64,000 nucleotides of DNA, taken from the NCBI RefSeq assembly GCF_003918875.1, contig NW_025767577.1, positions 310,001-374,000 on the forward strand, given 5' to 3'. Within the stretch, counting starts at the first letter, position 1. Each line of letters begins with the position of its first letter. The DNA comes from Haliotis rubra. Lineage: Eukaryota. The translations under genes were made by a program, and so were the position numbers. The notes below the pieces were generated by a model. That model had not been told where the DNA came from. It saw only the letters and a list, made by a program, of their open reading frames with translations, and did no database searches. This document shows positions 1 to 64,000 of the stretch, one piece after another.

Positions 1-227
1 CGTGAAGGATCCGGGGTAGAATAGGTCTTCATTCAGCGACTAACGGGATCGGGTGGTCAGGCTCGCTGACTTGGTTGACACATGTCATCAGTTCCCAATT
101 GCGCAGATCGATGCTCATGCTGTTGATCACTGGATTGTCTGGTCCAGACTTGATTATTTACAGACCGCCGCCATATTGCTGGAATATTGCTGAGTGCGGC
201 GTAAAACTAAACTCACTCACTCACTCA
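1..227 (+). mobile_element. SINE family B (MetaSINE-like core), copy
   Basis: Body 'gcgactaacgggatcgggtggtcaggctcgctgacttgg...gctggaatattgctgagtgcggcgtaaaac' with an (actc)n tail; about 11 copies in the window. Confidence 0.8.
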
Positions 228-357
228 CAAAGGACAAAAATATACCCAAAATGTTTTGATTGCGGAAATAAAATAAAACATTCATGAATCTTCTGATTCG
301 ACTATTGTAAATCGTGACTCCATTGTCCATACTCCAAGTATAGCCATGAGAATAGTA

Positions 358-526
358 CTGACTGACTGACTGAGATTGGTTTTACGCCGCTTTTAGCAAT
401 ATTCCAGCAACATCACGGCGGGGGACACCAGAAATGGGCTTCACACATTGTGCCCATGAGGGGAATCGAACCGGGGTCTTCGGCGTGACGAGCCAACGCT
501 TTAACCACTAGGCTACCCCACCGCCC
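358..526 (-). mobile_element. SINE family A (tRNA-derived, about 170 bp) with 14-bp TSD
   Basis: tRNA-like head with A and B boxes, (cagt)n tail, TSD ccatgagaatagta at 344-357 and 527-540. Confidence 0.9.
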
Positions 527-1397
527 CCATGAGAATAGTAACAATTACACCCAAAACAGATAGTGCCTCAATTATTATAATGGCACTTGAAGTTGTTAAA
601 GAATGTTTCCATTATTCATATTAATATTTTATTTAGCTTTCAAAAAACGTAAAAGGATTCAACCAATAAATCACAACAATTAAAAAAAAAACGAGTACAA
701 ACTATCTTTTACTGACTTTTCTACGATAGCAAAGTAAAGCTTTGAGAATAACAACAATTACACCAAAACAGTCTCTCTCTTCATATCAGTATTGTATTTA
801 GTTTTCAAAAACGCAAAAGGACTTTACCAATACATCACCAATCAACAATTTAAATTAAAATACGACCTCAAACATTAATTTAATATATGAATGTGCCGAA
901 CTCTCATTTCAACGGGGTGTTATCGTGTAACATTAACTGTCATCAGGACAATATGGAACTGATCGTAACATCGCCTGATTCTGTGAATTCAGATGGTTGA
1001 ATTAACGATTACCGTTGATTCCAACATAAAATGAATGAAGCGGTTGTTTCGATTTAAAACAAATTGTGTTTGGTATATTCCTCTATCATTTTGCATACTA
1101 TCATTAGTGCATCACTTTCACCAGTAGAAATGACGTTCGGAATGGCCAGTGACTTCACTGCTCCAAAATCTACCGTAACATTAATAACGAGAAATCGATG
1201 CTCATGCTGTTGATCACTGGATCGTCTGACCCCGACTCGATTATTTTCCTCCTATCATTGTAATCGTCAGTGACCCAGCCTATCCTATCTGAAAATTACT
1301 TTATCAGAATTACCTGTTTTAGATCAATTTCATTTGATCAGACGCCATCAAACGGCATCAAAGGGCTGCTGTCCTCTATACTATACTCAAAGAACTT

Positions 1398-4300
1398 CTT
1401 TTTTTTTTTTTTTTTATTAGCACAGGGAAAGATGTTACATATCTGATACATAAGTACATATATATAACGAGATGGTACACTGCTACTATGTGAATACAAA
1501 TAAAGGAGTATATTTTCTGACTTTTCTCATAGCGATGAAGATCTTATCCACGGATGTGAAAGTAACATCCTCGGAAATGTACAGCATTTGCTTTACATAC
1601 TATATTGAAAAAATAGGGCAGATAGATGATAAGTACTAGAAGTGAAAGTGTGGAAATAGGGAGAGGAAGATAGGAGAGGGGGAAAGAGTAGATGAGAATG
1701 GAGGGAAAAAGACGGGGGAGGGGGCGTGTTGGTGGCTGCGTGTTTACGCTGGAAGTGTTGGCATCAATGTTGACCATTTATTTTTTAGTGTGGTATTGGC
1801 AGGGCCGTAAATATATTTTTCAATATTATAAATATGCTTGATATTTGTTATCAAACCATGGAAATACAAATTTGTTTCTTTATGTTTACAAGTATAAATA
1901 TACATGTTGAGAATGTTATACCAATGGTTTAACAGAAGGCTTTGATTGGGGTCTCCAAGTAAGATAATTGATTTCGATATTTTTAATTTCGTCTTGGTTG
2001 TTTCTTCAAACCATATTCGAATCTGTCTCATCAGATTTTGAGATTTCCTGCAATCATAGAAAAGATGTTCGAGTGTTTCTGGTTCCTCAGTGCAGAAAAA
2101 GCAGTGACTGCTGTCAGATATCCCTATATGCTGAAGGAAGGTTTGTGTTGTTAAAATGCGATGAAGAATTTTGTACTGAAAATTTCTTGTCTTATTATCA
2201 AGGCAACAGTAAGTGTTGTTGATAATAGAAAAACACTTTGACATAAAGTCTGTTGAGATTTGCATGTCTAGTTTGGATTCCCATTTATTTGTAATTTTGT
2301 CTAATTCGGCTCTAACCTTATCACATAATGTTTGGTAGATGAACTTACTGTCTCTTGACGATATTAACCGTTTCAGCATGTCACTTGTGCTTTCTTTATC
2401 AATTATATATGTAAGGTCATTTTTCAACTTGTTTGTAAATTCCTTTGGAAGAGCTTTTAGTAATTTGAAATTACGCAAATATGTTTCAGTAAGTTTATAC
2501 TTTTCTTTAAAGCGTGTTGAAATCAATTAGGACTCCTGCATCTGTGTAAAGGTCATACATGTTTTCCAGGCCACTGTCATGCCATTTAAGGAACTCTTTA
2601 AAATCATGTAGTTTTATAAAATTTAAAATGGGAAGTTTCACGAATTCATTGATGGTTGTTAGTTTTTCATTTGCTATATGGCTGTAGCTGAAAATGACAT
2701 TTTGCCAACATTTATTTTTCAATACTTTACTGTACTAATATTGTAATTGTTTTTTTGGGAAGTTGAAGATTGTTGTGTTTCCATATGGGCGAAGAATTTA
2801 ATTCACTAAAGATTGCCATGGGCCTTCCGATGATAAGAATCGTTTGGTCCAAATTATTGTCATATATTTATCAAACATTTCCACGTTCACCATTTTCGTC
2901 CACCGTTTTCGTATTCGTTTATAACCATTGTTCTCTTTATTTTATCCCATTTACCAGACCATACAAATTGATAGAACAGAGAGTTTAGTCTTTTGAAGGA
3001 TTCTTTGTCTGGACTTGGAAGAGAACTGAAGAGATGTGTGAATAGTGGTAATATTTGTGATTTAAGAATAGTGATTTTGCCTCTAAGAGTGAGACATCTC
3101 TTTGCCCATGAGAAAATAGCTTTTCTTGCTTTTTAAATTTTGTATAGTCAAGTTCATCGCAGTCATCGCAGTTAGATTGTGCATCAAAAATATTACCTAA
3201 AATCTTGAAAGATTCTTTCGACCACAGCATAGGGATATGTGGGCAGAGTTGTTCATTGCTATGTTTCTTATATCCTATCCATATTGCTCTAGTTTTATCA
3301 CAATATATTTTTAATCCTGAGCATTAAATAAAATCTCGACTAAAGATTTAAAAAAGCCGGGAGTATCGGTATTTGGACCGTAGATATTTGTAATAGAAAA
3401 TCGAATGTTTTCAACTGTCATATCAAGTATTATATATCGACCGTTTTCATCACTTTGATATCATACTCAAAATTATTTGTTATAAGTACCGCAACGCCCG
3501 AGCTATTACTTATTCCATGCGCGAAATAGCAACGATAGCCCCATTCTGCTGTCCATTCAAGTTCATTAATTTTACTGCTGTGAGTTTCTTGGAGAAAAGC
3601 AATTGAACATCGTTTAGATTTGAGGAAATTGAATATATCTCTTCGCTTGTTTGTATCTGATTGGAAGCCTCTAGCATTCATTAACGGAATAATAAAATTA
3701 TCCATTGTCATACATTGTTTCATTTATCTGCAGTTATCATGTGTGCGGGCTGAATTTGAGAAGTCACGCAGCACACAGACGCCCAGTAGATGTGTGAGAG
3801 AGAAAGAAAAGAAGGAAGCTGGGAGCAAATGAGAAATGAGATGAGATAAAAATATAATGGTTACCTGAAAGCCACCCAATTGCATCACATAAGGGGCCAA
3901 GAGGGAGAGTATACAAACGAAAGATAAGTATACATTATACAACTTAACATATGGATTAAGACTTAACATATATAAGTCACCATATTGCTATGTAGAACAG
4001 AAAAGCGTTTCAGCATAAATTAACAGAGAAGAAGAGTTGTGTTGTATTAATTAGGCAGTCATTCATGATAAAGGGAAGTAATTCGTAAGCAAGTGATTGG
4101 GGGATTTTATGGTGCTTCCTATCGCCTCAAAGTTGAGGTGACACTGAGTATTTTATGGGCAAAAAGTCACACAATCATTAAGTCTTAACACATATCCTTA
4201 ACACATCGTGTTTATCATTCAATAGGAAATATCCACACCCTTATTGGTGATCCATATGTGTCTCACAGTATGTGAAAGTCCTTTTTCACAAGGCAACTTT

Positions 4301-5858
4301 CACACCTGCATACCCGTGCTCAGTCAAGCAGGGGCACCCAGGTACGACAACGTTATTGAGTATTCATACAAGATTCCAGCATTATTACCGCATTATGTCT
4401 GCACACAGATAGCGTGGCTTGGGAATCCATGTGTCTAATGTGGATTCTATGTATAGACAGACGGTTTGAAATAGCGCTGACTTCTGGCTTTAAACCTGTT
4501 TCTGTAAGTCAGCCTGTTGATACGTAGGGCGGAGAACAAACAATTCATCATGAATTAATATACAGAAAAGAAGATTCGTGTTGTATTGATATGGCAGTTA
4601 TTCATGATAAAGGGAAATAATTCGTAAGCAAGTACTTAGGGGATTTTATGGTCCTTCCTGTCACCTCAACTATATTTTTTTCTTGCATTAAAGTTCAATT
4701 GTTCATTTGTAAATTTGCACAGTATCTAATTGCTTGTTTTAGAACAACTTTTAAAATAAACGGAGAACTTGAGGAGGTTCCGGTTCAAACAAAGTTTTCT
4801 CGTGCGCAAGGTCTAGTGTTTGATGACTGACTCCACTGAAACGTTGGGGTGGAACTTGAACTTTCTTCCTTCTATCGTCATACCGTACACTCTGCCGTTA
4901 AAGTACCAGACATTTTCTATTTAGCTGTGTTTCTTCAGTCGGTTGATTAACATGACGTTGGCTCTTGTGACATCATCTGCCAAGCGGATGAATTTATTAT
5001 CCTCTAGAGACTGTCTTGCTTTCAGCAGGGTGAGTTAAGCATCCAGTGTTTTCAGTTTGACTAAAACTGGCTTGGTTTGTTAGCTTGGTCGGTTCTGTGA
5101 ATAGCCACAATATCACTTCTCTTTATTGTAACTCCACCCTTATCTTTCATAGTTTCGCAGAAGAGCTCCATGAGGTTCTCATCTGTCTCGGTCGGCATGT
5201 CGAACACTTTAATGTTTAATTTCCGTGAATACTGTTCGTTCTGATTGGTTAACTTAAATGCCGCATCTGCTTGGGAGGCCAGATTGCTCAATTTAGACTC
5301 AAAATCGGCAATTTTTAAAGATTTGGCCTCAACAAGTTTATAAAGTTCATCATACACTAATTTAGGAGTGTGGATTTCGCTCTGCATTTTGTCAATATTG
5401 AGCTCAGCGGAGATTTCTGCCTTCAAACTCATTTTAAGCTCTTTCATAGCCTCAGATATTGAAGCAACAATTAACTCTTTCAGTTCTGTTCTCAAAGTGC
5501 CTGGTAGTTCGGCAAGTGTTTTGTTGAACATGAGCGATATCGTTTGTTAATTCCGTCAAATAATTCTTTTTAGAGCCCATGTTTCGTGTTGTAGCGGAAT
5601 CACTCGTATAATATAACTTGTCTGGTACGTTGCCCTTTGACCTCAAAGTTGATTACAGGTGACACTGAGTTTTCTATGGGCAATAAGTCACAAAATATTC
5701 AAGCTTTAACACATATCCTTAACACAGCGTATTTATCATTCAATAGGAAATGTCCATACCCTTATTGGTGATCCATATGTGTCTCAGAGTCTCAGTTTGT
5801 GAAATTGATTTCTCGGAGCGAATTTCACACCTGCATTTCCGTGCTCAGCCAAGGGAGG
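1398..5858 (-). mobile_element. Degenerate L1/Tx1-type LINE (ORF1, APE endonuclease, ORF2 C-terminus, poly-A); RT core deleted
   Basis: ORF1-like coiled coil plus NEQYSRKLNI (5531-4800); endonuclease NARG...FLQETH...SSGVAVLI...NIYGPN (3723-3350); RT-end SGLKI.DKT.AIWIG (about 3320); zf-RVT FQYKILHRILTT...CFFC.EEPETLEHLFYDC (2526-1744); poly-T on + at about 1398-1416. Confidence 0.9.
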
Positions 5859-5859
5859 C

Positions 5860-6091
5860 AACTGACATATTTCTCGATTGAATGAGCCCCGATCTTAACC
5901 CTTTGGAGCATATCTGGGACGTGACTGGTAGTCGTGGATACTCCTGTGTACAGAACCTGGCCAAATTGGAAGCTGCTTTACGCAGGAAATGGCGTAGACT
6001 GCCCCTTCAGAGGATCAGGAAGCTGACAAGGGGTATGGAGAGGAGAGTGCTGGCTGTCATACAGTCACATGGAGATTACACTCGGTATTGA
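5860..6091 (+). mobile_element. Tc1/mariner transposase C-terminal remnant
   Basis: SPDLNPLEHIW motif and C-terminal ...GDYTRY. Confidence 0.85.
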
Positions 6092-6745
6092 CCTTGAATC
6101 ATGTAAGACACGTAAAATGAATGTTCACATTCACCAATTAAATCAACATTAAACATTCCTGGCCCATAGTTGTACAGACATGGTTTGTATGAAGATCAGT
6201 GTTTTTCAAATGAGCAATTATCATAATAAATCAACATGGATTCCAATAATTTTGTCCTACGGGTCAGAAAATGTCTTGTTTTTCCACCGTGGTCACCACG
6301 AGAGGTTTTATGTATGTGTTGAAAACTGTCTCATGGACAAAAATATTTTTAAAAAATGTACATTTATGGGAGAAATGAGAATCTAATGAAGGAATATCCG
6401 GTTAAACATACAATTTACGTCAACAAAATATACTTCCAAATACATAACATCTGTAAATAAAGTAACATGGATACACGAGTAAACATAAACAAAGAAAATA
6501 AACAAGACTGACTAAAAGCAATATAGAAATTATAACGAAAGCGTTTTAGAGCCACGGACTAATCACAATTTAACAGCTACGTAGATAATACAAATATGAT
6601 GCTTACAATTACGTAGAAGATACTTTCACCTTCGTAGAAGATACTTTCATCATAATATTAGTATGGCGCTAACATTTACATGAAGATACTTTCATCTGCG
6701 AAATTAAACTTCTTTGCTTCTACGAAATTAATACTTTACGAACCT

Positions 6746-6864
6746 GGGCCCTTATTCTCGAAACGTTCGTAGCCCTAAGAATTCTTAACTTTGATCGTAG
6801 CATATGTGTTAAGAATGGGCTTAAGAAGTTCGTAGGGCTACGAACGTTTCCAGAATAGCTAGCC
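6746..6864 (+). mobile_element. Palindromic PIF/Harbinger-like MITE
   Basis: Self-complementary arms tattctcgaaacgttcgtagccct...agggctacgaacgtttccagaata, flanked by CTG; further copies at 7663-7781 (inverted) and 19521-19635. Confidence 0.7.
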
Positions 6865-6865
6865 T

Positions 6866-7270
6866 GATACTTTACTTCTACGAAGATGATACTTTACTTC
6901 TACAAAGATGATACTTTATTTCTACGAAGATGATGCTATACTTCTACGAAGATGATACTTTACGAAGATGATACTTTACTTCTAGGAAGAATTTCCTTTA
7001 CTTCTACAAAGATGATACTTTATTTCTACAAAGATGATACTTTACTTCTACGAAGATGATACTTTATTTCTATGAAGATGATACTTTACTTCTACGAAGA
7101 TTCTACTTTATTTCTACAAAGATGATACTTTACTTCTACGAAGATGATACTTTACTTCTACAAAGATGATACTTTATTTCTACAAAGATGATACTTTACT
7201 TCTACGAAGATGGCACTTTACTTCTACAAAGATTTTACTTTATTTCTACGAAGATGATACTTTACTTCTT
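6866..7270. repeat. Minisatellite, about 21-22-bp unit (tactttacttctacgaagatga)
   Basis: Direct tandem repeats. Confidence 0.9.
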
Positions 7271-7662
7271 TACTTAACGTCTCACAACGATAGTTTCAGC
7301 CATTTGGCATTCTGGTTTTGTAAATAATGAATGATGTGTTTGACTTCAACCGTGATGTGTAAATACTGAGGTACTATCAAAGCACTCAGTATAGTAACTC
7401 TTCATTTGAATGCGTAGTTCTAAAGCTTGTTAGGGTGAAAATGTTAGTGCGCAGGGTGAGGATGGTGAGTTGCAGAAATTGTCTAGTAAGACTATTTCTG
7501 TTGAGGTTAGCAAGGTTCCAGTCTGTTATTACTTCAAGGTACAAACTTGAATACTTTCAAATAGCTACAGTTATGAATATAGTAAAACCGCCTAATGAAT
7601 ATGTATGACTAACATGCTCCCAAACATAACTTATATAGTTAAATAAACTATATTAAACGCTT

Positions 7663-7781
7663 GGCTAGCTATTCTCGAAATGTTCGTAGCCCTACGAACT
7701 TCTTAAGCCCATTCTTAACACATTGGCTACGATCAAAGTTACGAATTCTTAGGGCTATGAACGTTTCGAGAATAAGGGCCT
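7663..7781 (-). mobile_element. Same MITE family, inverted copy
   Basis: Reverse complement of 6746-6864. Confidence 0.7.
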
Positions 7782-7803
7782 TGGATCGGAACTTTATAAT
7801 GTA

Positions 7804-7972
7804 CTGACTGACTGAGTGAGTTTAGTTTTACGCCGCTTTTAGCAATATTCCAGCAATATCACGGCGGGGGACACCAGAAATTGGCTTCAAATATTATGCC
7901 CATGTGGGAATCGAACCGGGTCTTCGGCGTGACGAGCCAACGCTTTAACCACTAGGCTACCCCGCCGCCCCT
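7804..7972 (-). mobile_element. SINE family A with 12-bp TSD
   Basis: TSD ctttataatgta at 7792-7803 and 7973-7984. Confidence 0.9.
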
Positions 7973-8498
7973 CTTTATAATGTAACGATAGGTACGATTA
8001 TAATATCATATATTGAGATGAAAGTATCTTCTAGATAGATGTTATTATCTTCCCGTAGATGAACATTCATTGTATCTTCTGGGACTGTGGCTCCAATACG
8101 CTTCCATGAATTGTATCTCGTATAGTTATATCAGTTTTATTCCCGTGACATCAATATGGCTTCATATCGACTGACTTCTTGACTACAAAAATGCGTGTTC
8201 AAGGAGAATGTTTCTGATGGTAAAATATCTCGTGACATGGGGTTCCAGTGCAAATGAGATTGGTGTGGCTTTGGGAACGCTCCATCACTACTATTCATCT
8301 TTGTCCAATTTCAGTTTTCTTAATCCAGTTTGAAAATATTAGAGACATGATATCCGACTGAAGTTAAAAATGGAAGAAAGTGAATAGGCTTTCTTTCTTA
8401 TGAATTACAAGTCAAGAGTTTACAATAAGAACTTGGAACAAGTTAAGAAAGGCCGTGTTTGCTACCAACATGAATAGTCCGGGAAGTATTCCTAATTT

Positions 8499-8773
8499 TT
8501 AGCTTACTGTGGTGTGTTTTTCCTTTGGCGCTTCTTCGTCTTGTAATTGAGCGTCGTGCATCTTTTGCCGTCTTGATAAGAAGTACTCACCGACCCTTCT
8601 ACGATAGCGCACTAGAACTATGATAACGATAATAATCACACCCAGGACAGACAATCCGACTGCGAGGCCCGTAGTGTTGTCTGGATCTCCAGGGGACACG
8701 CTGTCCACCGTTGTTGGTGTTGGTGTTGTAGATGTCTCTGGTGCAGTATTTCCAGGGCTGGAGTTGGGTGTTT
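8499..8773 (-). CDS. Receptor exon 10: S/T/P stalk, TM helix, cytoplasmic tail
   Basis: Acceptor ttgtttcag; TM GLAVGLSVLGVIIIVIIVLV followed by stop-transfer RYRRR. Confidence 0.85.
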
Positions 8774-11700
8774 CTGAAACAAGGGAGGGTAATTAATTTC
8801 TTCTATTGTAATGAAGTAACCCGTGCTTGCCGTAAGAGGCGAGTAACGGGATTGGGTGGTCAGGCTCGCGTAGATCGATGCTCATGCTGTTGATCACTGG
8901 TTTGTCTGGTCCAGACTCGGTTATTTACAGACCGCCGCCATATAGCTGGAATATTGCTGAGTGCGGCGTAAAACTAAACTCACTCACTCTCTTGTAATGA
9001 AAACATCTTGCTCATACCCATTAAAGAATCGCCATAAGTGAGTAAGTGACTGAGTGAGTGAGTGACTTTATAGTTTTACGCTGCTTTTAGCAATATTCCT
9101 GCAATATCACGACGGGGGACAACAGAAATGGGCTTCACATATTATACCCATGTGGGGAATCAAACCCGGGTCTTAGACGTGACGAGCAAACACTTTAACC
9201 ACTAGGCTACCTCACCGCACCGACTCACCACGAAGAGTGGAGAGCATTTGTGGAAATAGAAAACAAGATTCAATTTAATACAAGACATTCTTTTTTTTTG
9301 GTTCTGTGTACTGAGTTAAATCACATAGCCTATTGTACAGTTCCTGTAGCATACTTGGCATAACAGAGTGAGTAGCTCCGAAGTTGGCGTGTAGAAACAA
9401 TGAATATGGAAGAAAGAGGAAAGAATACAGACCAACACTATTTCCAGGAACCCACCCACTGTGGCTTCCACAAAATTGAAAGTGCGACTACTGGTAATTT
9501 AGATGTCATACTATTGAATAGAATGTGTAATCACCGGCAGTAGCTGTTGATTGGGATCTTTCTGTTAGAGTTGATGTTATGGTAGCTGCTGCCTCTGCGG
9601 AAAGACAAAAAGAAATACACGCATTAATTTCCAAAGTAGCATGTTAATATTATAGATAGTATTAGAATTTGTTTACAATACTGACATTTTGGAAATATGA
9701 GCACCATTTCCATATAGAAATGAACCTTATAGTCAGCACCTAAGTGATGAACATTTCTCTTTAATGTATTACTTTCAAATTGAAGTAAACAGCTGGCTTG
9801 CATTTCGTCTTCTGGTCTTGTGACCTTCGTTTTCCTATCAATAAGACAAAACATGTTCAACGGTCTTCGGTGTGACGAGCGATCACTTGAACCACAAAGA
9901 CATCCCACAACCAACGAGAAACGAAGATCAGTTTCAGGGTCTCGATCCACAAAGCATTCGTAGCGCTATGACATTCGTAAGCATAGTTAAATATAGAATT
10001 ACGACAGATCGTACGTAACGTTACGACGCTCTGTGGATCGGGACCCTGGCGTCATAAGTCAGTGCAGAAATATAAGCACGTGTATAAAAATTGTACGAAC
10101 CACTCAGTCTGTTAACACCATCGCAGGCAATCGTCGTTGTGCTGTTGCCACACACGAGGCTAACGCCGACGTCCCCAAAACTATCAGTTGTGACGAGGAA
10201 GTATGATTGTAAGGATAAATCCATGATATCGTCCATTGTCTGGTTCTGTTGCAGCGTCTGGGTAATGGTCCCAGTAGTCAGGAGGACTCCAGCCTGTTGA
10301 GGACAGTAGAAGCTCCTGATGTCAACTACCAGAGTCAGGTCAGTTCCAGGTTCCAGAGAAGCTGTGTTCTTATCACTCGTGATGGTACACAGAGGTGGAC
10401 CTGGTTATAATATATACAGTGTACATGTATCCCAGCAATGTTATGCGAACGTAATGAATCTCACACCAAATACATAACATTAACAGCAATAAAAGTAACA
10501 CCTTCAAATACCTTTTGACAAGGTATTTCCAGTAAGATCAGCATTTATTCAGTCATGCATACATGCATATATATTTTAGAAACAGGCGTGAAACTGTCGA
10601 CAAAGTAAATTCTACATTACAAGTCAGTGTGTAGATTATGTCGTAGTAGCATTGTGTATAGCTGCTTCGGATACGCCCCTTTCCAGAAAAAATATCTGGT
10701 ATGATAATGAATGTGATCATTGAAAAAAAACAAAGGCGTAAACTTCCGAAAAGATAAGACCTTGAGATTTGCCCCTCAATCCCTGGAGAGTTATCACAAA
10801 ACTAGAAATAGATATAATACAACTTGAAAAGAGAAGGTTTTTTATGAAACAAAAAAGAAATCTTATAGTGCATAGTCTAATACAAAAATATCTCAACTTA
10901 AAAGGTAGAAAGTTCCACGAATTATTCGTGGATTTTGCAAAGCTTTTTGATTCTGTGCAGCGGAATAAACTATGGGGACTTCTGCAATCGCACGGTCTTA
11001 GTGGTAAAATGAATAAAATGTTCAAGAGTACATGTATATACGAAAATGTTAAAGTGTGTGTAAGGAATAAGCATGAAGTATCTGTTCATTTTTTAGTGAA
11101 CTAGTGTTAGACAAGGCTGTATTTTCGGCTCTTTCATTTTTATGTTTTTCATTAATAAATTGGCAATGCTAATATGTGACACTTGTACGAACCCAACTAC
11201 ATCCAGATACAATACAACTATTTCTACTACTCCTGCAGACGATGTTGTATTATTCCATAGTACTGTTAGCGGTTTACGGAAACAAATCAGTATAAATTTT
11301 GCGTAAACAGAGACAAAACCAAAATTATCGACTTGGAAAGGTGGAAAAATTCTAAATTTGAAAAATGGTATTACAACTACTCCAAACTGCTCTATAAGTA
11401 TATTTCTCTGATAGCCTTTCCTGGTCCAAACACACAAAACAAGCGCCAGTACAAGCCTTGAAAATCGTAATCGGTGTTTGTAAAAATATGAGATCTTTTG
11501 GTGAAATATCCTTTAACTCATTCTTTAAAATATTCGATATGAGGATAAGTCCAATACTTCTATATGGCTCTGAAATATGGGGATTACAACAATATGACAG
11601 TATTAAAAGTTATCATTTATATGCACCCAAAAAGCGTATTGGTGTAAAACCGAACACATGTAATATGATGGTTTACGGAGAAATAGGTAGAGTCCCCTTG

Positions 11701-14700
11701 TTTATAGATTCATCCATTAAAGCCATAAAGAATTGGGTAAGATTACTGCATATGCCATGCCACAGGTTTCCGAAAAAATGTTATGATATGATGAAATTGT
11801 ATGACGAAAATGGGAAAAGAAATTGGGTGACTGATATTAGAGAGTTGTTGTGCAAAACAGGTTATGGTTATGTATGGTGTGATCACAATGTACAGTCCCA
11901 TGCAAATTTTATCATATCACTTACACCAAGAATGAAAGATATGTATTTCCAATCTTGGTCGGAATCATTACATCTATCAACAAAATGTTTATATTATAAT
12001 CATTGGAAATCGGATATACGTTTTGATGACTATTTAGCATCTCTCTCTCGTTTTCGTTGCTCTTCCCATTAATTATTTATTGAAACTGGCAGATATGCAG
12101 GTGTGCAAAGAGAAAACAGAATATGTCAATTATGTAATATGAATACTGTTGATATCTCCTTCTAATCTGCCCTGTTTATACGACTCTACGAACGATCTAC
12201 CTAAAGCCATACTATTATAAGCATCCAAGTGTAAGAACATTAATTTCACTATTAACAGATACTACCACATCAATATTACAGAATCTGGCAATGTACATCT
12301 ATTTCGTTATGAGTTTAAGGAAAAGGAATTGTTTTAGAAAAGAATTTGTAAATGACTTCTGACTACTCATGTAAACTTTAAATGTACTACAGGTCTATAG
12401 CCTCTTCATGTCCTGAATAAAGGTTGATTGACTATATTAACACGGAAAACCTGGACAAAGTTTTACCAATAGTTATGACAGTATATATTATTGAAAATTG
12501 GACATGTAAAATTAATTGACCACGTTTCACAATCTTCAAACGGCCAAGGGTCACATTGCGAACGAACGTGCGATACCGGTATCTTGTCTGTTGTCTGTCT
12601 AACACTACGCTAATCTAATTCACTGTGAACTTCACTCATCAACACCGATGTCTTCAATATGAAAATTATCATATAATCCCGTCAAGATAGAGTAGCTTAA
12701 GTGCGCAGTTGGCACCGTATCGTCAGTCGAGTTAGGCAATAGGATTTAGATATAGCAACTGAAGTTCACAACAACTTAATCGTCAGTGTATCAGTCAATG
12801 GGATTATCTATGATAATTGGAATAGGTATTAAACAGGGACGACACACAGTCACAAATCGTTCAGTGACTGCGCTGTAATAAATTCTTCGTCTATTTACTC
12901 AGGTTTTGTGTTGTGTTGTGTTGTGTTGATTGTGGGTTGGTATGGTCAGATCTCTTCCCAAGCGAACTGATTCCCCAAACTCTCGCGTTTTAATAACCCC
13001 ATTATACAAAATAACAGTTTATCATAATAATAAGACATAAGCATAGATAACAATACATCTATAAGAGATCAACATTCAAAACTAGGCCACCGGTAAAGGC
13101 ATCATAGAGACTAGGTCAAAATATTTAATTTACGGACAAAAATCAAAGTGGAGATATTAGGGTTAGTGATACTGACGACGGTGAACACACTGGAAAAGCA
13201 AATTGTATAATCCAAATTTGTTCTGTCTCAAAATGAGCAAGGAAATGTCACCGAAAATGAACATGAATACAATAAACTATGTTTATAACGAACACGTTTA
13301 TAACTCGTGGTTAATACAAACAATTTTTTCGTCTTTGCTACTGGGCGGTGATTAAGCGTTGGCTCGTCACGCCGAAGACCCGGGTTCGAATCCCCACATG
13401 GGCACAATGAGTGAAGCCCATTTCTGGTGTCCCCCCGCCGTGATGTTGCTGGACTGTTGCTAAAAGCGGCGTAAAACAAAACTAAGTCAGTCAGTCAGTC
13501 AGTTAGTCTTTGCTACTTCTTGTTTCTCTTAGTCGAAATGGGTTTAACCAACTATGGTTGTAACGAAATTAAGTCAGCGGTTCCTCGGGGTTCGTTACAA
13601 CCGTAGTTTACTATTGCTGACGACTTGAATTTCAACTTACTTTTCTGTAGCCTCTTCACCCCATCACAAGTCAGAGGACGCCGTCCGTCACATATAAAGT
13701 CCAGCGTTACATCACCTAATCGTGTGATGTCTACACTGAAGTTTGTGTTAGCGGTGAAGTCTGTTACAACACTGACGTTGTGTCTCATCCCCAACTGTCC
13801 AGTCACATCACCAGTAGTGAGATCAAAGCCAGTCTCCACAGAACAGTAGTAGCCTGTGATGTCCACAGTCAGAGTCAGCTGTGTTCCAGGTTCCAGGGAG
13901 GCGGGGTCCTCGTCACTGCTGATGTTACAGTGTGGAACCTCTGATAGCAGGAAAACAAAATATAAACAATGTGATGACTTGGTATTTCACTCAAACATTT
14001 ACACAGTTGAAAAAGTTACTTAAACATCCACTACCTTTTGAATGCATATGATACGAGTATTACCATCATGTGTTAGAAATGAAACACTGTGCCCGTCCCA
14101 GTGACGACACATGTCAGCAGATAAGCATCTACCTATTTATCTATCGAAAGAGGATGTATTGTTTAATTCTGAAGGCACGAATGATTGTAGCAATAGGTAA
14201 TATAGTAGCATGGCCATATCATTTCTGGGATTCCTGATTGCAGGACAATATGGAGAAACAGAAGTAAAAACCACATGAAGACTTTCTCAATGTATATGAT
14301 ACCAGTATTACCATTGTGTGTTAGGAATGCTAAATGAAAACTGCTCGTCAAAGTGATGATATATGTTGTATATTCTGACGGCATGGATGATTGTCCCGAT
14401 AGTCAATATGGTAACTGTGGGATATCTGATAGCAGGACAATATGGACAAGATATTCAAAAACCCTGACGAAGGGCAAGAAGTATCCCAGAAACGTTGTGA
14501 AAAAACAAATCAAGAAGTTGTTATCCATAAGATTTTTCTTGTATTACTACACCAACTTCTAAATGCCTTGATTGTTAAATTGACAAATGACGCGTTCGTT
14601 TATACGTTATTTTGTTCCATCATATTCTGAATGTACTTTGAAAGTTGTAGACATTTTATAGTGCCCTACAATGTATGCATTTTGAAAAATCTTTTTCAGT

Positions 14701-17700
14701 GTTTCAGGATGTAGACAGTTTTATTCTATTGTTCCTATTGTCTGACCTCTAAAACAGAATTTGGTGAAAACTGCTACAATTATTTAGTTACTGCTACATT
14801 TATATACATGTATATCCAAAATTATCACATATCAAGTTATGCAATATAATTAACTTGTTAACGTCACATTAAATTTATCAATTTGCTTTGAACAAATGCC
14901 CATAATACTTGTTTTCATTCATTGTCGAATACAGTGATCAAAATTGACTGTTATTTTGTTTTCGGCCAAAGATTTTCATATCATGTATAAGTGAACCGCC
15001 ACCAAATTATGTTTGCAAATTTGGCAACACTTTTTAGTCAGTCTATGACAGTGTGTCAGACTTTAGAAAATCAGAAACAATGTAGAGACAACAACCAATC
15101 AGATAACCACGGTCTGGTCTGATGGTGGGGAAAGACAACCAATCAGATAGCCACGGTCTGGTCTGATGTTTGGAGAAGACAACCAATCAGATAGCCACGG
15201 TCTGGTCTGATGTTTGGAGAAGACAACCAATCAGATAGCCACGGTCTGGTCTGATAGCCACGGTCTGGTCTGATGGTGGGAGAAGAAAACCAATCAGATA
15301 GCCACGGTCTGGTCTGATGGTGGGGGAAGACAACAGGTCTGATAGCCACGGTCTGGTCTGATGGTGGGAGAAGACAACCAATCAGATAGCCACGGTCTGG
15401 TCTGATGGTGGGATAAGACAACCAATCAGATAGCCACGGTCTGATCTGATGGTGGGGGAAGACAACCAATCAGATAGCCACGGTCTGGTCTGATGATGGG
15501 GGAAGACAACCAATCAGATAGCCACGGTCTGGTCTGATGGTGGGGGAAGACAACCAATCAGATAGCCACGGTCTGGTCTGATTCTGGGGGAAGACAACCA
15601 ATCAGATAGCCACGGTCTGGTCTGATGGTGGGGGAAGACAACCAATCAGATAGCCACGGTCTGGTCTGATGGTGGGGGAAGACAACCAATCAGATAGCCA
15701 CGGTCTGGTCTGATGGTGGGGGAAGACAACCAATCAGATAGCCACGGTCTGGTCTGATGGTGGGGGAAGACAACCAATCAGATAGCCACGGTCTGGCCTG
15801 ATGGTGGGAGAAGACAACCAATCAGATAGCCACGGTCTGGTCTGATTCTGGGGGAAGACAACCAATCAGATAGCCACGGTCAGGCCTGATGGTGGGAGAA
15901 GACAACCAATCAGATAGCCACGGTCTGGTCTGATTCTGGGGGAAGACAACCAATCAGATAGCCACGGTCTGGTCTGATGGTGGAGGAAGACAACCAATCA
16001 GATAGCCACGGTCTGGCCTGATGGTGGGGGAAGACAACCAATCAGATAGCCACGGTCTGGTCTGATGGTGGGAGAAGACAACCAATCAGATAGCCACGGT
16101 CTGGCCTGATGGTGGGTGAAGACATTCAACACTGAAAACATTATTATGCTCTATGTATAACAAGTTCTTTATATATTGTGATGCGACGTTTGGATATAGA
16201 TTCGTATACCGTTGTCAAGCAGTGTGTTCTTACTTAATAGTGTTCACGAATGGTGTTTCAAAGTAACAGGACAGTGGGTCCTGTAAGCTTCAGATGTTTG
16301 TCTGACCCATAGAATAAAATTAAACACACATTTTATAAACAGCAAACAAGTGTCACATGTCACATATAACAACTTCAGTCAAAGTCATTGGGAAATATAC
16401 AGTCAGACACTGGGTTGTAGACTTCTATCAGACCTTTGGCAAATCTGCCAGAGGGTCAGACGCTATTCGTGAACACTGTGTTAGATGTACATGAGTCGGT
16501 TCTGTGTTATGTTACTTTACACTTGCTTGACAACGGTATACGAATCTATACCGAACGTCGCATCATAATATAACAAGAAGCTGTTGTTTATCAAGTAGTG
16601 TACCTTTTCTTATCATTCACCAACTTCTAAAATACCAATTAAACAGATTACTCAACACTCACGAACTGCCGTCAGTTGACACACTTCGACAGGAGTGGCA
16701 TCCACTACAGTCGCATCCGCGATCTTCCATGTGCCAGCATCTGCTGCTCTATTATTCTCAATAGTAAGCGTGGAGTTTGCGGTGTTCATCGTTGCTCTGT
16801 ATCCTGCAGTAGGGCTGCAGCTGGGGTTGCAGGTGACGACGTAGCGACCATCACTTGGTCGGACCCACATGAAGCCTGTATAGTTGCTTCTGTCACCTAC
16901 AATGGTGAACTCTTTTCCAAGCTGACCAGCACCGCCCGGACACGTGGAATCTACCTGTGGGGGATCTGCAATGAAAGGCAGTGTGTTGCTGTTAATGTAT
17001 GTACACTACCCGTTCTGCCTTAGTGGGGAAGTAGTCTATTGTACCGCAGTAAAATGCTTGATAGCAGTGTTAGCATCAACATCTAAAAGTCCCATCTATT
17101 CCAAATGAGACGTCGTCGATGAATAAACCTTTTTTATCAAAATCATAACAGCTTCTAATAAAATGCCGTGTATAGACCTGAAGTTATTGCACCAAAGTAA
17201 TGATCANNNNNNNNNNNNNNNNNNNNNNNNNNNNNNNNNNNNNNNNNNNNNNNNNNNNNNNNNNNNNNNNNNNNNNNNNNNNNNNNNNNNNNNNNNNNNN
17301 NNNNNNNNNNNNNNNNNNNNNNNNNNNNNNNNNNNNNNNNNNNNNNNNNNNNNNNNNNNNACTGGGATATGAAACACCATGTCAGCGAGCCTGATCACCC
17401 GATCCCGTTAGTCGCCTCTTACTACAAACATGAGTTGCTGAACACCAACTGTAACCTGGACCATCACGGGTCTGTTTAATTGATTGTATTACGGGAATTG
17501 ACTGATTACAGGTAATTATTTTCCGATATCTCTCATATAATACCCACAGTAGCTACACCTGATGCAGACTAGATTATTGGCATAGACAGAGCAGGGTATT
17601 GCTTCAAAACACAATCAAACAAGGGCTGAAACCGGACAAGGGGTGACTACTTGTCGCAGTTTACAAACAAGGCTGATGCCTAGATCGTTACAACTTAGCC

Positions 17701-20700
17701 AGCGGTAAGCCTGCTGTTTGCGCAGTGACGACAGCTTAACAAGCCGATGACCTGTTTGAAGCAAACTGTACTTGTTGGACCATTATCAGATATCGTACGA
17801 ATATTCGCTACTACAACCAAGAACCGCACCCGAGGCGGCTCCACTCAGGCTCCGCGCTCACCTCGGCGACCCCAGTACACGTTGTGACTCCTACTCGTTG
17901 CCAACTACCTTGAAGTGCTTCATGTCCATTACAAAATAAACAAAGTCATTCCCAGTGCTTCGGAATTGGGGAACATTATGTCCAATATTCCCAGGTATGG
18001 CTGCGTTTCAGTTATTGTATTCAACTATCGAGGAATCATTGTGTAGTTGGATTGGTCTTCGGAGAGATTCCCGGAATTGGGTGCATCTTCACACGTGAAT
18101 TACAATAACTCCGCCTTTTATTTAAATGGTGAATGCTAGTATGTGTTAGCTTGTTATGTTTATACTTGACAACGATACTATACAGAAACAATAAACTAAT
18201 CGTAACAGAAATAGCGGATAATCTGTACCTCGTGAATTCGGGGTTGCAAGTCTTGACCTTTTAGTCAGTTAAGTTAAGGGAATACCTGTACTTGGAAAAG
18301 GCGTTGTTGTTGTTGCTGTTGTTGTTGGTGGTGTTGTTGTTGTTGGTGTTGTTGTTGTAGTTGTTGTTGCAAACACGATTGTCTCTGTTGTTTCCGTTGA
18401 TGGCGTCACTGTTGGGAAAATATCAAATTAATGTCCTCCATATCTGGTAAAGACAGTTTGCGACTAATACTACTCCACTGTTATGATAGATCATAGGAAA
18501 ACGATTCAAAGTAGAAATAAAATGAATATGACAAGAAATGAGAACAGCTTTGTAATGTCTCCTAATGTCTTTGTTGTGCAATTATTTTATTAGTGTTATT
18601 TTATTTCAGTTTTGTGGATGAGTGTGAAGACATCTACCTTCATCTTCTGTTACCACGATCACATCTACAACCACCACTCACTGCGTACCATCTGACACTA
18701 AAATATGGATTCTCGTGTTTACATACCTGTCGTTGTCCAAGGTATCGTGGAGTCATTCACTGGTAAGAGAGATGTTGATAATTAAGCCAAATATCGTATT
18801 AACTGATCATGCAGGTTACATGCAGGTTATATTTACTGTCAGACAGAGGAAAAGATACACTTGAAAGTTGGGTTTGAGGTGAGGTGAAATGGAGTTTACT
18901 TGAGACTGTGTATGACGACGTCCATGCATGTGTATGTGTATGTGTATGTGTGGCTGCTTGTACTAGCCCAGACTGAAGATGGTTTTATAGTGCTAGCCCA
19001 CTGAGATACCATGCCGCAGTGAAGCATGAATACCCCACTCAGACACATTATACTGACTCCGAGCCGACCAGTCCTTGTTGTACCCATTAATGCCGAGCGC
19101 CAGGCAGGGACCAACAAGTACCATATTTTAGCGTCTTTTGGTATGACGCGGCCGGGGATCGAACTCGCGACCTTCCGCTCTCCGGGCGGACGCTCTAACC
19201 ACTACACCACGGAGGCGGTCTCACATTGATCTAACGAAAACATACACATGTAAACTATTCATATGCTAGCATGCTTGTACTAACAACAGACTGCCACGGT
19301 TTGATGTACCTCAGTAATGTTCATACATAAATATAGTGGCAGTGTTGAATTATGTCATTAGGTTCTTGAATACCCACAAAGTGGAATTAGAGTATTGAAA
19401 GGTTTTTAAGTTCTGCTCCGGAAACGAGCACTACCACCAATTTCAATCAAAGTAAAACTTGTCGCCACGGAACAGCAAAAAATATTTTAGTCAGATATCC
19501 CAAACTACCAAAAAGAACCAGGGGCCCTATTCTCGAAACGTTCGTAGCCCTAAGAATTTTTAACTTTGACCGTAGCCAATGTCTTAGGAATGGGCTTAAG
19601 AAGTTCGTAGGGCTACGTTTCGAGAATAGCTAGCCTGTTCACCACCAGACCTATCTATGTGCCAAGTTTGGTGACGAGATTTGTTATGGTTTTTATGTTC
19701 TGCTCCGGAAAAGACGAATTTGCACGGACGGACGGAGTCCAAAATGCTTCTGCCTTATCCCTTCTGTGTGTTCCACTTTATCCTTTACTTACTGCCAGTA
19801 ACTACCCTAGCCTATATATACCCTGGTATATATGCTCTGCTTTATCCTTTACTCCCTCCTAGTTGAGGGGGTTATAAAAGTCTGCAACCAAAGCTGCTTT
19901 GTTCGATGTTCAACATCGAAGCAGAGTGTAATCTCTTTGGAGATGTTATTTACAGAAGGGCAACACTTATGACATGCCACGGATCGGACGTTTATTTGAT
20001 ATTTCTGTTCAACACTATAACCAGTGCAACAGCTCGGGCACTTCCTGGGTGGAGACCAACGAGTGACAGAACAGTATGTAACAAGTTATAGATATATAAA
20101 CCCCAAACTGTTACGCATGGGCATTCATGCATACTCAACAACTATCTGATTTACGATAATGGATGTATGTATACGAAGTGCAATCTAGGAGATGATTTTA
20201 TTGTTTAGCTAATTTTCGGAATATGTCTATGTTTACAAACCAGTAGATGTTGGTGTATCAGATGTCGTCGAAGACGTATCTGCAAGAATCAAGAAAAATA
20301 ACACTCATCACCCATGTCATATAATACTATACCAACAATGTACATATACATTTCCTTTGTTAAATACTGTTCTATGCACGTCTTCTCATGGGCCTGGCGT
20401 ATGTGTCCTGCTTTATCCTTTACTTACTACACAAGTTATGCTTAGCCTGGTCTGTGTGTCCTGCTTTATCCTTTACTTACTACACGAGTTATGCTTAGCC
20501 TCGTCTGTGTGTTCTACTTTATCCTTGACTCACTACACAAGTTATGCTTAGCCTCGTCTGTGTGTCCTGCTTTATCCTTGACTCACTACACAAGTTATGC
20601 TAAGCCAGGTCTGTGTGTCCTGCTTTATCCTTTACTCACTACACAAGTTATGCTTAGCCTCGTCTGTGTGTTCTGCTTTATCGTTTACTTAGTCGCAATA

Positions 20701-23375
20701 ACTACCCTAGCCTATGAGTTTTGTTTTGTGCATGTATTCTGCTTTATCCTTTACTCACTTCTGCTTTATCCTTTACTTATAGTGGCTACCCTGGTATATA
20801 TAGTCTGCTTTATCCTTTACTTATAGTGGCTGGTTATGTGCTCTACTTTCTGTTTTACTTAGTAGAAACCCGATCTCTGCTGTTGTAGCATGCTAAACTG
20901 GCACGTAGAAAGGAAGTATATATTAGAAGTTGTAGCGACATTGCCAAACAGCCTCCTAGTCAGGTAAGGACAAACATTGTGGATGAACAACACGAATCAA
21001 TATCGAAACGTCGCATCACCTGAATAAAGAAGTTGTTCATCCATAAAGTCTGTCCTTATCTGACTCTCCATCTTCGAAAATATGTTGCTCTAAGAAGTAA
21101 TCCTCAAACTCCAAATCGATCCTAATCGACCAGTAAATACTATAATGCCATATAGTTCCACGATCTGATAAAGCAATTTGATTTGTCCATATCTGACATG
21201 TTATCAGTCATTCATTGGCCATTTATCAAATGCAGTCAAATGCAAGGTTCATGAAAATAATATGTACTGGCGCATTTCCTTTGAGTTCTTATTAATTGCT
21301 TACAATCATTACATGTGCGTATGAGCTTGTTTTTATCTTCGTTTTTTATACAACCAGGAGAAGGCATTTGCAGGACTCATTATGATACTTCACACATTTC
21401 AACCTACCTGTCATTGTCTCAGGTGATGTCGAGGCATTCACTAGTAACAGAAATATTGATAATTAAACCAAACATCGTATTAATTCATTAATCAAGGCAT
21501 TCAAACGTCACCTTTGTTTCACACACACGTTGCTGGACAAAATTAAGTATACAAAAATTAAAAAACCCNNNNNNNNNNNNNNNNNNNNNNNNNNNNNNNN
21601 NNNNNNNNNNNNNNNNNNNNNNNNNNNNNNNNNNNNNNNNNNNNNNNNNNNNNNNNNNNNNNNNNNNNNNNNNNNNNNNNNNNNNNNNNNNNNNNNNNNN
21701 NNNNNNNNNNNNNNNNAATCAAGCAAGCAAAAACCATTTCAAAGTAAAACATATGGAGTCGGCTAAGCACGGCAAACTTGAGTTCTATAAGACAACTGTG
21801 ATACTTCTAATCATATTCACCATCCATTAACCACTTCTCGTGTGTTTCAGTTGCTTCCACTAACCAACATTGTACACTGTCTGTTGCCACAAGTCGCATA
21901 AGACACCCTTTCATTCAAACTTCTATGGCGGCGGTGGGGTAGCCGAGTGGTTAAAGTGTCCGCTCGTCATGCTGAACACCCGGGTTCGATTCTTGTGTGA
22001 AGCCTATTTCTGGTTTCCCCCTCCGTGATATTGCTGGGATATTGCCAACAGCGGCGTACCATACTCACCCACACGACAATGTCCATACCTCGTACAATGT
22101 ATAAACACAAAGGAAGAGATTTCTGTGTTCCGCAGAGACAGGCAGTGGCTAACATTGAACGAAAGAATGACACCCGGTGTTCCGAAAGGTCAGAAACAGA
22201 TGTCAGCGTACGCAATGAGAAAAGTGTTGTTTAACGCCGCACTCAGCAATATTCCTGCTATATGGCGGGGGTCTGTAAATAATCGAGTCTGGACCAGACA
22301 GTCCAGTGATCAACATGATGAACATCGATCTACACAATGTGCCAACCAAAGTCAGCGAGCCCGTTAGTCGCCACTTACAGAAAAAATATAATGCTTATCG
22401 AAACAATACCGTTTTCAGTATTTTCAATTTCACACAGACAAAACAAATGACGTACTATTGGGATATCTATCAACATAAAGTGTTTTGTGTATTTATATGG
22501 AATGCGACTCACAAGCTTTATCCACTCATTACTAACTTCTATACATTTGCAGAAGCAGGTATCCATTGAATTGTAATGTCAGTCTATGCAATACAACAAG
22601 AATATATTGGTGAGTGAGTGAGTGAGTGACTTTAAATTCAAAGTCACATCGGCAGTATTTTAGCCGTGACTGTGTCGTGACTATGAATGTTACAAATTTT
22701 TAAATTTATTATGAATAAAAACAAGCGTAGTCAACATATATTTACCTGTCTGCAAAGGACTTTAAAATAACTAGTCTATGGCAGCTTTACACGTAAGAGT
22801 AATATAGTCATGCCAATAATTGTTGTCCCCACCCCAAGCCCCACACACACCCCACCCCCTCTCCAATTAAAAAAAAATGAAGGGGGTGACAACTACTATT
22901 GGCATGAGTATATATAACCATAAAACGCTATTCCTAGATGCAACAATACAATATCAAAATGAGCCAACAACTGAAGGTAGATCACGATACTAGGGACCAT
23001 GGGACTAACAGAACCTTTTGTACCTGCATGGACACTAGTTGGATGTACACCATCCCTTTAGCTGGTGGCAATTTACACAAATTTAGCCATTAGTGTAAAT
23101 GAACATGTAGACTTCGATTAAACAAAGTGGTCAGATTAAATATACTTTAAAAGACGTGGTCTTAAATTCACTCTCAGGGGACAATATTATTACAATACTT
23201 TAACCCCCTTTGAGGATACAGCCATCAACAATCTCAGTTACTATTTTGATCTACCAGTTTGAAATACCATTGATCTATTTACAAAACATATTATTCAAAG
23301 GAGAATACTGTTCTTACCACATGACGTCGAAGCCAGGATCACTAACACCACCATCAGAGTATAATCCTGCGACAT
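8499..23375 (-). CDS. Type I membrane glycoprotein (signal peptide - mucin - Ig-like - 2x four-Cys domain - stalk - TM - short tail), about 507 aa. Coding exons: 23375-23318, 21440-21408, 20279-20241, 18759-18727, 18408-18286, 16965-16663, 13940-13641, 10400-10101, 9594-9535, 8773-8499
   Basis: All introns are GT-AG and phase 1; the exons join into one open 1524-nt frame from MSQDYTLMVVLVILASTSC to ...KHTTVS*. Confidence 0.8.
8815..8990 (+). mobile_element. SINE family B copy
   Basis: gcttgccgtaagaggcgag core and (actc)n tail. Confidence 0.8.
9037..9221 (-). mobile_element. SINE family A copy
   Basis: Similar to 358-526. Confidence 0.85.
9535..9594 (-). CDS. Receptor exon 9 (60 bp, S/T-rich stalk EAAATITSTLTERSQSTATA)
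   Basis: Strong acceptor tttttgtctttccgcag, donor G|gtgatt, phase 1-1. Confidence 0.7.
9937..10046. mobile_element. Palindromic Harbinger-like MITE
   Basis: Terminal IRs gggtctcgatccaca / tgtggatcgggaccc with CWG flanks. Confidence 0.6.
10101..10400 (-). CDS. Receptor exon 8 (300 bp): second four-Cys domain
   Basis: PPLCTITSDKNTASLEPGTDLTLVVDIRSFYC...GDVGVSLVC...IACDGVNRL; paralog of exon 7. Confidence 0.85.
10700..12430 (+). mobile_element. Degenerate non-LTR retrotransposon (RTE-X/CR1-group-like ORF2 remnant) in a receptor intron
   Basis: FVDFAKLFDSV, RQGC, ADD, PILLYGSEIWG and RFRCSSH.L.IETGRY motifs with stops and frameshifts; AATAAA at about 12416. Confidence 0.8.
13343..13505 (+). 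mobile_element. SINE family A with 12-bp TSD
   Basis: TSD gtctttgctact at 13331-13342 and 13506-13517. Confidence 0.9.
13641..13940 (-). CDS. Receptor exon 7 (300 bp): first four-Cys domain
   Basis: Acceptor cctgctatcag, donor A|gtaagt; VPHCNISSDEDPASLEPGTQLTLTVDITGYYC...GDVTLDFIC...LTCDGVKRL. Confidence 0.85.
14450..14570 (+). mobile_element. Penelope-like pLTR relic with hammerhead-like motif
   Basis: CTGACGA-stem-GAAACGTT followed by gaagttgt...caccaacttctaaa, shared with 16520-16640, 20975-21090 and 44130-44250. Confidence 0.55.
15090..16125. repeat. Minisatellite, 44-bp unit (caaccaatcagatagccacggtctggtctgatggtgggggaaga), about 23 copies
   Basis: Direct tandem repeats without unique spacers. 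Confidence 0.95.
16150..16640. mobile_element. Inverted pair of Penelope-like pLTR relics
   Basis: 16178-16260 is the reverse complement of about 16465-16570 (cttgacaacggtatacgaatctata...cgtcgcatca). Confidence 0.55.
16663..16965 (-). CDS. Receptor exon 6 (303 bp): Ig-like (V/I-set-like) domain
   Basis: Acceptor ttcattgcag, donor C|gtgagt; strand-C Trp (FMWVRP) and STLTI...DAGTW motif. Confidence 0.85.
17365..17472 (-). mobile_element. SINE family B, partial, next to a gap
   Basis: cctgatcacccgatcccgttagtcgcctcttac. Confidence 0.75.
18286..18408 (-). CDS. Receptor exon 5 (123 bp): Thr-rich mucin segment
   Basis: Acceptor ttttcccaacag, donor G|gtattc; (ACA)n-encoded TTTTTTTPTTTTPPTTT. Confidence 0.8.
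18727..18759 (-). CDS. Receptor microexon 4 (33 bp, VNDSTIPWTTT)
   Basis: Acceptor tctcttaccag, donor G|gtatgt; paralog of 21408-21440. Confidence 0.75.
18877..19222 (-). mobile_element. SINE family C (tRNA-derived, about 350 bp)
   Basis: tRNA head gaccgcctccgtggtgtagtggttagagcg...gttcgatcc; near-identical copy at 24365-24720. Confidence 0.85.
19380..19880 (+). mobile_element. Probable Helentron-associated non-autonomous element (HINE-like), with a MITE nested at 19521-19635
   Basis: Repeated gttctgctccggaaa, (cgga)n microsatellite, terminal hairpin ccctc..gaggggg then ttataaaa. Confidence 0.4.
20241..20279 (-). CDS. Receptor microexon 3 (39 bp, DTSSTTSDTPTST)
   Basis: Acceptor tttttcttgattcttgcag, donor G|gtttgt, phase 1-1, S/T-rich. 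Confidence 0.7.
20395..20830. repeat. Minisatellite, 53-bp unit, degenerating rightwards
   Basis: ctgctttatcctttacttactacacaagttatgcttagcctcgtctgtgtgt repeats. Confidence 0.85.
21408..21440 (-). CDS. Receptor microexon 2 (33 bp, VNASTSPETMT)
   Basis: Acceptor tttctgttactag, donor G|gtaggt. Confidence 0.75.
21927..22070 (+). mobile_element. SINE family A copy
   Basis: Similarity to family A. Confidence 0.75.
22225..22378 (-). mobile_element. SINE family B copy, internally deleted
   Basis: Similarity to family B. Confidence 0.7.
22610..23250 (-). mobile_element. Retroposon 3' segment (family E) with a small IR element nested at about 22802-22912
   Basis: (gagt)n tail + gtcacatcggcagtatt + actgaaggtagatcac...ctgcatggac; also at 28155-28560, 36600-36850, 37972-38545 and 54180-54290. 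Confidence 0.6.
23318..23375 (-). CDS. Receptor coding exon 1: signal peptide MSQDYTLMVVLVILASTSC
   Basis: aaaaATG start, hydrophobic core, donor G|gtaaga; upstream acceptor ttcacag at 23394. Confidence 0.8.
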
Positions 23376-24364
23376 TTTTCCTCGAAGCAGCAACTGTGAA
23401 AATATTGCTGATACCACAACCACTGTCCTTTAACAGTTAGCATAGGGGTGAATGATAACCTTGAGGTATATCTAAGAAACTGGGCCAGATTGTTGCCCAA
23501 TAGACAGTTCATGCATTCCAAATCTCTAAATAAAACATTTTGGACGGACATCAGATTTCAAAGTAAACTTTGAAGGATATGTCAACGTGATCTGGAGGAC
23601 ATCTACCGGGCACCTGTACATAGCAAACATCACGTAATGCAACACTGGCGCGTGTTGCTTGTAATCCATAAAGAGGAGGGGTTGGCATACACATATGAAC
23701 TGATACTGCGGGGATTAAAACGTTTAGAGGGGCGTTAGCGTGAGTGCATGTCCCTCCCTAAAAATATGTCATCTCTTGCGACTACAGTTACAAATCCTAC
23801 AGACAAAATGGTACGACGAAACGAAGCACCTGTACACATAAACCATCCCCCTCTAACTCATACCTTTTGTCCCTCATCTCGACACTCCATTGGGTGCCTC
23901 ACTCATCCTATGACTGAACCGCCATCTGATCGACAACATCCAATATCGGCCGTCACCGATGTCACCCTGCCGACTTTCATTTCGACACTTCAATCATTCA
24001 TCTCACCCGTAATACTACCCACTTCACCATTTTAGTCATCCAACTCACCCATACTGCTGTGCATATCCCTTCATCTATAATCAATCTCACCCTTTCTACT
24101 ATCCATTATACCACTTTCATCATCCATCTAACCCTTTCCCTATCATTTCACTACTTCTATCATTCACCCCTTCTACTATCCATGTCATCATATCTATAAT
24201 CCATCTCACAAGTCAACCACCTACCAAACGCTTTCAACCACCCATGACTGCCGCTTTACAACTCAATACAACCGTGATTCTATCAATCACAAGGCCAAAT
24301 TACAGATCCTGACCAGCAAAGCTTCACACGTCACCACACGTCACTACACGTCACTACACGTCAC

Positions 24365-24720
24365 CGACCGCCTCCGTGGTGTAGTGGTTAGAGCGTCCGC
24401 CCGGAGAGCGGAAGGTCGCGGGTTCGATCCCCGACTGCGTCATACCAAAAGACGTTAAAATATGGTACTTGTTGGTCCCTGCCTGGCGCTCGGCATTAAT
24501 GGGTACAACAAGGACTGGAGTCAGTATAATGTGTCTGAGTGGGGTATTCATGCTTCACTGCGGCATGGTATCTCAGTGGGCTAGCACTATAAAACCAGCT
24601 TAAGTCTGGGCTAGTACAAGCAGCCACACATACACATACACATACACGCGCATGCACGTCGTCATATGAGCGAAATATTCTCAAAAACGACGTTAAAGCC
24701 AATTTCACCTCACCTCACCT
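24365..24720 (+). mobile_element. SINE family C copy
   Basis: Inverted relative to 18877-19222; flanked by tacacgtcacc repeats. Confidence 0.85.
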
Positions 24721-25127
24721 ACACGTCACCACACGTCACCACACGTCACTTCATCTAGTTTCGTACCTAGATTATCACTAGGTAAAGCTATGGACACAGA
24801 CGCTTGACTGAAGGACGCCCAACTTACCAGTTACATCAAATTAACAGGACAAGACTCTACTTGACGCTAATGAGGTACAATCTTTTGACGACAGGTTTTA
24901 GGAAGTACCACCATGCACGACACGTACTACCTTCCAGAATGCTGACAGACGTGAAATAATCCGGTGATTGCATCGAGTGTCACATCATACTGCTCTCAGC
25001 GGAAAACTTGCTACATTGCGTCATACCCTTACAAAGCTGAACTCTTGTCAATGTGTTTTCCCTTACAGGAAAAATGAATTACATTTTGAAAACTGTAAAG
25101 GTAAAAGAAATCGGTTACAGATTGAAG

Positions 25128-25293
25128 AGTGAGTGAGTGAGATTCATTTTACGCCGCTTTTAACAATATTCCAGCAATATCGCGGGGGGAATACCAGACA
25201 TGTGCTTCGCACATTGCACCCATGTGGGAAATTGAACCCGGATCTGCGGCATGACGAGCGAATGCTATAACCATCAGGCTACCCCACCGACCC
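25128..25293 (-). mobile_element. SINE family A copy
   Basis: Similarity to family A. Confidence 0.8.
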
Positions 25294-26049
25294 AGAGATT
25301 GGAGTGTTATAAGTGTATGTTTACACCGAGACGGGTGACCGACACACGACACTTTACGACACAACACGTCACCACACGACAGTACACGTGCGGCGTAAAA
25401 CTAAACTCTTGAACCTTGATGCGTTCATGAATGTCACTGATCTCGTGACAGAAAAAGCGGGGTATTGCTCAATTCACTTTAGGCTGTTTGAATGCCTGTG
25501 ATATAACACATTCATCCTATGAGCTCAAAGCCCAGCTTGTTGATATTTCTATGAACACAGCTTTGCCTGCTCATGTTGAATCAGGGCACCTACTTGTGGC
25601 CGACCATACCATGTACTTTTATTAAGCAGCTCAGCTATCTGCTGGGGATACATTGTGAGTATTCTGTTTACATAAAACATGTGACAGAGTATTATGCATA
25701 CGTGTTGTAACAACCGGCTTAGACTAAGATCAGGTAGGTTTAATGTGTGACCTGACCAGTGCTTCTTTTCTTTTTGAACAGCAGTTCAGCGGGTCCAGTT
25801 TTCAATGGGTTTGAATGTTTTGGGGTCGATAATCATTGAAAGACGGGTTCTTGTACCACCTTCCATTCGAAACCATCACAAGCGAATCCGTGCAACAGCA
25901 AGGGAAGCAACTGTTGTTCACTTTGACTGCGTGCAGGAATGCCTCAACGGTTATAGCAGCCTTAAAATACTTGACAGGAATACGCCTGTCTCGACCTGAC
26001 GCACACGCTTGGACCTTTGCAATTTGTTAAGCAATATTATTGCAGTGTT

Positions 26050-26361
26050 GGTTGTTTGGTTGGTTGGTTGGTTGTTCTTTAACGCCGCACTCACCAATAT
26101 TCCAGCTATATGGCGGCTGTCTCTGTATAACCGAGTCTGGATCAGACAATCCGGTGATCAACAGCATGAGCAACGATCTACGCAATTGCCCAGCTCTATG
26201 GCGCCGGTCTGTAAATAATCGACCAGACAATTCAGTGATCAACGCAACTGAGATACGATGACATGTGTTAACATGTCAGCCAGCCTGGCCACCGGACCCC
26301 GTTAATCGCCTCTTACGACAAGCATCGGTTGCTGAAGGCTAATTTTAACCCGGATCTTCAC
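26050..26361 (-). mobile_element. SINE family B copy with internal duplication
   Basis: gttaatcgcctcttacgacaagcat core. Confidence 0.75.
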
Positions 26362-27042
26362 TCAAAAATTACTTTACAGGCAACATCTAACGTCTTTGAG
26401 TACCACAACACTCAAGCAAGGTTATCGCTCAGCCTGGCTACCTACTCAAATCGCGTTGTATAACTATCATCGATAGCTGCAAACTATTCCAATGCAAGGT
26501 CACACACAAGAATTACACTTCATAACAACTGCATAATTTACAACAAATTTTAGGTAACGTCACACAATGTCATGAGATAATGTCATGAATGGATTGTTAC
26601 ACTATTCTTCTACACGATCCCCGCCCTCCGAACTCATACGACCTGAAACAAATGGAAGTCTGCACATTTTTTACCATACCTCCTCTAGAGACACACTTCC
26701 CAGACATAAAATCCCACAAGAGACCGTCATAAATTGAGTGAACTGAATTAATGGACCATCAAACTCCCATGACTCGTACAAAAGGTGCACATGGTTTTCC
26801 ACAATAAAACAAATATCCGTAACGCATGAAAACGCCTCACGAAAAACAGTTTTGAACTGTTACACAAATGTGCACCCTCACTGTTGTACTGTTGTCTTCA
26901 GTTTTAGAAATGGAAACAGCATTGGGATCAGGCAAAACCCATGCCATAAAAATCATCGTCTCCTCAACAAAGAAGACTGCAACGTACGTAACGACCTTAC
27001 ATGAAGATACTACTTCGGTACTGCTAAGCATTATATATGCAA

Positions 27043-27073
<31 letters not shown>

Positions 27074-27238
27074 ATATTATATATAGATACACCCACACGA
27101 TCGCGAGTCCTTGCATGTGTCCATTGGCTCGACGGTGCAGTTTACATCTTCACTAATTTAGCCAATCAGTGCTGGAGAAGCATTGTAGTGATGTCTGTAA
27201 TGTTCGACCTAGTGCTGTGTGTAGTTCTGTTAAGAACG

Positions 27239-29246
27239 ATGAAGGAGATACTGTTTGTCCTCCCTTTCTTTAGTTCACTCGCCATCGCACAAGAAGTTTT
27301 GGGGTATTTCTTTGCAAGACGTGAAACTCTAGACAACCAGAAGGCTGGAGAGATCCCTTCTTACGTACTTCGTACTGATATGCTGAGATGCACGATACTC
27401 TGTTCCAGAGATGACGCCTGTGCTGCTGTGACCCATCTTGAAGGACAGTGTTTCTTCTACAGTTCATCTCTGGCAACATCTGGCTTACCAGCTCCAGGTG
27501 CCAATAGACTCATATCTGACGTTGCAGCCCCTGGTGCCAGAACATTCTTCAAACAAGGTGAGTCATATGCCCATTGGATTGAATTCATGTTTTAATGATT
27601 TGTATATGTTTGAAGGTCAATAACTGATCTTTTGTCTTGAATCCTCCACGGGGTATCATCAATATTTTCTCCTTGTGTCCATGGTTCTTAAAACTTGGTC
27701 AATCATTAAAGCTTGAGGTGTATATTTTTCATTTATAAGTTACGATTTCACTAAAATTATATATCCTCTAAATGACAATCTTGAAGCAACAGCTGTAAGT
27801 AGCTTTATAAAGGTGTGTTCGGAGGCCAAACTTGAACGTTTGTCATTAACCCCCTTCATCCACGGGGTAGCATCAATATTATTTCCTTTGCTTATATACG
27901 TGTTTTTGACTCTATGAAAAAAATTGATAACACAGCCGGAAATATAATACTATTCTGTCAACCTCCTTAGATGCTCTTGATTTAATAGAGATGATCAAAT
28001 TCAACCACAGGCTCAACTTGAATTTGAGACAATGATACAAGAGTAGAACAAATTCTCCAAGGCTGGGGTCACTCTTAGGTTCTCCGTTCCATTCCCTACA
28101 AACAATGTATTCAAGGTGCTAAGGTGCAAGAGTGCAAAACATACACTTACATGAATGAGTGAGTGAGTGAGTGTGCAAAAATTTTAGTCACACCGGCAAT
28201 ATTACAGCCATATCGTGACTAAAAAAGTCATTTACTGATAAAAATAAAGCTTTATTATAAAATCTGTTGAGAATTAAAGCTAGATTGTAACTTTTATACC
28301 AAAGCTACATTTTGGACAGTACAATACAGAAGCGGGATATAGATCGCCAGCAACTGAAGGTAGATCCCCATACTAGTTTGGGGGGATATACAATACCTTT
28401 GCTACCTGCATGGAACCTAGCTGGATTTACGATTTACACCATCACTTCAGATATTGGCGATTGTGCTCTAATTTATCCATCACTTAAAAACACAAATATT
28501 CTACGATTAAAAACCAAGTAAATATAAAATTTACGTCGAATATTTTTGGAATTTATGTTCAAGGGATGCGTGGCTGGTACATTGTAAAGGCCAGATATCG
28601 TTCCTAATATATACGTGATTACACTCTCAATGTTGCATTTCTTGTACCATGGATAACGATGCCATAAAATGATGCTGCCCTTGTGGTATCCAGGTCCGTG
28701 CCCCGTGTCTCAAGGCTACACGTCAGTCCCGTCAGTTGACCTGTGTTTCAAATACCAAGAGATACCAATGACATGGACAGCTAACCAAGATCAATGTGAG
28801 AGTAACGGCGGCCGCCTGATCATCCTGAACACGGTGGAGAAACGTGACTACATCGTTGCCACATTGGGTAATAAGTACATATATCGTAAGTACCCTTGTT
28901 CGTCTATTTTACCAGACGTCTAAATTAATTCACTTATCTGTGAACAGGGTAGTATATGCTTAGTCGAGATCTCGGGAATGCTGGAAATAACATGGGGTAT
29001 AATGAGGCTGCTACTGTTTTAACGTATTTCATTTGTATTTATTAATGAATTGTTTCATTTCTTCTTATTGTAGCGTATGTTGGTCTCAAAAAGTCTGGTG
29101 GAGCGATCAGCTGGACAGACGGTTCAACCTATTTCCCTGGAAAACATTCGTTCTCCACAAATGGATGTGGACACCTGTATCGTGGGTACATAACGTCTTA
29201 TTATTGCCATTGGAAACGGCCATCCTTTTGTGAAATACCGGTGTAA
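27239..29246 (+). CDS. Secreted PAN/apple + C-type lectin domain protein, copy 1 (227 aa); exons 27239-27557, 28694-28885, 29074-29246
   Basis: Signal MKEILFVLPFFSSLAIA; PAN-like C.ILCSRDDAC.AVT...QCFFY; CTLD CP..GY...LCFKY...QCESNGGRLI...YVGL...W.DGS...C...C...FCE; GT-AG phase-1 introns; open to TAA. Confidence 0.9.
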
Positions 29247-29705
29247 CAATGGACAGATCAGGTATATTGTCCATCTGGCTGAAACCAGTATGTTATCGGG
29301 AAGCGTGAAACAAGAATATCATACGATCAACGCAATTATAATTATTATGTATCATTCGAACAATAACAGGCTCACTTGAGCATTCACATTTCACTTCACA
29401 TACAATCAAATACCGTTGTATTGTACACTGGATCATAGATGGATTCACAGCATGTGGCAGTGTACATTGGAAACATTTGACCAGTACAGACATGCAACCG
29501 CCTGCCCGCCTATTTGAAAAGTTCAGTACTTCATATTCCGGGTATGAAGCATCCTATTCCGGGTATGAAGCATCCTATTCCGGTTCCTGCAGCATCAGCA
29601 AATCCAAATGGATCAAGGCAAACATAAAACATTCGCGCTGTTCCAGCACTCAAAGTGTGTCTCTTACTAGCAAACTGCTGACAGTGTTAATATTCATCAC
29701 TACCT

Positions 29706-29905
29706 ATGAAGACACGGTTCAGAATTGATCTTCTGTAACCCATGCTTGTCGTAAAAGGCGACTAACGGGATCGGGTGGTCAGGCTTGGTTGACACATGCC
29801 ATTGTACCCCATTTGCGTAGATCGATGCAATCACTGGATTGTCTGGTCCATATTCGATTATTTACAGACCGCAGCCATACAGCCGGTATATTGAGTGGGG
29901 TTACG
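29706..29905 (+). mobile_element. SINE family B copy
   Basis: gcttgtcgtaaaaggcgactaacggg core. Confidence 0.75.
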
Positions 29906-30249
29906 CAAAGAAATAATACCCATCACAATATGACAGAGTCTCTGTTTTCAAACCTGTTTTTGGCTATTATTTTAAAACCACATTTCGTATCTTTTAAGAT
30001 AATAAAAAGCACATAGGTTCATCTTTACGTGTTGCTGTATTATTGTCTCGTTCATTATACCCACTACTGGCGTCGTGAGATTACTGTCATCAGTGACAGG
30101 ACAGTGACAATAAAGACGTCATCGGAGAAAAATAGGGCCCCCGGCGTAAAATGCGTGTGGGTGTTGAAGGACCCCAGCCCGTAATTCCCTGCAAATGTCA
30201 AATACAACGGTAGTTCCTTTTTAACAGAGTTCCGTTTTCTGCCTAACGG

Positions 30250-31595
30250 GACGGTTTCTCATACAACCGCGAAGGAGGGTTTCTCATACCACCGTGAGGG
30301 AGGTTTTCTCATACCACCTTGAGGGAGGGTTTCTTTATCACCGTGAAGGAGGTTTGTGTTAACACCGTGAAGGAGGGTTTCTCTAACACCGCGAAGGAGG
30401 GTTTCTCTTACCACCGCAAAGAAGGGTTTCTCTTACCACCGCAAAGGAGGGTTTCTCTTACCACCGCGAAGGAGGGTCTCTCTTACCACCGTGAAGGAGG
30501 GTTTCTCTTAACACCTCAAAGGAGGGTTTCTCTTAACACCGTGAAGGATGGTCTCTCTTACCACCGTGAAGGAGGGTTTCTCTTAACACTGCGAAGGAGG
30601 GTTTCTCTTACCACCGTGAAGGAGGGTTTCTCTTAACACTGTGAAGGAGGGTTTCTCTTACCACCGTGAAGGAGGGTTTCTCTTAACACTGTGAAGGAGG
30701 GTTTCTCTTACCATCGTGAAGGAGGGTCTCTCTTACCACCGTGAAGGAGGGTTTCTCTTAACACTGTCAAGGAGGGCGGTGGGGTAGCCTAGTGGTTAAA
30801 GCGTTCGCTCGTCACGCCGAAGATCCGGGTTCGATTCCTCACGTGGGTACAATGTGTTAAGCCCATTTCTGGTGTCCCCCGCCGTGATATTGCTGAAATA
30901 TTGCTAAAAGCGGTGTAAAACTAAACTCACTCACTCACTCACTGTGAAGGAGGGTTTCTCTTAACACCATGAAGAAGGGTCTCTCTTAACACCGTGAAGG
31001 AGGGTTTCTCTTAACACCGTGAAGGAGGGTTTCTCTTAATACCATGAAGGAGGGTTTCTCTTAATACCATGAAGGAGGGTTTCTCTTAACACTGTGAAGG
31101 AGGGTTTCTGTGAATACCGTGAAAGAGGGTTTCTCTTAATACCGTGAAGGAGGGTTTCTTTAACACTGTGAAGGAGGGTTTCTCTTAATACCGTGATGGA
31201 GGGTTTCTCTTAATACCGTGAAGGAGGGTTTCTGTTAACACTGTGAAGGAGGTTTTCTCTTAATACCGCGAAGGAGGGTTTCTCTTAATACCATGAAGGA
31301 GGGTTTCTCTTAATACCGTGAAGGAGGGTTTCTCTGCATACCGTGAAGGAGGGTTTCTCTTAACTCTGTGAATGAGGTTTTCTCTTAATACCGTGAAGGA
31401 GGGTTTTCTTAATACCGTGAAGGAGGGTTTCTCTGAACAGTGTGAAGGAGGGTTTCTTTTAACACTGTGAAGGGGGTTTCTCTTAATACCGTGAAGGAGG
31501 GTTTCTCTTAACACTGTGAAGGAGGGTTTCTCTTAATACCGTGAATGAGGGGTTTTCTTAACACTGTGAAGGAGGGTTTCTCTTCATACCGTGAG
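30250..31595. repeat. Minisatellite, 25-bp unit (accgtgaaggagggtttctcttaat), interrupted by a SINE
   Basis: Direct tandem repeats. Confidence 0.95.
30773..30940 (+). mobile_element. SINE family A inserted in the 25-bp array
   Basis: Near-consensus full-length copy. Confidence 0.9.
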
Positions 31596-31637
31596 GGTAA
31601 CAATGGTGGCAAGCACTGGGCGACAAACGACCATAAG

Positions 31638-31803
31638 AGTGAGAGAGTGAATTTAGTTTTACGCTGCTTTTAGCAATATTCCAGCAGCATCAAGTCGGAG
31701 AACACCAGAATTGAGATTCACAGATCGTGCCCAGGTTGGGAATCGAACCCGGGTCTTCGGCGTGACGAGCGAACGCCTTAGACCACTATCCACCCCACCG
31801 CCC
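31638..31803 (-). mobile_element. SINE family A copy
   Basis: Similarity to family A. Confidence 0.8.
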
Positions 31804-31916
31804 AACGGCTGTAAGAACAAGGTAACTGCCAAGTTAACATGTACGAGGGCCTTAATCAACCTGCTGCCAGTTTTAAGCGACATGAAGACATTTATTGATC
31901 ACGTAAATTCTTCCAG

Positions 31917-32434
31917 GAGTGATTTCATCTTAGGTTACCGTAGAGTGACGTTTATGGGGAGTGATTTCATCTTAGGTTACCGTAGAGTGACGTTTATGGG
32001 GAGTGATTTCATCCTAGGTTACCGTAGAGTGACGTTTAGGGGGAGTGATTTCATCCTAAGTCACCGTAGGGTGACGTTTATGGGGAGTGATTTCATCTTA
32101 GGTTACCGTAGGGTGACGTTTATGGGGAGTGATTTCATCCTAGGTTACCGTAGAGTGACGTTTAGGGGGAGTGATTTCATCCTAAGTCACCGTAGGGTGA
32201 CGTTTATGGGGAGTGATTTCATCCTAGGGTACCGTAGAGTGACGTTTATGGGGAGTGATTTCATCCTAGGTTACCGTAGGGTGACGTTTATGGGGAGTGA
32301 TTTCATCCTAGGCTACCGTAGAGTGACGTTTAGGGGGAGTGATTTCATCCTAGGTTACCGTAGAGTGACGTTTATGGGGAGTGATTTCATCCTAGGTTAC
32401 CGTAGAGTGACGTTTAGGGGGAGTGATTTCATCC
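31917..32434. repeat. Minisatellite, 42-bp unit, about 12 copies
   Basis: gagtgatttcatcctaggttaccgtagagtgacgtttatggg repeats. Confidence 0.95.
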
Positions 32435-32854
32435 TGCCTCACCCAATATATCCAACCACTCGTTCAGGTGAAATATTGGTCGGAGTTGTGTGTTGAGGAA
32501 AGGAAAGCTATTCCTGGAGTCCGCCTTCTGTCTCCTGTCCTCAACTGAGACTGGACACAACTCATGGGAAGCGTATAGCCTTCTTTAGATGCCTAATTAC
32601 GACTGGCAATGGGGAAAAGGCTTTAACGAACCTATTGACAAAACATGTGATATGGTTGTGGATTATCGATGGCTTACCACAGGCGTCAGTAAGTCAAGGG
32701 ACGAATTGACGTTACTGAGGTTTCAGCATATTTGACCGAACAGAACTGAATTTTATATACACTCTGGTCGCGTTCATTTGAGCTACATGTTTACATCATT
32801 ATGTACAACATATATATGTTACATGCATGTATGATACGCAAAATATTAGAATAT

Positions 32855-33075
32855 TGGGTTTGAATATGGATCTTCAATAACCCATGCTTGTCGTAAGAGG
32901 CGACTAACGGGATCGGGTGGTCAGGATCGCTGACTTGGTTGATCGATGCTCATGCTGTTGTTCACTGGACTGTCTGGTCCAGATCGAATATTTACAGACC
33001 GCCACCACACATACCGGGAATATTGCTGAGTGTTGCGTTAAACAACAACCAAACCAAACCAAACCAAAACCAAAC
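32855..33075 (+). mobile_element. SINE family B copy
   Basis: cccatgcttgtcgtaagaggcgactaacggg core, (aaacc)n tail. Confidence 0.8.
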
Positions 33076-33199
33076 CTTGTCTGGGTGAGACAGTATTTTG
33101 AGACCAGCATGATTCTGGACTGGAAGAGTTGCTTAAAGGCACAGACATACACAGAGGTTTACCGAGGATTGTGATTTGGGCGGTGGGAAAGCACAGTGA

Positions 33200-33470
33200 T
33201 TAAAACATTCACAAGTTTGTCTTGAATCTGGGCATTCTGGAGCTTGTCTCGAACTTGCATTCCAAGATAGGTGTAGGCCTGATATTTCACAAGATGCTCA
33301 ATAACTCATCCCCACTGCAACTTGACTGATCTACCATTAACTACCTTGCCACGTTTCAAATGAAGAGTGTTACATTTGTCGAGTCCAAAAGTCATGCCAA
33401 TATCATTAGAAAAGGACTCGACATTTGTATGGCACCAATATCCAGCTCAGCTGCTCAAATCATTGGATGT
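33200..33470 (-). mobile_element. R4/Dong-like (RLE clade) LINE RT remnant
   Basis: Hand translation SFSNDIGMTFGLDKCNTLHLKRGKVV...YTYLGM with an internal stop. Confidence 0.65.
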
Positions 33471-34048
33471 CAAACTCAAACAGCATACCGTATTCTTTAA
33501 ATCTGAACTCCATGGGGATCAAAACAAGTTTCATTTCTTTCATGAACCCTAATAAATGTGAACTGACATGATTTGCACGATCTTTTGAATGATGAGGTCT
33601 AATGTGCTCTCAGGAGGACACTATGTTTGTCCCCTTCCACCGGACAATCAACATCAAATGAATCAAATTCCAGTGATATGACAGTGCAGTTAACGATCGG
33701 TCCAAACATTTCTTTTGCAAGCAACTAGCATTCTACACTTAGCTTCACAGCCAGTTAATCAACCATAGCCTCCACATAGCGGGAAAAAGCAACAATCTTT
33801 ATACAAATTATCGTCAGTAAGGAAATGGACGAACGAAATTGAAGAGTGAATATATTTATTTTTGCTAACACATATGCATGCTGTAATAGGAAAAATCCTG
33901 AAATACATGCAAGACAAAAACAGAATCATCTAGAGGAAAGAATATTACAAATATCCCAATCCAAACCAAATGCCTTTCAGTTTTAACTTATGTTATATTT
34001 TGGATTTCACGATCTCGGTAAAGCACAGATTCTAGTACTATTGTAAAA

Positions 34049-34230
34049 CGCGGTGGGTCAGTGGGTTAGACGGCTTTGAGTGCTTGTGATTGTATGCGGG
34101 GATTAGGATGTGGGTTCGAATCCCGGATGGAACTCAACACAGCAAAAGTACTAGAATCTGTACTGACCTAAGAAAGTGTAACCCCAAAAGTAACATATGT
34201 TACATTTGAGCACTTTCTAGATGACATTTT
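34049..34230 (+). mobile_element. SINE family D (tRNA-derived)
   Basis: B box gggttcgaatcccggatgg + aaaagtactagaatctgtac; related to 48392-48560. Confidence 0.65.
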
Positions 34231-35178
34231 GTTACTATTGAAGTACGTTTCAAAGAATTAACCCAGGGTTCTCACAGAATACCTTTACAATAGGTGAGCA
34301 AATCGCTTCAAACACAGAGGTGTACACACATATACGTCTCGATAGATATGCGGATTTATACACAGGGTTGTAGGCACATACAGGACTAGCTATATAGGGC
34401 TTGTAAGTCTCGCAAGGCGCTACTTCCGGTACTACGCTGGTTCCCAGCTCCCCTTTGCGCCCGCCAACTTGCGATATGAGAGACGGGATCCAGCTTACTT
34501 CCGCTACCAGATTTCTGGTGACAAGCGTATTTTCAAGAAGCAGTTCTGGTTCAAAATTGCGCGACCACCAAAAATGACTTTCCTTGACCGGACCAAGTGT
34601 ACAACCATGATTTGCTGCCAAAGTCGTAATAGTTGACAATTGGATATTCCTGCAAGGGTTATCGGTTCCTTACTGTCAACTGACAACCATGAGACCATCC
34701 TAAAATGTATGAAACGTTTTTGTTCCCGAAAGTACTAAGGTCTCACGAAGTGCCGTGACCTACTTACGGGCCCTATTGTTTGATATAGGTGCATGTGTCA
34801 AATACGAAGCGGTGGTACTATAACAAATATGTAGAAAAGCGTCGTTAAAGTACAATTAGAAATATGATAAGACATAGCGCTAATTGAGGACATTGTCAAC
34901 ATATTTCGGGCATAATGACACGGTTTCAGAGTAAAAAGTTTGTAGTGAAGCTCCGACAGTGTATTCATGTTTTAAATTCTTTTTAGAAAGATCTACAACA
35001 TATTTGCATAAATGAAACAAAACTTAGGTTTCCAGCAACATTTTTGTACATAATCTGTAGTTTTCCAATTCTGAAAAAAGGACCAAAGGAGATGCGTAAC
35101 ATTCTATGGTGACTTCAGTAAATACTGGATTGGTTGATTAAAGTCATTGAGAGGTACATTTTCCAACACAGAATGTAA

Positions 35179-35475
35179 TTTCTCTAAATCTTATTAACGC
35201 GGTTGTGGTAGAATGGAGATAAAAATACTGTGCTGGAAAATCAGAGGTATATAACGAAATTATAATAGCTCTAAATTTCATTCAAAACAGAACGCGAATT
35301 TAGAGCTATTATAATAGCGTGAGGTTTTAAATAATATAAATAGAGTTGTTATAATAACGTGAGGTTTTAAGTAAACAATTTAGAGCTTGTATAATTTCAT
35401 TATATGCCTCTGATTTTCCAGCACAGTATTTTTATCTCCATTCTACCATAATCGCGTTAATAAGATTTAGAGAAA
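35179..35475. repeat. Foldback element / MITE with about 100-bp inverted arms
   Basis: 35179-35277 is the reverse complement of about 35377-35475. Confidence 0.85.
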
Positions 35476-36285
35476 GGGAAACAAACATTTGAAGCCATAT
35501 CTAATAAAGTACTTTCTTAACGCTTAAAGCACATGCAATTCTGCAATGATCATCCATTGTTCTCAGTATATCATGTAAGTTAACACCGATATCAAACTCA
35601 TCAGGAAACACTGTGAAATGTGAACTTTTAAACAATTACGCCATTTAATAAAACAATATGACATTTAATAAAACAATATGACATTTAATAAAACAATATG
35701 ACATTTAATAAAATAATATGACTCCATGAAACAGTAGATTGTTCCAAGCACTTTCGTTTTCGAGGACGTCCACTTCATATGGGAGAGAAATCATTTCACA
35801 AAGAACTCTTCTCAATTTCTAACCCGGTACATTTTGCTGAAGATCGAAGGGGAGGATTCAAAGGACTGGGACGGTGACGACTGTGATAACAAGACACTCC
35901 TTAATTTGAGTAAGCTGTCTCCCACATTCACAATTGGAATCTTCTGCTAAACACAGGATCAATTGTTCTCAAGCAGACGTCCTAAGTACGTCTTCAACTA
36001 CTGGATGCAGCAGCAATATGGACTTGACACAGAGCAGCGTCCATCAAGTCGGCAACGCGTCAGTGACTGAAAGAGTTTCCACTATATTATTTTAGGAAAA
36101 CTGTCATTTGCTGGGGATCTAAACAGTCACCAACACAGATTATGCAGTGTGTAAAATGTTTCCATCAGAGTGTATTGGAATGTATTTGTGAAGGCAGACA
36201 GATTTATTGTGCATAGGCTCCGTCAATGCTACGCCAATATTGTAGTCATTGATCATGTCAAATTAAAGCCATTTCATATGTTTCA

Positions 36286-39200
36286 TTAACAGAATGGCCT
36301 GGCGACTTGTGAATAGTTAACCGGTATTTCACAAAAGGAAGGCCGGAGCCAATTGCAATAATAGGTACTTATGGCCCCATGATACAAAATTCCGCATCCG
36401 TTAAGGTTGATTGCTACCTTTCCAGGAAGATAGGTTGAACCATCTAGCCAGCTTGTCAATCCGCCCACCCTTCGCAGACCAATATGCGCTGTAATAAATG
36501 AAAATATACGGTGATAGAAGTTACCCACATGTGGTTGTATACGCATACAAAAACAGCAGCATTCCCAATCTACTCCCTGTCATTTTTTTAGAATTCCCCA
36601 GTGTGAGTGAGTTAAGGTGTACATTTGCAATATTTCAGCCATATCGTGACTAAAGCAGATCATACCGAAATCATTTACAGTTATATATTATAAAATATGT
36701 CGCCAGCGGACAAAAAACCCAACTAGAATGTCACATTAAGTGATTTACCTCTGGCAATTATATACTAGTGCTCAAAACCCACTTACAATAAACAGTGGGT
36801 TTGACCAAATTTTAATAGAAAAGAACAGCATATATAAATCAACATCTATTTAATTTCATAAGGGTATTCTACCCGTGAAGGTCCGGGTTAGAATATTGAT
36901 CTTCAGTAACCCATGCTTGTCGTAAGAGGCGACTAACGGGATCAGATGGTCAGGCTCGCTGACTTGGTTGACACATGTCATCGGTTCCCAGTTGCGCAGA
37001 TGGATGCTCATGCTGTTGATCACTGGATTATCTGGTCCAGGCCCGATTATTTAAAGACCGCCGCCATATAGCTGGGTGCGGCGTAAAGCTAAACTCTCTC
37101 ATTCAATAGGGTATTCAGTTGTACAGCAAGTGTGTACGATGTCATTTCATGCGATGTCGAAAGTACCGTTTGATTGACACTGAAAGACACGTGGTATCAC
37201 AGTGGGAACTTTTACACAAATCAACAAGGCAGGGTTTTTTTCTCCAGAATATCATCACATGTTGAATCAGTAGTGAGAGTGACCACCATTGGCTTCAATA
37301 CACGCCAAAACACGTCGACACATTGGTGACGTGAGATGATGATTGACGTTAGGCGTGATCCATTGCCATTCCTGTAGGAGAAACGTGGCATTTTTGTGTT
37401 CTTTTCACTACTGCGTTGCTCACTTGTTATACCCTCAGTGTGCACGTGTGTGCATTTCGCATTACATCAGAAAAGTCGTTTTGGATTTTTTGCAACGCTT
37501 AGGCGATTTGTTAACCTGTTTCGCCGTTTGTTCCCGGAATGGATGTATCTGTAGGTGTATGACATGGGTCAGTATTGTTTTATCATTTTATTAATATTTT
37601 TGTGAATATTTATGTAATATTTTGCGGTGTATAGCTTCTTCTGAGCAATACTCTATATCATTTAGGACATTACAATATAAACTGGGCACCAGCAACTGAG
37701 AATTCTCCTCCGTATCACCATGGTAAGACAATGGCAGCACCTTGTGAAATAAACGAGGAACAAGAACGCAAAGTCTCCTCCCAAATTCCTGGTGTCTGAC
37801 GACCAGGGTTAAGACAGTGCTAAAGCAGGGCATATTTATGCTAGTACGGCCAAGTAAACCTATCCTGAATGAGCCACCTCATGAGATGGGAAGTAAAAAC
37901 ATATTCATCATGTGCTTTGGCAGTACAAGCAAGAGGAGGAAACATGATCAAAGAATGGTACTTTATAAACGCGAGTGAATGAGTTAAAATTTTACGTCAC
38001 ATCGGCAGTATTTCAGCCATATCGTGACAACAAAAAATCATTTACAAAGAACAAATATATTCTTACCTTTATAAAAAGCTGTTAGCGAAGGACAGTATAA
38101 CAACTAAATTATCACAATTTAATTAAAACTAGTTTGAGATCAATGTAAAATGCGTAATCAATTTCCAACAACACAATATAAATTCGGGCTATAGATCGCA
38201 ACTGAAGGTATATCACCATGCTAGGGGCCATGGGGACTTACATTATTACCTGCATGGACACTAACGGGATTTACACAATCCCTGCCGCCGCTGGCGATTT
38301 TTGGAGAAATTGGCCATGCATCAAAATAACACAAATTCCACTATAAAACTTCTGGCAATGGTTAACATATATGGAATGATGTGGTGAATGATGGACCTAG
38401 CTAGATTTATGTCATCACTGCAGCCGTTGGCGATTTTTGAGCAAATTAGCCATAAATTAAAATAACACAAATGATACGATAAAAACTCTGGCAATGATAG
38501 ATATACATTGGATGATGTGGTCTGGTGTACTCTCTTCGGAGGACAATTATTTTAAACTACTTGATTTAAGGAACGTCACGGGAAACTTACGATAGATCAA
38601 CTTAACTCCCAGTGTGGCAACAATATAGTCTCGTTTCTCCACGGTGTTCAGGATGACCAGGCGGCCACCGTCACTCTCACATTGTTCCTGACTGGCTGTA
38701 TAATTCATTGAAACATCGTGGTATTTGAAACACAGGTCTGCAGACGGGACTGACGTGTAACCCAGAGACAGAGGGCAGTGATCTGTATTTTGCAGAGAAA
38801 AATGCATGTGTAAGCACTAGTTCTAATCCATCATTTAAAAATACCATTATTATTTTCAAGGTAAACGCAAAATTAAAATTAATTTTCAAAGTAAAAACGA
38901 TACCTCCTCCTTTACATGAACCATCCTGGTTTTCATAAAAAAGACATGCTATTACAATTGCATTCAACATTTCAATTTATTTCCAAGACCAAGGTTTCAA
39001 AATACTATCCTTTTACAGTGTATCAACTGTGCATTACTTAACAATTTTGATTTGGGGACGGGAGGAATTTTCTGATCTTCACGGAGAAACATATGATTTC
39101 CTTTTGATCAGCATTTGGCTCCTTGTATGGACAAGCTTTCGGATAATTTCAACATGCACTGTAAGTGGTTTTGTAAAACCTTAGCTTTAAACCTACAGTT

Positions 39201-39886
39201 AATTAAACCCAGAACATATTGACCAATATCCCCAGATGTTCTTCAAAACAATCTGACTTTCAGATATGAGGTATAAATTGTAAATGTTTGTTTTACTCTT
39301 GGAAATACGTCTTAAGTAAAGCCAGATAGAGATATTGCTTCAGTATTGTCAACTTGAGGACATATCATTTAGTCGAAATGCATACGTAACTTCCGAATGA
39401 AGTGCTAGACCTCAAAGTTATATGATCAAGCAGGGATGCAAAGTAGATAATGCTGAAGCGACCTCATGGATTATTCAAGAAAATACGCAGTCCTTGACCT
39501 TCAAACATTTCAAATTAATTCTATTAAATGGGCATATCTAAAGTGTTTGGTTATGACTAACCTCGTTTGATGAATGTTCTGGCATCAGGAGCTGGGACAT
39601 CAGATATGAACCCACTGGCACCTGGGCTTGGTAAGCCAGATGTTGACAAGGATGAATTGTAGAGGAAACACTGTCCATCATGGTATGTGAGGGCCGCACA
39701 TGTGTCCTCCTGGGCACAGAGTATCCCGCAGTCCACTTTACTGTCGGAATGAAGGACGCTGGATGGGATCTCTCCAGCCTTTTTGTTGTCCAGGTCCGTT
39801 CGTCTTAAAAGGGAATAGCCCCAAACAGTTCCCTGAGCAATGAAGATTGAACTGACAAGAGTGCGGACAAGTAACATCCACTTCAT
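36286..39886 (-). CDS. Secreted PAN/apple + C-type lectin domain protein, copy 2 (239 aa); exons 39886-39562, 38782-38591, 36488-36286
   Basis: Paralog of copy 1 with the same intron phases and an identical 192-bp exon-2 length; signal MKWMLLVRTLVSSIFIA; open frame. Confidence 0.9.
36871..37103 (+). mobile_element. SINE family B, near full length
   Basis: acccgtgaaggtccgggttagaat...gtcgtaagaggcgac. Confidence 0.85.
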
Positions 39887-40077
39887 CTTTCTTCACAGAA
39901 CATCTGGCAGCTCTTGATGGCCAGTGCACAGATACTACCCACGCTTTCTCCAGCATTGTCTGTTTGGCGTCACGAATCAATATGTAAATAGCCCAGTACG
40001 TGGTGAGCGACAGGGCATCTGTCACAAACAATGGACTCATTCACTATATCCTTTGGGTGGAACATGGTTTAATAGAA

Positions 40078-40222
40078 GGTACCTATGGCGGAGCCTAGTG
40101 GTTAAAGCGTTCGTTCGTCAAGCCGAAGACCCGGGTTCGATTCTCCACATTGGCACAATGTGTGAAGCCCATTTCTGGTGTCCCCCGCCGATATATTGCT
40201 GGATTATTACTAAAATCGGCGT
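40078..40222 (+). mobile_element. SINE family A copy
   Basis: Similarity to family A. Confidence 0.8.
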
Positions 40223-40235
40223 AGAACCCGATCAG

Positions 40236-40342
40236 GGTGCGATGTACAAAGCAGCCTTAGCGCTACGACAGACGTACGTCTATGTTCAGGTATGGGGGGT
40301 TACGATCACCCAAGCGCTAAGATCGCTTTGTACAACGGCACC
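40236..40342. mobile_element. Palindromic Harbinger-like MITE
   Basis: IRs ggtgcgatgtacaaagc / gctttgtacaacggcacc with CAG on both sides. Confidence 0.6.
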
Positions 40343-42074
40343 CAGGGACCCGAGGATTTAGATTTGTTTCATTCATAAGGTCAGTAGTCAGTATTAGCTC
40401 CAAGTGAGGTTTTGTGAGGTACGATAGTCCTATCTATGTAAAGAAGAAGGATTTTTACGACACAGATTAATGTACATCCAAGAGAACATTGAGTGCTTAA
40501 TGTTTTAAACATAGGTTCGCTTCGTCGAGTTTATTCAATTGAATATGTGACGCCAATTGGATTATACACAGTTCTATGATCATTCGTTTAGCAGGTCATC
40601 ATGTTTTTCATGAGATGTGTGCATATAAATAATACATATGTTATACTGAAAAACATGTGTTCGGTGCGAGTCTTGTTTGTTTCATGGTGAATGTTACTTG
40701 GATTTAAAAAACAATGATGTGCAATTCATGACGATCTCTCAGTGGGATTTTATGCCCATAAGAAACATACGTAAAATACATTGTGATTTATGCAGGGTTG
40801 TATTTAAATGCAAATCAGGTGTGTTCACAGGGCGGGGACCCTGACGATAAAAGTTACCAGCAATCAGTTGAAGGCGGTTTCTCTTGAGACTGGTTCTGGA
40901 AGTTTCTCCTTAAAGAAGGTATGTAAAACATGTTATACATTATGAAGGCCTGTACTTTAATGTACTGGTTCCCAGGGCCAAGTATCGTGCATAAGAATAG
41001 ATTCCAGCAATCACTGTGAGTACAAAGTGTCTTTATTCAGATTAGTTGGTTTGTGGAAATTGAACGCCACACCATCTCCATGATGAGGTCATATATGATC
41101 TCAGGAGAACTTCATGTTGTCACTTCTTTACCCCCTTCCAGGGTACAGACTACTGAAACTGAAAATGCTAACTATCTGCAAAATTTCAAAATACATAAAA
41201 AGGTTAAATCTCTTTTATAAACGCAACTATTAAATGTGAACTTACATGATTCTTTTATGGATGAAATAGTTATCCCATCTGATTGAAGAAAATCAACACG
41301 CATTCTTTCCTCGTCTTTCAATAAATATTGGTGAGGTTTTAGTGGATGACCAGGACGACATAGTCTCAAATGACCTCTTCAATTCTGGAGAAAGAACCTG
41401 AACTAGTTATTGCCAATATTTTGGTTAACTGCATGTAATTTATTTACACGTTCTCGAGTGCCCTATGTTTTGTACCGCCGACCCCAATTGGTCGGGTGAG
41501 TATGGTGATGCCATCCATCCGTCCATGAGACATTTCTGTTCAACCAATAACTTCAAAGCTACTAGTTGGACTAACTTCTTTGTTTGAAAGAGATACTATA
41601 TTTGTTGTAATTTTGTCAAGAATTATAGCAATGTAAAATTTACAAATTACTCGTCAGAGTATAACTCGGAAAATAAGCGCCAATATAGACCAGTTGCACC
41701 TCCAACATGGCAGCGGATACCCACGTTAAACCAGGCTCAGTCTGTAATCAACAGAGGTACTTGGCAAAACACCGTCATTTATTTTGTCTAGAATATACTC
41801 ATGATAACGAATAAGGGTACACCTGAAAGTACACGTGTTCCTTTTATTCTTTTCAAGGTTTCTTCACAAGCTTTGTATTGCACTGTGTGTGAAATTCTGG
41901 AACAAGGAACACTTGTACTTTCATGTGTTCCCTTATTCGTTTCCATGAGTATATATTCCTGTTGCTTACAGCAATCTATTCTCCGATCCAACATGCTAAG
42001 AAATATCACACCATAAGCAACATCACACCATAACCAACATCATTTGTTTAACTTGATTTTAGTCTTTTACTTGA

Positions 42075-43589
42075 TATAAACTGAACTGGAAAAAAACCTT
42101 TGCACCATATTGAAGTGACTGTAATTAATAAACTAAAAATAACAAAAGTTTTATATAAAGTATGTATAAACCAACAATTCCACAAAGCAGTCAACAACTC
42201 AAACTTGACATCTTGTGGTTAAATATTGAACACCAGACAAACTCATTGGGGGTTGAAAACTCAGTTGTCCAGATTTTCACTGCAATGCATTCAAACACGG
42301 AAAGTGGTCACAGACACAAAATGTGTCCCTCTAATACTGAGTATGGCCACCACGTGCCTCCATACATGCAAAGACTCTGCGTCGGACGGAAAACGTCAAA
42401 CGTCGGATGAGGGCATATGGCAGGCGGTTGCCTTGAACTTGTAGAGCTTGTATCAAGTCTTGTCTGTTGCCGGGAGGGTGTGGTCCGTCTCTAACTCGCC
42501 TGTCCAAGACGTCCCAGAGGTGTTCTGTGGGTGATAAGTCAGGAGAATATGGCAGCCACGGTAACACGTTGTCGTTGTTGGTGGCAAGGAAGTCCACTAC
42601 GATGCGAGCTGCGTGGGGCCAACCGTTGTGTTGATACATAACACCTTGGGGTTGTTGCTGAAGGAAGGGCAGCACTACTGGACGGGGAATGTCATCTCTA
42701 TAGCGGTGTGCATTGAGGTTTCCATTGAAGACGAGGATTGGCGTTGTCTGGTCTCCACAAAATCACCCCCACCCCCACCCCCACCCCACCCGCACACACA
42801 CACACACACACACACAAACCATAACGCCACCTCCACCGTATGGAACAACTTCCTGAACGCAGCAAGCAGCTGTCCGTTCACCTCTGCGATGGTAATCACG
42901 AGAACCTGCTTTCGTCCGTAAAGACCACGCGCTGCCAATCCATACACTGATACCGTCTTACTGTATTAGCCCATCGTAGTCTTCTGAGTCAATGTTTAAT
43001 ATTTAGCGGTTAACATTTGTCCTCTAAACGGTCGGTAGGACCTGATACCTGCTGCCCGAAGTCTTCTGGTGTTACTCTGTAGGTGCTCACCTGTCGACCC
43101 TAGGCATGCGCCGCCGATGACGTCACTGTGAGGAAGCGGTTCCGCAGTGCAACGTTCGGAGATACCAGTCTTCCTGTGGCGTAGTGACCCGTGGTCTCCC
43201 TGTTCAGGACCTGTCCGATGTGCGCCCAGTCTGTCTGAAACGTTGCAACAAGTTTCCAACGGCAACAAGGGAACAACCAAAGGTTCTTGCAAAGTGCCTG
43301 TGCGTGGCCCCCATCTGGACCATCCCAGTTGCTCGCTCACGTTGTTCTGATGTCAGTCTTGGTTTTTATACCCTTTTGGCACGTGCATTTCTACCAGCAA
43401 TGAGAGCAGGTGATTTTCCAGTTTTTCGCATTTTCACAAAATCACGTGCGCATTGTTGATAAAAATTACCGGTATAACAACGCTGCATTTGGGCTATGTG
43501 TTTGTGTCTATTTATGTTTTTACCAGTGCAACGGATTTACAAGAACATTATTTTTAAATGTGCAAAGTTGCTTTTGTAGTTTAGTTTAT
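42075..43589 (-). mobile_element. Near full-length degenerate Tc1 transposon with TIRs
   Basis: HTH region ...TGRPRVTT, WLPYSPDLSPTEHLW, C-terminal GGHTQY; imperfect 30-bp TIRs ataaactgaac...tttgcac. Confidence 0.9.
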
Positions 43590-44129
43590 TTCTAAATGCT
43601 TTTCTTTCAGGTAATCAATTTAATTGTTTTGTCTTATCTCACACAGGCTACTAAGCTGAGCCAGAACTTCATGTTTCAATGGACATTTTACATTTCTCCT
43701 TCTAGGTACTCTTTCAATGGAGACAACGTAAATATACTGAAAATACATTCGGTGTTAATCGGTACGTATGGTAAGTATCATGCATATTTCAGGTAATAGA
43801 AAAGGACTTGATACCCCATCAGAGAACAGCTGCCATATATCTGAATCAATATACAGCCATGGATAGGCTAAAATGTTCAGAATTTCACAAAAGCGGTATC
43901 TGGCAGATGCGTCCTAGTTCACCTCTACGGCGTGAATCGCTGCTCCAGTAGTCGCCATCTGTCTCATGAAATCTTAATGATACTTAACAACAATAGTTAT
44001 TCTTACAGATCAGCAGTATCCCATAAGGTAGAATCTTATTTCCATATAACAACTTGCAGTCTGCACTCGGGCATGACCTTTTTTGGTATAAACAAACATA
44101 CATTCAGGGACAACTTATTCTTTGAAGAT

Positions 44130-44255
44130 CTTTAAAGGTGTTAAGAAGTTGGGCGAACATGAATACACTGGGGTTTTTTATATACAACTTCTATTTATTC
44201 TTTATACGACGTTTCAGAGCTAAGTATTGCTCCTTAATCAGGTGAATGCTGAGGA
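44130..44255 (-). mobile_element. Penelope-like pLTR relic with mutated hammerhead-like motif
   Basis: Minus strand: CTGATTA aggagc-loop-gctc t GAAACGTC...aataaa. Confidence 0.55.
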
Positions 44256-45097
44256 TTTATTTTGATAAAAACATGTTAACACAACTCAAAGTGGGCGAAC
44301 GTTCAAAGATTCTTTGTAAGATATACATTGAGTTCCCATCAAGGACGGCGTAATTTACCAACAAGAGGACATTTTAGATGGGGGAATTGATTCATGCATA
44401 AGTCATAAAAGCTGCCTGGTGAGTGATTATTGTTCAATCAAATCGTCAGGTGGACAGATCAATATTGCAGACTTCTGGGAGAGAAGTAAATATTTATTTT
44501 CTTTCGCACAACAGAAAGGGCTGCGCCTTTGTGAACAGGCTCACAAGTCGAGATTTTCTTTCAAGGCCAACTATCATTCATTTATGATTTACGTCACATT
44601 ATATTTGCTTTTAAATAAGCCGAGCTATATATAATTGAAAGCGTCCCGGCAGTGATGAAACATTCATTATACTTTGTGGCATCCTTCGTCAGACCAGCCA
44701 GCTTTATTGTTTATAAAGACGCATGGAACATCACGCCTCAATTCCATTATCGATCAGCTAAGAGACTGTATGTACTCTTAATTGAAGAGTATATACTACT
44801 CTTAATTATTCTTACACAGTGGCTGGAAAGAACAAAAAAGGCAAGACGTTGCCAAGCGACCTAAACACCATTCTGTTAGCCACAGTGTAAATTTAAGTGA
44901 GCCTGTCTATCCGCTCCAGTGAGTTGCCTCCCCAGACAATCGACACGATGTGACCCTTTCTCTAAATGTATATATGTATGTCATCTCTGCCCTTCTTTAC
45001 CCGTCCCTGTCTCGTCATCTCTCTATCGTTATCTGTCTCTATCTCACGCTTTCTTCGTCTGTCACCCTCTCCTAGTTCCACCCTTGTATCTTTATCG

Positions 45098-45250
45098 AGG
45101 GTCGATGGGGTAGTCTCGTGGTTAATGCGTTTGCTCGTCACGCCGAAGACCCGGGTTCGATTCCCCACACGGGTACAATGTGTGATGTTCATTTCTGGTG
45201 TCCCCCGCCGTGATATTAAAGCGGAGGAAAACCATATTCACTCACACACA
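45098..45250 (+). mobile_element. SINE family A copy
   Basis: Similarity to family A. Confidence 0.8.
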
Positions 45251-45479
45251 TAAGGAGCATCGCAGATTGTCCTTGATTGGCCCTGGTCTGGAGCCGCAAC
45301 AAAGGTGACCGCTAACTTGCTGTAACTGCTTTGTGGCAAAGAACTTGACCATCGGGAACTGTCTCAGAAGGCATCATCTTAAGGTCTGTCCTGGTTCCAT
45401 ATCACTGCCAGAGACGGCTGGGCAATTCACCATCTTCAATGTACACGGGGACAATGGGCAGCTGTCTCTTTAGAAACAA

Positions 45480-45760
45480 GTCCCGATTGTCACACGGCAG
45501 CACAATGGTGGCAAGATTCTAGTTTATAGACGTCTCGGTGAGAGTTTTGACAACGTCAACGTAAATGAACACAATCATTTTGGTTACGCATATGTGATGG
45601 TGTGGGGTGGAGCTTCGTACAGAGAGCTCTGTGTTGAACGGCAATATCAATGCTGTTCATTACAGGGATAAAATGCTCGAAATACTGGTGAACCCATGCC
45701 TGCAACGGATATGTGTAAGAGCTGTCCATGATGACAATGCCAGGTCTCAGCCTTCTTGTT
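45480..45760 (+). mobile_element. Tc1 transposase internal remnant
   Basis: VYRRLGE...VMVWGG...LNGNINAVHYRD...DDNARS. Confidence 0.7.
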
Positions 45761-46258
45761 TCGTCACAGTGAGTGAGTTCAATTTTACGCCGCTTTTAGC
45801 AAGACGTGGGCCGAAACGATCTGACATTATCAAATAGGTACATGAATAAAACTATTTGTGTCCTGATCTCTGGAATATCACCTCCTTGTATCTCTGGTGT
45901 CAGCATCTTTCATATTCTGTGCTGTTTGACACTGTCCTTGTTGACACTCCCTGGTGGGTAGGGAGCAGAGGTGCTGAATCATTTTCTTTTGATCATGCCA
46001 ACCCTATCATGACGATCATTTCGCAGCTAATATCTTCAAATTGTGATTCCTGGGATAGATTCCTAGTGACTGAAGCTTCCAACTATCTACCCATTAAACT
46101 GAACCCTTATGCTGTATCTGAACCTATCTTTTGGATTTGGTGGGGAATGGTGGAGTGCGGACGCCGACAGAAATCTTTTGCCTTTCAAAACATTTGCCAA
46201 TATTGAGGTTGCTGTTTCGTGCACATAACTCTCAGTTCTTCTCAGGTCTTGTGGTATC

Positions 46259-46425
46259 GTGAGTGAGGGAATTTAGTTTTACGCCGCTTTTAGCAATATG
46301 TTAGCAATATCACGACAGGGGACACCAGAAATGGGCTTCACTCATTGTACCCATGTGGGGAATCGAACCCGGGTCTTCGGCGTGACGAGCGAACGCTTTA
46401 ACTAGTAGGCTACCCAACCGCCCCC
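46259..46425 (-). mobile_element. SINE family A copy
   Basis: Similarity to family A. Confidence 0.85.
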
Positions 46426-47018
46426 GGGATTGTAAGAAACATTTCGCAACCGTGTGGGTCAGATACCCTTTATCTCATAGTTACAAGGGCTTGCTAAATC
46501 GCTTACGATGGTTGGATTCGTTTTGATAGCATCTGACGAACATTTATGCAGTAGCACAAAAGAAATGATGCTTTACAAAAATGACTTTTAAATCATATTC
46601 ATAAAATATGTAATTTCTTCATTTTCGGAAACTGTGGTAATATGGACTTGCCACATGGGGTGGATTGAGTATATTTGTTTCACTGCACACTCCATGCCCC
46701 ACTAATACCACAATAGCAGGACGTACAAACTGCATTTAGCATTACATACCAGTTATGTCCCTTTGCGCATGTTTTCAAAAATTGTAAATGTCTTTTAAAT
46801 CTCACCTTCACAAGACATTTATAAGCTTGTTAATGTAGACATTGTTGCAGAGTAATCCCTACAGTGAGAGAGNNNNNNNNNNNNNNNNNNNNNNNNNNNN
46901 NNNNNNNNNNNNNNNNNNNNNNNNNNNNNNNNNNNNNNNNNNNNNNNNNNNNNNNNNNNNNNNNNNNNNNNNNNNNNNNNNNNNNNNNNNNNNNNNNNNN
47001 NNNNNNNNNNNNNNNNNN

Positions 47019-47733
47019 CACGCGTCAGAATGACCTTCACCTCGCCGTCTGTACACCCTTGTCCTGCCATCTGAACTGTCCAGATGACATCTCGACTCGT
47101 CAGGGAACAAAACACCATCCCAATCGTGTCTCTGTACCGTAGATGCTGTCGGTGCCGTTGGAACAAATGTTGTTCTCCCTCGGTCGGTTCCGTACAATCC
47201 TGGAACTGATTGGAAGTAAGCCAGGAATGGTCCGAGTAGTCAAACTGGCAGTCTGGATTCCTTATATGCATGGGTCAGCTTGTCTTGCTGACGTGACGTC
47301 ATCCGTGGATGGCCGGACCGAGGCAAATATCACGTGTTCCATTATGTCGAAAACGTCTTTTTGTGTTTGGATGGACACCAAAATCTCTGGCACTTCATTT
47401 TGGGCCATTCCAGTCCATACCCACGGCGCGGAGACGCTGATTTTCTGTAAGCCGTGGCATGACGTTCACGCAGTTTAGGTTGAAATTAACGTGGTTTCCA
47501 CAACATTCAGCAGCAAGAGAATAATCAACCGTTCAATTTTCAACATCAGCTGTGTGAACTTCGGGTGTCAAAAAACATGCAAAAAGGGAATACGTTCATT
47601 GTGCACAAAGTGACGTGACATCAAATGTCATGGTACTTTGATAGATGTTTAATATCTATTTTGTATAACTTTTCAAATAACCTTTATTAAATGCAATTTT
47701 ATGATATGCGCAGTTACTCTTTCCTTTAGTATA
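47019..47733 (-). mobile_element. Tc1 transposon 5' half, running into a gap
   Basis: MPRLTENQRLRAVGM... and LFPDESRCHLDSSDGRTRVYRRRGE. Confidence 0.8.
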
Positions 47734-47962
47734 TCTCCAAGTGCTGGAAAGGCGCATAGGCTATACGTTATGTATCATTTGATTCAAATTGCTATCGATT
47801 TTCTTGTGTTTTCTCTGTATATATCACGTTACACTGCAATATGAATTAGTAATCTGAATCATTTTGGAAGCACGATACTCCGAGATGACAGAGGGGATGA
47901 AATTTCCCAAGCTCGTTTTTTTCTGAATAGCGTAGTTGGTAGCTGCTATGGCGTTTGAGATC

Positions 47963-48170
47963 TGTGAAGATCTGGGTTAGAATCGGTTTTCAGCAAACCA
48001 AGCTTGTCGTAAGAGGCGACTAACGGAATCGAATGGTCAGGCTCACAGACTCGGTTAATGCAAGTCATCGTTTCCTAATTGGGTTTCGATGCTTACGATC
48101 TCACTCACCTGATCGGATGGCCCAGATTATTTTGCGGACCGCCTGGAATACTGTAGTGTTTAGGTAAACA
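47963..48170 (+). mobile_element. SINE family B, diverged
   Basis: gcttgtcgtaagaggcgactaacgg core. Confidence 0.7.
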
Positions 48171-48391
48171 ATTATACGTTTGTGAATTTCGTTAAAAAAA
48201 GTACTAGAATCTGTACTTTACTGAGAAAGTGTAATCCCAAATATAACATATGTTACATTTCACCACTTTCTGAAATGGCATTGTGTATATCATACCTTTC
48301 GGCGGTGGGAGCTGTGCCAATTAACACTTATCAGAGGGGCACACAAAGTCCGCAGTCTAGACTACCAGTTGTCCGACTTCCATTTTTGTGG

Positions 48392-48560
48392 AAGCCGCGG
48401 TGGCTGAGCGGTCTAGGCGACTGACTTTGTGTGCTGGCGATTAGGTGCCTGACTCTGAGGGTGTGGGTTCGAATCCCGGATGGGACTCAACCCTCCCCCA
48501 AAAGTACTAGAATCTGTAAAGTACAGAGAAAGTGTAATCCCAACTATAACATATGTAACA
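48392..48560 (+). mobile_element. SINE family D copy
   Basis: A box gtggctgagcggtctagg and B box gggttcgaatccc. Confidence 0.7.
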
Positions 48561-48805
48561 AGAGAAGGTAAAACTCCATACTAGGGACCATGGGGACTTA
48601 CATTATTTTCCTACCTGTATGGAACCTATATATATCAGGATCTATCAACCGGTTTGTCATGCAAAGCCTCGTGCATAGCATTGTACCTATCTTTAGAAAT
48701 GTAATGTGCTGTCTTGAACTTGTGTCATCCGGGATTCGAACCCATACCCACTCACTTAGCCACTCAGCCACAGAAAAAAGGAAGTCTGACACCTGGAGGC
48801 CAGAT

Positions 48806-49079
48806 CACCTACTTGTTGTATCTCTACTTGTTGTACCTCTACTTGTTGTACCTCTACTTGTTGTACCTCTACTTGTTGTACCTCTACTTGTTGTACCTCT
48901 ACTTGTTGTACCTCTACTTGTTGTACCTCTACTTGTTGTACCTCTACTTGTTGTATCTCTACTTGTTGTACCTCTACTTGTTGTACTCTACTTGTTGTAC
49001 CTCTACTTGTTGTACCTCTACTTGTTGTACCTCTACTTGTTGTATCTCTACTTGTTGTACCTCTACTTGTTGTACCTCT
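48806..49079. repeat. Minisatellite, 15-bp unit (ctacttgttgtacct)
   Basis: Direct tandem repeats. Confidence 0.95.
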
Positions 49080-49249
49080 CTGGCAGGTGTAAGCCGCGGA
49101 AGCAGGACGCGTTATAATCAGATTGCGGACTATGTGCGCTGACTCTGAGAGGATGGGACTCGCCCCCAAACTAATACGAAAATATGTACATTACCTGCGA
49201 TACGGTTATTGTTTCTTTATCTGCCCATTGTTGTCTCTTCGTCTGTCTG

Positions 49250-49465
49250 CCCGTGAAGGTCCGGGTTAGAATATTGGTCTTCAATAACCCATGCTTGTCG
49301 TAAGAGGCGACTAACGGGATCGGGTGGTCAGGCTCGCTGACTTGGTTGATCGATGCTCATGCTGTTGATCACTGAATTGTCTGGTCCAGACTCGATTATT
49401 TACAGACCACGCCATATAGCTGGAATATTGCTGAGTGCGGCGCAAAACTAAACTCACTCACTCAT
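49250..49465 (+). mobile_element. SINE family B copy
   Basis: Similarity to family B. Confidence 0.85.
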
Positions 49466-49527
49466 TAACTATTGTCTGTCTATTGTTGTCTATAACTATA
49501 GATCTGTTCACGTCGATGCAGCCAAGC

Positions 49528-49775
49528 CGTGACAAGGATACGGTACTATACAGTCGTGAGAAGGATACGGTACTATACGGTCGTGAGAAGGTTACGGTAC
49601 TATATGGCCGTGAGAAGGATAAGGTACTATACGGTCGTGAGAAGGATACGGTACTATACGGTCGTGATAAAGGATAAGGTACTCTATACGGTCGTGAGAA
49701 AGATATACTACGAGAAGGATCGGTACTATACGATCGTGAAAAGGATACGGTATTATACGATCGTGAGAAGGATTC
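49528..49775. repeat. Minisatellite, 27-bp unit (cgtgagaaggatacggtactatacggt)
   Basis: Direct tandem repeats. Confidence 0.9.
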
Positions 49776-50092
49776 GGCATTTGGCCCCAATCTCATCTCG
49801 ATCTACAGTAAATTGTGACATTTCCTGCCGCTTCAAACGGCATCAGACCGACGAAAATGTCAAACTTATTTGCTGGAAGGTTAAATTAAGCAAAAGCATT
49901 ATTAAAACATTACAGACCAATTTTATTTTTTTAAATTCAAGTTTTTTAACAATTTGCTGAGTGGTGAAACTTTAAGAAAAGCAAACGTTACCGGCGTATA
50001 TCATAGTCGCCATCATTGTTTACAAATGGACTTGGAAACGTCCCGTGGGTACTCCGATTGGCCCTGTCGGTACAACTTGTTGCATAGAAATA

Positions 50093-50250
50093 GAGTGAGT
50101 TTGGTTTTACGACGCGTTTAGCAATATTCCAGCAATACCACGGAGGGCTACACCAGAAATGGGCTACACATTGTACCCATGTGGGGAATCGAACCCGGGT
50201 CTTCTGCCGGAGGAGCGGACGATTTCATCACCAGGCTACACCCCCATCCC
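50093..50250 (-). mobile_element. SINE family A copy
   Basis: Similarity to family A. Confidence 0.75.
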
Positions 50251-50524
50251 CATTGAAATAGAGCATGACGTACTTCGTACGACCCACGTATGAAAGATTG
50301 GGCCGACTTGCGGGTTCAGATCAGGTGAGACTATGTGTTTTTTCATAACAAACAGTACTATCAATAAATCCACAGTATGTAAGAAACAAAACTGTGTGAT
50401 AAAAACATCCCCCCTAAAACAATTCAAAAACGTTAATTCACATGATTTGGTATGGTTCCAGAATCGTGTTAGAAACAATTTTTACAATCATTTGTCTGTA
50501 ATGTTTTAATAATGCTTTGCTTAA

Positions 50525-51603
50525 AGGTCACATGCAACCAAAAAATCAAACATAATTAAAACACTATTATCACTTATTCATGACATATAATATACATTGC
50601 TGATTATGGAAAAACATATAAACAAATTATAAGCGTACAATCGCAAATCAAAAGTGCAATATTGTGTACTTGGGTTTACTTCCCAAGAAACGAAGCAGCC
50701 GGGATACCGAACCCAGTCAGTGCGGGTGGGTGTGCACTCAAGTGTAACCGCTGGTTCATTTGCAGATGCCCTCACGGCTCATTGTGTGTGCATATATAGA
50801 GATGTTGGGTTTTGTAAATACATGCTCATTTTTTGGTGTATAACATTTTGCAATAAACAGACATCATAACATGTCATGTGTACAAGTATCACACCTGCCT
50901 GTCTGTGTAATCACATAATGTGACAGAGACCGAACTCGGGCCATAAATCAATGCGTTTTGTTTATGGTGTATAGCCTGATAGTTGTTAAGTTGAAATTGC
51001 ATGAGGTCAGTGATAGCAGCTGTGTATTGAATATTGTCATTAGCAGACAGGCAGGCAGACACATAGGTGTCAATAAAACAGACATTGAATCTGTGACAAC
51101 GACATATCTATATCACAGTTAGAAATTCTGTCAACGCTAAATAATGACATTGCTTTTAAGTATCGAACTGAGAAAGTGACTCGGTAAGAAGAACGTGTGG
51201 TGAAATAGACAAATGAAATTATATAAACAGTTAAATCGGTAATCTACTGTAATAACATATACAAAAGCTCGCGCCTGTGAAATATCAACAAAACTTTAGA
51301 AAATAAGCTCACACCAAAGCCTTCACCGAGTATTCACTGGACAACCCGCTTACAAGCTGCGCGAACCTATTTCACTGCGCATGTGCTATTAGCGCAGCGC
51401 AGCCCAACTGTTGAATCCACTTTTCCCCCAAGCGCTAGGGGAAAATTAGTGAATCGTTTGAACTCCGATTTCGTGCGGTTTTTTTCATCGCGTTATTTTT
51501 CAGCTTTATAAGTTGAATTTGCATTTTTGATGCTTTGTTTCGGTAAGTCCATACCGAAAGGTATCAGAATCTGCAAAGTTGTGTTTTACGTTGCATGTGA
51601 CCT
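50525..51603. mobile_element. Non-autonomous TTAA-specific DNA transposon (Kolobok-like)
   Basis: TTAA|aggtcacatgcaac ... gttgcatgtgacct|TTAA: 14-bp perfect TIRs, TTAA TSD, no ORF. Confidence 0.85.
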
Positions 51604-51659
51604 TTAATATTTCTCCAATCCCTGTTTATTTCACAGCAAGCGGTCTGGTTCCAGAAATG

Positions 51660-51796
51660 TTTAGCCTCGTGGTTAAAGCGTTCGCTCATCATGCCCAAGA
51701 CCCGGGTTCGATTCACCACATGGGTACAATGTGTGAAGCCCATTTCTGGTTTCACCCGCCGTACGTTGCTGGAGACCAAACAACTCACTCACTCAC
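51660..51796 (+). mobile_element. SINE family A copy
   Basis: Similarity to family A. Confidence 0.75.
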
Positions 51797-52225
51797 TGTT
51801 AAGACTAAGGTTAAACATTTATAATCAAAGCATTTAAACTACATAAAATTCGGTCGTGTGTTGGAGAGTACAACCAAAGCATTTATCTTAACTCACACAT
51901 AAATGTCGCTTTCTGATTGGCTGAGCGCTCTTCTATTATTTTCAACGTACCCTTCTTACGAGCAAGGTACATTTCAATGCACCCCGCTGTCAGTGGCAAC
52001 TCATTTGGTACTTCGTGGTAGTAATTCTTTATCTCGAATTACTTTGAATCACGTATGATGTACGGAAATTACCGATGTTTTGCGAATGCAAATCGATGTA
52101 AAGGAGATAACTCTAAATCTGTTTTTCTTGTCAGCAAAATCTAGCGATGGCTACAAAAGGATTTGTACCCGTGCTTCAAACAATTCAAAATTAACATTTT
52201 AGATTTTCGGTAAGATAAATACGTT

Positions 52226-52335
52226 GTTCACTGGTTCCTCGGGGCCCATGGGTTGATGTTCCGTCGATGCTTGTTTATGTTCCCCTCGCCCTTCGGGGGT
52301 ACATCAGCCCATGGGCCCCGAGGGACCAGTGAACA
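52226..52335. repeat. Long hairpin, probably the end of a non-autonomous DNA element
   Basis: gttcactggttcctcggggcccatgggttgatgt pairs with acatcagcccatgggccccgagggaccagtgaac. Confidence 0.75.
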
Positions 52336-53934
52336 ACTTATAATATACTACGGAGACAGGTAATGTCTACTCTGGATGATAAACTAACCAGAGATACTAC
52401 GATCTTGGACAGACAGGAATCATGTCCTGGTCATGTATACTACTCACACTTTGCTAAGGATAACCACTTTTAAAGGCAATACTTCAAAATGTGTAGATGT
52501 GTTGAAATAGCAAGAGACAATATTTTTTTGATACCGTGTGAAGACATGCTTCATGAACAAAGTTTCGGTGGCATGTGCTAAAAAAACAGCACAAATAAGA
52601 ANNNNNNNNNNNNNNNNNNNNNNNNNNNNNNNNNNNNNNNNNNNNNNNNNNNNNNNNNNNNNNNNNNNNNNNNNNNNNNNNNNNNNNNNNNNNNNNNNNN
52701 NNNNNNNNNNNNNNNNNNNNNNNNNNNNNNNNNNNNNNNNNNNNNNNNNNNNNNNNNNNNNNNNNNNNNNNNNNNNNNNNNNNNNNNNNNNNNNNNNNNN
52801 NNNNNNNNNNNNNNNNNNNNNNNNNNNNNNNNNNNNNNNNNNNNNNNNNNNNNNNNNNNNNNNNNNNNNNNNNNNNNNNNNNNNNNNNNNNNNNNNNNNN
52901 NNNNNNNNNNNNNNNNNNNNNNNNNNNNNNNNNNNNNNNNNNNNNNNNNNNNNNNNNNNNNNNNNNNNNNNNNNNNNNNNNNNNNNNNNNNNNNNNNNNN
53001 NNNNNNNNNNNNNNNNNNNNNNNNNNNNNNNNNNNNNNNNNNNNNNNNNNNNNNNNNNNNNNNNNNNNNNNNNNNNNNNNNNNNNNNNNNNNNNNNNNNN
53101 NNNNNNNNNNNNNNNNNNNNNNNNNNNNNNNNNNNNNNNNNNNNNNNNNNNNNNNNNNNNNNNNNNNNNNNNNNNNNNNNNNNNNNNNNNNNNNNNNNNN
53201 NNNGAAGGCCAGAACATTGTGACACGGGATCTACAGCTCGTTCGATGGAGTTGAGGTCTGGCGACCGGGGACAGTTGGCTAGTGGCTAACGCGTTTGCTC
53301 TTCACACCGAAGGCCTCGGTTCGATTCCCCACATGGGTACAATGTGTGAAGCACATTTCCGGTGGCAGGGTTTTGTTTTCTATGTGTTAAGTGTTATTTG
53401 TAACCTCTCGGCAGGACATTGTTGATTTCACTAGTTCCAGGAACAGCGTGTCTTTGCCCAATTCACTTTCAACAGTGATAATCCAGATATCACACTGTAA
53501 AACGATGGCAGGTTTTCCTTTTGTCTCTTGAGTGTTATGTTCAACCTCTTGTCAGGACATGGCAGAAATATTGCCGATTTTAAATTCTAACTCGCTCCCT
53601 CAATCACTAGAATTTTGAGTTGACACGCTAGCTACTGGGCGTTTTTAAAGTTGGCCACCATGCTGGGTAGCATATGACTTCATAAAAGTCGCATACAGCA
53701 CAACAGAAAACAATTGATTATATAAAAGTGTGAGGATTCTGATTTGCCAACATTAATTTGTCATCAATATTTATGTACAAATTTATAATGACGTAAGTCG
53801 TCATATTGATCCGCGCGGATGTCACAGTCTCCGGTGAGCTCGTGTGCAGGTTTGTCTCACCAAAACCCATGTCTGCATGTCAGTCTCCACTCAGCCTCTG
53901 TGGAACTAAGCAGCGCCCATCTTCATCACCATCC

Positions 53935-56900
53935 ATGTACATGTTAGTAGTCGAGCTGTTGACATTCTACAGTGTGTGTAGGTGTATTACATGTCAAGGC
54001 CAGGGTGTGTTCCTCACTAGAGTGACGCCCTCCTCCCTGGTCTGTGATTCTCTGTGTACCTACACCACCAGGTGTGGCTCCTACTTCTGGGATGCTGGCA
54101 CCGGATCCTGCCACCTGCATGCAGGAGCTACAGAGACAGAGGGGATGAGCCATCTAAAGTTAAAGTATCAGGTAGGTTAATGAGTGAGTACACAATATTT
54201 GACCCATATCGTGACGAGATAAAGTTCGACATTGGCAACAAACCTATTTAGACCTGTCTGCAATGGACAGTACAATAACTAGACTATCAGGCATATGGTT
54301 GCAATAATGCGATCAAGAGTAAAGTGTTACTCCACTGACAGGAAGTTTTTACTCCACTAATAGGAAGTTTTTACTGCACTGACAGGGAAATGTTCATCCA
54401 CTAACAGGGAAATGTTCCTCCAGTAACAGCAAAATGTGACTCAACTCACAGTAAAGTGTTACTCCACTAACAGGAAGGTTTTACTCCACTGACAGGAAGT
54501 TTTTAATCCACTGACAGGAAGTTTTTACTCCACTGACAGGAAGTTTTTACTCCACTAACAGGAAGTTTTTACTGCACTGACAGGAAGTTTTTACTCCACT
54601 GACAGGAAGTTTTTACTCCACTAACAGGAAGTTTTTACTCCACTGACAGGAAGTTTTTACTCCACTAACAGGAAGTTTTTACTGCACTGACAGGAAGTTT
54701 TTATTCCACTGACAGGAAGTTTTTACTCCACTGACAGGAAGTTTTTACTCCACTGACAGGAAGTTTTTACTCCACTAACAGGAAGTTTTTACTCCACTAA
54801 CAGGATTTTACTGCACTGACAGGAAGTTTTTACTGCACTGACAGGCGGTTTTTACTGCACTGACAGGAAGTTTTTACTCCACTAACAGGAAGCTTTTACT
54901 CCACTGACAGGAAGTTTTTACTCCACTAACAGGAAGTTTTTACTCCACTGACAATATAATGCCAATCAACTCACAATAAAATGTTATTTCACCCACAGTA
55001 AAATGGTTACAGCACAGAGTAACATGTCACTCAACTCACAGGAAAACGATATTCCACTAACAGGAAAACGTTATTCCACTTACAGGAAAATGTTACTCCA
55101 CTAACAGGAAAATGTTACTCCGCTAACAGGAAAATGTTTCTCTAATTACAGTAAAATATTACTTCACTCACAGTAAAACTATGTTTTTATTTTTACAGCT
55201 ACATTATATATATGATCAACAATGAAATGTTCATATTGTAATCGGTTCCCCATACAACAACCAGGGCAAAAATACTTAGAACAGTCTACAGTATTCCTAA
55301 ACTAGAAGATAATGTCTGGTTAGGGTCTTCATTCTGTTCTTGCTATTGTGATGGAGGTTACCTCGTTACGATGAGTGAAGTCCATGCCTGGTGTTCTCTG
55401 TAGTGATACTGCTGGACTGTCCCACCCCTATACAACTTCGGCGTTAGATCTTATTCGCTTTAATGAGAATAAACAGGCAATAAAATATGATTCAAAATTG
55501 CATTTGCTTACAAAACAAGAAATAGACTTGTTCACATGGTAAGGGTGCCAGTGTAGCTGTTGAGGTAAGAGCTCGCCTCTTTGCATGAACGATAAATTAT
55601 TTAGTAGCTTACTTAGCTTACAATAGGGGGTGTCATATGTCTATTCACGAAGTAGAATAACATCAGATTAAAACATGCAACCAAACTCCTGGTATTTTCA
55701 TGCAACCTAACTCCTGGTATTTTCTTTACGCGCATTGTAATATTGTAACGAGAAATAGAATCATGAAATTGTATTTCAAAAGCATGCATTTGGATGTTAT
55801 TCCATATTTGAGTAGATATGACATTTTATGTGAATTTGAAAGACAAGAACAAAAGAAGATAACAGACTCAGAAAGTTCTTCAACTATTACACCAAGACAA
55901 CCTCCGACCGGTCAAAGAACAAAGAAACTATCAGAGAACAATATTTTGTTTAAAACAATTGTGGATTTAGGTAACAAATCCTCAGTGTAAATATGCAGGT
56001 TAGAATTGGTCTTCAGTAACCCATGCTTGTCGTAAGAGGCGACTAACAGGATCGGGTGGTCAGGTTCGCTGACTTGGTTGAAACATGTCATCGGTTCCCA
56101 ATTGAGTAGATCGGTGCTTATGCTTTTGATCACAGGATTGCCTGGTCCAGACTCGATTATTTACAGACCGCCGTCATTTAGCTGGAATATTGCTGAGTGC
56201 GGCGTTAAACAACAATCAATCAGCTATTGTCCTTTGTTGTAATATTAGGTATAAGTATTAGTGAGCAATAGTGAACGAATGACTTTAAACTTTGAACTCG
56301 CTCATTTAGCATTCACGGCAATATCATGCATAACATGCGCAATGTCTTAGTTGTCAATTTGCTTTTGTAGGACATTAATTATACATTGCATAATCACCAT
56401 TTAATCTTTTTGTGTGAAATTGATAGTACGCTATTTGTGATATTCATCTTTCATGTAATATTATACTTTTTAAGTTAATTGGAATGAAATGATTTTATGG
56501 TGTGACTGTGCAAAAAGACCAATAAGATTTTCATCTTAATTTATAGAAATATGGAAGGAAAGAAAGTTGTGGTAGCAGCTTTTGTGGAATTAACAAGACA
56601 TGCGTGCCTGTTGAAGCGGGGTCTGCCCACATTTGTTTAAGAATGACGTCAACGTCTAAAACATCAGTAACGACATCAACAGCAATGGCGACCATAACTC
56701 GAGCACCGGTTGATACCGTTTTCGGCGAATCAAAGACATCTTCTGCAGCTGGTGAGACGTCATCGGTCGCAGCATCGTCCCCATTAACAGTTGAATCATT
56801 GCAGCCAACAGATCGGTCAACTACAACAACGACAATAAAGGCATCCACACAAACAACAGCTGATAGATCGGTGTCTACAAACACCCCTCCCGTTTTTGTT

Positions 56901-57359
56901 GTGGCAACCACACACGAAACGTCCTCAAACACTGCATCACTGCTTGCAACCACTTCAACTGCTGCATGGATGTCTACAACGACCTCTCCTGCTTCTCCTA
57001 CGACCTCCGCATCAACTCCTACAACCACTTATACTGTTCCTGCTCGTACAACGGCACACAAAACTACATCTGCAACATCAACGGCTACCTCTGCTGCTAC
57101 GACGACCGTGTCCACAGCTTCTGTTCCCGGTGCATCTACCTCTACATCGACCCCAACCACTGCCACCAGGAGGACAAGGCGGTATCCTTGTAGAGTGAAA
57201 AGTCGTCACGCACCAAACGGTAACCTCAGAAAATTACATTTCTTTGAGTGGCATTTTAGAAGTTCAGACGTACAACTTCATGAATATCAACTACTCTTTT
57301 GTGAGTGCAACGTTTCGGTCCAAATTCTTGTACCGTTGTCAAGCAGGAATGGAACATGA
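53935..57359 (+). CDS. Putative secreted PAN-like + EGF-like Cys motif + Thr/Ser mucin protein (about 349 aa); exons 53935-54171 and 56547-57359
   Basis: Signal-like MYMLVVELLTFYSVCRC; PAN-like CDSLCTYTTRCGSYFW...CHLH; phase-0 donor CAG|gtaggt joins acceptor atttatag in frame to SCGSSFCGINKTCVP...IC and a long S/T tract; 3' end uncertain. Confidence 0.7.
54320..55180. repeat. Minisatellite, 22-bp unit (actccactgacaggaagttttt), intronic
   Basis: Direct tandem repeats. Confidence 0.95.
55985..56222 (+). mobile_element. SINE family B, full length
   Basis: Similarity to family B. Confidence 0.85.
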
Positions 57360-58337
57360 TGATGGTGAATTCAAGTTTTACGTCGGTTTCTGGCTGTAGC
57401 CTATGTCGCCGACAGGGTACGTGGCCGCTAATGTATTAAATATTATGTTTATAATAGGGAATAAAGCACCATACCCCCCCAAAATGTACATGAAGGGGCG
57501 ACAACTTATCTTGAAGTTAGAAGGAAAACGTTATGATAATAAAATACATAAAAAACGAAATTAGGAAGGGAAATTAAAAATAAAATAGTTTAATTTAGTT
57601 AATCGAGATGTGTTGAGTAAAGAACTAAATTGATAGAGATAATAAGGGGAGGGGGCTAAGGGGCGGGGCGGGGATTGATATAGCACAGTTGGACCTTTGT
57701 ATTTAGAAACAGTTAAGCTGTTTGTGACATAATAAGGGGTAAAGACAAGACAAAGGGTTTAACGGGGGCGGGAGTGGGCATTGGAGCAGCGACGAAGGCA
57801 GGCTGCTTGGGAGGCAGGAAGTAGCTTGGGTGAGTGGCTTTGACATTAGGGGAACGGGAGGCCTTGACAGTGGGTTTGTTGTTACAGGTTACACAACACC
57901 AAATGTATTCTCATAGACCTCTATAGTAACCTTATATTTTTTTCAAAATTATCCACGCTATCAACAGCCATTCCAGGTACACATGGATACAGTCAGGCCT
58001 TTAAACTACAATAAAACACAATTTCTGGCCAGGAAGCGGAACACATCAACCCCAGTTCCGCACCAAATGTCACCTACTGGAAAATATCTGTACACACAAT
58101 AAGCATAAGTGATGGTGATAAAACTGACAGCACTAAATACTTAAAATTGTGGTCACTTTTAATTACTGGATGGATGTGCTAAAAAAGCATAAACATCACA
58201 AACTATTTCATCCAATCACAGCTGTCACATGTCTCTGTCTCTTCAGTTGTTTACATAAGGTTCTCGCTCAGGGAGCATGTGATTCTGATTTAGAGTAGTG
58301 GAACCTGTATGGTGGTTGAGTGTTGGCAGTGAGAGGC

Positions 58338-58660
58338 GCAGAGGAGACAGTAGCGAAGTTGCGAGACGGGAAGAGAGTTGTTGTTTGTTGTAGAAGTGGT
58401 AGGAAGGATCGCGGACCTCAGAGGAGACAGTAGCGAAGTAGCGAGACGGGAAGAGAGTTGTTGTTTGTTGTAGAAGTGGTAGGAAGGCGCGCGGACCTCA
58501 GAGGAGACAGTAGCGAAGTAGCGAGACGGGAAGAGAGTTGTTGTTTGTTGTAGAAGTGGTAGGAAGGCGCGCGGACCTCAGAGGAGACAGTAGCAAAGTA
58601 GCGAGTCGGGAAGAGAGTTGTTGTTTGTTGTAGAAGTGGTAGGAAGGCGCGCGGACCTCG
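58338..58660. repeat. Tandem repeat, 80-bp unit x4
   Basis: Units start at 58339, 58419, 58499 and 58579. Confidence 0.95.
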
Positions 58661-58848
58661 AAGAGGACAGGCGTTTGGAGATAGACTGGTAGATATAGAC
58701 AGTTGAAGGTGGGCTGTAGAGGTCAACATGAAGACGGGGGATATATATATATCCCTATATACTGACTATGCCCTGTGGTCAGAGATGACTGATTTGCTGA
58801 CTGAATTGGTAACATGTTGGTAAGATGTTCTTTCAGTCGGGTGTTGAT

Positions 58849-59095
58849 GGAGTGAAAGAACATCAGACTTCCGTTACGAATTCCTACAGCAAATCAGCCG
58901 ACTCTGATGACATCAAAGCGAGTCCAAATCATTAAAAGGAGTGGCCTGACATCATCATTCTTACTGACAATCGAACGCAAGCTCGCCGAATCCATTATAT
59001 CAAACGCCAAAAGCAAACCATCAACCGAGACATAGGATATTTCATTCCACCTGTTTATCATGCATTTCTTCACCAAGCCCAATGTACTGTGTGAA
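58849..59095 (+). mobile_element. Penelope-like GIY-YIG endonuclease C-terminal remnant
   Basis: Hand translation VKEHQTS...KSA...H*.EW...IL / RKLAESI / IKRQKQTINRDIGYFIPPVYHAFL across a frameshift. Confidence 0.65.
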
Positions 59096-59239
59096 CTCTA
59101 CTGAAAAAACATCTCCTCCTGTCTAAACTGCCTCACTGACTTGTACATCTCTGACTTCCACGCCTTTCCCATTGTCAACAGTTTACTCACTGGCTTTATC
59201 AGCCTACTGCACTGATGTTAATCATGTTGTTTCTTTGTA

Positions 59240-59767
59240 ACATTCAAAATATATACACCCCTCCTCATGTTACATTCAATATATATATACCCCTCCTCCT
59301 CATGTTACATTCAATATATATACACCGCTCCTCCTCATGTTACATTCAATATATATACACCCCTCCTCCTCATGTTACATTCAGTATATATACACCCCTC
59401 CTCCTTATGTTACATTCAAGATATATACACCCCTCCTCCTCATGTTACATTCAATATATATACACCCCTCCTCATGTTACATTCAATATATATACACCCC
59501 TCCTCATGTTACATTCAATATATATACACCCCTCCTCATGTTACATTCAATATATATACACCGCTCCTCCTCATGTTACATTCAATATACATACACCCCT
59601 CCTCCTCATGTTACATTCAGTATATATACACCCCTCCTCCTTATGTTACATTCAAGATATATACACCGCTCCTCCTCATGTAACATTCAATATATATAGA
59701 CCCCTCCTCCTCATGTTACAGTCAATATATATACACCCCTCCTCCTCATGTTACATTCAATATATAT
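59240..59767. repeat. Minisatellite, about 34-37-bp unit (cctcctcatgttacattcaatatatatacacc)
   Basis: Direct tandem repeats. Confidence 0.95.
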
Positions 59768-59989
59768 CCAGTAGTAGTAGAGTGGGGGTTCTGCAGCAGA
59801 TGCGGCTTAGAGGCTTATTTGTGGCAATTAAGCCTCCAAGCCACCCTTAAAAACGGCGATGGTCTATTGAGAAGCATCTAGTTGCTAAGCCAAACAAAGA
59901 AAGCGGCCGAGCTTAGTAACGGGGTTTGGACTGTTTTTTTTCTCTTTGCTGTGACGCTATGACGCAGCCGATTCGGTCGTCACAGATTT

Positions 59990-60640
59990 CATTTAAATGG
60001 CTTCGACGGGTCTTTTATCGAGGAGTCGAGTGACTTCGTTGTTGTTCGCCGACACCACTCACGGTAAGCGTACGACCCATTCTGTCGATCGTTTTTCTGG
60101 GTTGGTCATCTCTTGGGCATACTGATGTCCGAACAAACGCTCAGCTAAAGTCTTGTTGAATCTTTCGACAATGGATTGGCTTCGGTGAGCTCCGGCCATG
60201 CCTCGTCTCACCTGGACTTCGATAACAGCTGTGACACGGCTTCCATGAACTCGCGTCCAGGATCGACTTGTAATTCGGTGAGCCAGGTCAAGTGACTGCG
60301 TTTGAAGATACGTTCTAAGGCCTTAGCGACTCAAATCTTTGGTCGTTAACGGCTCCGCTTCCTTATAGTGACTGGCAACGGTCAGGGTGTACATGTACGT
60401 TTTGTTTCTCACCCTGTCGTGCGGGAGAAACAGGAGGTCGGCTTGATGGGTACGATTGGGTATGGAAATTTCAATCTTTCTTCTCGGGATGTATCTGGGA
60501 GCCGGCAGGTACAATTGCCAGATGGCTTGTTTTTTAAGCCAAGCTTTGGCGGAATCCTCGGAGACGCGAGTGGCTTTGGCTAGCTTCGGGATGGCACCCA
60601 CACCTTTCCAGTAACCCCGAGGGCTATAGTAAACCTTCTC
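59990..60640 (-). pseudogene. Retroviral-type (rve) integrase of the Polinton, frameshifted
   Basis: WLKKQAIWQLYLPAP...HQADLLFLPHD; LQVDPGREFM; IVERFNKTLAERLF. Confidence 0.85.
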
Positions 60641-60666
60641 GATGATGTATACACTCTATCGTTCAT

Positions 60667-62818
60667 TCAATTGTGCACCACGTACTTGGTCTTGTGCATC
60701 AAGTTCGGAACGAGTTTTTCCACGTTGGCCAGCTTATTTTTTCGGGTCAACGCATGTTCATAGTCTGACATCCCGTCTCGGTTCACCGTCAACCGTTCGG
60801 GAGCCAGCAGATAGCTGTTGTGAGCAGCGTGCAGTGCCACGGGATACTCCAAATCCACTTCGAGGATGTAGCTTTTCTTCGAATCGTGGCTCGTCGAACT
60901 TGGGCCAACCGTCCATGTACTCATACGGGTACACGCCCTACCGTAACAACAAAGACCAAGTCGCCGCATCGGTGTATTGATTGGTGATGGGGAAGGTATC
61001 ATTGGCTTTGCCCAAACTGTCGAGCAACGACAGGAGGACCTGAGTGCTGTCGATAAATCTCAGACGTTTGAGCGAGAAGGAGATGTATTTTTCCATGTTG
61101 TTGGGGATGCATTTGATATCGCCCTCGATGTTCGAGATGGCTTGCATGATCAAGTGAGCATCGTACCCTCTCAAATTATGGAACACCACGGGGATGGGGA
61201 GGGTTTGGGGATTGATTCTAAGCTTGCGGTTGCACGCGTTATGGACGGCACCTCAGTATCGACCGGTGATGTGGCAATGATCTCTCACGACATCCCCGTT
61301 CAGGGGCTGGTCGCACACGTTGCAACGCTGAACCTTTTCGCGAGTGAGTTTATCCTTCGGCATCATATCCCTGGGGGCAGTGTCCGACAAAGCTTCCCTA
61401 ATTTTAGTTTCTTCATGTTGCAAGAACGTGAAAAATGTTTCGGCCACGTCCGGACCTCGGTAGATCACTGGAGTCTCAGTTTCACCATCGCATTGAACGA
61501 CCACGTACCTGAACATGCAGTCTTGGCGTTCTTGCCTTTTGTACATGAAACTGCGATTCATGTCGGGGAGCGCGACTTGGTTGACCCGTTTGATGAGTGC
61601 TTCAAAGTCGGCGTAAATGATGTAAGGCACGGGCATTTGATGTTTGCGATTGATGAACGTTAAGATGTTTTCCTGTTCTCGAGGCATGTCGATTCGGATC
61701 GCCATCCATCCCACGCCTCGGCAATCCTCCTGGTGCATTTCCAGCAGGTCTTCTCGCGTGAAACCGTGCAGGCATTGTTCGCAGAAGTGTTTCTTTTCCT
61801 TGTGGTTCGATTGGTCATACAACAGTCGACTCAGACTTTTGATCCACGGGTAGTGATACCGGTTACCTTTTTCGATGAGAAATAAATTGATTCTGCGCAC
61901 ATCATCGGGCCTTGAGCTGATTCAGTGCAAGATCGTCGGTAGACGTTGATAGCTAAACGGTTTTGTTTTTCCACCTTCGTCATTTAAGAGGTGGGTGTGG
62001 TTGCATCTACACCGTCCAAGTTCAGCCCATCATCTGCAGGATAGCTCGAAGGTCTGTTCGCCACTTTAGAATCAGCAGTGGCAGATCTCAGCACCTATCT
62101 TACACAGTCATCGTTGTTGTTTTTTAACATTCACGATGGCTTTTTTATTCTTGTGATACGGAGGCAAGTCTAGGTACGATCCGCCGCTGAACGGTACATT
62201 GTTCGCTATATCCAAATAGATGGTGTTGATACTCTCCGGAGCCCCTGTGCGTCCATCGTTCCAACGATTCTTGTATTTTTGGTAGCGAGGTATCGAGGGT
62301 CGAAGGGATCGAGTCGTATTGAAGAATGACTTTCTGCTTGCCTCTGAAGTAAGGCTCGATGGACTCGGTACTGCCATCTGTCTGCTGTTTGTTGAGTAAC
62401 ATGTTGATGGTCCACTGTTTTTTTTTATTTTTAAATCATCTAACTCTTCTTCGACTTTGCCGGCGATCAGAGGTTTGACGCTATTGACGTCGATGTTCGA
62501 CTGCACGGTTATTTTCCAGCCTCTGAGATACTTACCCACAGCATGGTCAATCGGCACGAATATCAACTCGACCGGCTCGGTGTCTTCCAACAAGGTGAGC
62601 AGTTTGGCTTACCTCATGCGAGAATAACCCTTCAATCCCTGTTCTTTAGCTCGGAGTTTGAGGTCTCGCTCGGTAGGGAGTTTGACATATTTCATGTCGA
62701 GCAAGGTGAGCAGTTGGGGTTTCCTCATGTGAGAATAACCCATCAATCCATGGCTTTTAGCGAGAGCTTTGAGTTCGCTGACGGTAGTCATGATTGCTAT
62801 ATCCACATGCAAAGTCAA
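60667..62818 (-). pseudogene. Protein-primed DNA polymerase B of the Polinton, with N-terminal Rho-N-like repeats; stops, frameshifts and deletions
   Basis: IYADFEAL, DHCHITGRY, VFHNLRGYDAHLI, LRFIDS, YILEVDLEYP, KLVPNL; TVSELKALAKSHGLMGYSHMRK-type unit twice. Confidence 0.85.
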
Positions 62819-64000
62819 ATGTCTAATTGATTAGATATATCCACATGCAAAGTCATATGTCTAATTGGTTGATTTCAAAGGGAGATAACTCCATCAGCCT
62901 TCTCTTTTTGAATTTTGAAATGAAGCGCACATAAAATCTTCTTTTTTTAACATTTTTATTCTGAGGAGTCGGTTCCGTTCGTTGAGATAACCTTGTTTCT
63001 TCTCGTAAATATGTTGGTTTAGGGCCACGTCTGCTCCGTGGGCTTTACATAAACCATAATGGCATTTCACTCCAATACCACATACCGAGCATGAGTAATT
63101 CACGAAACCCTTTGGATGGACATCATGTGTATGCTGCAGTACTCTTCGGTCCTGCATTTCTTGCCGCAAGTCTCTGCTTTTACCAGAAGCACGTATTGAC
63201 AGCGATACGGAGCGGGTCTCATATTCGCTATATGCACTTAAATATATTTTAGTCTAATTGCTTGGCGACGAATACTGTCACGGTGACGGAATAAAGCGGG
63301 TCATTTGCTAGCGAGTCGATCGGATAGTTGAAATACGAGTTTACAGTTGGTGCTTGAATTCGAAGACATGTCCGATTTTCTACAAGGGATTTTAAACAAT
63401 TCTACGCTTTATATCGAAGTCTTTCTCGGGGAGGCATCACCCGACTGAGATGTTGAAATTATACCGGGAGTAAACCTCCGTTGGCCTCGAAAATATCAAA
63501 ATCACGTGTGCTCGATTTACATACAGAAAAACGTCAACGCTTACACGAGTCTCAAAGGAATCACGATTACATTGGAGAATAAAATCGCGCTCACAAAGTG
63601 TTTTTTTTACCTCCAAGAATCCATTTCATCAGCTTAAAGTTTACGCACAAGAAATTGTCTGGGCCCAATTGAAGACACTTCCATAATAAGCACATAACCA
63701 TGGGCGACGTGTCAACCCCGAATCAAAGCGCCAGCATCGCGTTCTCCAATCTCAGGGACACACGAGGATTCGACCAACACAGGACAGAAAACGCCTTGTA
63801 CGTATTGCACTTACAAAACAACGTGTACCAACGTCGAGAAGTCATCTTCGAATTGAACTGGATCATCAATATCGTCCTACCCTTATCTCGTCATGGATGA
63901 GGATGGTGATGTCATGGAACTGAAAAATAATGGGGCTCTACTGGGTGGTTTTATTCCATTCAATGAAAAGACGGTGTACGTATCAACGTTACCAGATCAC

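Follow-up and report, generated by a model that had tools for sequence, protein, structure and literature searches.

An intact-looking gene from a tandemly expanded, Haliotis-restricted family of the immunoglobulin superfamily in Haliotis rubra

Does the window analysed here, a 64,000-nucleotide stretch of a contig of the abalone Haliotis rubra, carry on its minus strand an intact cell-surface receptor gene, and if so, what kind of molecule would it encode? A reading made from the letters alone (the sequence-only reading) had proposed ten exons with AG/GT boundaries and introns all in phase 1, joined in one uninterrupted frame of about 507 aa. Exon by exon, these sizes, boundaries and phases were recovered on the minus strand (Table 1). 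On the intron side each internal exon is preceded by AG and followed by GT, all introns are in phase 1, and the joined exons make 1,524 nt, or 507 codons plus a stop, the sole stop being codon 508; in-frame stops are present upstream of the ATG. The joined exons were used solely for this stop count, and searches were run with exon-wise queries.

Table 1. Exons of the gene and assembly gaps in window coordinates, with the location of the paralog
Feature	Position	Strand	Remarks
Exon 1, start codon and signal peptide	23318..23375	-	58 bp; ends in phase 1
Exon 2, mucin microexon	21408..21440	-	33 bp; one N-glycan sequon (NAS)
Exon 3, Ser/Thr microexon	20241..20279	-	39 bp
Exon 4, microexon with NDS sequon	18727..18759	-	33 bp; similar to exon 2 with its flanking sequence
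Exon 5, Thr-rich mucin-like stalk	18286..18408	-	123 bp
Exon 6, domain 1, V-set-like Ig	16663..16965	-	303 bp
Exon 7, domain 2, predicted four-Cys 7-strand Ig-like beta-sandwich	13641..13940	-	300 bp
Exon 8, domain 3, paralog of domain 2	10101..10400	-	300 bp
Exon 9, start of membrane-proximal Ser/Thr-rich stalk	9535..9594	-	60 bp
Exon 10, rest of stalk, TM helix, 36-aa cytoplasmic tail and stop codon	8499..8773	-	275 bp
Assembly gap, intron 1, non-coding in the model	21569..21716	.	N run
Assembly gap, intron 5, non-coding in the model	17207..17360	.	N run
Paralog LOC124262625 (P0116), H. rubra	C2687:413598-427453		94 kb away, same contig

Both N gaps lie within introns, as had been proposed, and consequently no reading frame crosses either of them. 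Continuity over the gaps is not provable from the window alone and is judged by exon positions in the paralog only; this ungapped copy has an equal exon order, with a spacing of 1,897 versus 1,935 bp here between exons 1 and 2, and of 1,360 versus 1,443 bp between exons 5 and 6. The many transposable-element insertions read into the introns are borne out by word depths of 1e3-1e7 for intronic stretches in public runs and by satellites of 44 bp and 53 bp; Pfam gave no match for two intronic ORFs that resemble reverse transcriptase, and Rfam gave none over the whole locus. The gene had also been called hidden, and a public protein model for this copy was indeed not found, which may point to little or no expression and weighs against the reading preferred below. 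The search of public runs returned two runs from one sample, both consisting of DNA contigs that cover the introns at ~96.5% identity and show no junctions; they represent a third variant of the gene that differs from both this copy and the paralog. Two public short contigs with family ORFs (L057 and L058) hold single domain exons and are genomic rather than cDNA.

The paralog follows the exon order of this gene at 91-100% nucleotide identity per exon, exons 4 and 5 excepted. Its exon 5 is repeat-length-variable and 24 bp longer, in frame (82% identity with the insertion), its exon 4 is missing, and a 2-bp insertion in its exon 10 shifts the frame before the TM helix, so that helix and tail are lost; this loss in a sister copy weighs against the preferred reading. 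The NCBI model of the paralog (374 aa) starts within intron 5 and is without a signal peptide, and its junctions 6/7, 7/8, 8/9 and 9/10 coincide with those described here. Identity is 96.6% for exon 1, 97% for exon 2 and 100% for exon 3, against 88.5% for intron 2, and the excess in the microexons over the intron speaks for coding constraint. Exon 9 shows an in-frame 3-bp deletion in the paralog and in the X1/X2 contigs relative to this gene, and all indels between the two copies are in frame save the paralog's own frameshift. Exon 4 sits in a stretch of 332 bp (18710-19041) and seems to have arisen by local copying of exon 2; because that stretch is missing from the paralog and exon 4 has this resemblance, its usage is the least certain of the ten.

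The predicted product is a 507-aa type I membrane glycoprotein, and the gene model bears out the proposal of a modular protein with one domain per phase-1 exon. Its parts are, in order, a signal peptide, a Thr-rich N-terminal stalk, three four-Cys domains of ~100 aa each, a Ser/Thr-rich stalk, a TM helix and the cytoplasmic tail. Signal peptide and TM helix were assigned by hydropathy; the former has the hydrophobic core TLMVVLVILA and resembles the signal peptides of two relatives described below (P0104 and P0107), and the latter, LAVGLSVLGVIIIVIIVLV, is without a charged residue for adaptor pairing. Ser/Thr-rich segments span ~90 aa at the N-terminus and ~52 aa next to the membrane. Ser, Thr and Pro make up 76% of the 72 internal residues of exons 2-5, and this N-terminal tip, built from phase-1 microexons, is probably O-glycosylated. 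The tail is short and basic: it starts RYRRRVGEYFL, ends TTVS and carries the family-conserved motif G-x-Y-[LIF]-[LV]; searches for an ITAM (Yxx[LI]-x6-12-Yxx[LI]) and for an ITIM found neither. Pfam returned only sub-threshold noise, and no domain, for each exon product. A gel-forming or classical mucin, the name that NCBI gives to several relatives, was considered and rejected: no VWD, cystine-knot or SEA Pfam domain occurs in this gene or in the relatives P0003, P0007 and P0060, and the shortness of the Ser/Thr-rich parts, where such mucins have long tandem PTS repeats, further disfavours it.

Domain 1 had been taken to be Ig-like, and its predicted structure agrees. The AlphaFold2 model (pLDDT 89.5) has the nine strands of a V-set beta-sandwich, and Foldseek placed it with the V-set fold (E 2e-5, TM ~0.7), its top matches being TCR V-beta, antibody VL, nectin-like D1 and Dpr IG1 (TM 0.6-0.73, E from 2e-5). 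The family profile of this domain returned weak matches in the PDB, all to IgSF members (contactin-2 Ig1 at E 1e-3, titin, TCR V-alpha and CD4), and no Pfam Ig family matched, E values up to 10 included. Across 21 copies of the domain Trp33 does not vary, and the D-x-G-x-Y-x-C motif of V-set domains is partly kept, with D75-x-G77-x-W79 retained and the motif Cys replaced by Ile. The cysteines stand at positions 8, 45, 49 and 95, none in strand B or F, and the canonical B-F intersheet disulfide of V-set domains is absent. When the domain was modelled as a homodimer with ESMFold2, ipSAE was 0.45 against 0.16 for the best control, with 100% contact agreement among runs, a partner pLDDT of at least 87 and a predicted interface of residues 39-54 and 83-89. 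Among solved structures, 21 of 30 homodimers and none of 23 monomers attain the homodimer mark, the marks of the tool being calibrated mainly on microbes; the score itself may represent the model's memory of V-domain dimers.

Exons 7 and 8 had been described as encoding two domains of no recognised family. This holds in so far as neither matches Pfam, and fails in so far as it implied an unknown kind of domain, since the models are generic Ig-like beta-sandwiches. Domain 2 has its cysteines at 4, 32, 83 and 91 and was modelled by AlphaFold2 with seven strands at pLDDT 93.6; domain 3 is 41% identical to it and shares the four cysteines. Seven strands in two sheets characterise both, and the structural matches are generic, no family standing out: domain 2 gave VIA Z scores of 7.3-8.3 over 84-94 residues with LILR/PirB, with D2 of VCAM-1 and ICAM, and with a barrel of factor XIII (transglutaminase). 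The nearest structure match in the ESM Atlas was an I-set cluster (TM 0.68), while Foldseek with domain 2 found nothing in the PDB under E 1e-3. Profile searches of the PDB with domains 2 and 3 gave no significant match, and the feature search of the ESM Atlas no usable one. The models thus give domains 2 and 3 a common seven-strand Ig-like sandwich and not a new fold. A relationship of either to domain 1 was undetectable by profile-profile comparison and by BLASTP.

How widely is this molecule shared? The sequence-only reading suggested a lineage-specific receptor, and the searches support it: a search of 1.84 billion representatives gave 82 matches, and every one of the 30 named proteins sampled from them comes from Haliotis and is labelled 'uncharacterized' or 'mucin-like'. 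The domain profile matched the proteins P0001-P0069 at E 1e-203 to 3e-10. In the H. rubra genome at least 94 four-Cys domain exons and at least 39 exons for domain 1 were counted, clustered and almost all open. The gene has the layout of this unnamed family, namely domain 1 followed by at least one four-Cys domain, each in one phase-1 exon, with a stalk and a TM helix after them. The architecture had been called unusual; it is not unique to this gene, since annotated proteins of H. rufescens and H. cracherodii show an equal layout, including the N-terminal Ser/Thr stalk. Isoform X2 of LOC124124272 in H. rufescens (P0104, 478 aa, a RefSeq 'uncharacterized protein') and, in H. cracherodii, P0106 and the 'mucin-5AC-like' P0107, all of them computer-predicted, match the order of parts from signal peptide to tail. 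The exon pieces are colinear with all three, with single split codons between domains at the same boundaries. These proteins are orthologs or co-orthologs with 56-76% identity per domain; the exon 10 product is 58-62% identical to their tails, all four share the tail sequence RYRRRVGEY[LF]L, and the N-terminal stalk of the three is shorter (~40 aa versus ~90). The gene is thus a structurally intact member of a tandemly expanded IgSF family restricted to Haliotis.

Across eight copies, pairwise dN/dS is 0.32-0.83 and falls with greater divergence, which indicates weak purifying selection. Against the paralog the pooled value is 0.64, while exon 8, with 13 non-synonymous changes to 2 synonymous ones, reaches 2.1; these high values are compatible with relaxation and count against the reading preferred below.

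The best explanation, to which we give a probability of roughly 0.6, is that this intact Haliotis-restricted IgSF gene encodes a cell-surface adhesion or recognition molecule which pairs by its V-like domain and has a tail that does not signal by itself. The GFCC'C'' face of the membrane-distal V-like domain would bind another domain of its kind, in cis or in trans; nectin, CAR and JAM-type molecules pair through this face of their V domains. The mucin segments would lengthen and shield the ectodomain, and the short tail, having neither ITAM nor ITIM, may be coupled with a partner chain or the cortex.

A possible but rather unlikely alternative makes the gene a short-tailed member of an immune-type family resembling paired receptors, which would bind non-self or altered-self ligands and would signal through a partner or serve as a decoy beside ITAM-bearing relatives. 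ITAM-like tails (YxxL-x10-Yxx[LI]) occur in 4 of 57 family tails, a number reached by none of 1,000 shuffles, and copies of the exon for such tails adjoin four-Cys domain exons in the H. rubra genome. The tandem expansion, the fast divergence from the closest relatives in H. rufescens and H. cracherodii and the raised dN/dS also point in this direction. However, overall dN/dS is below 1, and neither the tail of this gene nor its uncharged TM helix offers a route for such signalling. We consider improbable the broader proposal of a recognition system peculiar to abalone that diversifies for immunity or for telling self from non-self, with two Ig-like domain types that lost the canonical disulfide and a paired set of ITAM- and short-tailed members, of which this copy would be a functional, short-tailed and V-pairing one.

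It is distinctly unlikely that we are dealing with a recent duplicate, silent or decaying, whose frame is intact through youth and not through function. Such a fate would accord with the missing protein model, with public runs made up of DNA contigs, with the frameshifted paralog and with the raised dN/dS against it; some of that rise, however, may fall on the branch of the broken paralog. Furthermore, none of the ten exons, eighteen splice sites or 507 codons is disrupted here despite 3-8% mismatch divergence from the paralog in introns (the gap-bearing ones excluded from the alignments), and the twelve cysteines and the family-invariant residues are all retained. Finally, although Haliotis is known for fast-evolving gamete proteins and four-Cys domains of ~100 aa with an Ig-like fold bear a resemblance to ZP-N, a gamete-recognition protein akin to the egg-coat protein VERL is very improbable and this identity was rejected, given that Pfam gave no Zona_pellucida match, the PDB profile search no ZP or VERL chain, and the top 50 structural matches by either of two aligners no ZP, VERL or uromodulin entry.

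With this locus an IgSF family confined to abalone gains an intact member that seems to lack annotation. The two domain types of the family are both without a Pfam model and are described by no paper among the literature searched; LOC identifiers retrieved nothing, and general searches no paper on this Haliotis family. The domain alignments A2 and A3, together with the confident models, could seed family definitions. Our analysis also corrects the H. rubra gene model and offers a hypothesis of pairing by V-like domains. To our knowledge molluscs have no antibodies, and their expanded families of surface receptors are mostly uncharted. If the family were related to immunity or allorecognition, it would matter for the resistance of farmed and endangered abalone to disease.

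Three groups of known molecules invite comparison. Domain 2 has LILR/PirB, KIR and OSCAR among its best structural matches (Z 7.3-8.2), and the abalone family, like these vertebrate paired receptors, is tandemly expanded and mixes ITAM-like with short tails; but the likeness goes no further than a generic Ig-like sandwich, unrelated folds score equally, this gene is without a tyrosine signalling motif, and any likeness would be convergent. The TIM family, MAdCAM-1 and the CD8 stalk combine Ig-like domains, O-glycosylatable Ser/Thr/Pro sequence and a TM helix in the manner of the membrane-proximal stalk described here, whereas this gene adds a membrane-distal mucin segment and three Ig-like domains, has no TIM-type six-Cys IgV, and shows no sequence relationship that we could find. 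Nectins, nectin-like molecules (CADM) and the CAR-JAM group differ in that sequence homology is undetectable, domain 1 is without the canonical Ig disulfide and the tail with its TTVS end has no C-terminal PDZ motif; we know of no N-terminal mucin tip in these families. Nevertheless, they share with this gene a membrane-distal V-type domain with more Ig-like domains after it, one TM helix and a short tail, D1 of nectin-like molecule-1 is among the Foldseek matches of domain 1, and the V-V homodimer predicted for the abalone protein would likewise form on the C'C''/FG face.

Reading of the region on both strands and reconstruction of the gene on the minus strand establish that the ten-exon model is real and the locus intact, and that the sequence-only reading, which had proposed a hidden, intact surface receptor at 8499-23375, described it accurately. 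The ten exon sizes were reproduced exactly and the GT-AG boundaries and uniformly phase-1 introns were confirmed, with GT at each donor and a pyrimidine-rich tract before each AG acceptor. The claim of one uninterrupted frame also held: the joined exons, on which stops were counted (searches with this gene's product were run exon by exon), sum to 1,524 nt and the sole stop is terminal. In-frame stops lie 5' of the ATG, and AATAAA lies 357 nt beyond the stop codon.

Features of the gene in the window, with corresponding residues of the H. rufescens relative P0104 (colinear mapping) and the state of the same-contig paralog
Feature	Position	Strand	Description	P0104 residues	Paralog compared with window copy
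Exons, overall					91-100% nucleotide identity per exon, except exon 5
Exon 1	23318-23375	-	58 bp; signal peptide, core TLMVVLVILA		
Exon 2	21408-21440	-	33 bp; microexon of N-terminal stalk		
Exon 3	20241-20279	-	39 bp; N-terminal stalk		
Exon 4	18727-18759	-	33 bp; microexon of N-terminal stalk		absent (indel)
Segment with exon 4	18710-19041		332 bp		missing (indel)
Exon 5	18286-18408	-	123 bp; N-terminal stalk		82% identity with insertion; 24 bp longer, in frame
Exon 6	16663-16965	-	303 bp; domain 1	66-158	3 bp shorter
Exon 7	13641-13940	-	300 bp; domain 2	160-253	
Exon 8	10101-10400	-	300 bp; domain 3	260-358	
Exon 9	9535-9594	-	60 bp; part of second stalk		3 bp shorter
Exon 10	8499-8773	-	275 bp; stalk remainder, TM helix, tail	387-475	2-bp insertion, frameshift before TM; TM and tail lost
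N run	21569-21716	.	assembly gap inside intron 1		
N run	17207-17360	.	assembly gap inside intron 5		
Tandem repeat	20402-20689		intron 2; 53-bp unit, 5.4 copies		
Satellite	15091-16124		intron 6; 44-bp unit, about 24 copies, 94% matches		
High-depth stretches	8691-9281; 13222-13615		word depths 1e5-1e7 in public DNA contigs; ends look tRNA-derived (SINE-like)		
High-depth stretches	9676-10069; 10858-13024		word depths about 1e3-1e4		

Both N runs are intronic, so no codon spans either of them. The window alone is insufficient proof of the scaffold joins at these gaps, and exon positions were compared with those of a gap-free paralog located on this contig at C2687:413598-427453, some 94 kb from the gene, in alignments that omit the two gapped introns. 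In the paralog, exons 1, 2, 3 and 5-10 follow one another as they do in the window, at similar spacing (1,897 vs 1,935 bp in the window for exons 1-2 and 1,360 vs 1,443 bp for exons 5-6). A further microexon of 33-39 bp may be concealed in the gaps, though nothing requires one.

Public relatives support the same structure. P0104 (LOC124124272 X2, 478 aa) and two H. cracherodii proteins, P0106 and P0107, have the part order of the window gene, and in relatives the Ser/Thr stalk joins domain 1 directly. The exon pieces align to P0104 with a single unaligned residue per domain boundary, as expected of a phase-1 split codon. The NCBI model of the paralog (P0116, LOC124262625; 374 aa) lacks a signal peptide because it begins within intron 5, and its junctions 6/7, 7/8, 8/9 and 9/10 are identical to ours. 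Searches with full-length relatives, including the 86%-identical P0116, found no protein model of the window copy among candidates of 206-836 aa. The word "hidden" was thus fair; note that a pseudogene or non-coding annotation would escape such protein searches.

The stalk encoded by exons 2-5 has 72 internal residues, of which 76% are Ser, Thr or Pro, and its 33-bp microexons contribute two N-glycan sequons. It is followed by three domains of about 100 aa, one exon and exactly four cysteines apiece, another stalk, 52 aa long and again rich in Ser/Thr/Pro, encoded by exon 9 and the first part of exon 10, a hydrophobic helix of 19 residues (mean Kyte-Doolittle 3.3) and a cytoplasmic tail of 36 aa starting RYRRRVGEYFL. 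Pfam recognised no part of the product. Domains 2 and 3 share 41% identity, and no relationship of domain 1 to either was detectable by sequence.

Family alignments were built from copies in the window's own genome (A2, 30 sequences; A3, 21 sequences). AlphaFold2 models domain 1 as a nine-strand sandwich (pLDDT 89.5), with TCR V-beta, antibody VL, nectin-like molecule-1 D1 and Dpr IG1 as Foldseek neighbours (E from 2e-5, TM 0.6-0.73). Its profile gave no more than weak matches in the PDB, and every one of them was an IgSF chain (contactin-2 Ig1 at E 1e-3, titin, TCR V-alpha, CD4). Domain 1 retains the strand-C Trp (W33) and the strand-F motif as D-x-G-x-W; strands B and F lack cysteines, and Cys8/Cys95 and Cys45/Cys49 are instead invariant among the A3 copies. 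Domain 2 is modelled as a seven-strand sandwich (pLDDT 93.6). Foldseek found no match to it below E 1e-3, and an independent aligner gave Z 7.3-8.3 to PirB/LILR, VCAM-1 and ICAM D2, and transglutaminase and arrestin-type barrels; the closest ESM Atlas shape was an I-set cluster. These generic matches reject a new fold, and domain 2 is predicted to have a generic Ig-like fold without a special relative. The domains that the sequence-only reading could assign to no family are, by model and structural match, divergent Ig-like domains. First and last cysteines lie 87 residues apart in both domains 1 and 2, an equality that hints at a common A-G staple.

Complex prediction with two copies of domain 1, in three runs, gave an ipSAE of 0.45 against 0.16 for the best control, with 100% contact agreement and partner pLDDT of at least 87. 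The predicted symmetric interface (residues 32, 39-54, 70, 74 and 83-89) is the C'C''/FG face common in V-domain pairing. Among solved structures, 21 of 30 homodimers and none of 23 monomers attain the ipSAE mark; for eukaryotes the count is 17 of 29, but only one of the seven that lack an older solved relative. The prediction supports a putative pairing of domain 1 with itself, and the pass may derive from the model's memory of V-domain dimers.

When the assembly that holds the window (1.378 Gb, 2,855 contigs) was searched in six frames, domain 2 had at least 94 matches, almost all of them with an open frame, and domain 1 had at least 39. The two domain types co-cluster on C250, C877, C321, C418, C128, C21, C2413, C2672, C881, C867 and other contigs, some of them possibly haplotigs. 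Among 1.84 billion representative proteins, a profile search gave 82 matches in all; the 30 named matches sampled were all from Haliotis rubra, H. rufescens, H. cracherodii or H. asinina, under the names "uncharacterized", "mucin-5AC-like" or "mucin-2-like". The few weak non-family matches that were Pfam-scanned (P0070, P0071, P0075, P0076, P0082) contain domains of bacterial or of canonical Ig type. In precomputed Pfam annotation, domain 1 occurs together with canonical I-set Ig domains in some relatives. A literature search found no paper on the family. The gene belongs to a large, abalone-only IgSF family, already public but unnamed.

Tails vary within this family. The closest subfamilies share a G/R-x-Y-[LIF]-[LV] motif 8-12 residues beyond the TM helix, which fits none of the ITIM, ITAM or YxxPhi patterns and which we take to resemble the basic juxtamembrane ERM/FERM-binding segments of ICAM-2 and CD43. 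An ITAM-like YxxL-x10-Yxx[LI] occurs in 4 of 57 family tails, a number reached by none of 1,000 shuffles. Tail exons of this type adjoin four-Cys domain exons at C1255:24261-24383 and C1110:40814-40936 (78% identical to the tail of the protein match P0015), so signalling-tailed members exist in the H. rubra genome. The family is thus a mixture of signalling and short tails, and the window gene has a short one.

Two public runs from a single sample, compared over 8100-14000, consist of DNA contigs that also span introns (about 96.5% identity to the window) and so carry no splicing information. Over 8100-10612 they represent a third gene variant, in which exon 9 has lost 3 bp without a change of frame. 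In an incomplete list of 15 exonic differences, 13 change an amino acid and 7 match the state of the paralog, a sign that the gene varies. Intronic stretches reach word depths of 1e3-1e7 in these runs and are thus high-copy repeats; Rfam and Pfam gave no match to them.

Exon 4 is similar to exon 2, and the likeness extends into the flanks of both, so that a microexon may have been duplicated locally. Mismatch divergence from the paralog is 3-8% in introns; identity to it is 88.5% in intron 2 but 97-100% in microexons 2 and 3. Against the paralog, dN/dS was 0.36, 0.64 and 2.1 for exons 6, 7 and 8 (0.64 pooled); in pairwise comparisons of eight close domain 2 copies it was 0.32-0.83, dropping with divergence. 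Such ratios indicate that the family, though fast-evolving, is under weak purifying selection rather than neutral; the exon 8 changes (13 non-synonymous, 2 synonymous) are too few to claim positive selection.

The product is not a classical mucin, since it lacks VWD, SEA and cystine-knot domains, nor is it ZP-N-like. Its layout is like that of nectin, CAR and JAM-type adhesion molecules and its mucin segments are of a type similar to those of TIM and MAdCAM, but no sequence test placed it in any of these families and their tail motifs are missing. By analogy, we infer an adhesion-type surface molecule. The window copy is a candidate gene, predicted from sequence, of an already public family, and its nearest counterparts are RefSeq predictions of sister abalones.

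Follow-up and report, generated by a model that had tools for sequence, protein, structure and literature searches.

A four-cysteine exon module of Haliotis membrane proteins and its predicted divergent immunoglobulin-like fold

Immunoglobulin (Ig) domains of the C2/I2 type, such as VCAM-1 D2, ICAM-2 D2 and those of PirB/LILR and LAIR-1, are extracellular sandwiches of seven strands and approximately 95–100 residues, located membrane-proximal to an N-terminal binding domain and encoded as one domain per phase-1 exon. The Ig fold can dispense with the canonical disulfide between strands B and F, as in the Ig-like domains of CD2 (domain 1) and CD58. When Ig-type surface receptors expand within a single lineage, this is usually linked to immunity or to cell/gamete recognition, and abalone are a classic model in which recognition proteins evolve rapidly. 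Here, we analyzed a window of 64,000 nucleotides from Haliotis rubra (contig NW_025767577.1, positions 310,001 to 374,000), for which a preliminary description had proposed that two paralogous exons define a new four-cysteine domain with a divergent Ig-like fold.

The two exons, here called A and B, are both exactly 300 bp long and paralogous, as had been claimed, with AG/GT phase 1-1 boundaries (Table 1). Their products are open and share 41% identity across 97 residues (BLASTP, E 5e-24). A second in-phase donor (GTGGTT) is possible for exon A and would give a length of 297 bp, but 300 bp is preferred because paralogs show GTAAG at this position and annotated relatives retain the '...KLS' residue. 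The shared motif was recovered as described (PxCxIxSD, SLEPGTxLTLxVDI, (Y/F)YC, TTG, GDV, C and CDGVxRL), with Cys residues at positions 4, 32, 83 and 91/92, and neither exon has lost any of the cysteines or the core motif. The sequence hallmarks of Ig domains had been considered absent. This holds for the conserved Trp and the strict DxGxYxC motif, neither of which was found in the four-Cys domain sequences, but the Ig E-F corner has left a vestige, namely a short helical turn that precedes G-D-V-x-L-x-F-x-C.

Table 1. Features of the predicted gene and its intron, in window coordinates
Feature	Position	Strand	Length, phase and boundaries	Content	AF2 model
Upstream exon	16663..16965	-	303 bp, phase 1-1; donor GTGAGT	N-terminal bona fide IgSF domain	
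Exon B	13641..13940	-	300 bp, phase 1-1; acceptor AG 13942-13941, donor GTAAGT from 13640	First, membrane-distal 'D1-type' four-Cys domain, predicted Ig-like	m67676c48d4a0
Intron between domain exons	10401..13640	-	3240 bp	Decayed repeat insertions	
Repeat copy in intron	~13330-13480			Window-wide repeat with tRNA-like GGTTCGA box; no tRNA by ARAGORN in this region	
Repeat core	13382-13409			10 copies across the window, 0 expected	
Open frames in intron	10766-12069	+		No Pfam match	
Exon A	10101..10400	-	300 bp, phase 1-1; acceptor AG 10402-10401, donor GTTCGT from 10100	Second, membrane-proximal 'D2-type' four-Cys domain, predicted Ig-like	m8d0c63e5f162
Downstream exon	8499..8773	-	Acceptor AG 8775-8774; TAA stop at 8501-8499 on read-through	Ser/Thr/Pro-rich stalk, transmembrane helix, short basic tail	

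The window gene was analyzed exon by exon. Its four exons are phase-compatible and occur in the same order as the usual architecture of the family, which consists of an N-terminal Ig domain, the four-Cys domains, a Ser/Thr/Pro stalk, a transmembrane segment and a tail. The minus-strand gene would accordingly be read from the N-terminal Ig exon through D1 (exon B) and D2 (exon A) to the exon for the stalk, the transmembrane helix and the short tail, exons A and B each supplying one extracellular module of approximately 100 residues of a predicted type I membrane glycoprotein. The phase-1 join of exon A to the downstream exon reads ...NRLS-E-TPNSS, and the tail encoded by the latter is similar to those of the family proteins P0005 and P0076. 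ITIM-like YA(T/S)V motifs are present in the tails of some family members. In 60 proteins, the first four-Cys domain begins at around residue 105–180, behind a segment of approximately 100 residues. When 36 of these N-terminal segments were sampled against Pfam, matches were obtained to Ig_3 (19 segments, best E 5e-6), ig (13), I-set (11) and V-set (7), although the upstream exon copy in the window itself gave no significant Pfam match.

A family profile matched 115 exons in the H. rubra genome at E<=0.01, mostly full-length, open and arranged in tandem pairs or clusters, and both exons of the window were matched at E ~1e-52. The same profile matched 70 protein clusters among 1.84 billion representatives. 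Approximately 50 named matches or members were looked up, and all were from Haliotis, apart from one weak Acipenser record that carried a contamination flag; the two weak Acipenser matches (P0058 and P0063, with an E of ~1e-6 as a sum across repeated Ig-C-like stretches, one of them UNVERIFIED_CONTAM) were gone when a 35-sequence profile was used, and we do not count them as members. The family was detected only in Haliotis. Domains of H. rubra and H. asinina proteins show 76–79% identity to exon B and 54–56% to exon A. Members are named "uncharacterized" or "mucin-like", and no description of the four-Cys family was found in full-text literature searches. The candidate domain is real, but it is not defined by two exons only, as first described: the family has at least 115 exon copies and is already in RefSeq as 'uncharacterized' proteins from four Haliotis species. 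We consider the novelty to be moderate, that of a lineage-restricted variant of what is probably an Ig-like fold.

The exon boundaries were surveyed in 60 distinct genomic copies. In-phase AG...GT boundaries were present in 56 of them. The most frequent length was 300 bp (29 of the 56), within a range of 270–312 bp, and the domain corresponds to one phase 1-1 exon throughout the family. Such one-module exons allow modules to be gained or lost with the frame kept, which fits the one to six four-Cys domains observed per protein, usually one or two, and agrees with the proposed propagation by symmetric exon duplication.

Searches against known domains returned no Pfam match for either exon, Ig families included, and none of 35 family members reached E<0.01 against any Ig family; the best Ig-type matches had E-values of 0.014–0.035, in one or two members each. 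Nor did fibronectin type III, PKD, HYR, CUB or other standard extracellular domains of about 100 aa match the two exons or the 35 members in Pfam at E<=10. A confident Pfam hit covering a whole exon, which the preliminary description had named as evidence to the contrary, was not obtained. Pfam gave nothing significant over the four-Cys domain of full-length relatives, the PDB sequence profile search nothing below E 0.2 and the ESM Atlas feature search no match. Alignment of the four-Cys domain with the N-terminal Ig domain of the family by hhalign yielded a probability of 0.5% over 10 columns. For the six-domain protein P0001, a summed E-value of 6.6e-10 was obtained against Pfam 'ig', with the best stretch in the E-F region; no single stretch was significant, and we take this score as a hint only of a link to Ig domains. 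A resemblance between the antibody light-chain F-G motif 'DIA.YYC...FG.GT' and 'DI..YYC...LT.G' was judged to be due to chance (stretch E-value 50). By sequence, the domain lies outside the Pfam Ig clan: it has no profile match, lacks the canonical B-F Cys pair and the strand-C Trp, and shows no homology to the adjacent Ig domain. A separate Pfam model would be required for it.

The family motif contains four cysteines (P-x-C ... YYC ... G-x-V-x-L-x-F-x-C ... C-x-G-V), located at columns 4, 32, 83 and 92 in the consensus of 154 non-redundant copies. All four are present in 139 copies (CCCC), and the others show the patterns xCCx (9 copies in two separate lineages), CxxC (3 copies) and xCCC (3 copies); no other pattern was found. 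C1 and C4 have been lost together at least two times and C2 and C3 once, with no loss of mixed pairs. These three co-loss events suggest disulfides between C1 in strand A and C4 in strand G, and between C2 in the B-C turn and C3 at the end of strand F, which is the pairing that had been predicted from the two exons. Strand B of the consensus (l-t-L-t-V-d-i) does not contain a Cys, and the core positions of the usual B-F disulfide appear to be occupied by aliphatic residues. The A-G disulfide and that from the BC turn to the end of F, both peripheral, would stabilize the fold instead.

The AF2 models of both exons are ordered (pLDDT 93.6 for each; pTM 0.81/0.83) and display the same all-beta pattern of seven strands within about 100 residues: A 3–8, B 20–30, C 35–42, C' 45–54, E 59–68, F 75–83 and G 86–93, labelled by analogy with Ig domains. 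A short helical turn precedes strand F in both models. The best structural matches were VCAM-1 D2 (Z 8.4, 92 residues aligned, rmsd 3.0), PirB/LILR (Z 8.1), LAIR-1 (Z 8.0) and ICAM-2 D2 (Z 7.9), and the best Ig matches span residues 1–99; these matches are middling, since a Z of approximately 8 is the usual top score for a model without a clear relative. An I-set cluster in the ESM Atlas had a TM of 0.68 to the module model, and the Foldseek search gave a best E-value of 1e-2 with TM <=0.55. One PKD domain in the structure list, at Z 7.1, is within the background. Overall, the structure search favors an Ig-like fold without singling out a family. In agreement with the preliminary description, whose concern about a disordered prediction did not materialize, we consider the four-Cys module to be, very probably, a divergent Ig-like beta-sandwich that lacks the canonical sequence hallmarks and forms modules of surface glycoproteins.

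Sandwiches outside the Ig superfamily score equally well in the same search. The module could thus belong to another lineage (E-set folds such as the transglutaminase C-terminal barrel, or arrestin-like, CARDB/PKD-like or fibronectin-III-like folds) and resemble Ig domains through the common Greek key only, not through IgSF descent. In line with such an origin, FXIII/transglutaminase barrels (Z 8.4, 7.9), arrestin-fold N-lobes (Z 7.9–8.0), SoxZ and dextranase N-domains tie with the Ig domains, CARDB and bacterial sandwich clusters were retrieved in the Atlas search at TM 0.66–0.74, and the sequence provides no link to Ig families. However, the re-ranked list for exon A is headed by Ig domains of eukaryotic cell-surface proteins (VCAM-1 D2, LAIR-1, PECAM-1, SIRP and V domains), and the E-F helical turn and the Gly-containing F strand ending in Cys are Ig-like. 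The setting is also that of a classic IgSF protein: the membrane protein is of type I, and its extracellular modules, each on a phase 1-1 exon, come directly after a bona fide Ig domain. The summed 'ig' score of P0001 points in the same direction, even though it contains no significant single stretch. We therefore regard descent from another sandwich lineage as unlikely.

In a phylogenetic tree, exon B falls among the 'first' domains, those of paralogs and that of an H. asinina protein (SH-aLRT 97), and exon A among the 'second' domains (SH-aLRT 95). The grouping by domain position, which includes H. asinina proteins, places the D1/D2 duplication before the species splits. The terminal branch leading to exon A is long (0.55). 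The dN/dS ratio is 0.43–0.83 among recent paralogs, 2.1 for exon A against a paralog approximately 95 kb away (13 non-synonymous and 2 synonymous changes) and 0.70 for exon B against its paralog, with counts that are too small to separate relaxed constraint from positive selection. The long branch and high ratio of exon A could reflect relaxed constraint rather than adaptation. It is highly unlikely that the gene copy in the window is a decaying, unexpressed paralog with no present function, its exons intact only through recent duplication: the ratios of both exons, the long branch and weak donor (GTTCGT) of exon A, the repeat insertions in the intron and the lack of an exact match among the database proteins retrieved (best 76–79%) are in line with decay, but each of the four exons examined has an open frame and canonical, phase-compatible splice sites, both domain exons retain their cysteines and core motif, the substitution counts are equivocal, and a database clustered at 50–90% identity makes the missing identical entry little informative.

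Judged from the architecture alone, divergent Ig-like modules of this kind would most likely be rigid, shielded by glycans and proximal to the membrane, and would serve to hold the N-terminal Ig domain outward, a spacer role that C2-type domains have in VCAM, ICAM and LILR receptors. The number of N-glycosylation sequons is 3.9 per domain. Combined with the N-terminal Ig domain, the modules would make up recognition receptors that evolve fast and act either in immunity or in cell/gamete recognition. A more far-reaching interpretation, which we offer as tentative, is that the Ig fold was reinvented in this module within a single genus, with two surface staples taking the place of the buried B-F disulfide, and that more than 50 clustered, fast-diversifying abalone receptors use it in non-self or gamete/cell recognition. 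If this is true, the family would be a molluscan counterpart of multigene receptor families of the LILR/KIR type. The analysis provides a name, a predicted fold and a testable disulfide map for a domain that lacks a Pfam model and occurs throughout dozens of "uncharacterized" and "mucin-like" abalone proteins. It also points to an IgSF receptor family that is large, clustered and restricted to one genus, in a mollusc of commercial and ecological importance.

Among known systems, the families of the Pfam Ig clan (ig PF00047, Ig_3 PF13927, I-set PF07679 and C2-set PF05790) match the N-terminal domain of these proteins, and the E-F turn and G-x-V-x-L-x-F-x-C of the four-Cys domain are reminiscent of the D-x-G-x-Y-x-C of that clan. 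The transglutaminase/factor XIII C-terminal beta-barrel and the arrestin N-lobe tie with Ig domains in structure (Z 8.4 and 7.9, 91 residues aligned, rmsd 2.8–2.9), but they are intracellular or enzyme-attached, have no disulfides and share no exon organization, architecture or sequence similarity with the module; the resemblance is at the general level of a sandwich only. CD2 domain 1 and CD58 are not known to carry the proposed pair of A-G and BC-F disulfides. The C2/I2-type domains share with the module the seven-strand sandwich, its size and placement and the one-domain phase-1 exon, and 86–94 of their residues can be aligned to it at an rmsd of 2.8–3.5. In contrast to this structural agreement, the identity is 12–18% with no profile match, and the module lacks the B-F core disulfide and the strand-C Trp. 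Unlike the C2/I2-type domains, it would be held by a peripheral pair of disulfides (A-G, and from the BC turn to the end of F), as suggested by the co-loss of cysteines. The family clearly illustrates how the Ig fold can persist once its core disulfide is gone and how phase-1 exons let the number of domains vary.

The gene in the window was searched exon by exon. The two paralogous 300-bp exons of the preliminary description were confirmed: exon B, encoding the first, membrane-distal four-cysteine domain (D1), and exon A, encoding the second, membrane-proximal domain (D2). Reading of the sequence places both in phase 1-1, such that the first bases are the last two of a codon and the final base is the first of a codon. 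Over 97 residues, the two products share 41% identity (BLASTP E 5e-24), and the proposed four-cysteine motif is present in both, with cysteines at positions 4, 32, 83 and 91/92. A second in-phase donor, GTGGTT, located 3 bp upstream in exon A would give 297 bp; the length was kept at 300 bp because paralogs have a good GTAAG at the 300-bp site and annotated relatives retain the corresponding Ser. All junctions among the four exons are phase-compatible, with the split codons ...TAV-Q-VPHC..., ...LQK-S-PPLC... and ...RLS-E-TPNS....

Exons, repeats and retroelement-like sequences in the window (window coordinates)
Feature	Position	Strand	Details
Exon, N-terminal domain of the family	16663-16965	-	303 bp, phase 1-1, donor GTGAGT
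Exon B (D1)	13641-13940	-	300 bp, acceptor AG 13942-13941, donor GTAAGT from 13640
Exon A (D2)	10101-10400	-	300 bp, acceptor AG 10402-10401, donor GTTCGT from 10100
Exon, Ser/Thr/Pro-rich stalk, transmembrane helix, short basic tail	starts 8773	-	TAA at 8501-8499
Repeat with tRNA-like box	13382-13409		in the intron separating exons B and A
Repeat with tRNA-like box, nine other sites	446, 30827, 31723, 40133, 45153, 46343, 50169, 51704, 53317		
Intronic ORFs	10766-12069	+	no Pfam match
ORFs	1747-2526 and 3433-3723	-	Pfam zf-RVT (E 8e-9), Exo_endo_phos (E 3e-5)

Ten copies of a repeat carrying a tRNA-like T-arm box (GGTTCGA.TCC...GGGCACAATG) were found in the window, where 0 were expected, and the repeat is probably a tRNA-derived SINE family; ARAGORN called no tRNA at 8000-18000. 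The zf-RVT and Exo_endo_phos matches point to a non-LTR retrotransposon. By eye, the intronic ORFs resemble a decayed reverse-transcriptase fragment with the motif F-V-D-F-A-K-L-F-D-S-V.

The exons are real but are not limited to two, since they belong to a family. When the species' own genome (1.378 Gb, 2855 contigs) was searched with a profile built from the exon pair, 115 matches were obtained at E<=0.01, most of which cover the full length, are open and form tandem pairs or clusters across approximately 40 contigs. An exhaustive search with the same profile against 1.84 billion representative proteins yielded only 70 matches at E<=1e-3. About 50 named matches and their cluster members were looked up for name and organism, and all were "uncharacterized protein" or "mucin-like" from Haliotis rubra, H. 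rufescens, H. cracherodii or H. asinina, with the sole exception of two weak Acipenser matches, which were rejected as they were lost with a richer profile. The records of three further matches from Logan/ENA assemblies (P0046, P0053 and P0055) carry neither name nor organism. No precomputed Pfam domains were present in the 16 Haliotis proteins listed, and a full-text literature search found no papers describing the family. The domain is already in RefSeq, unnamed; the family has not been curated and is confined to a single genus, and the term "new domain" holds in that sense.

In 56 of 60 distinct genomic copies, the domain is encoded by a single phase 1-1 exon with in-phase AG...GT boundaries; the most common length is 300 bp (29 copies; range 270–312). 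The number of four-cysteine domains per protein is one or two and reaches five or six in some, although fusion of gene models may account for part of the long arrays. The RefSeq models P0001 (1022 aa) and P0002 (765 aa) have 5–6 such domains, interleaved in P0001 with three N-terminal Ig domains, and represent either genuine long arrays or adjacent tandem genes that were fused. A maximum-likelihood tree built from 92 domains grouped exon B with the "first" domains at an SH-aLRT of 97, and exon A with the "second" domains at an SH-aLRT of 95. Both groups contain H. asinina proteins, and the D1/D2 duplication therefore took place before these species, and the paralogous genes, diverged. Separate D1/D2 pairs exist in other subfamilies.

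Approximately 95 kb beyond the window, the same contig and strand carry a second D2/D1 exon pair (415237-415533 and 417812-418105 on contig C2687; loci L003 and L004). Its products are 87% and 79% identical to those of exons A and B, respectively, and it arose by recent segmental duplication of the window gene. The dN/dS ratio against the paralog was 0.70 for exon B and 2.1 for exon A, the latter based on 13 non-synonymous and 2 synonymous changes, which are too few to test. Recent paralogs showed ratios of 0.43–0.83, and dS between exons A and B was saturated.

The disulfide pairing was analyzed by scoring the four cysteine columns (C1 to C4) in 154 non-redundant domain copies. All four cysteines are retained in 139 copies. 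C1 and C4 are jointly lost in 9 copies from two separate lineages, the "P-x-V-N-I ... I-T-P-E-G" clade and protein P0062, and C2 and C3 in 3 near-identical copies of a single lineage. The remaining 3 copies lack C1 only, due to a gene-model truncation, a shifted cysteine and a real substitution, respectively. None of the 154 copies has lost C1+C2, C1+C3, C2+C4 or C3+C4. These three co-loss events thus support the pairing proposed earlier, with putative disulfides C1-C4 and C2-C3. In the predicted strand scheme, C1-C4 would connect strand G with the beginning of strand A, and C2-C3 would connect the turn between strands B and C with the end of strand F.

The family consensus, pP.C.I.Sd.dt..L..g..ltLtVdi..YYCS....f.L.tG ... 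G.V.l.F.C......l.C.Gv..L, has no cysteine in strand B and no conserved Trp, and the preliminary description was therefore right that the classic Ig motifs are absent. A remnant of the D-x-G-x-Y-x-C corner seems to survive in the E-F helical turn and the G-D-V-x-L-x-F-x-C that comes after it, in which case an aliphatic residue would occupy the usual position of the F-strand cysteine. In the six-domain protein P0001, the Pfam "ig" score accumulates, with the best stretch in the E-F region, but no single stretch is significant. The segment "D-I-x-x-Y-Y-C ... L-T-x-G" (profile 26-55; exon B ~13779-13868, minus strand) is similar to D-I-A-x-Y-Y-C ... F-G-x-G-T, the F-G strand motif found in the light-chain V domains of antibodies; with an E-value of 50 for this stretch, the likeness is probably due to chance.

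Judged by its Pfam matches, the N-terminal domain is a recognisable IgSF domain: among 36 members, Ig_3 was matched in 19 (best E 5e-6), ig in 13, I-set in 11 and V-set in 7. Profile-profile comparison revealed no relationship between this domain and the four-cysteine domain. The subfamily of the window gene lacks the canonical B- and F-strand cysteines in its N-terminal domain (Y-T-I and A-G-T-W-K-I, as compared to L-T-C and A-G-x-W-x-C in other subfamilies) and retains four other cysteines there.

The four-cysteine domains are flanked by a bona fide Ig domain on one side and a mucin-like stalk on the other, carry on average 3.9 N-glycosylation sequons and are part of a clustered, expanded family. 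The most economical reading is that they would serve as glycosylated structural modules, close to the membrane, in recognition receptors that evolve fast. Repeated ITIM/ITSM-like tyrosine motifs (S-x-Y-A-T-V, L-Y-A-T-V, G-Y-S-T-V and Y-A-S-V) were observed in the tails of the distant members P0015, P0033, P0054 and P0069; the subfamily of the window gene has a short basic tail only.

Pfam gave no significant match for exon A, exon B or 35 family members, and searches of the PDB by sequence profile and of the ESM Atlas by features were likewise blank. AlphaFold2 models built from family alignments (35 and 47 sequences) were ordered for both exons, with a mean pLDDT of 93.6 and pTM of 0.81 and 0.83. 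They share seven strands (3-8, 20-30, 35-42, 45-54, 59-68, 75-83 and 86-93) and a short helical turn (71-73) ahead of the sixth strand. Foldseek found no PDB match at E<=1e-3; the best were antibody V domains and beta2-microglobulin (E 1e-2, TM <=0.55). The Atlas shape search gave a TM of 0.68 to a chordate I-set cluster, alongside bacterial and archaeal sandwich domains. When 48,161 chains were searched exhaustively with VIA-align, the top score (Z 8.4) was to a non-Ig structure, the FXIII C-terminal barrel, followed by PirB/LILR (8.1) and by VCAM-1 D2, ICAM-2 D2, CHIR-AB1 and an arrestin-fold N-lobe (7.9). Tool calibration showed that Z of about 8 is typical of a model without a clear relative, and we therefore claim only an Ig-like sandwich and no specific family. 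The safe statement is that the domain is predicted to be an Ig-like seven-strand sandwich nearest to C2/I-type Ig domains, in support of the earlier structural interpretation; it represents a variation on the Ig-like fold rather than a new one. When the Foldseek top 1000 for exon A were re-ranked, VCAM-1 D2 came first (Z 8.4, 92 aligned residues, rmsd 3.0, 18% identity), followed by LAIR-1 (Z 8.0) and PECAM-1.
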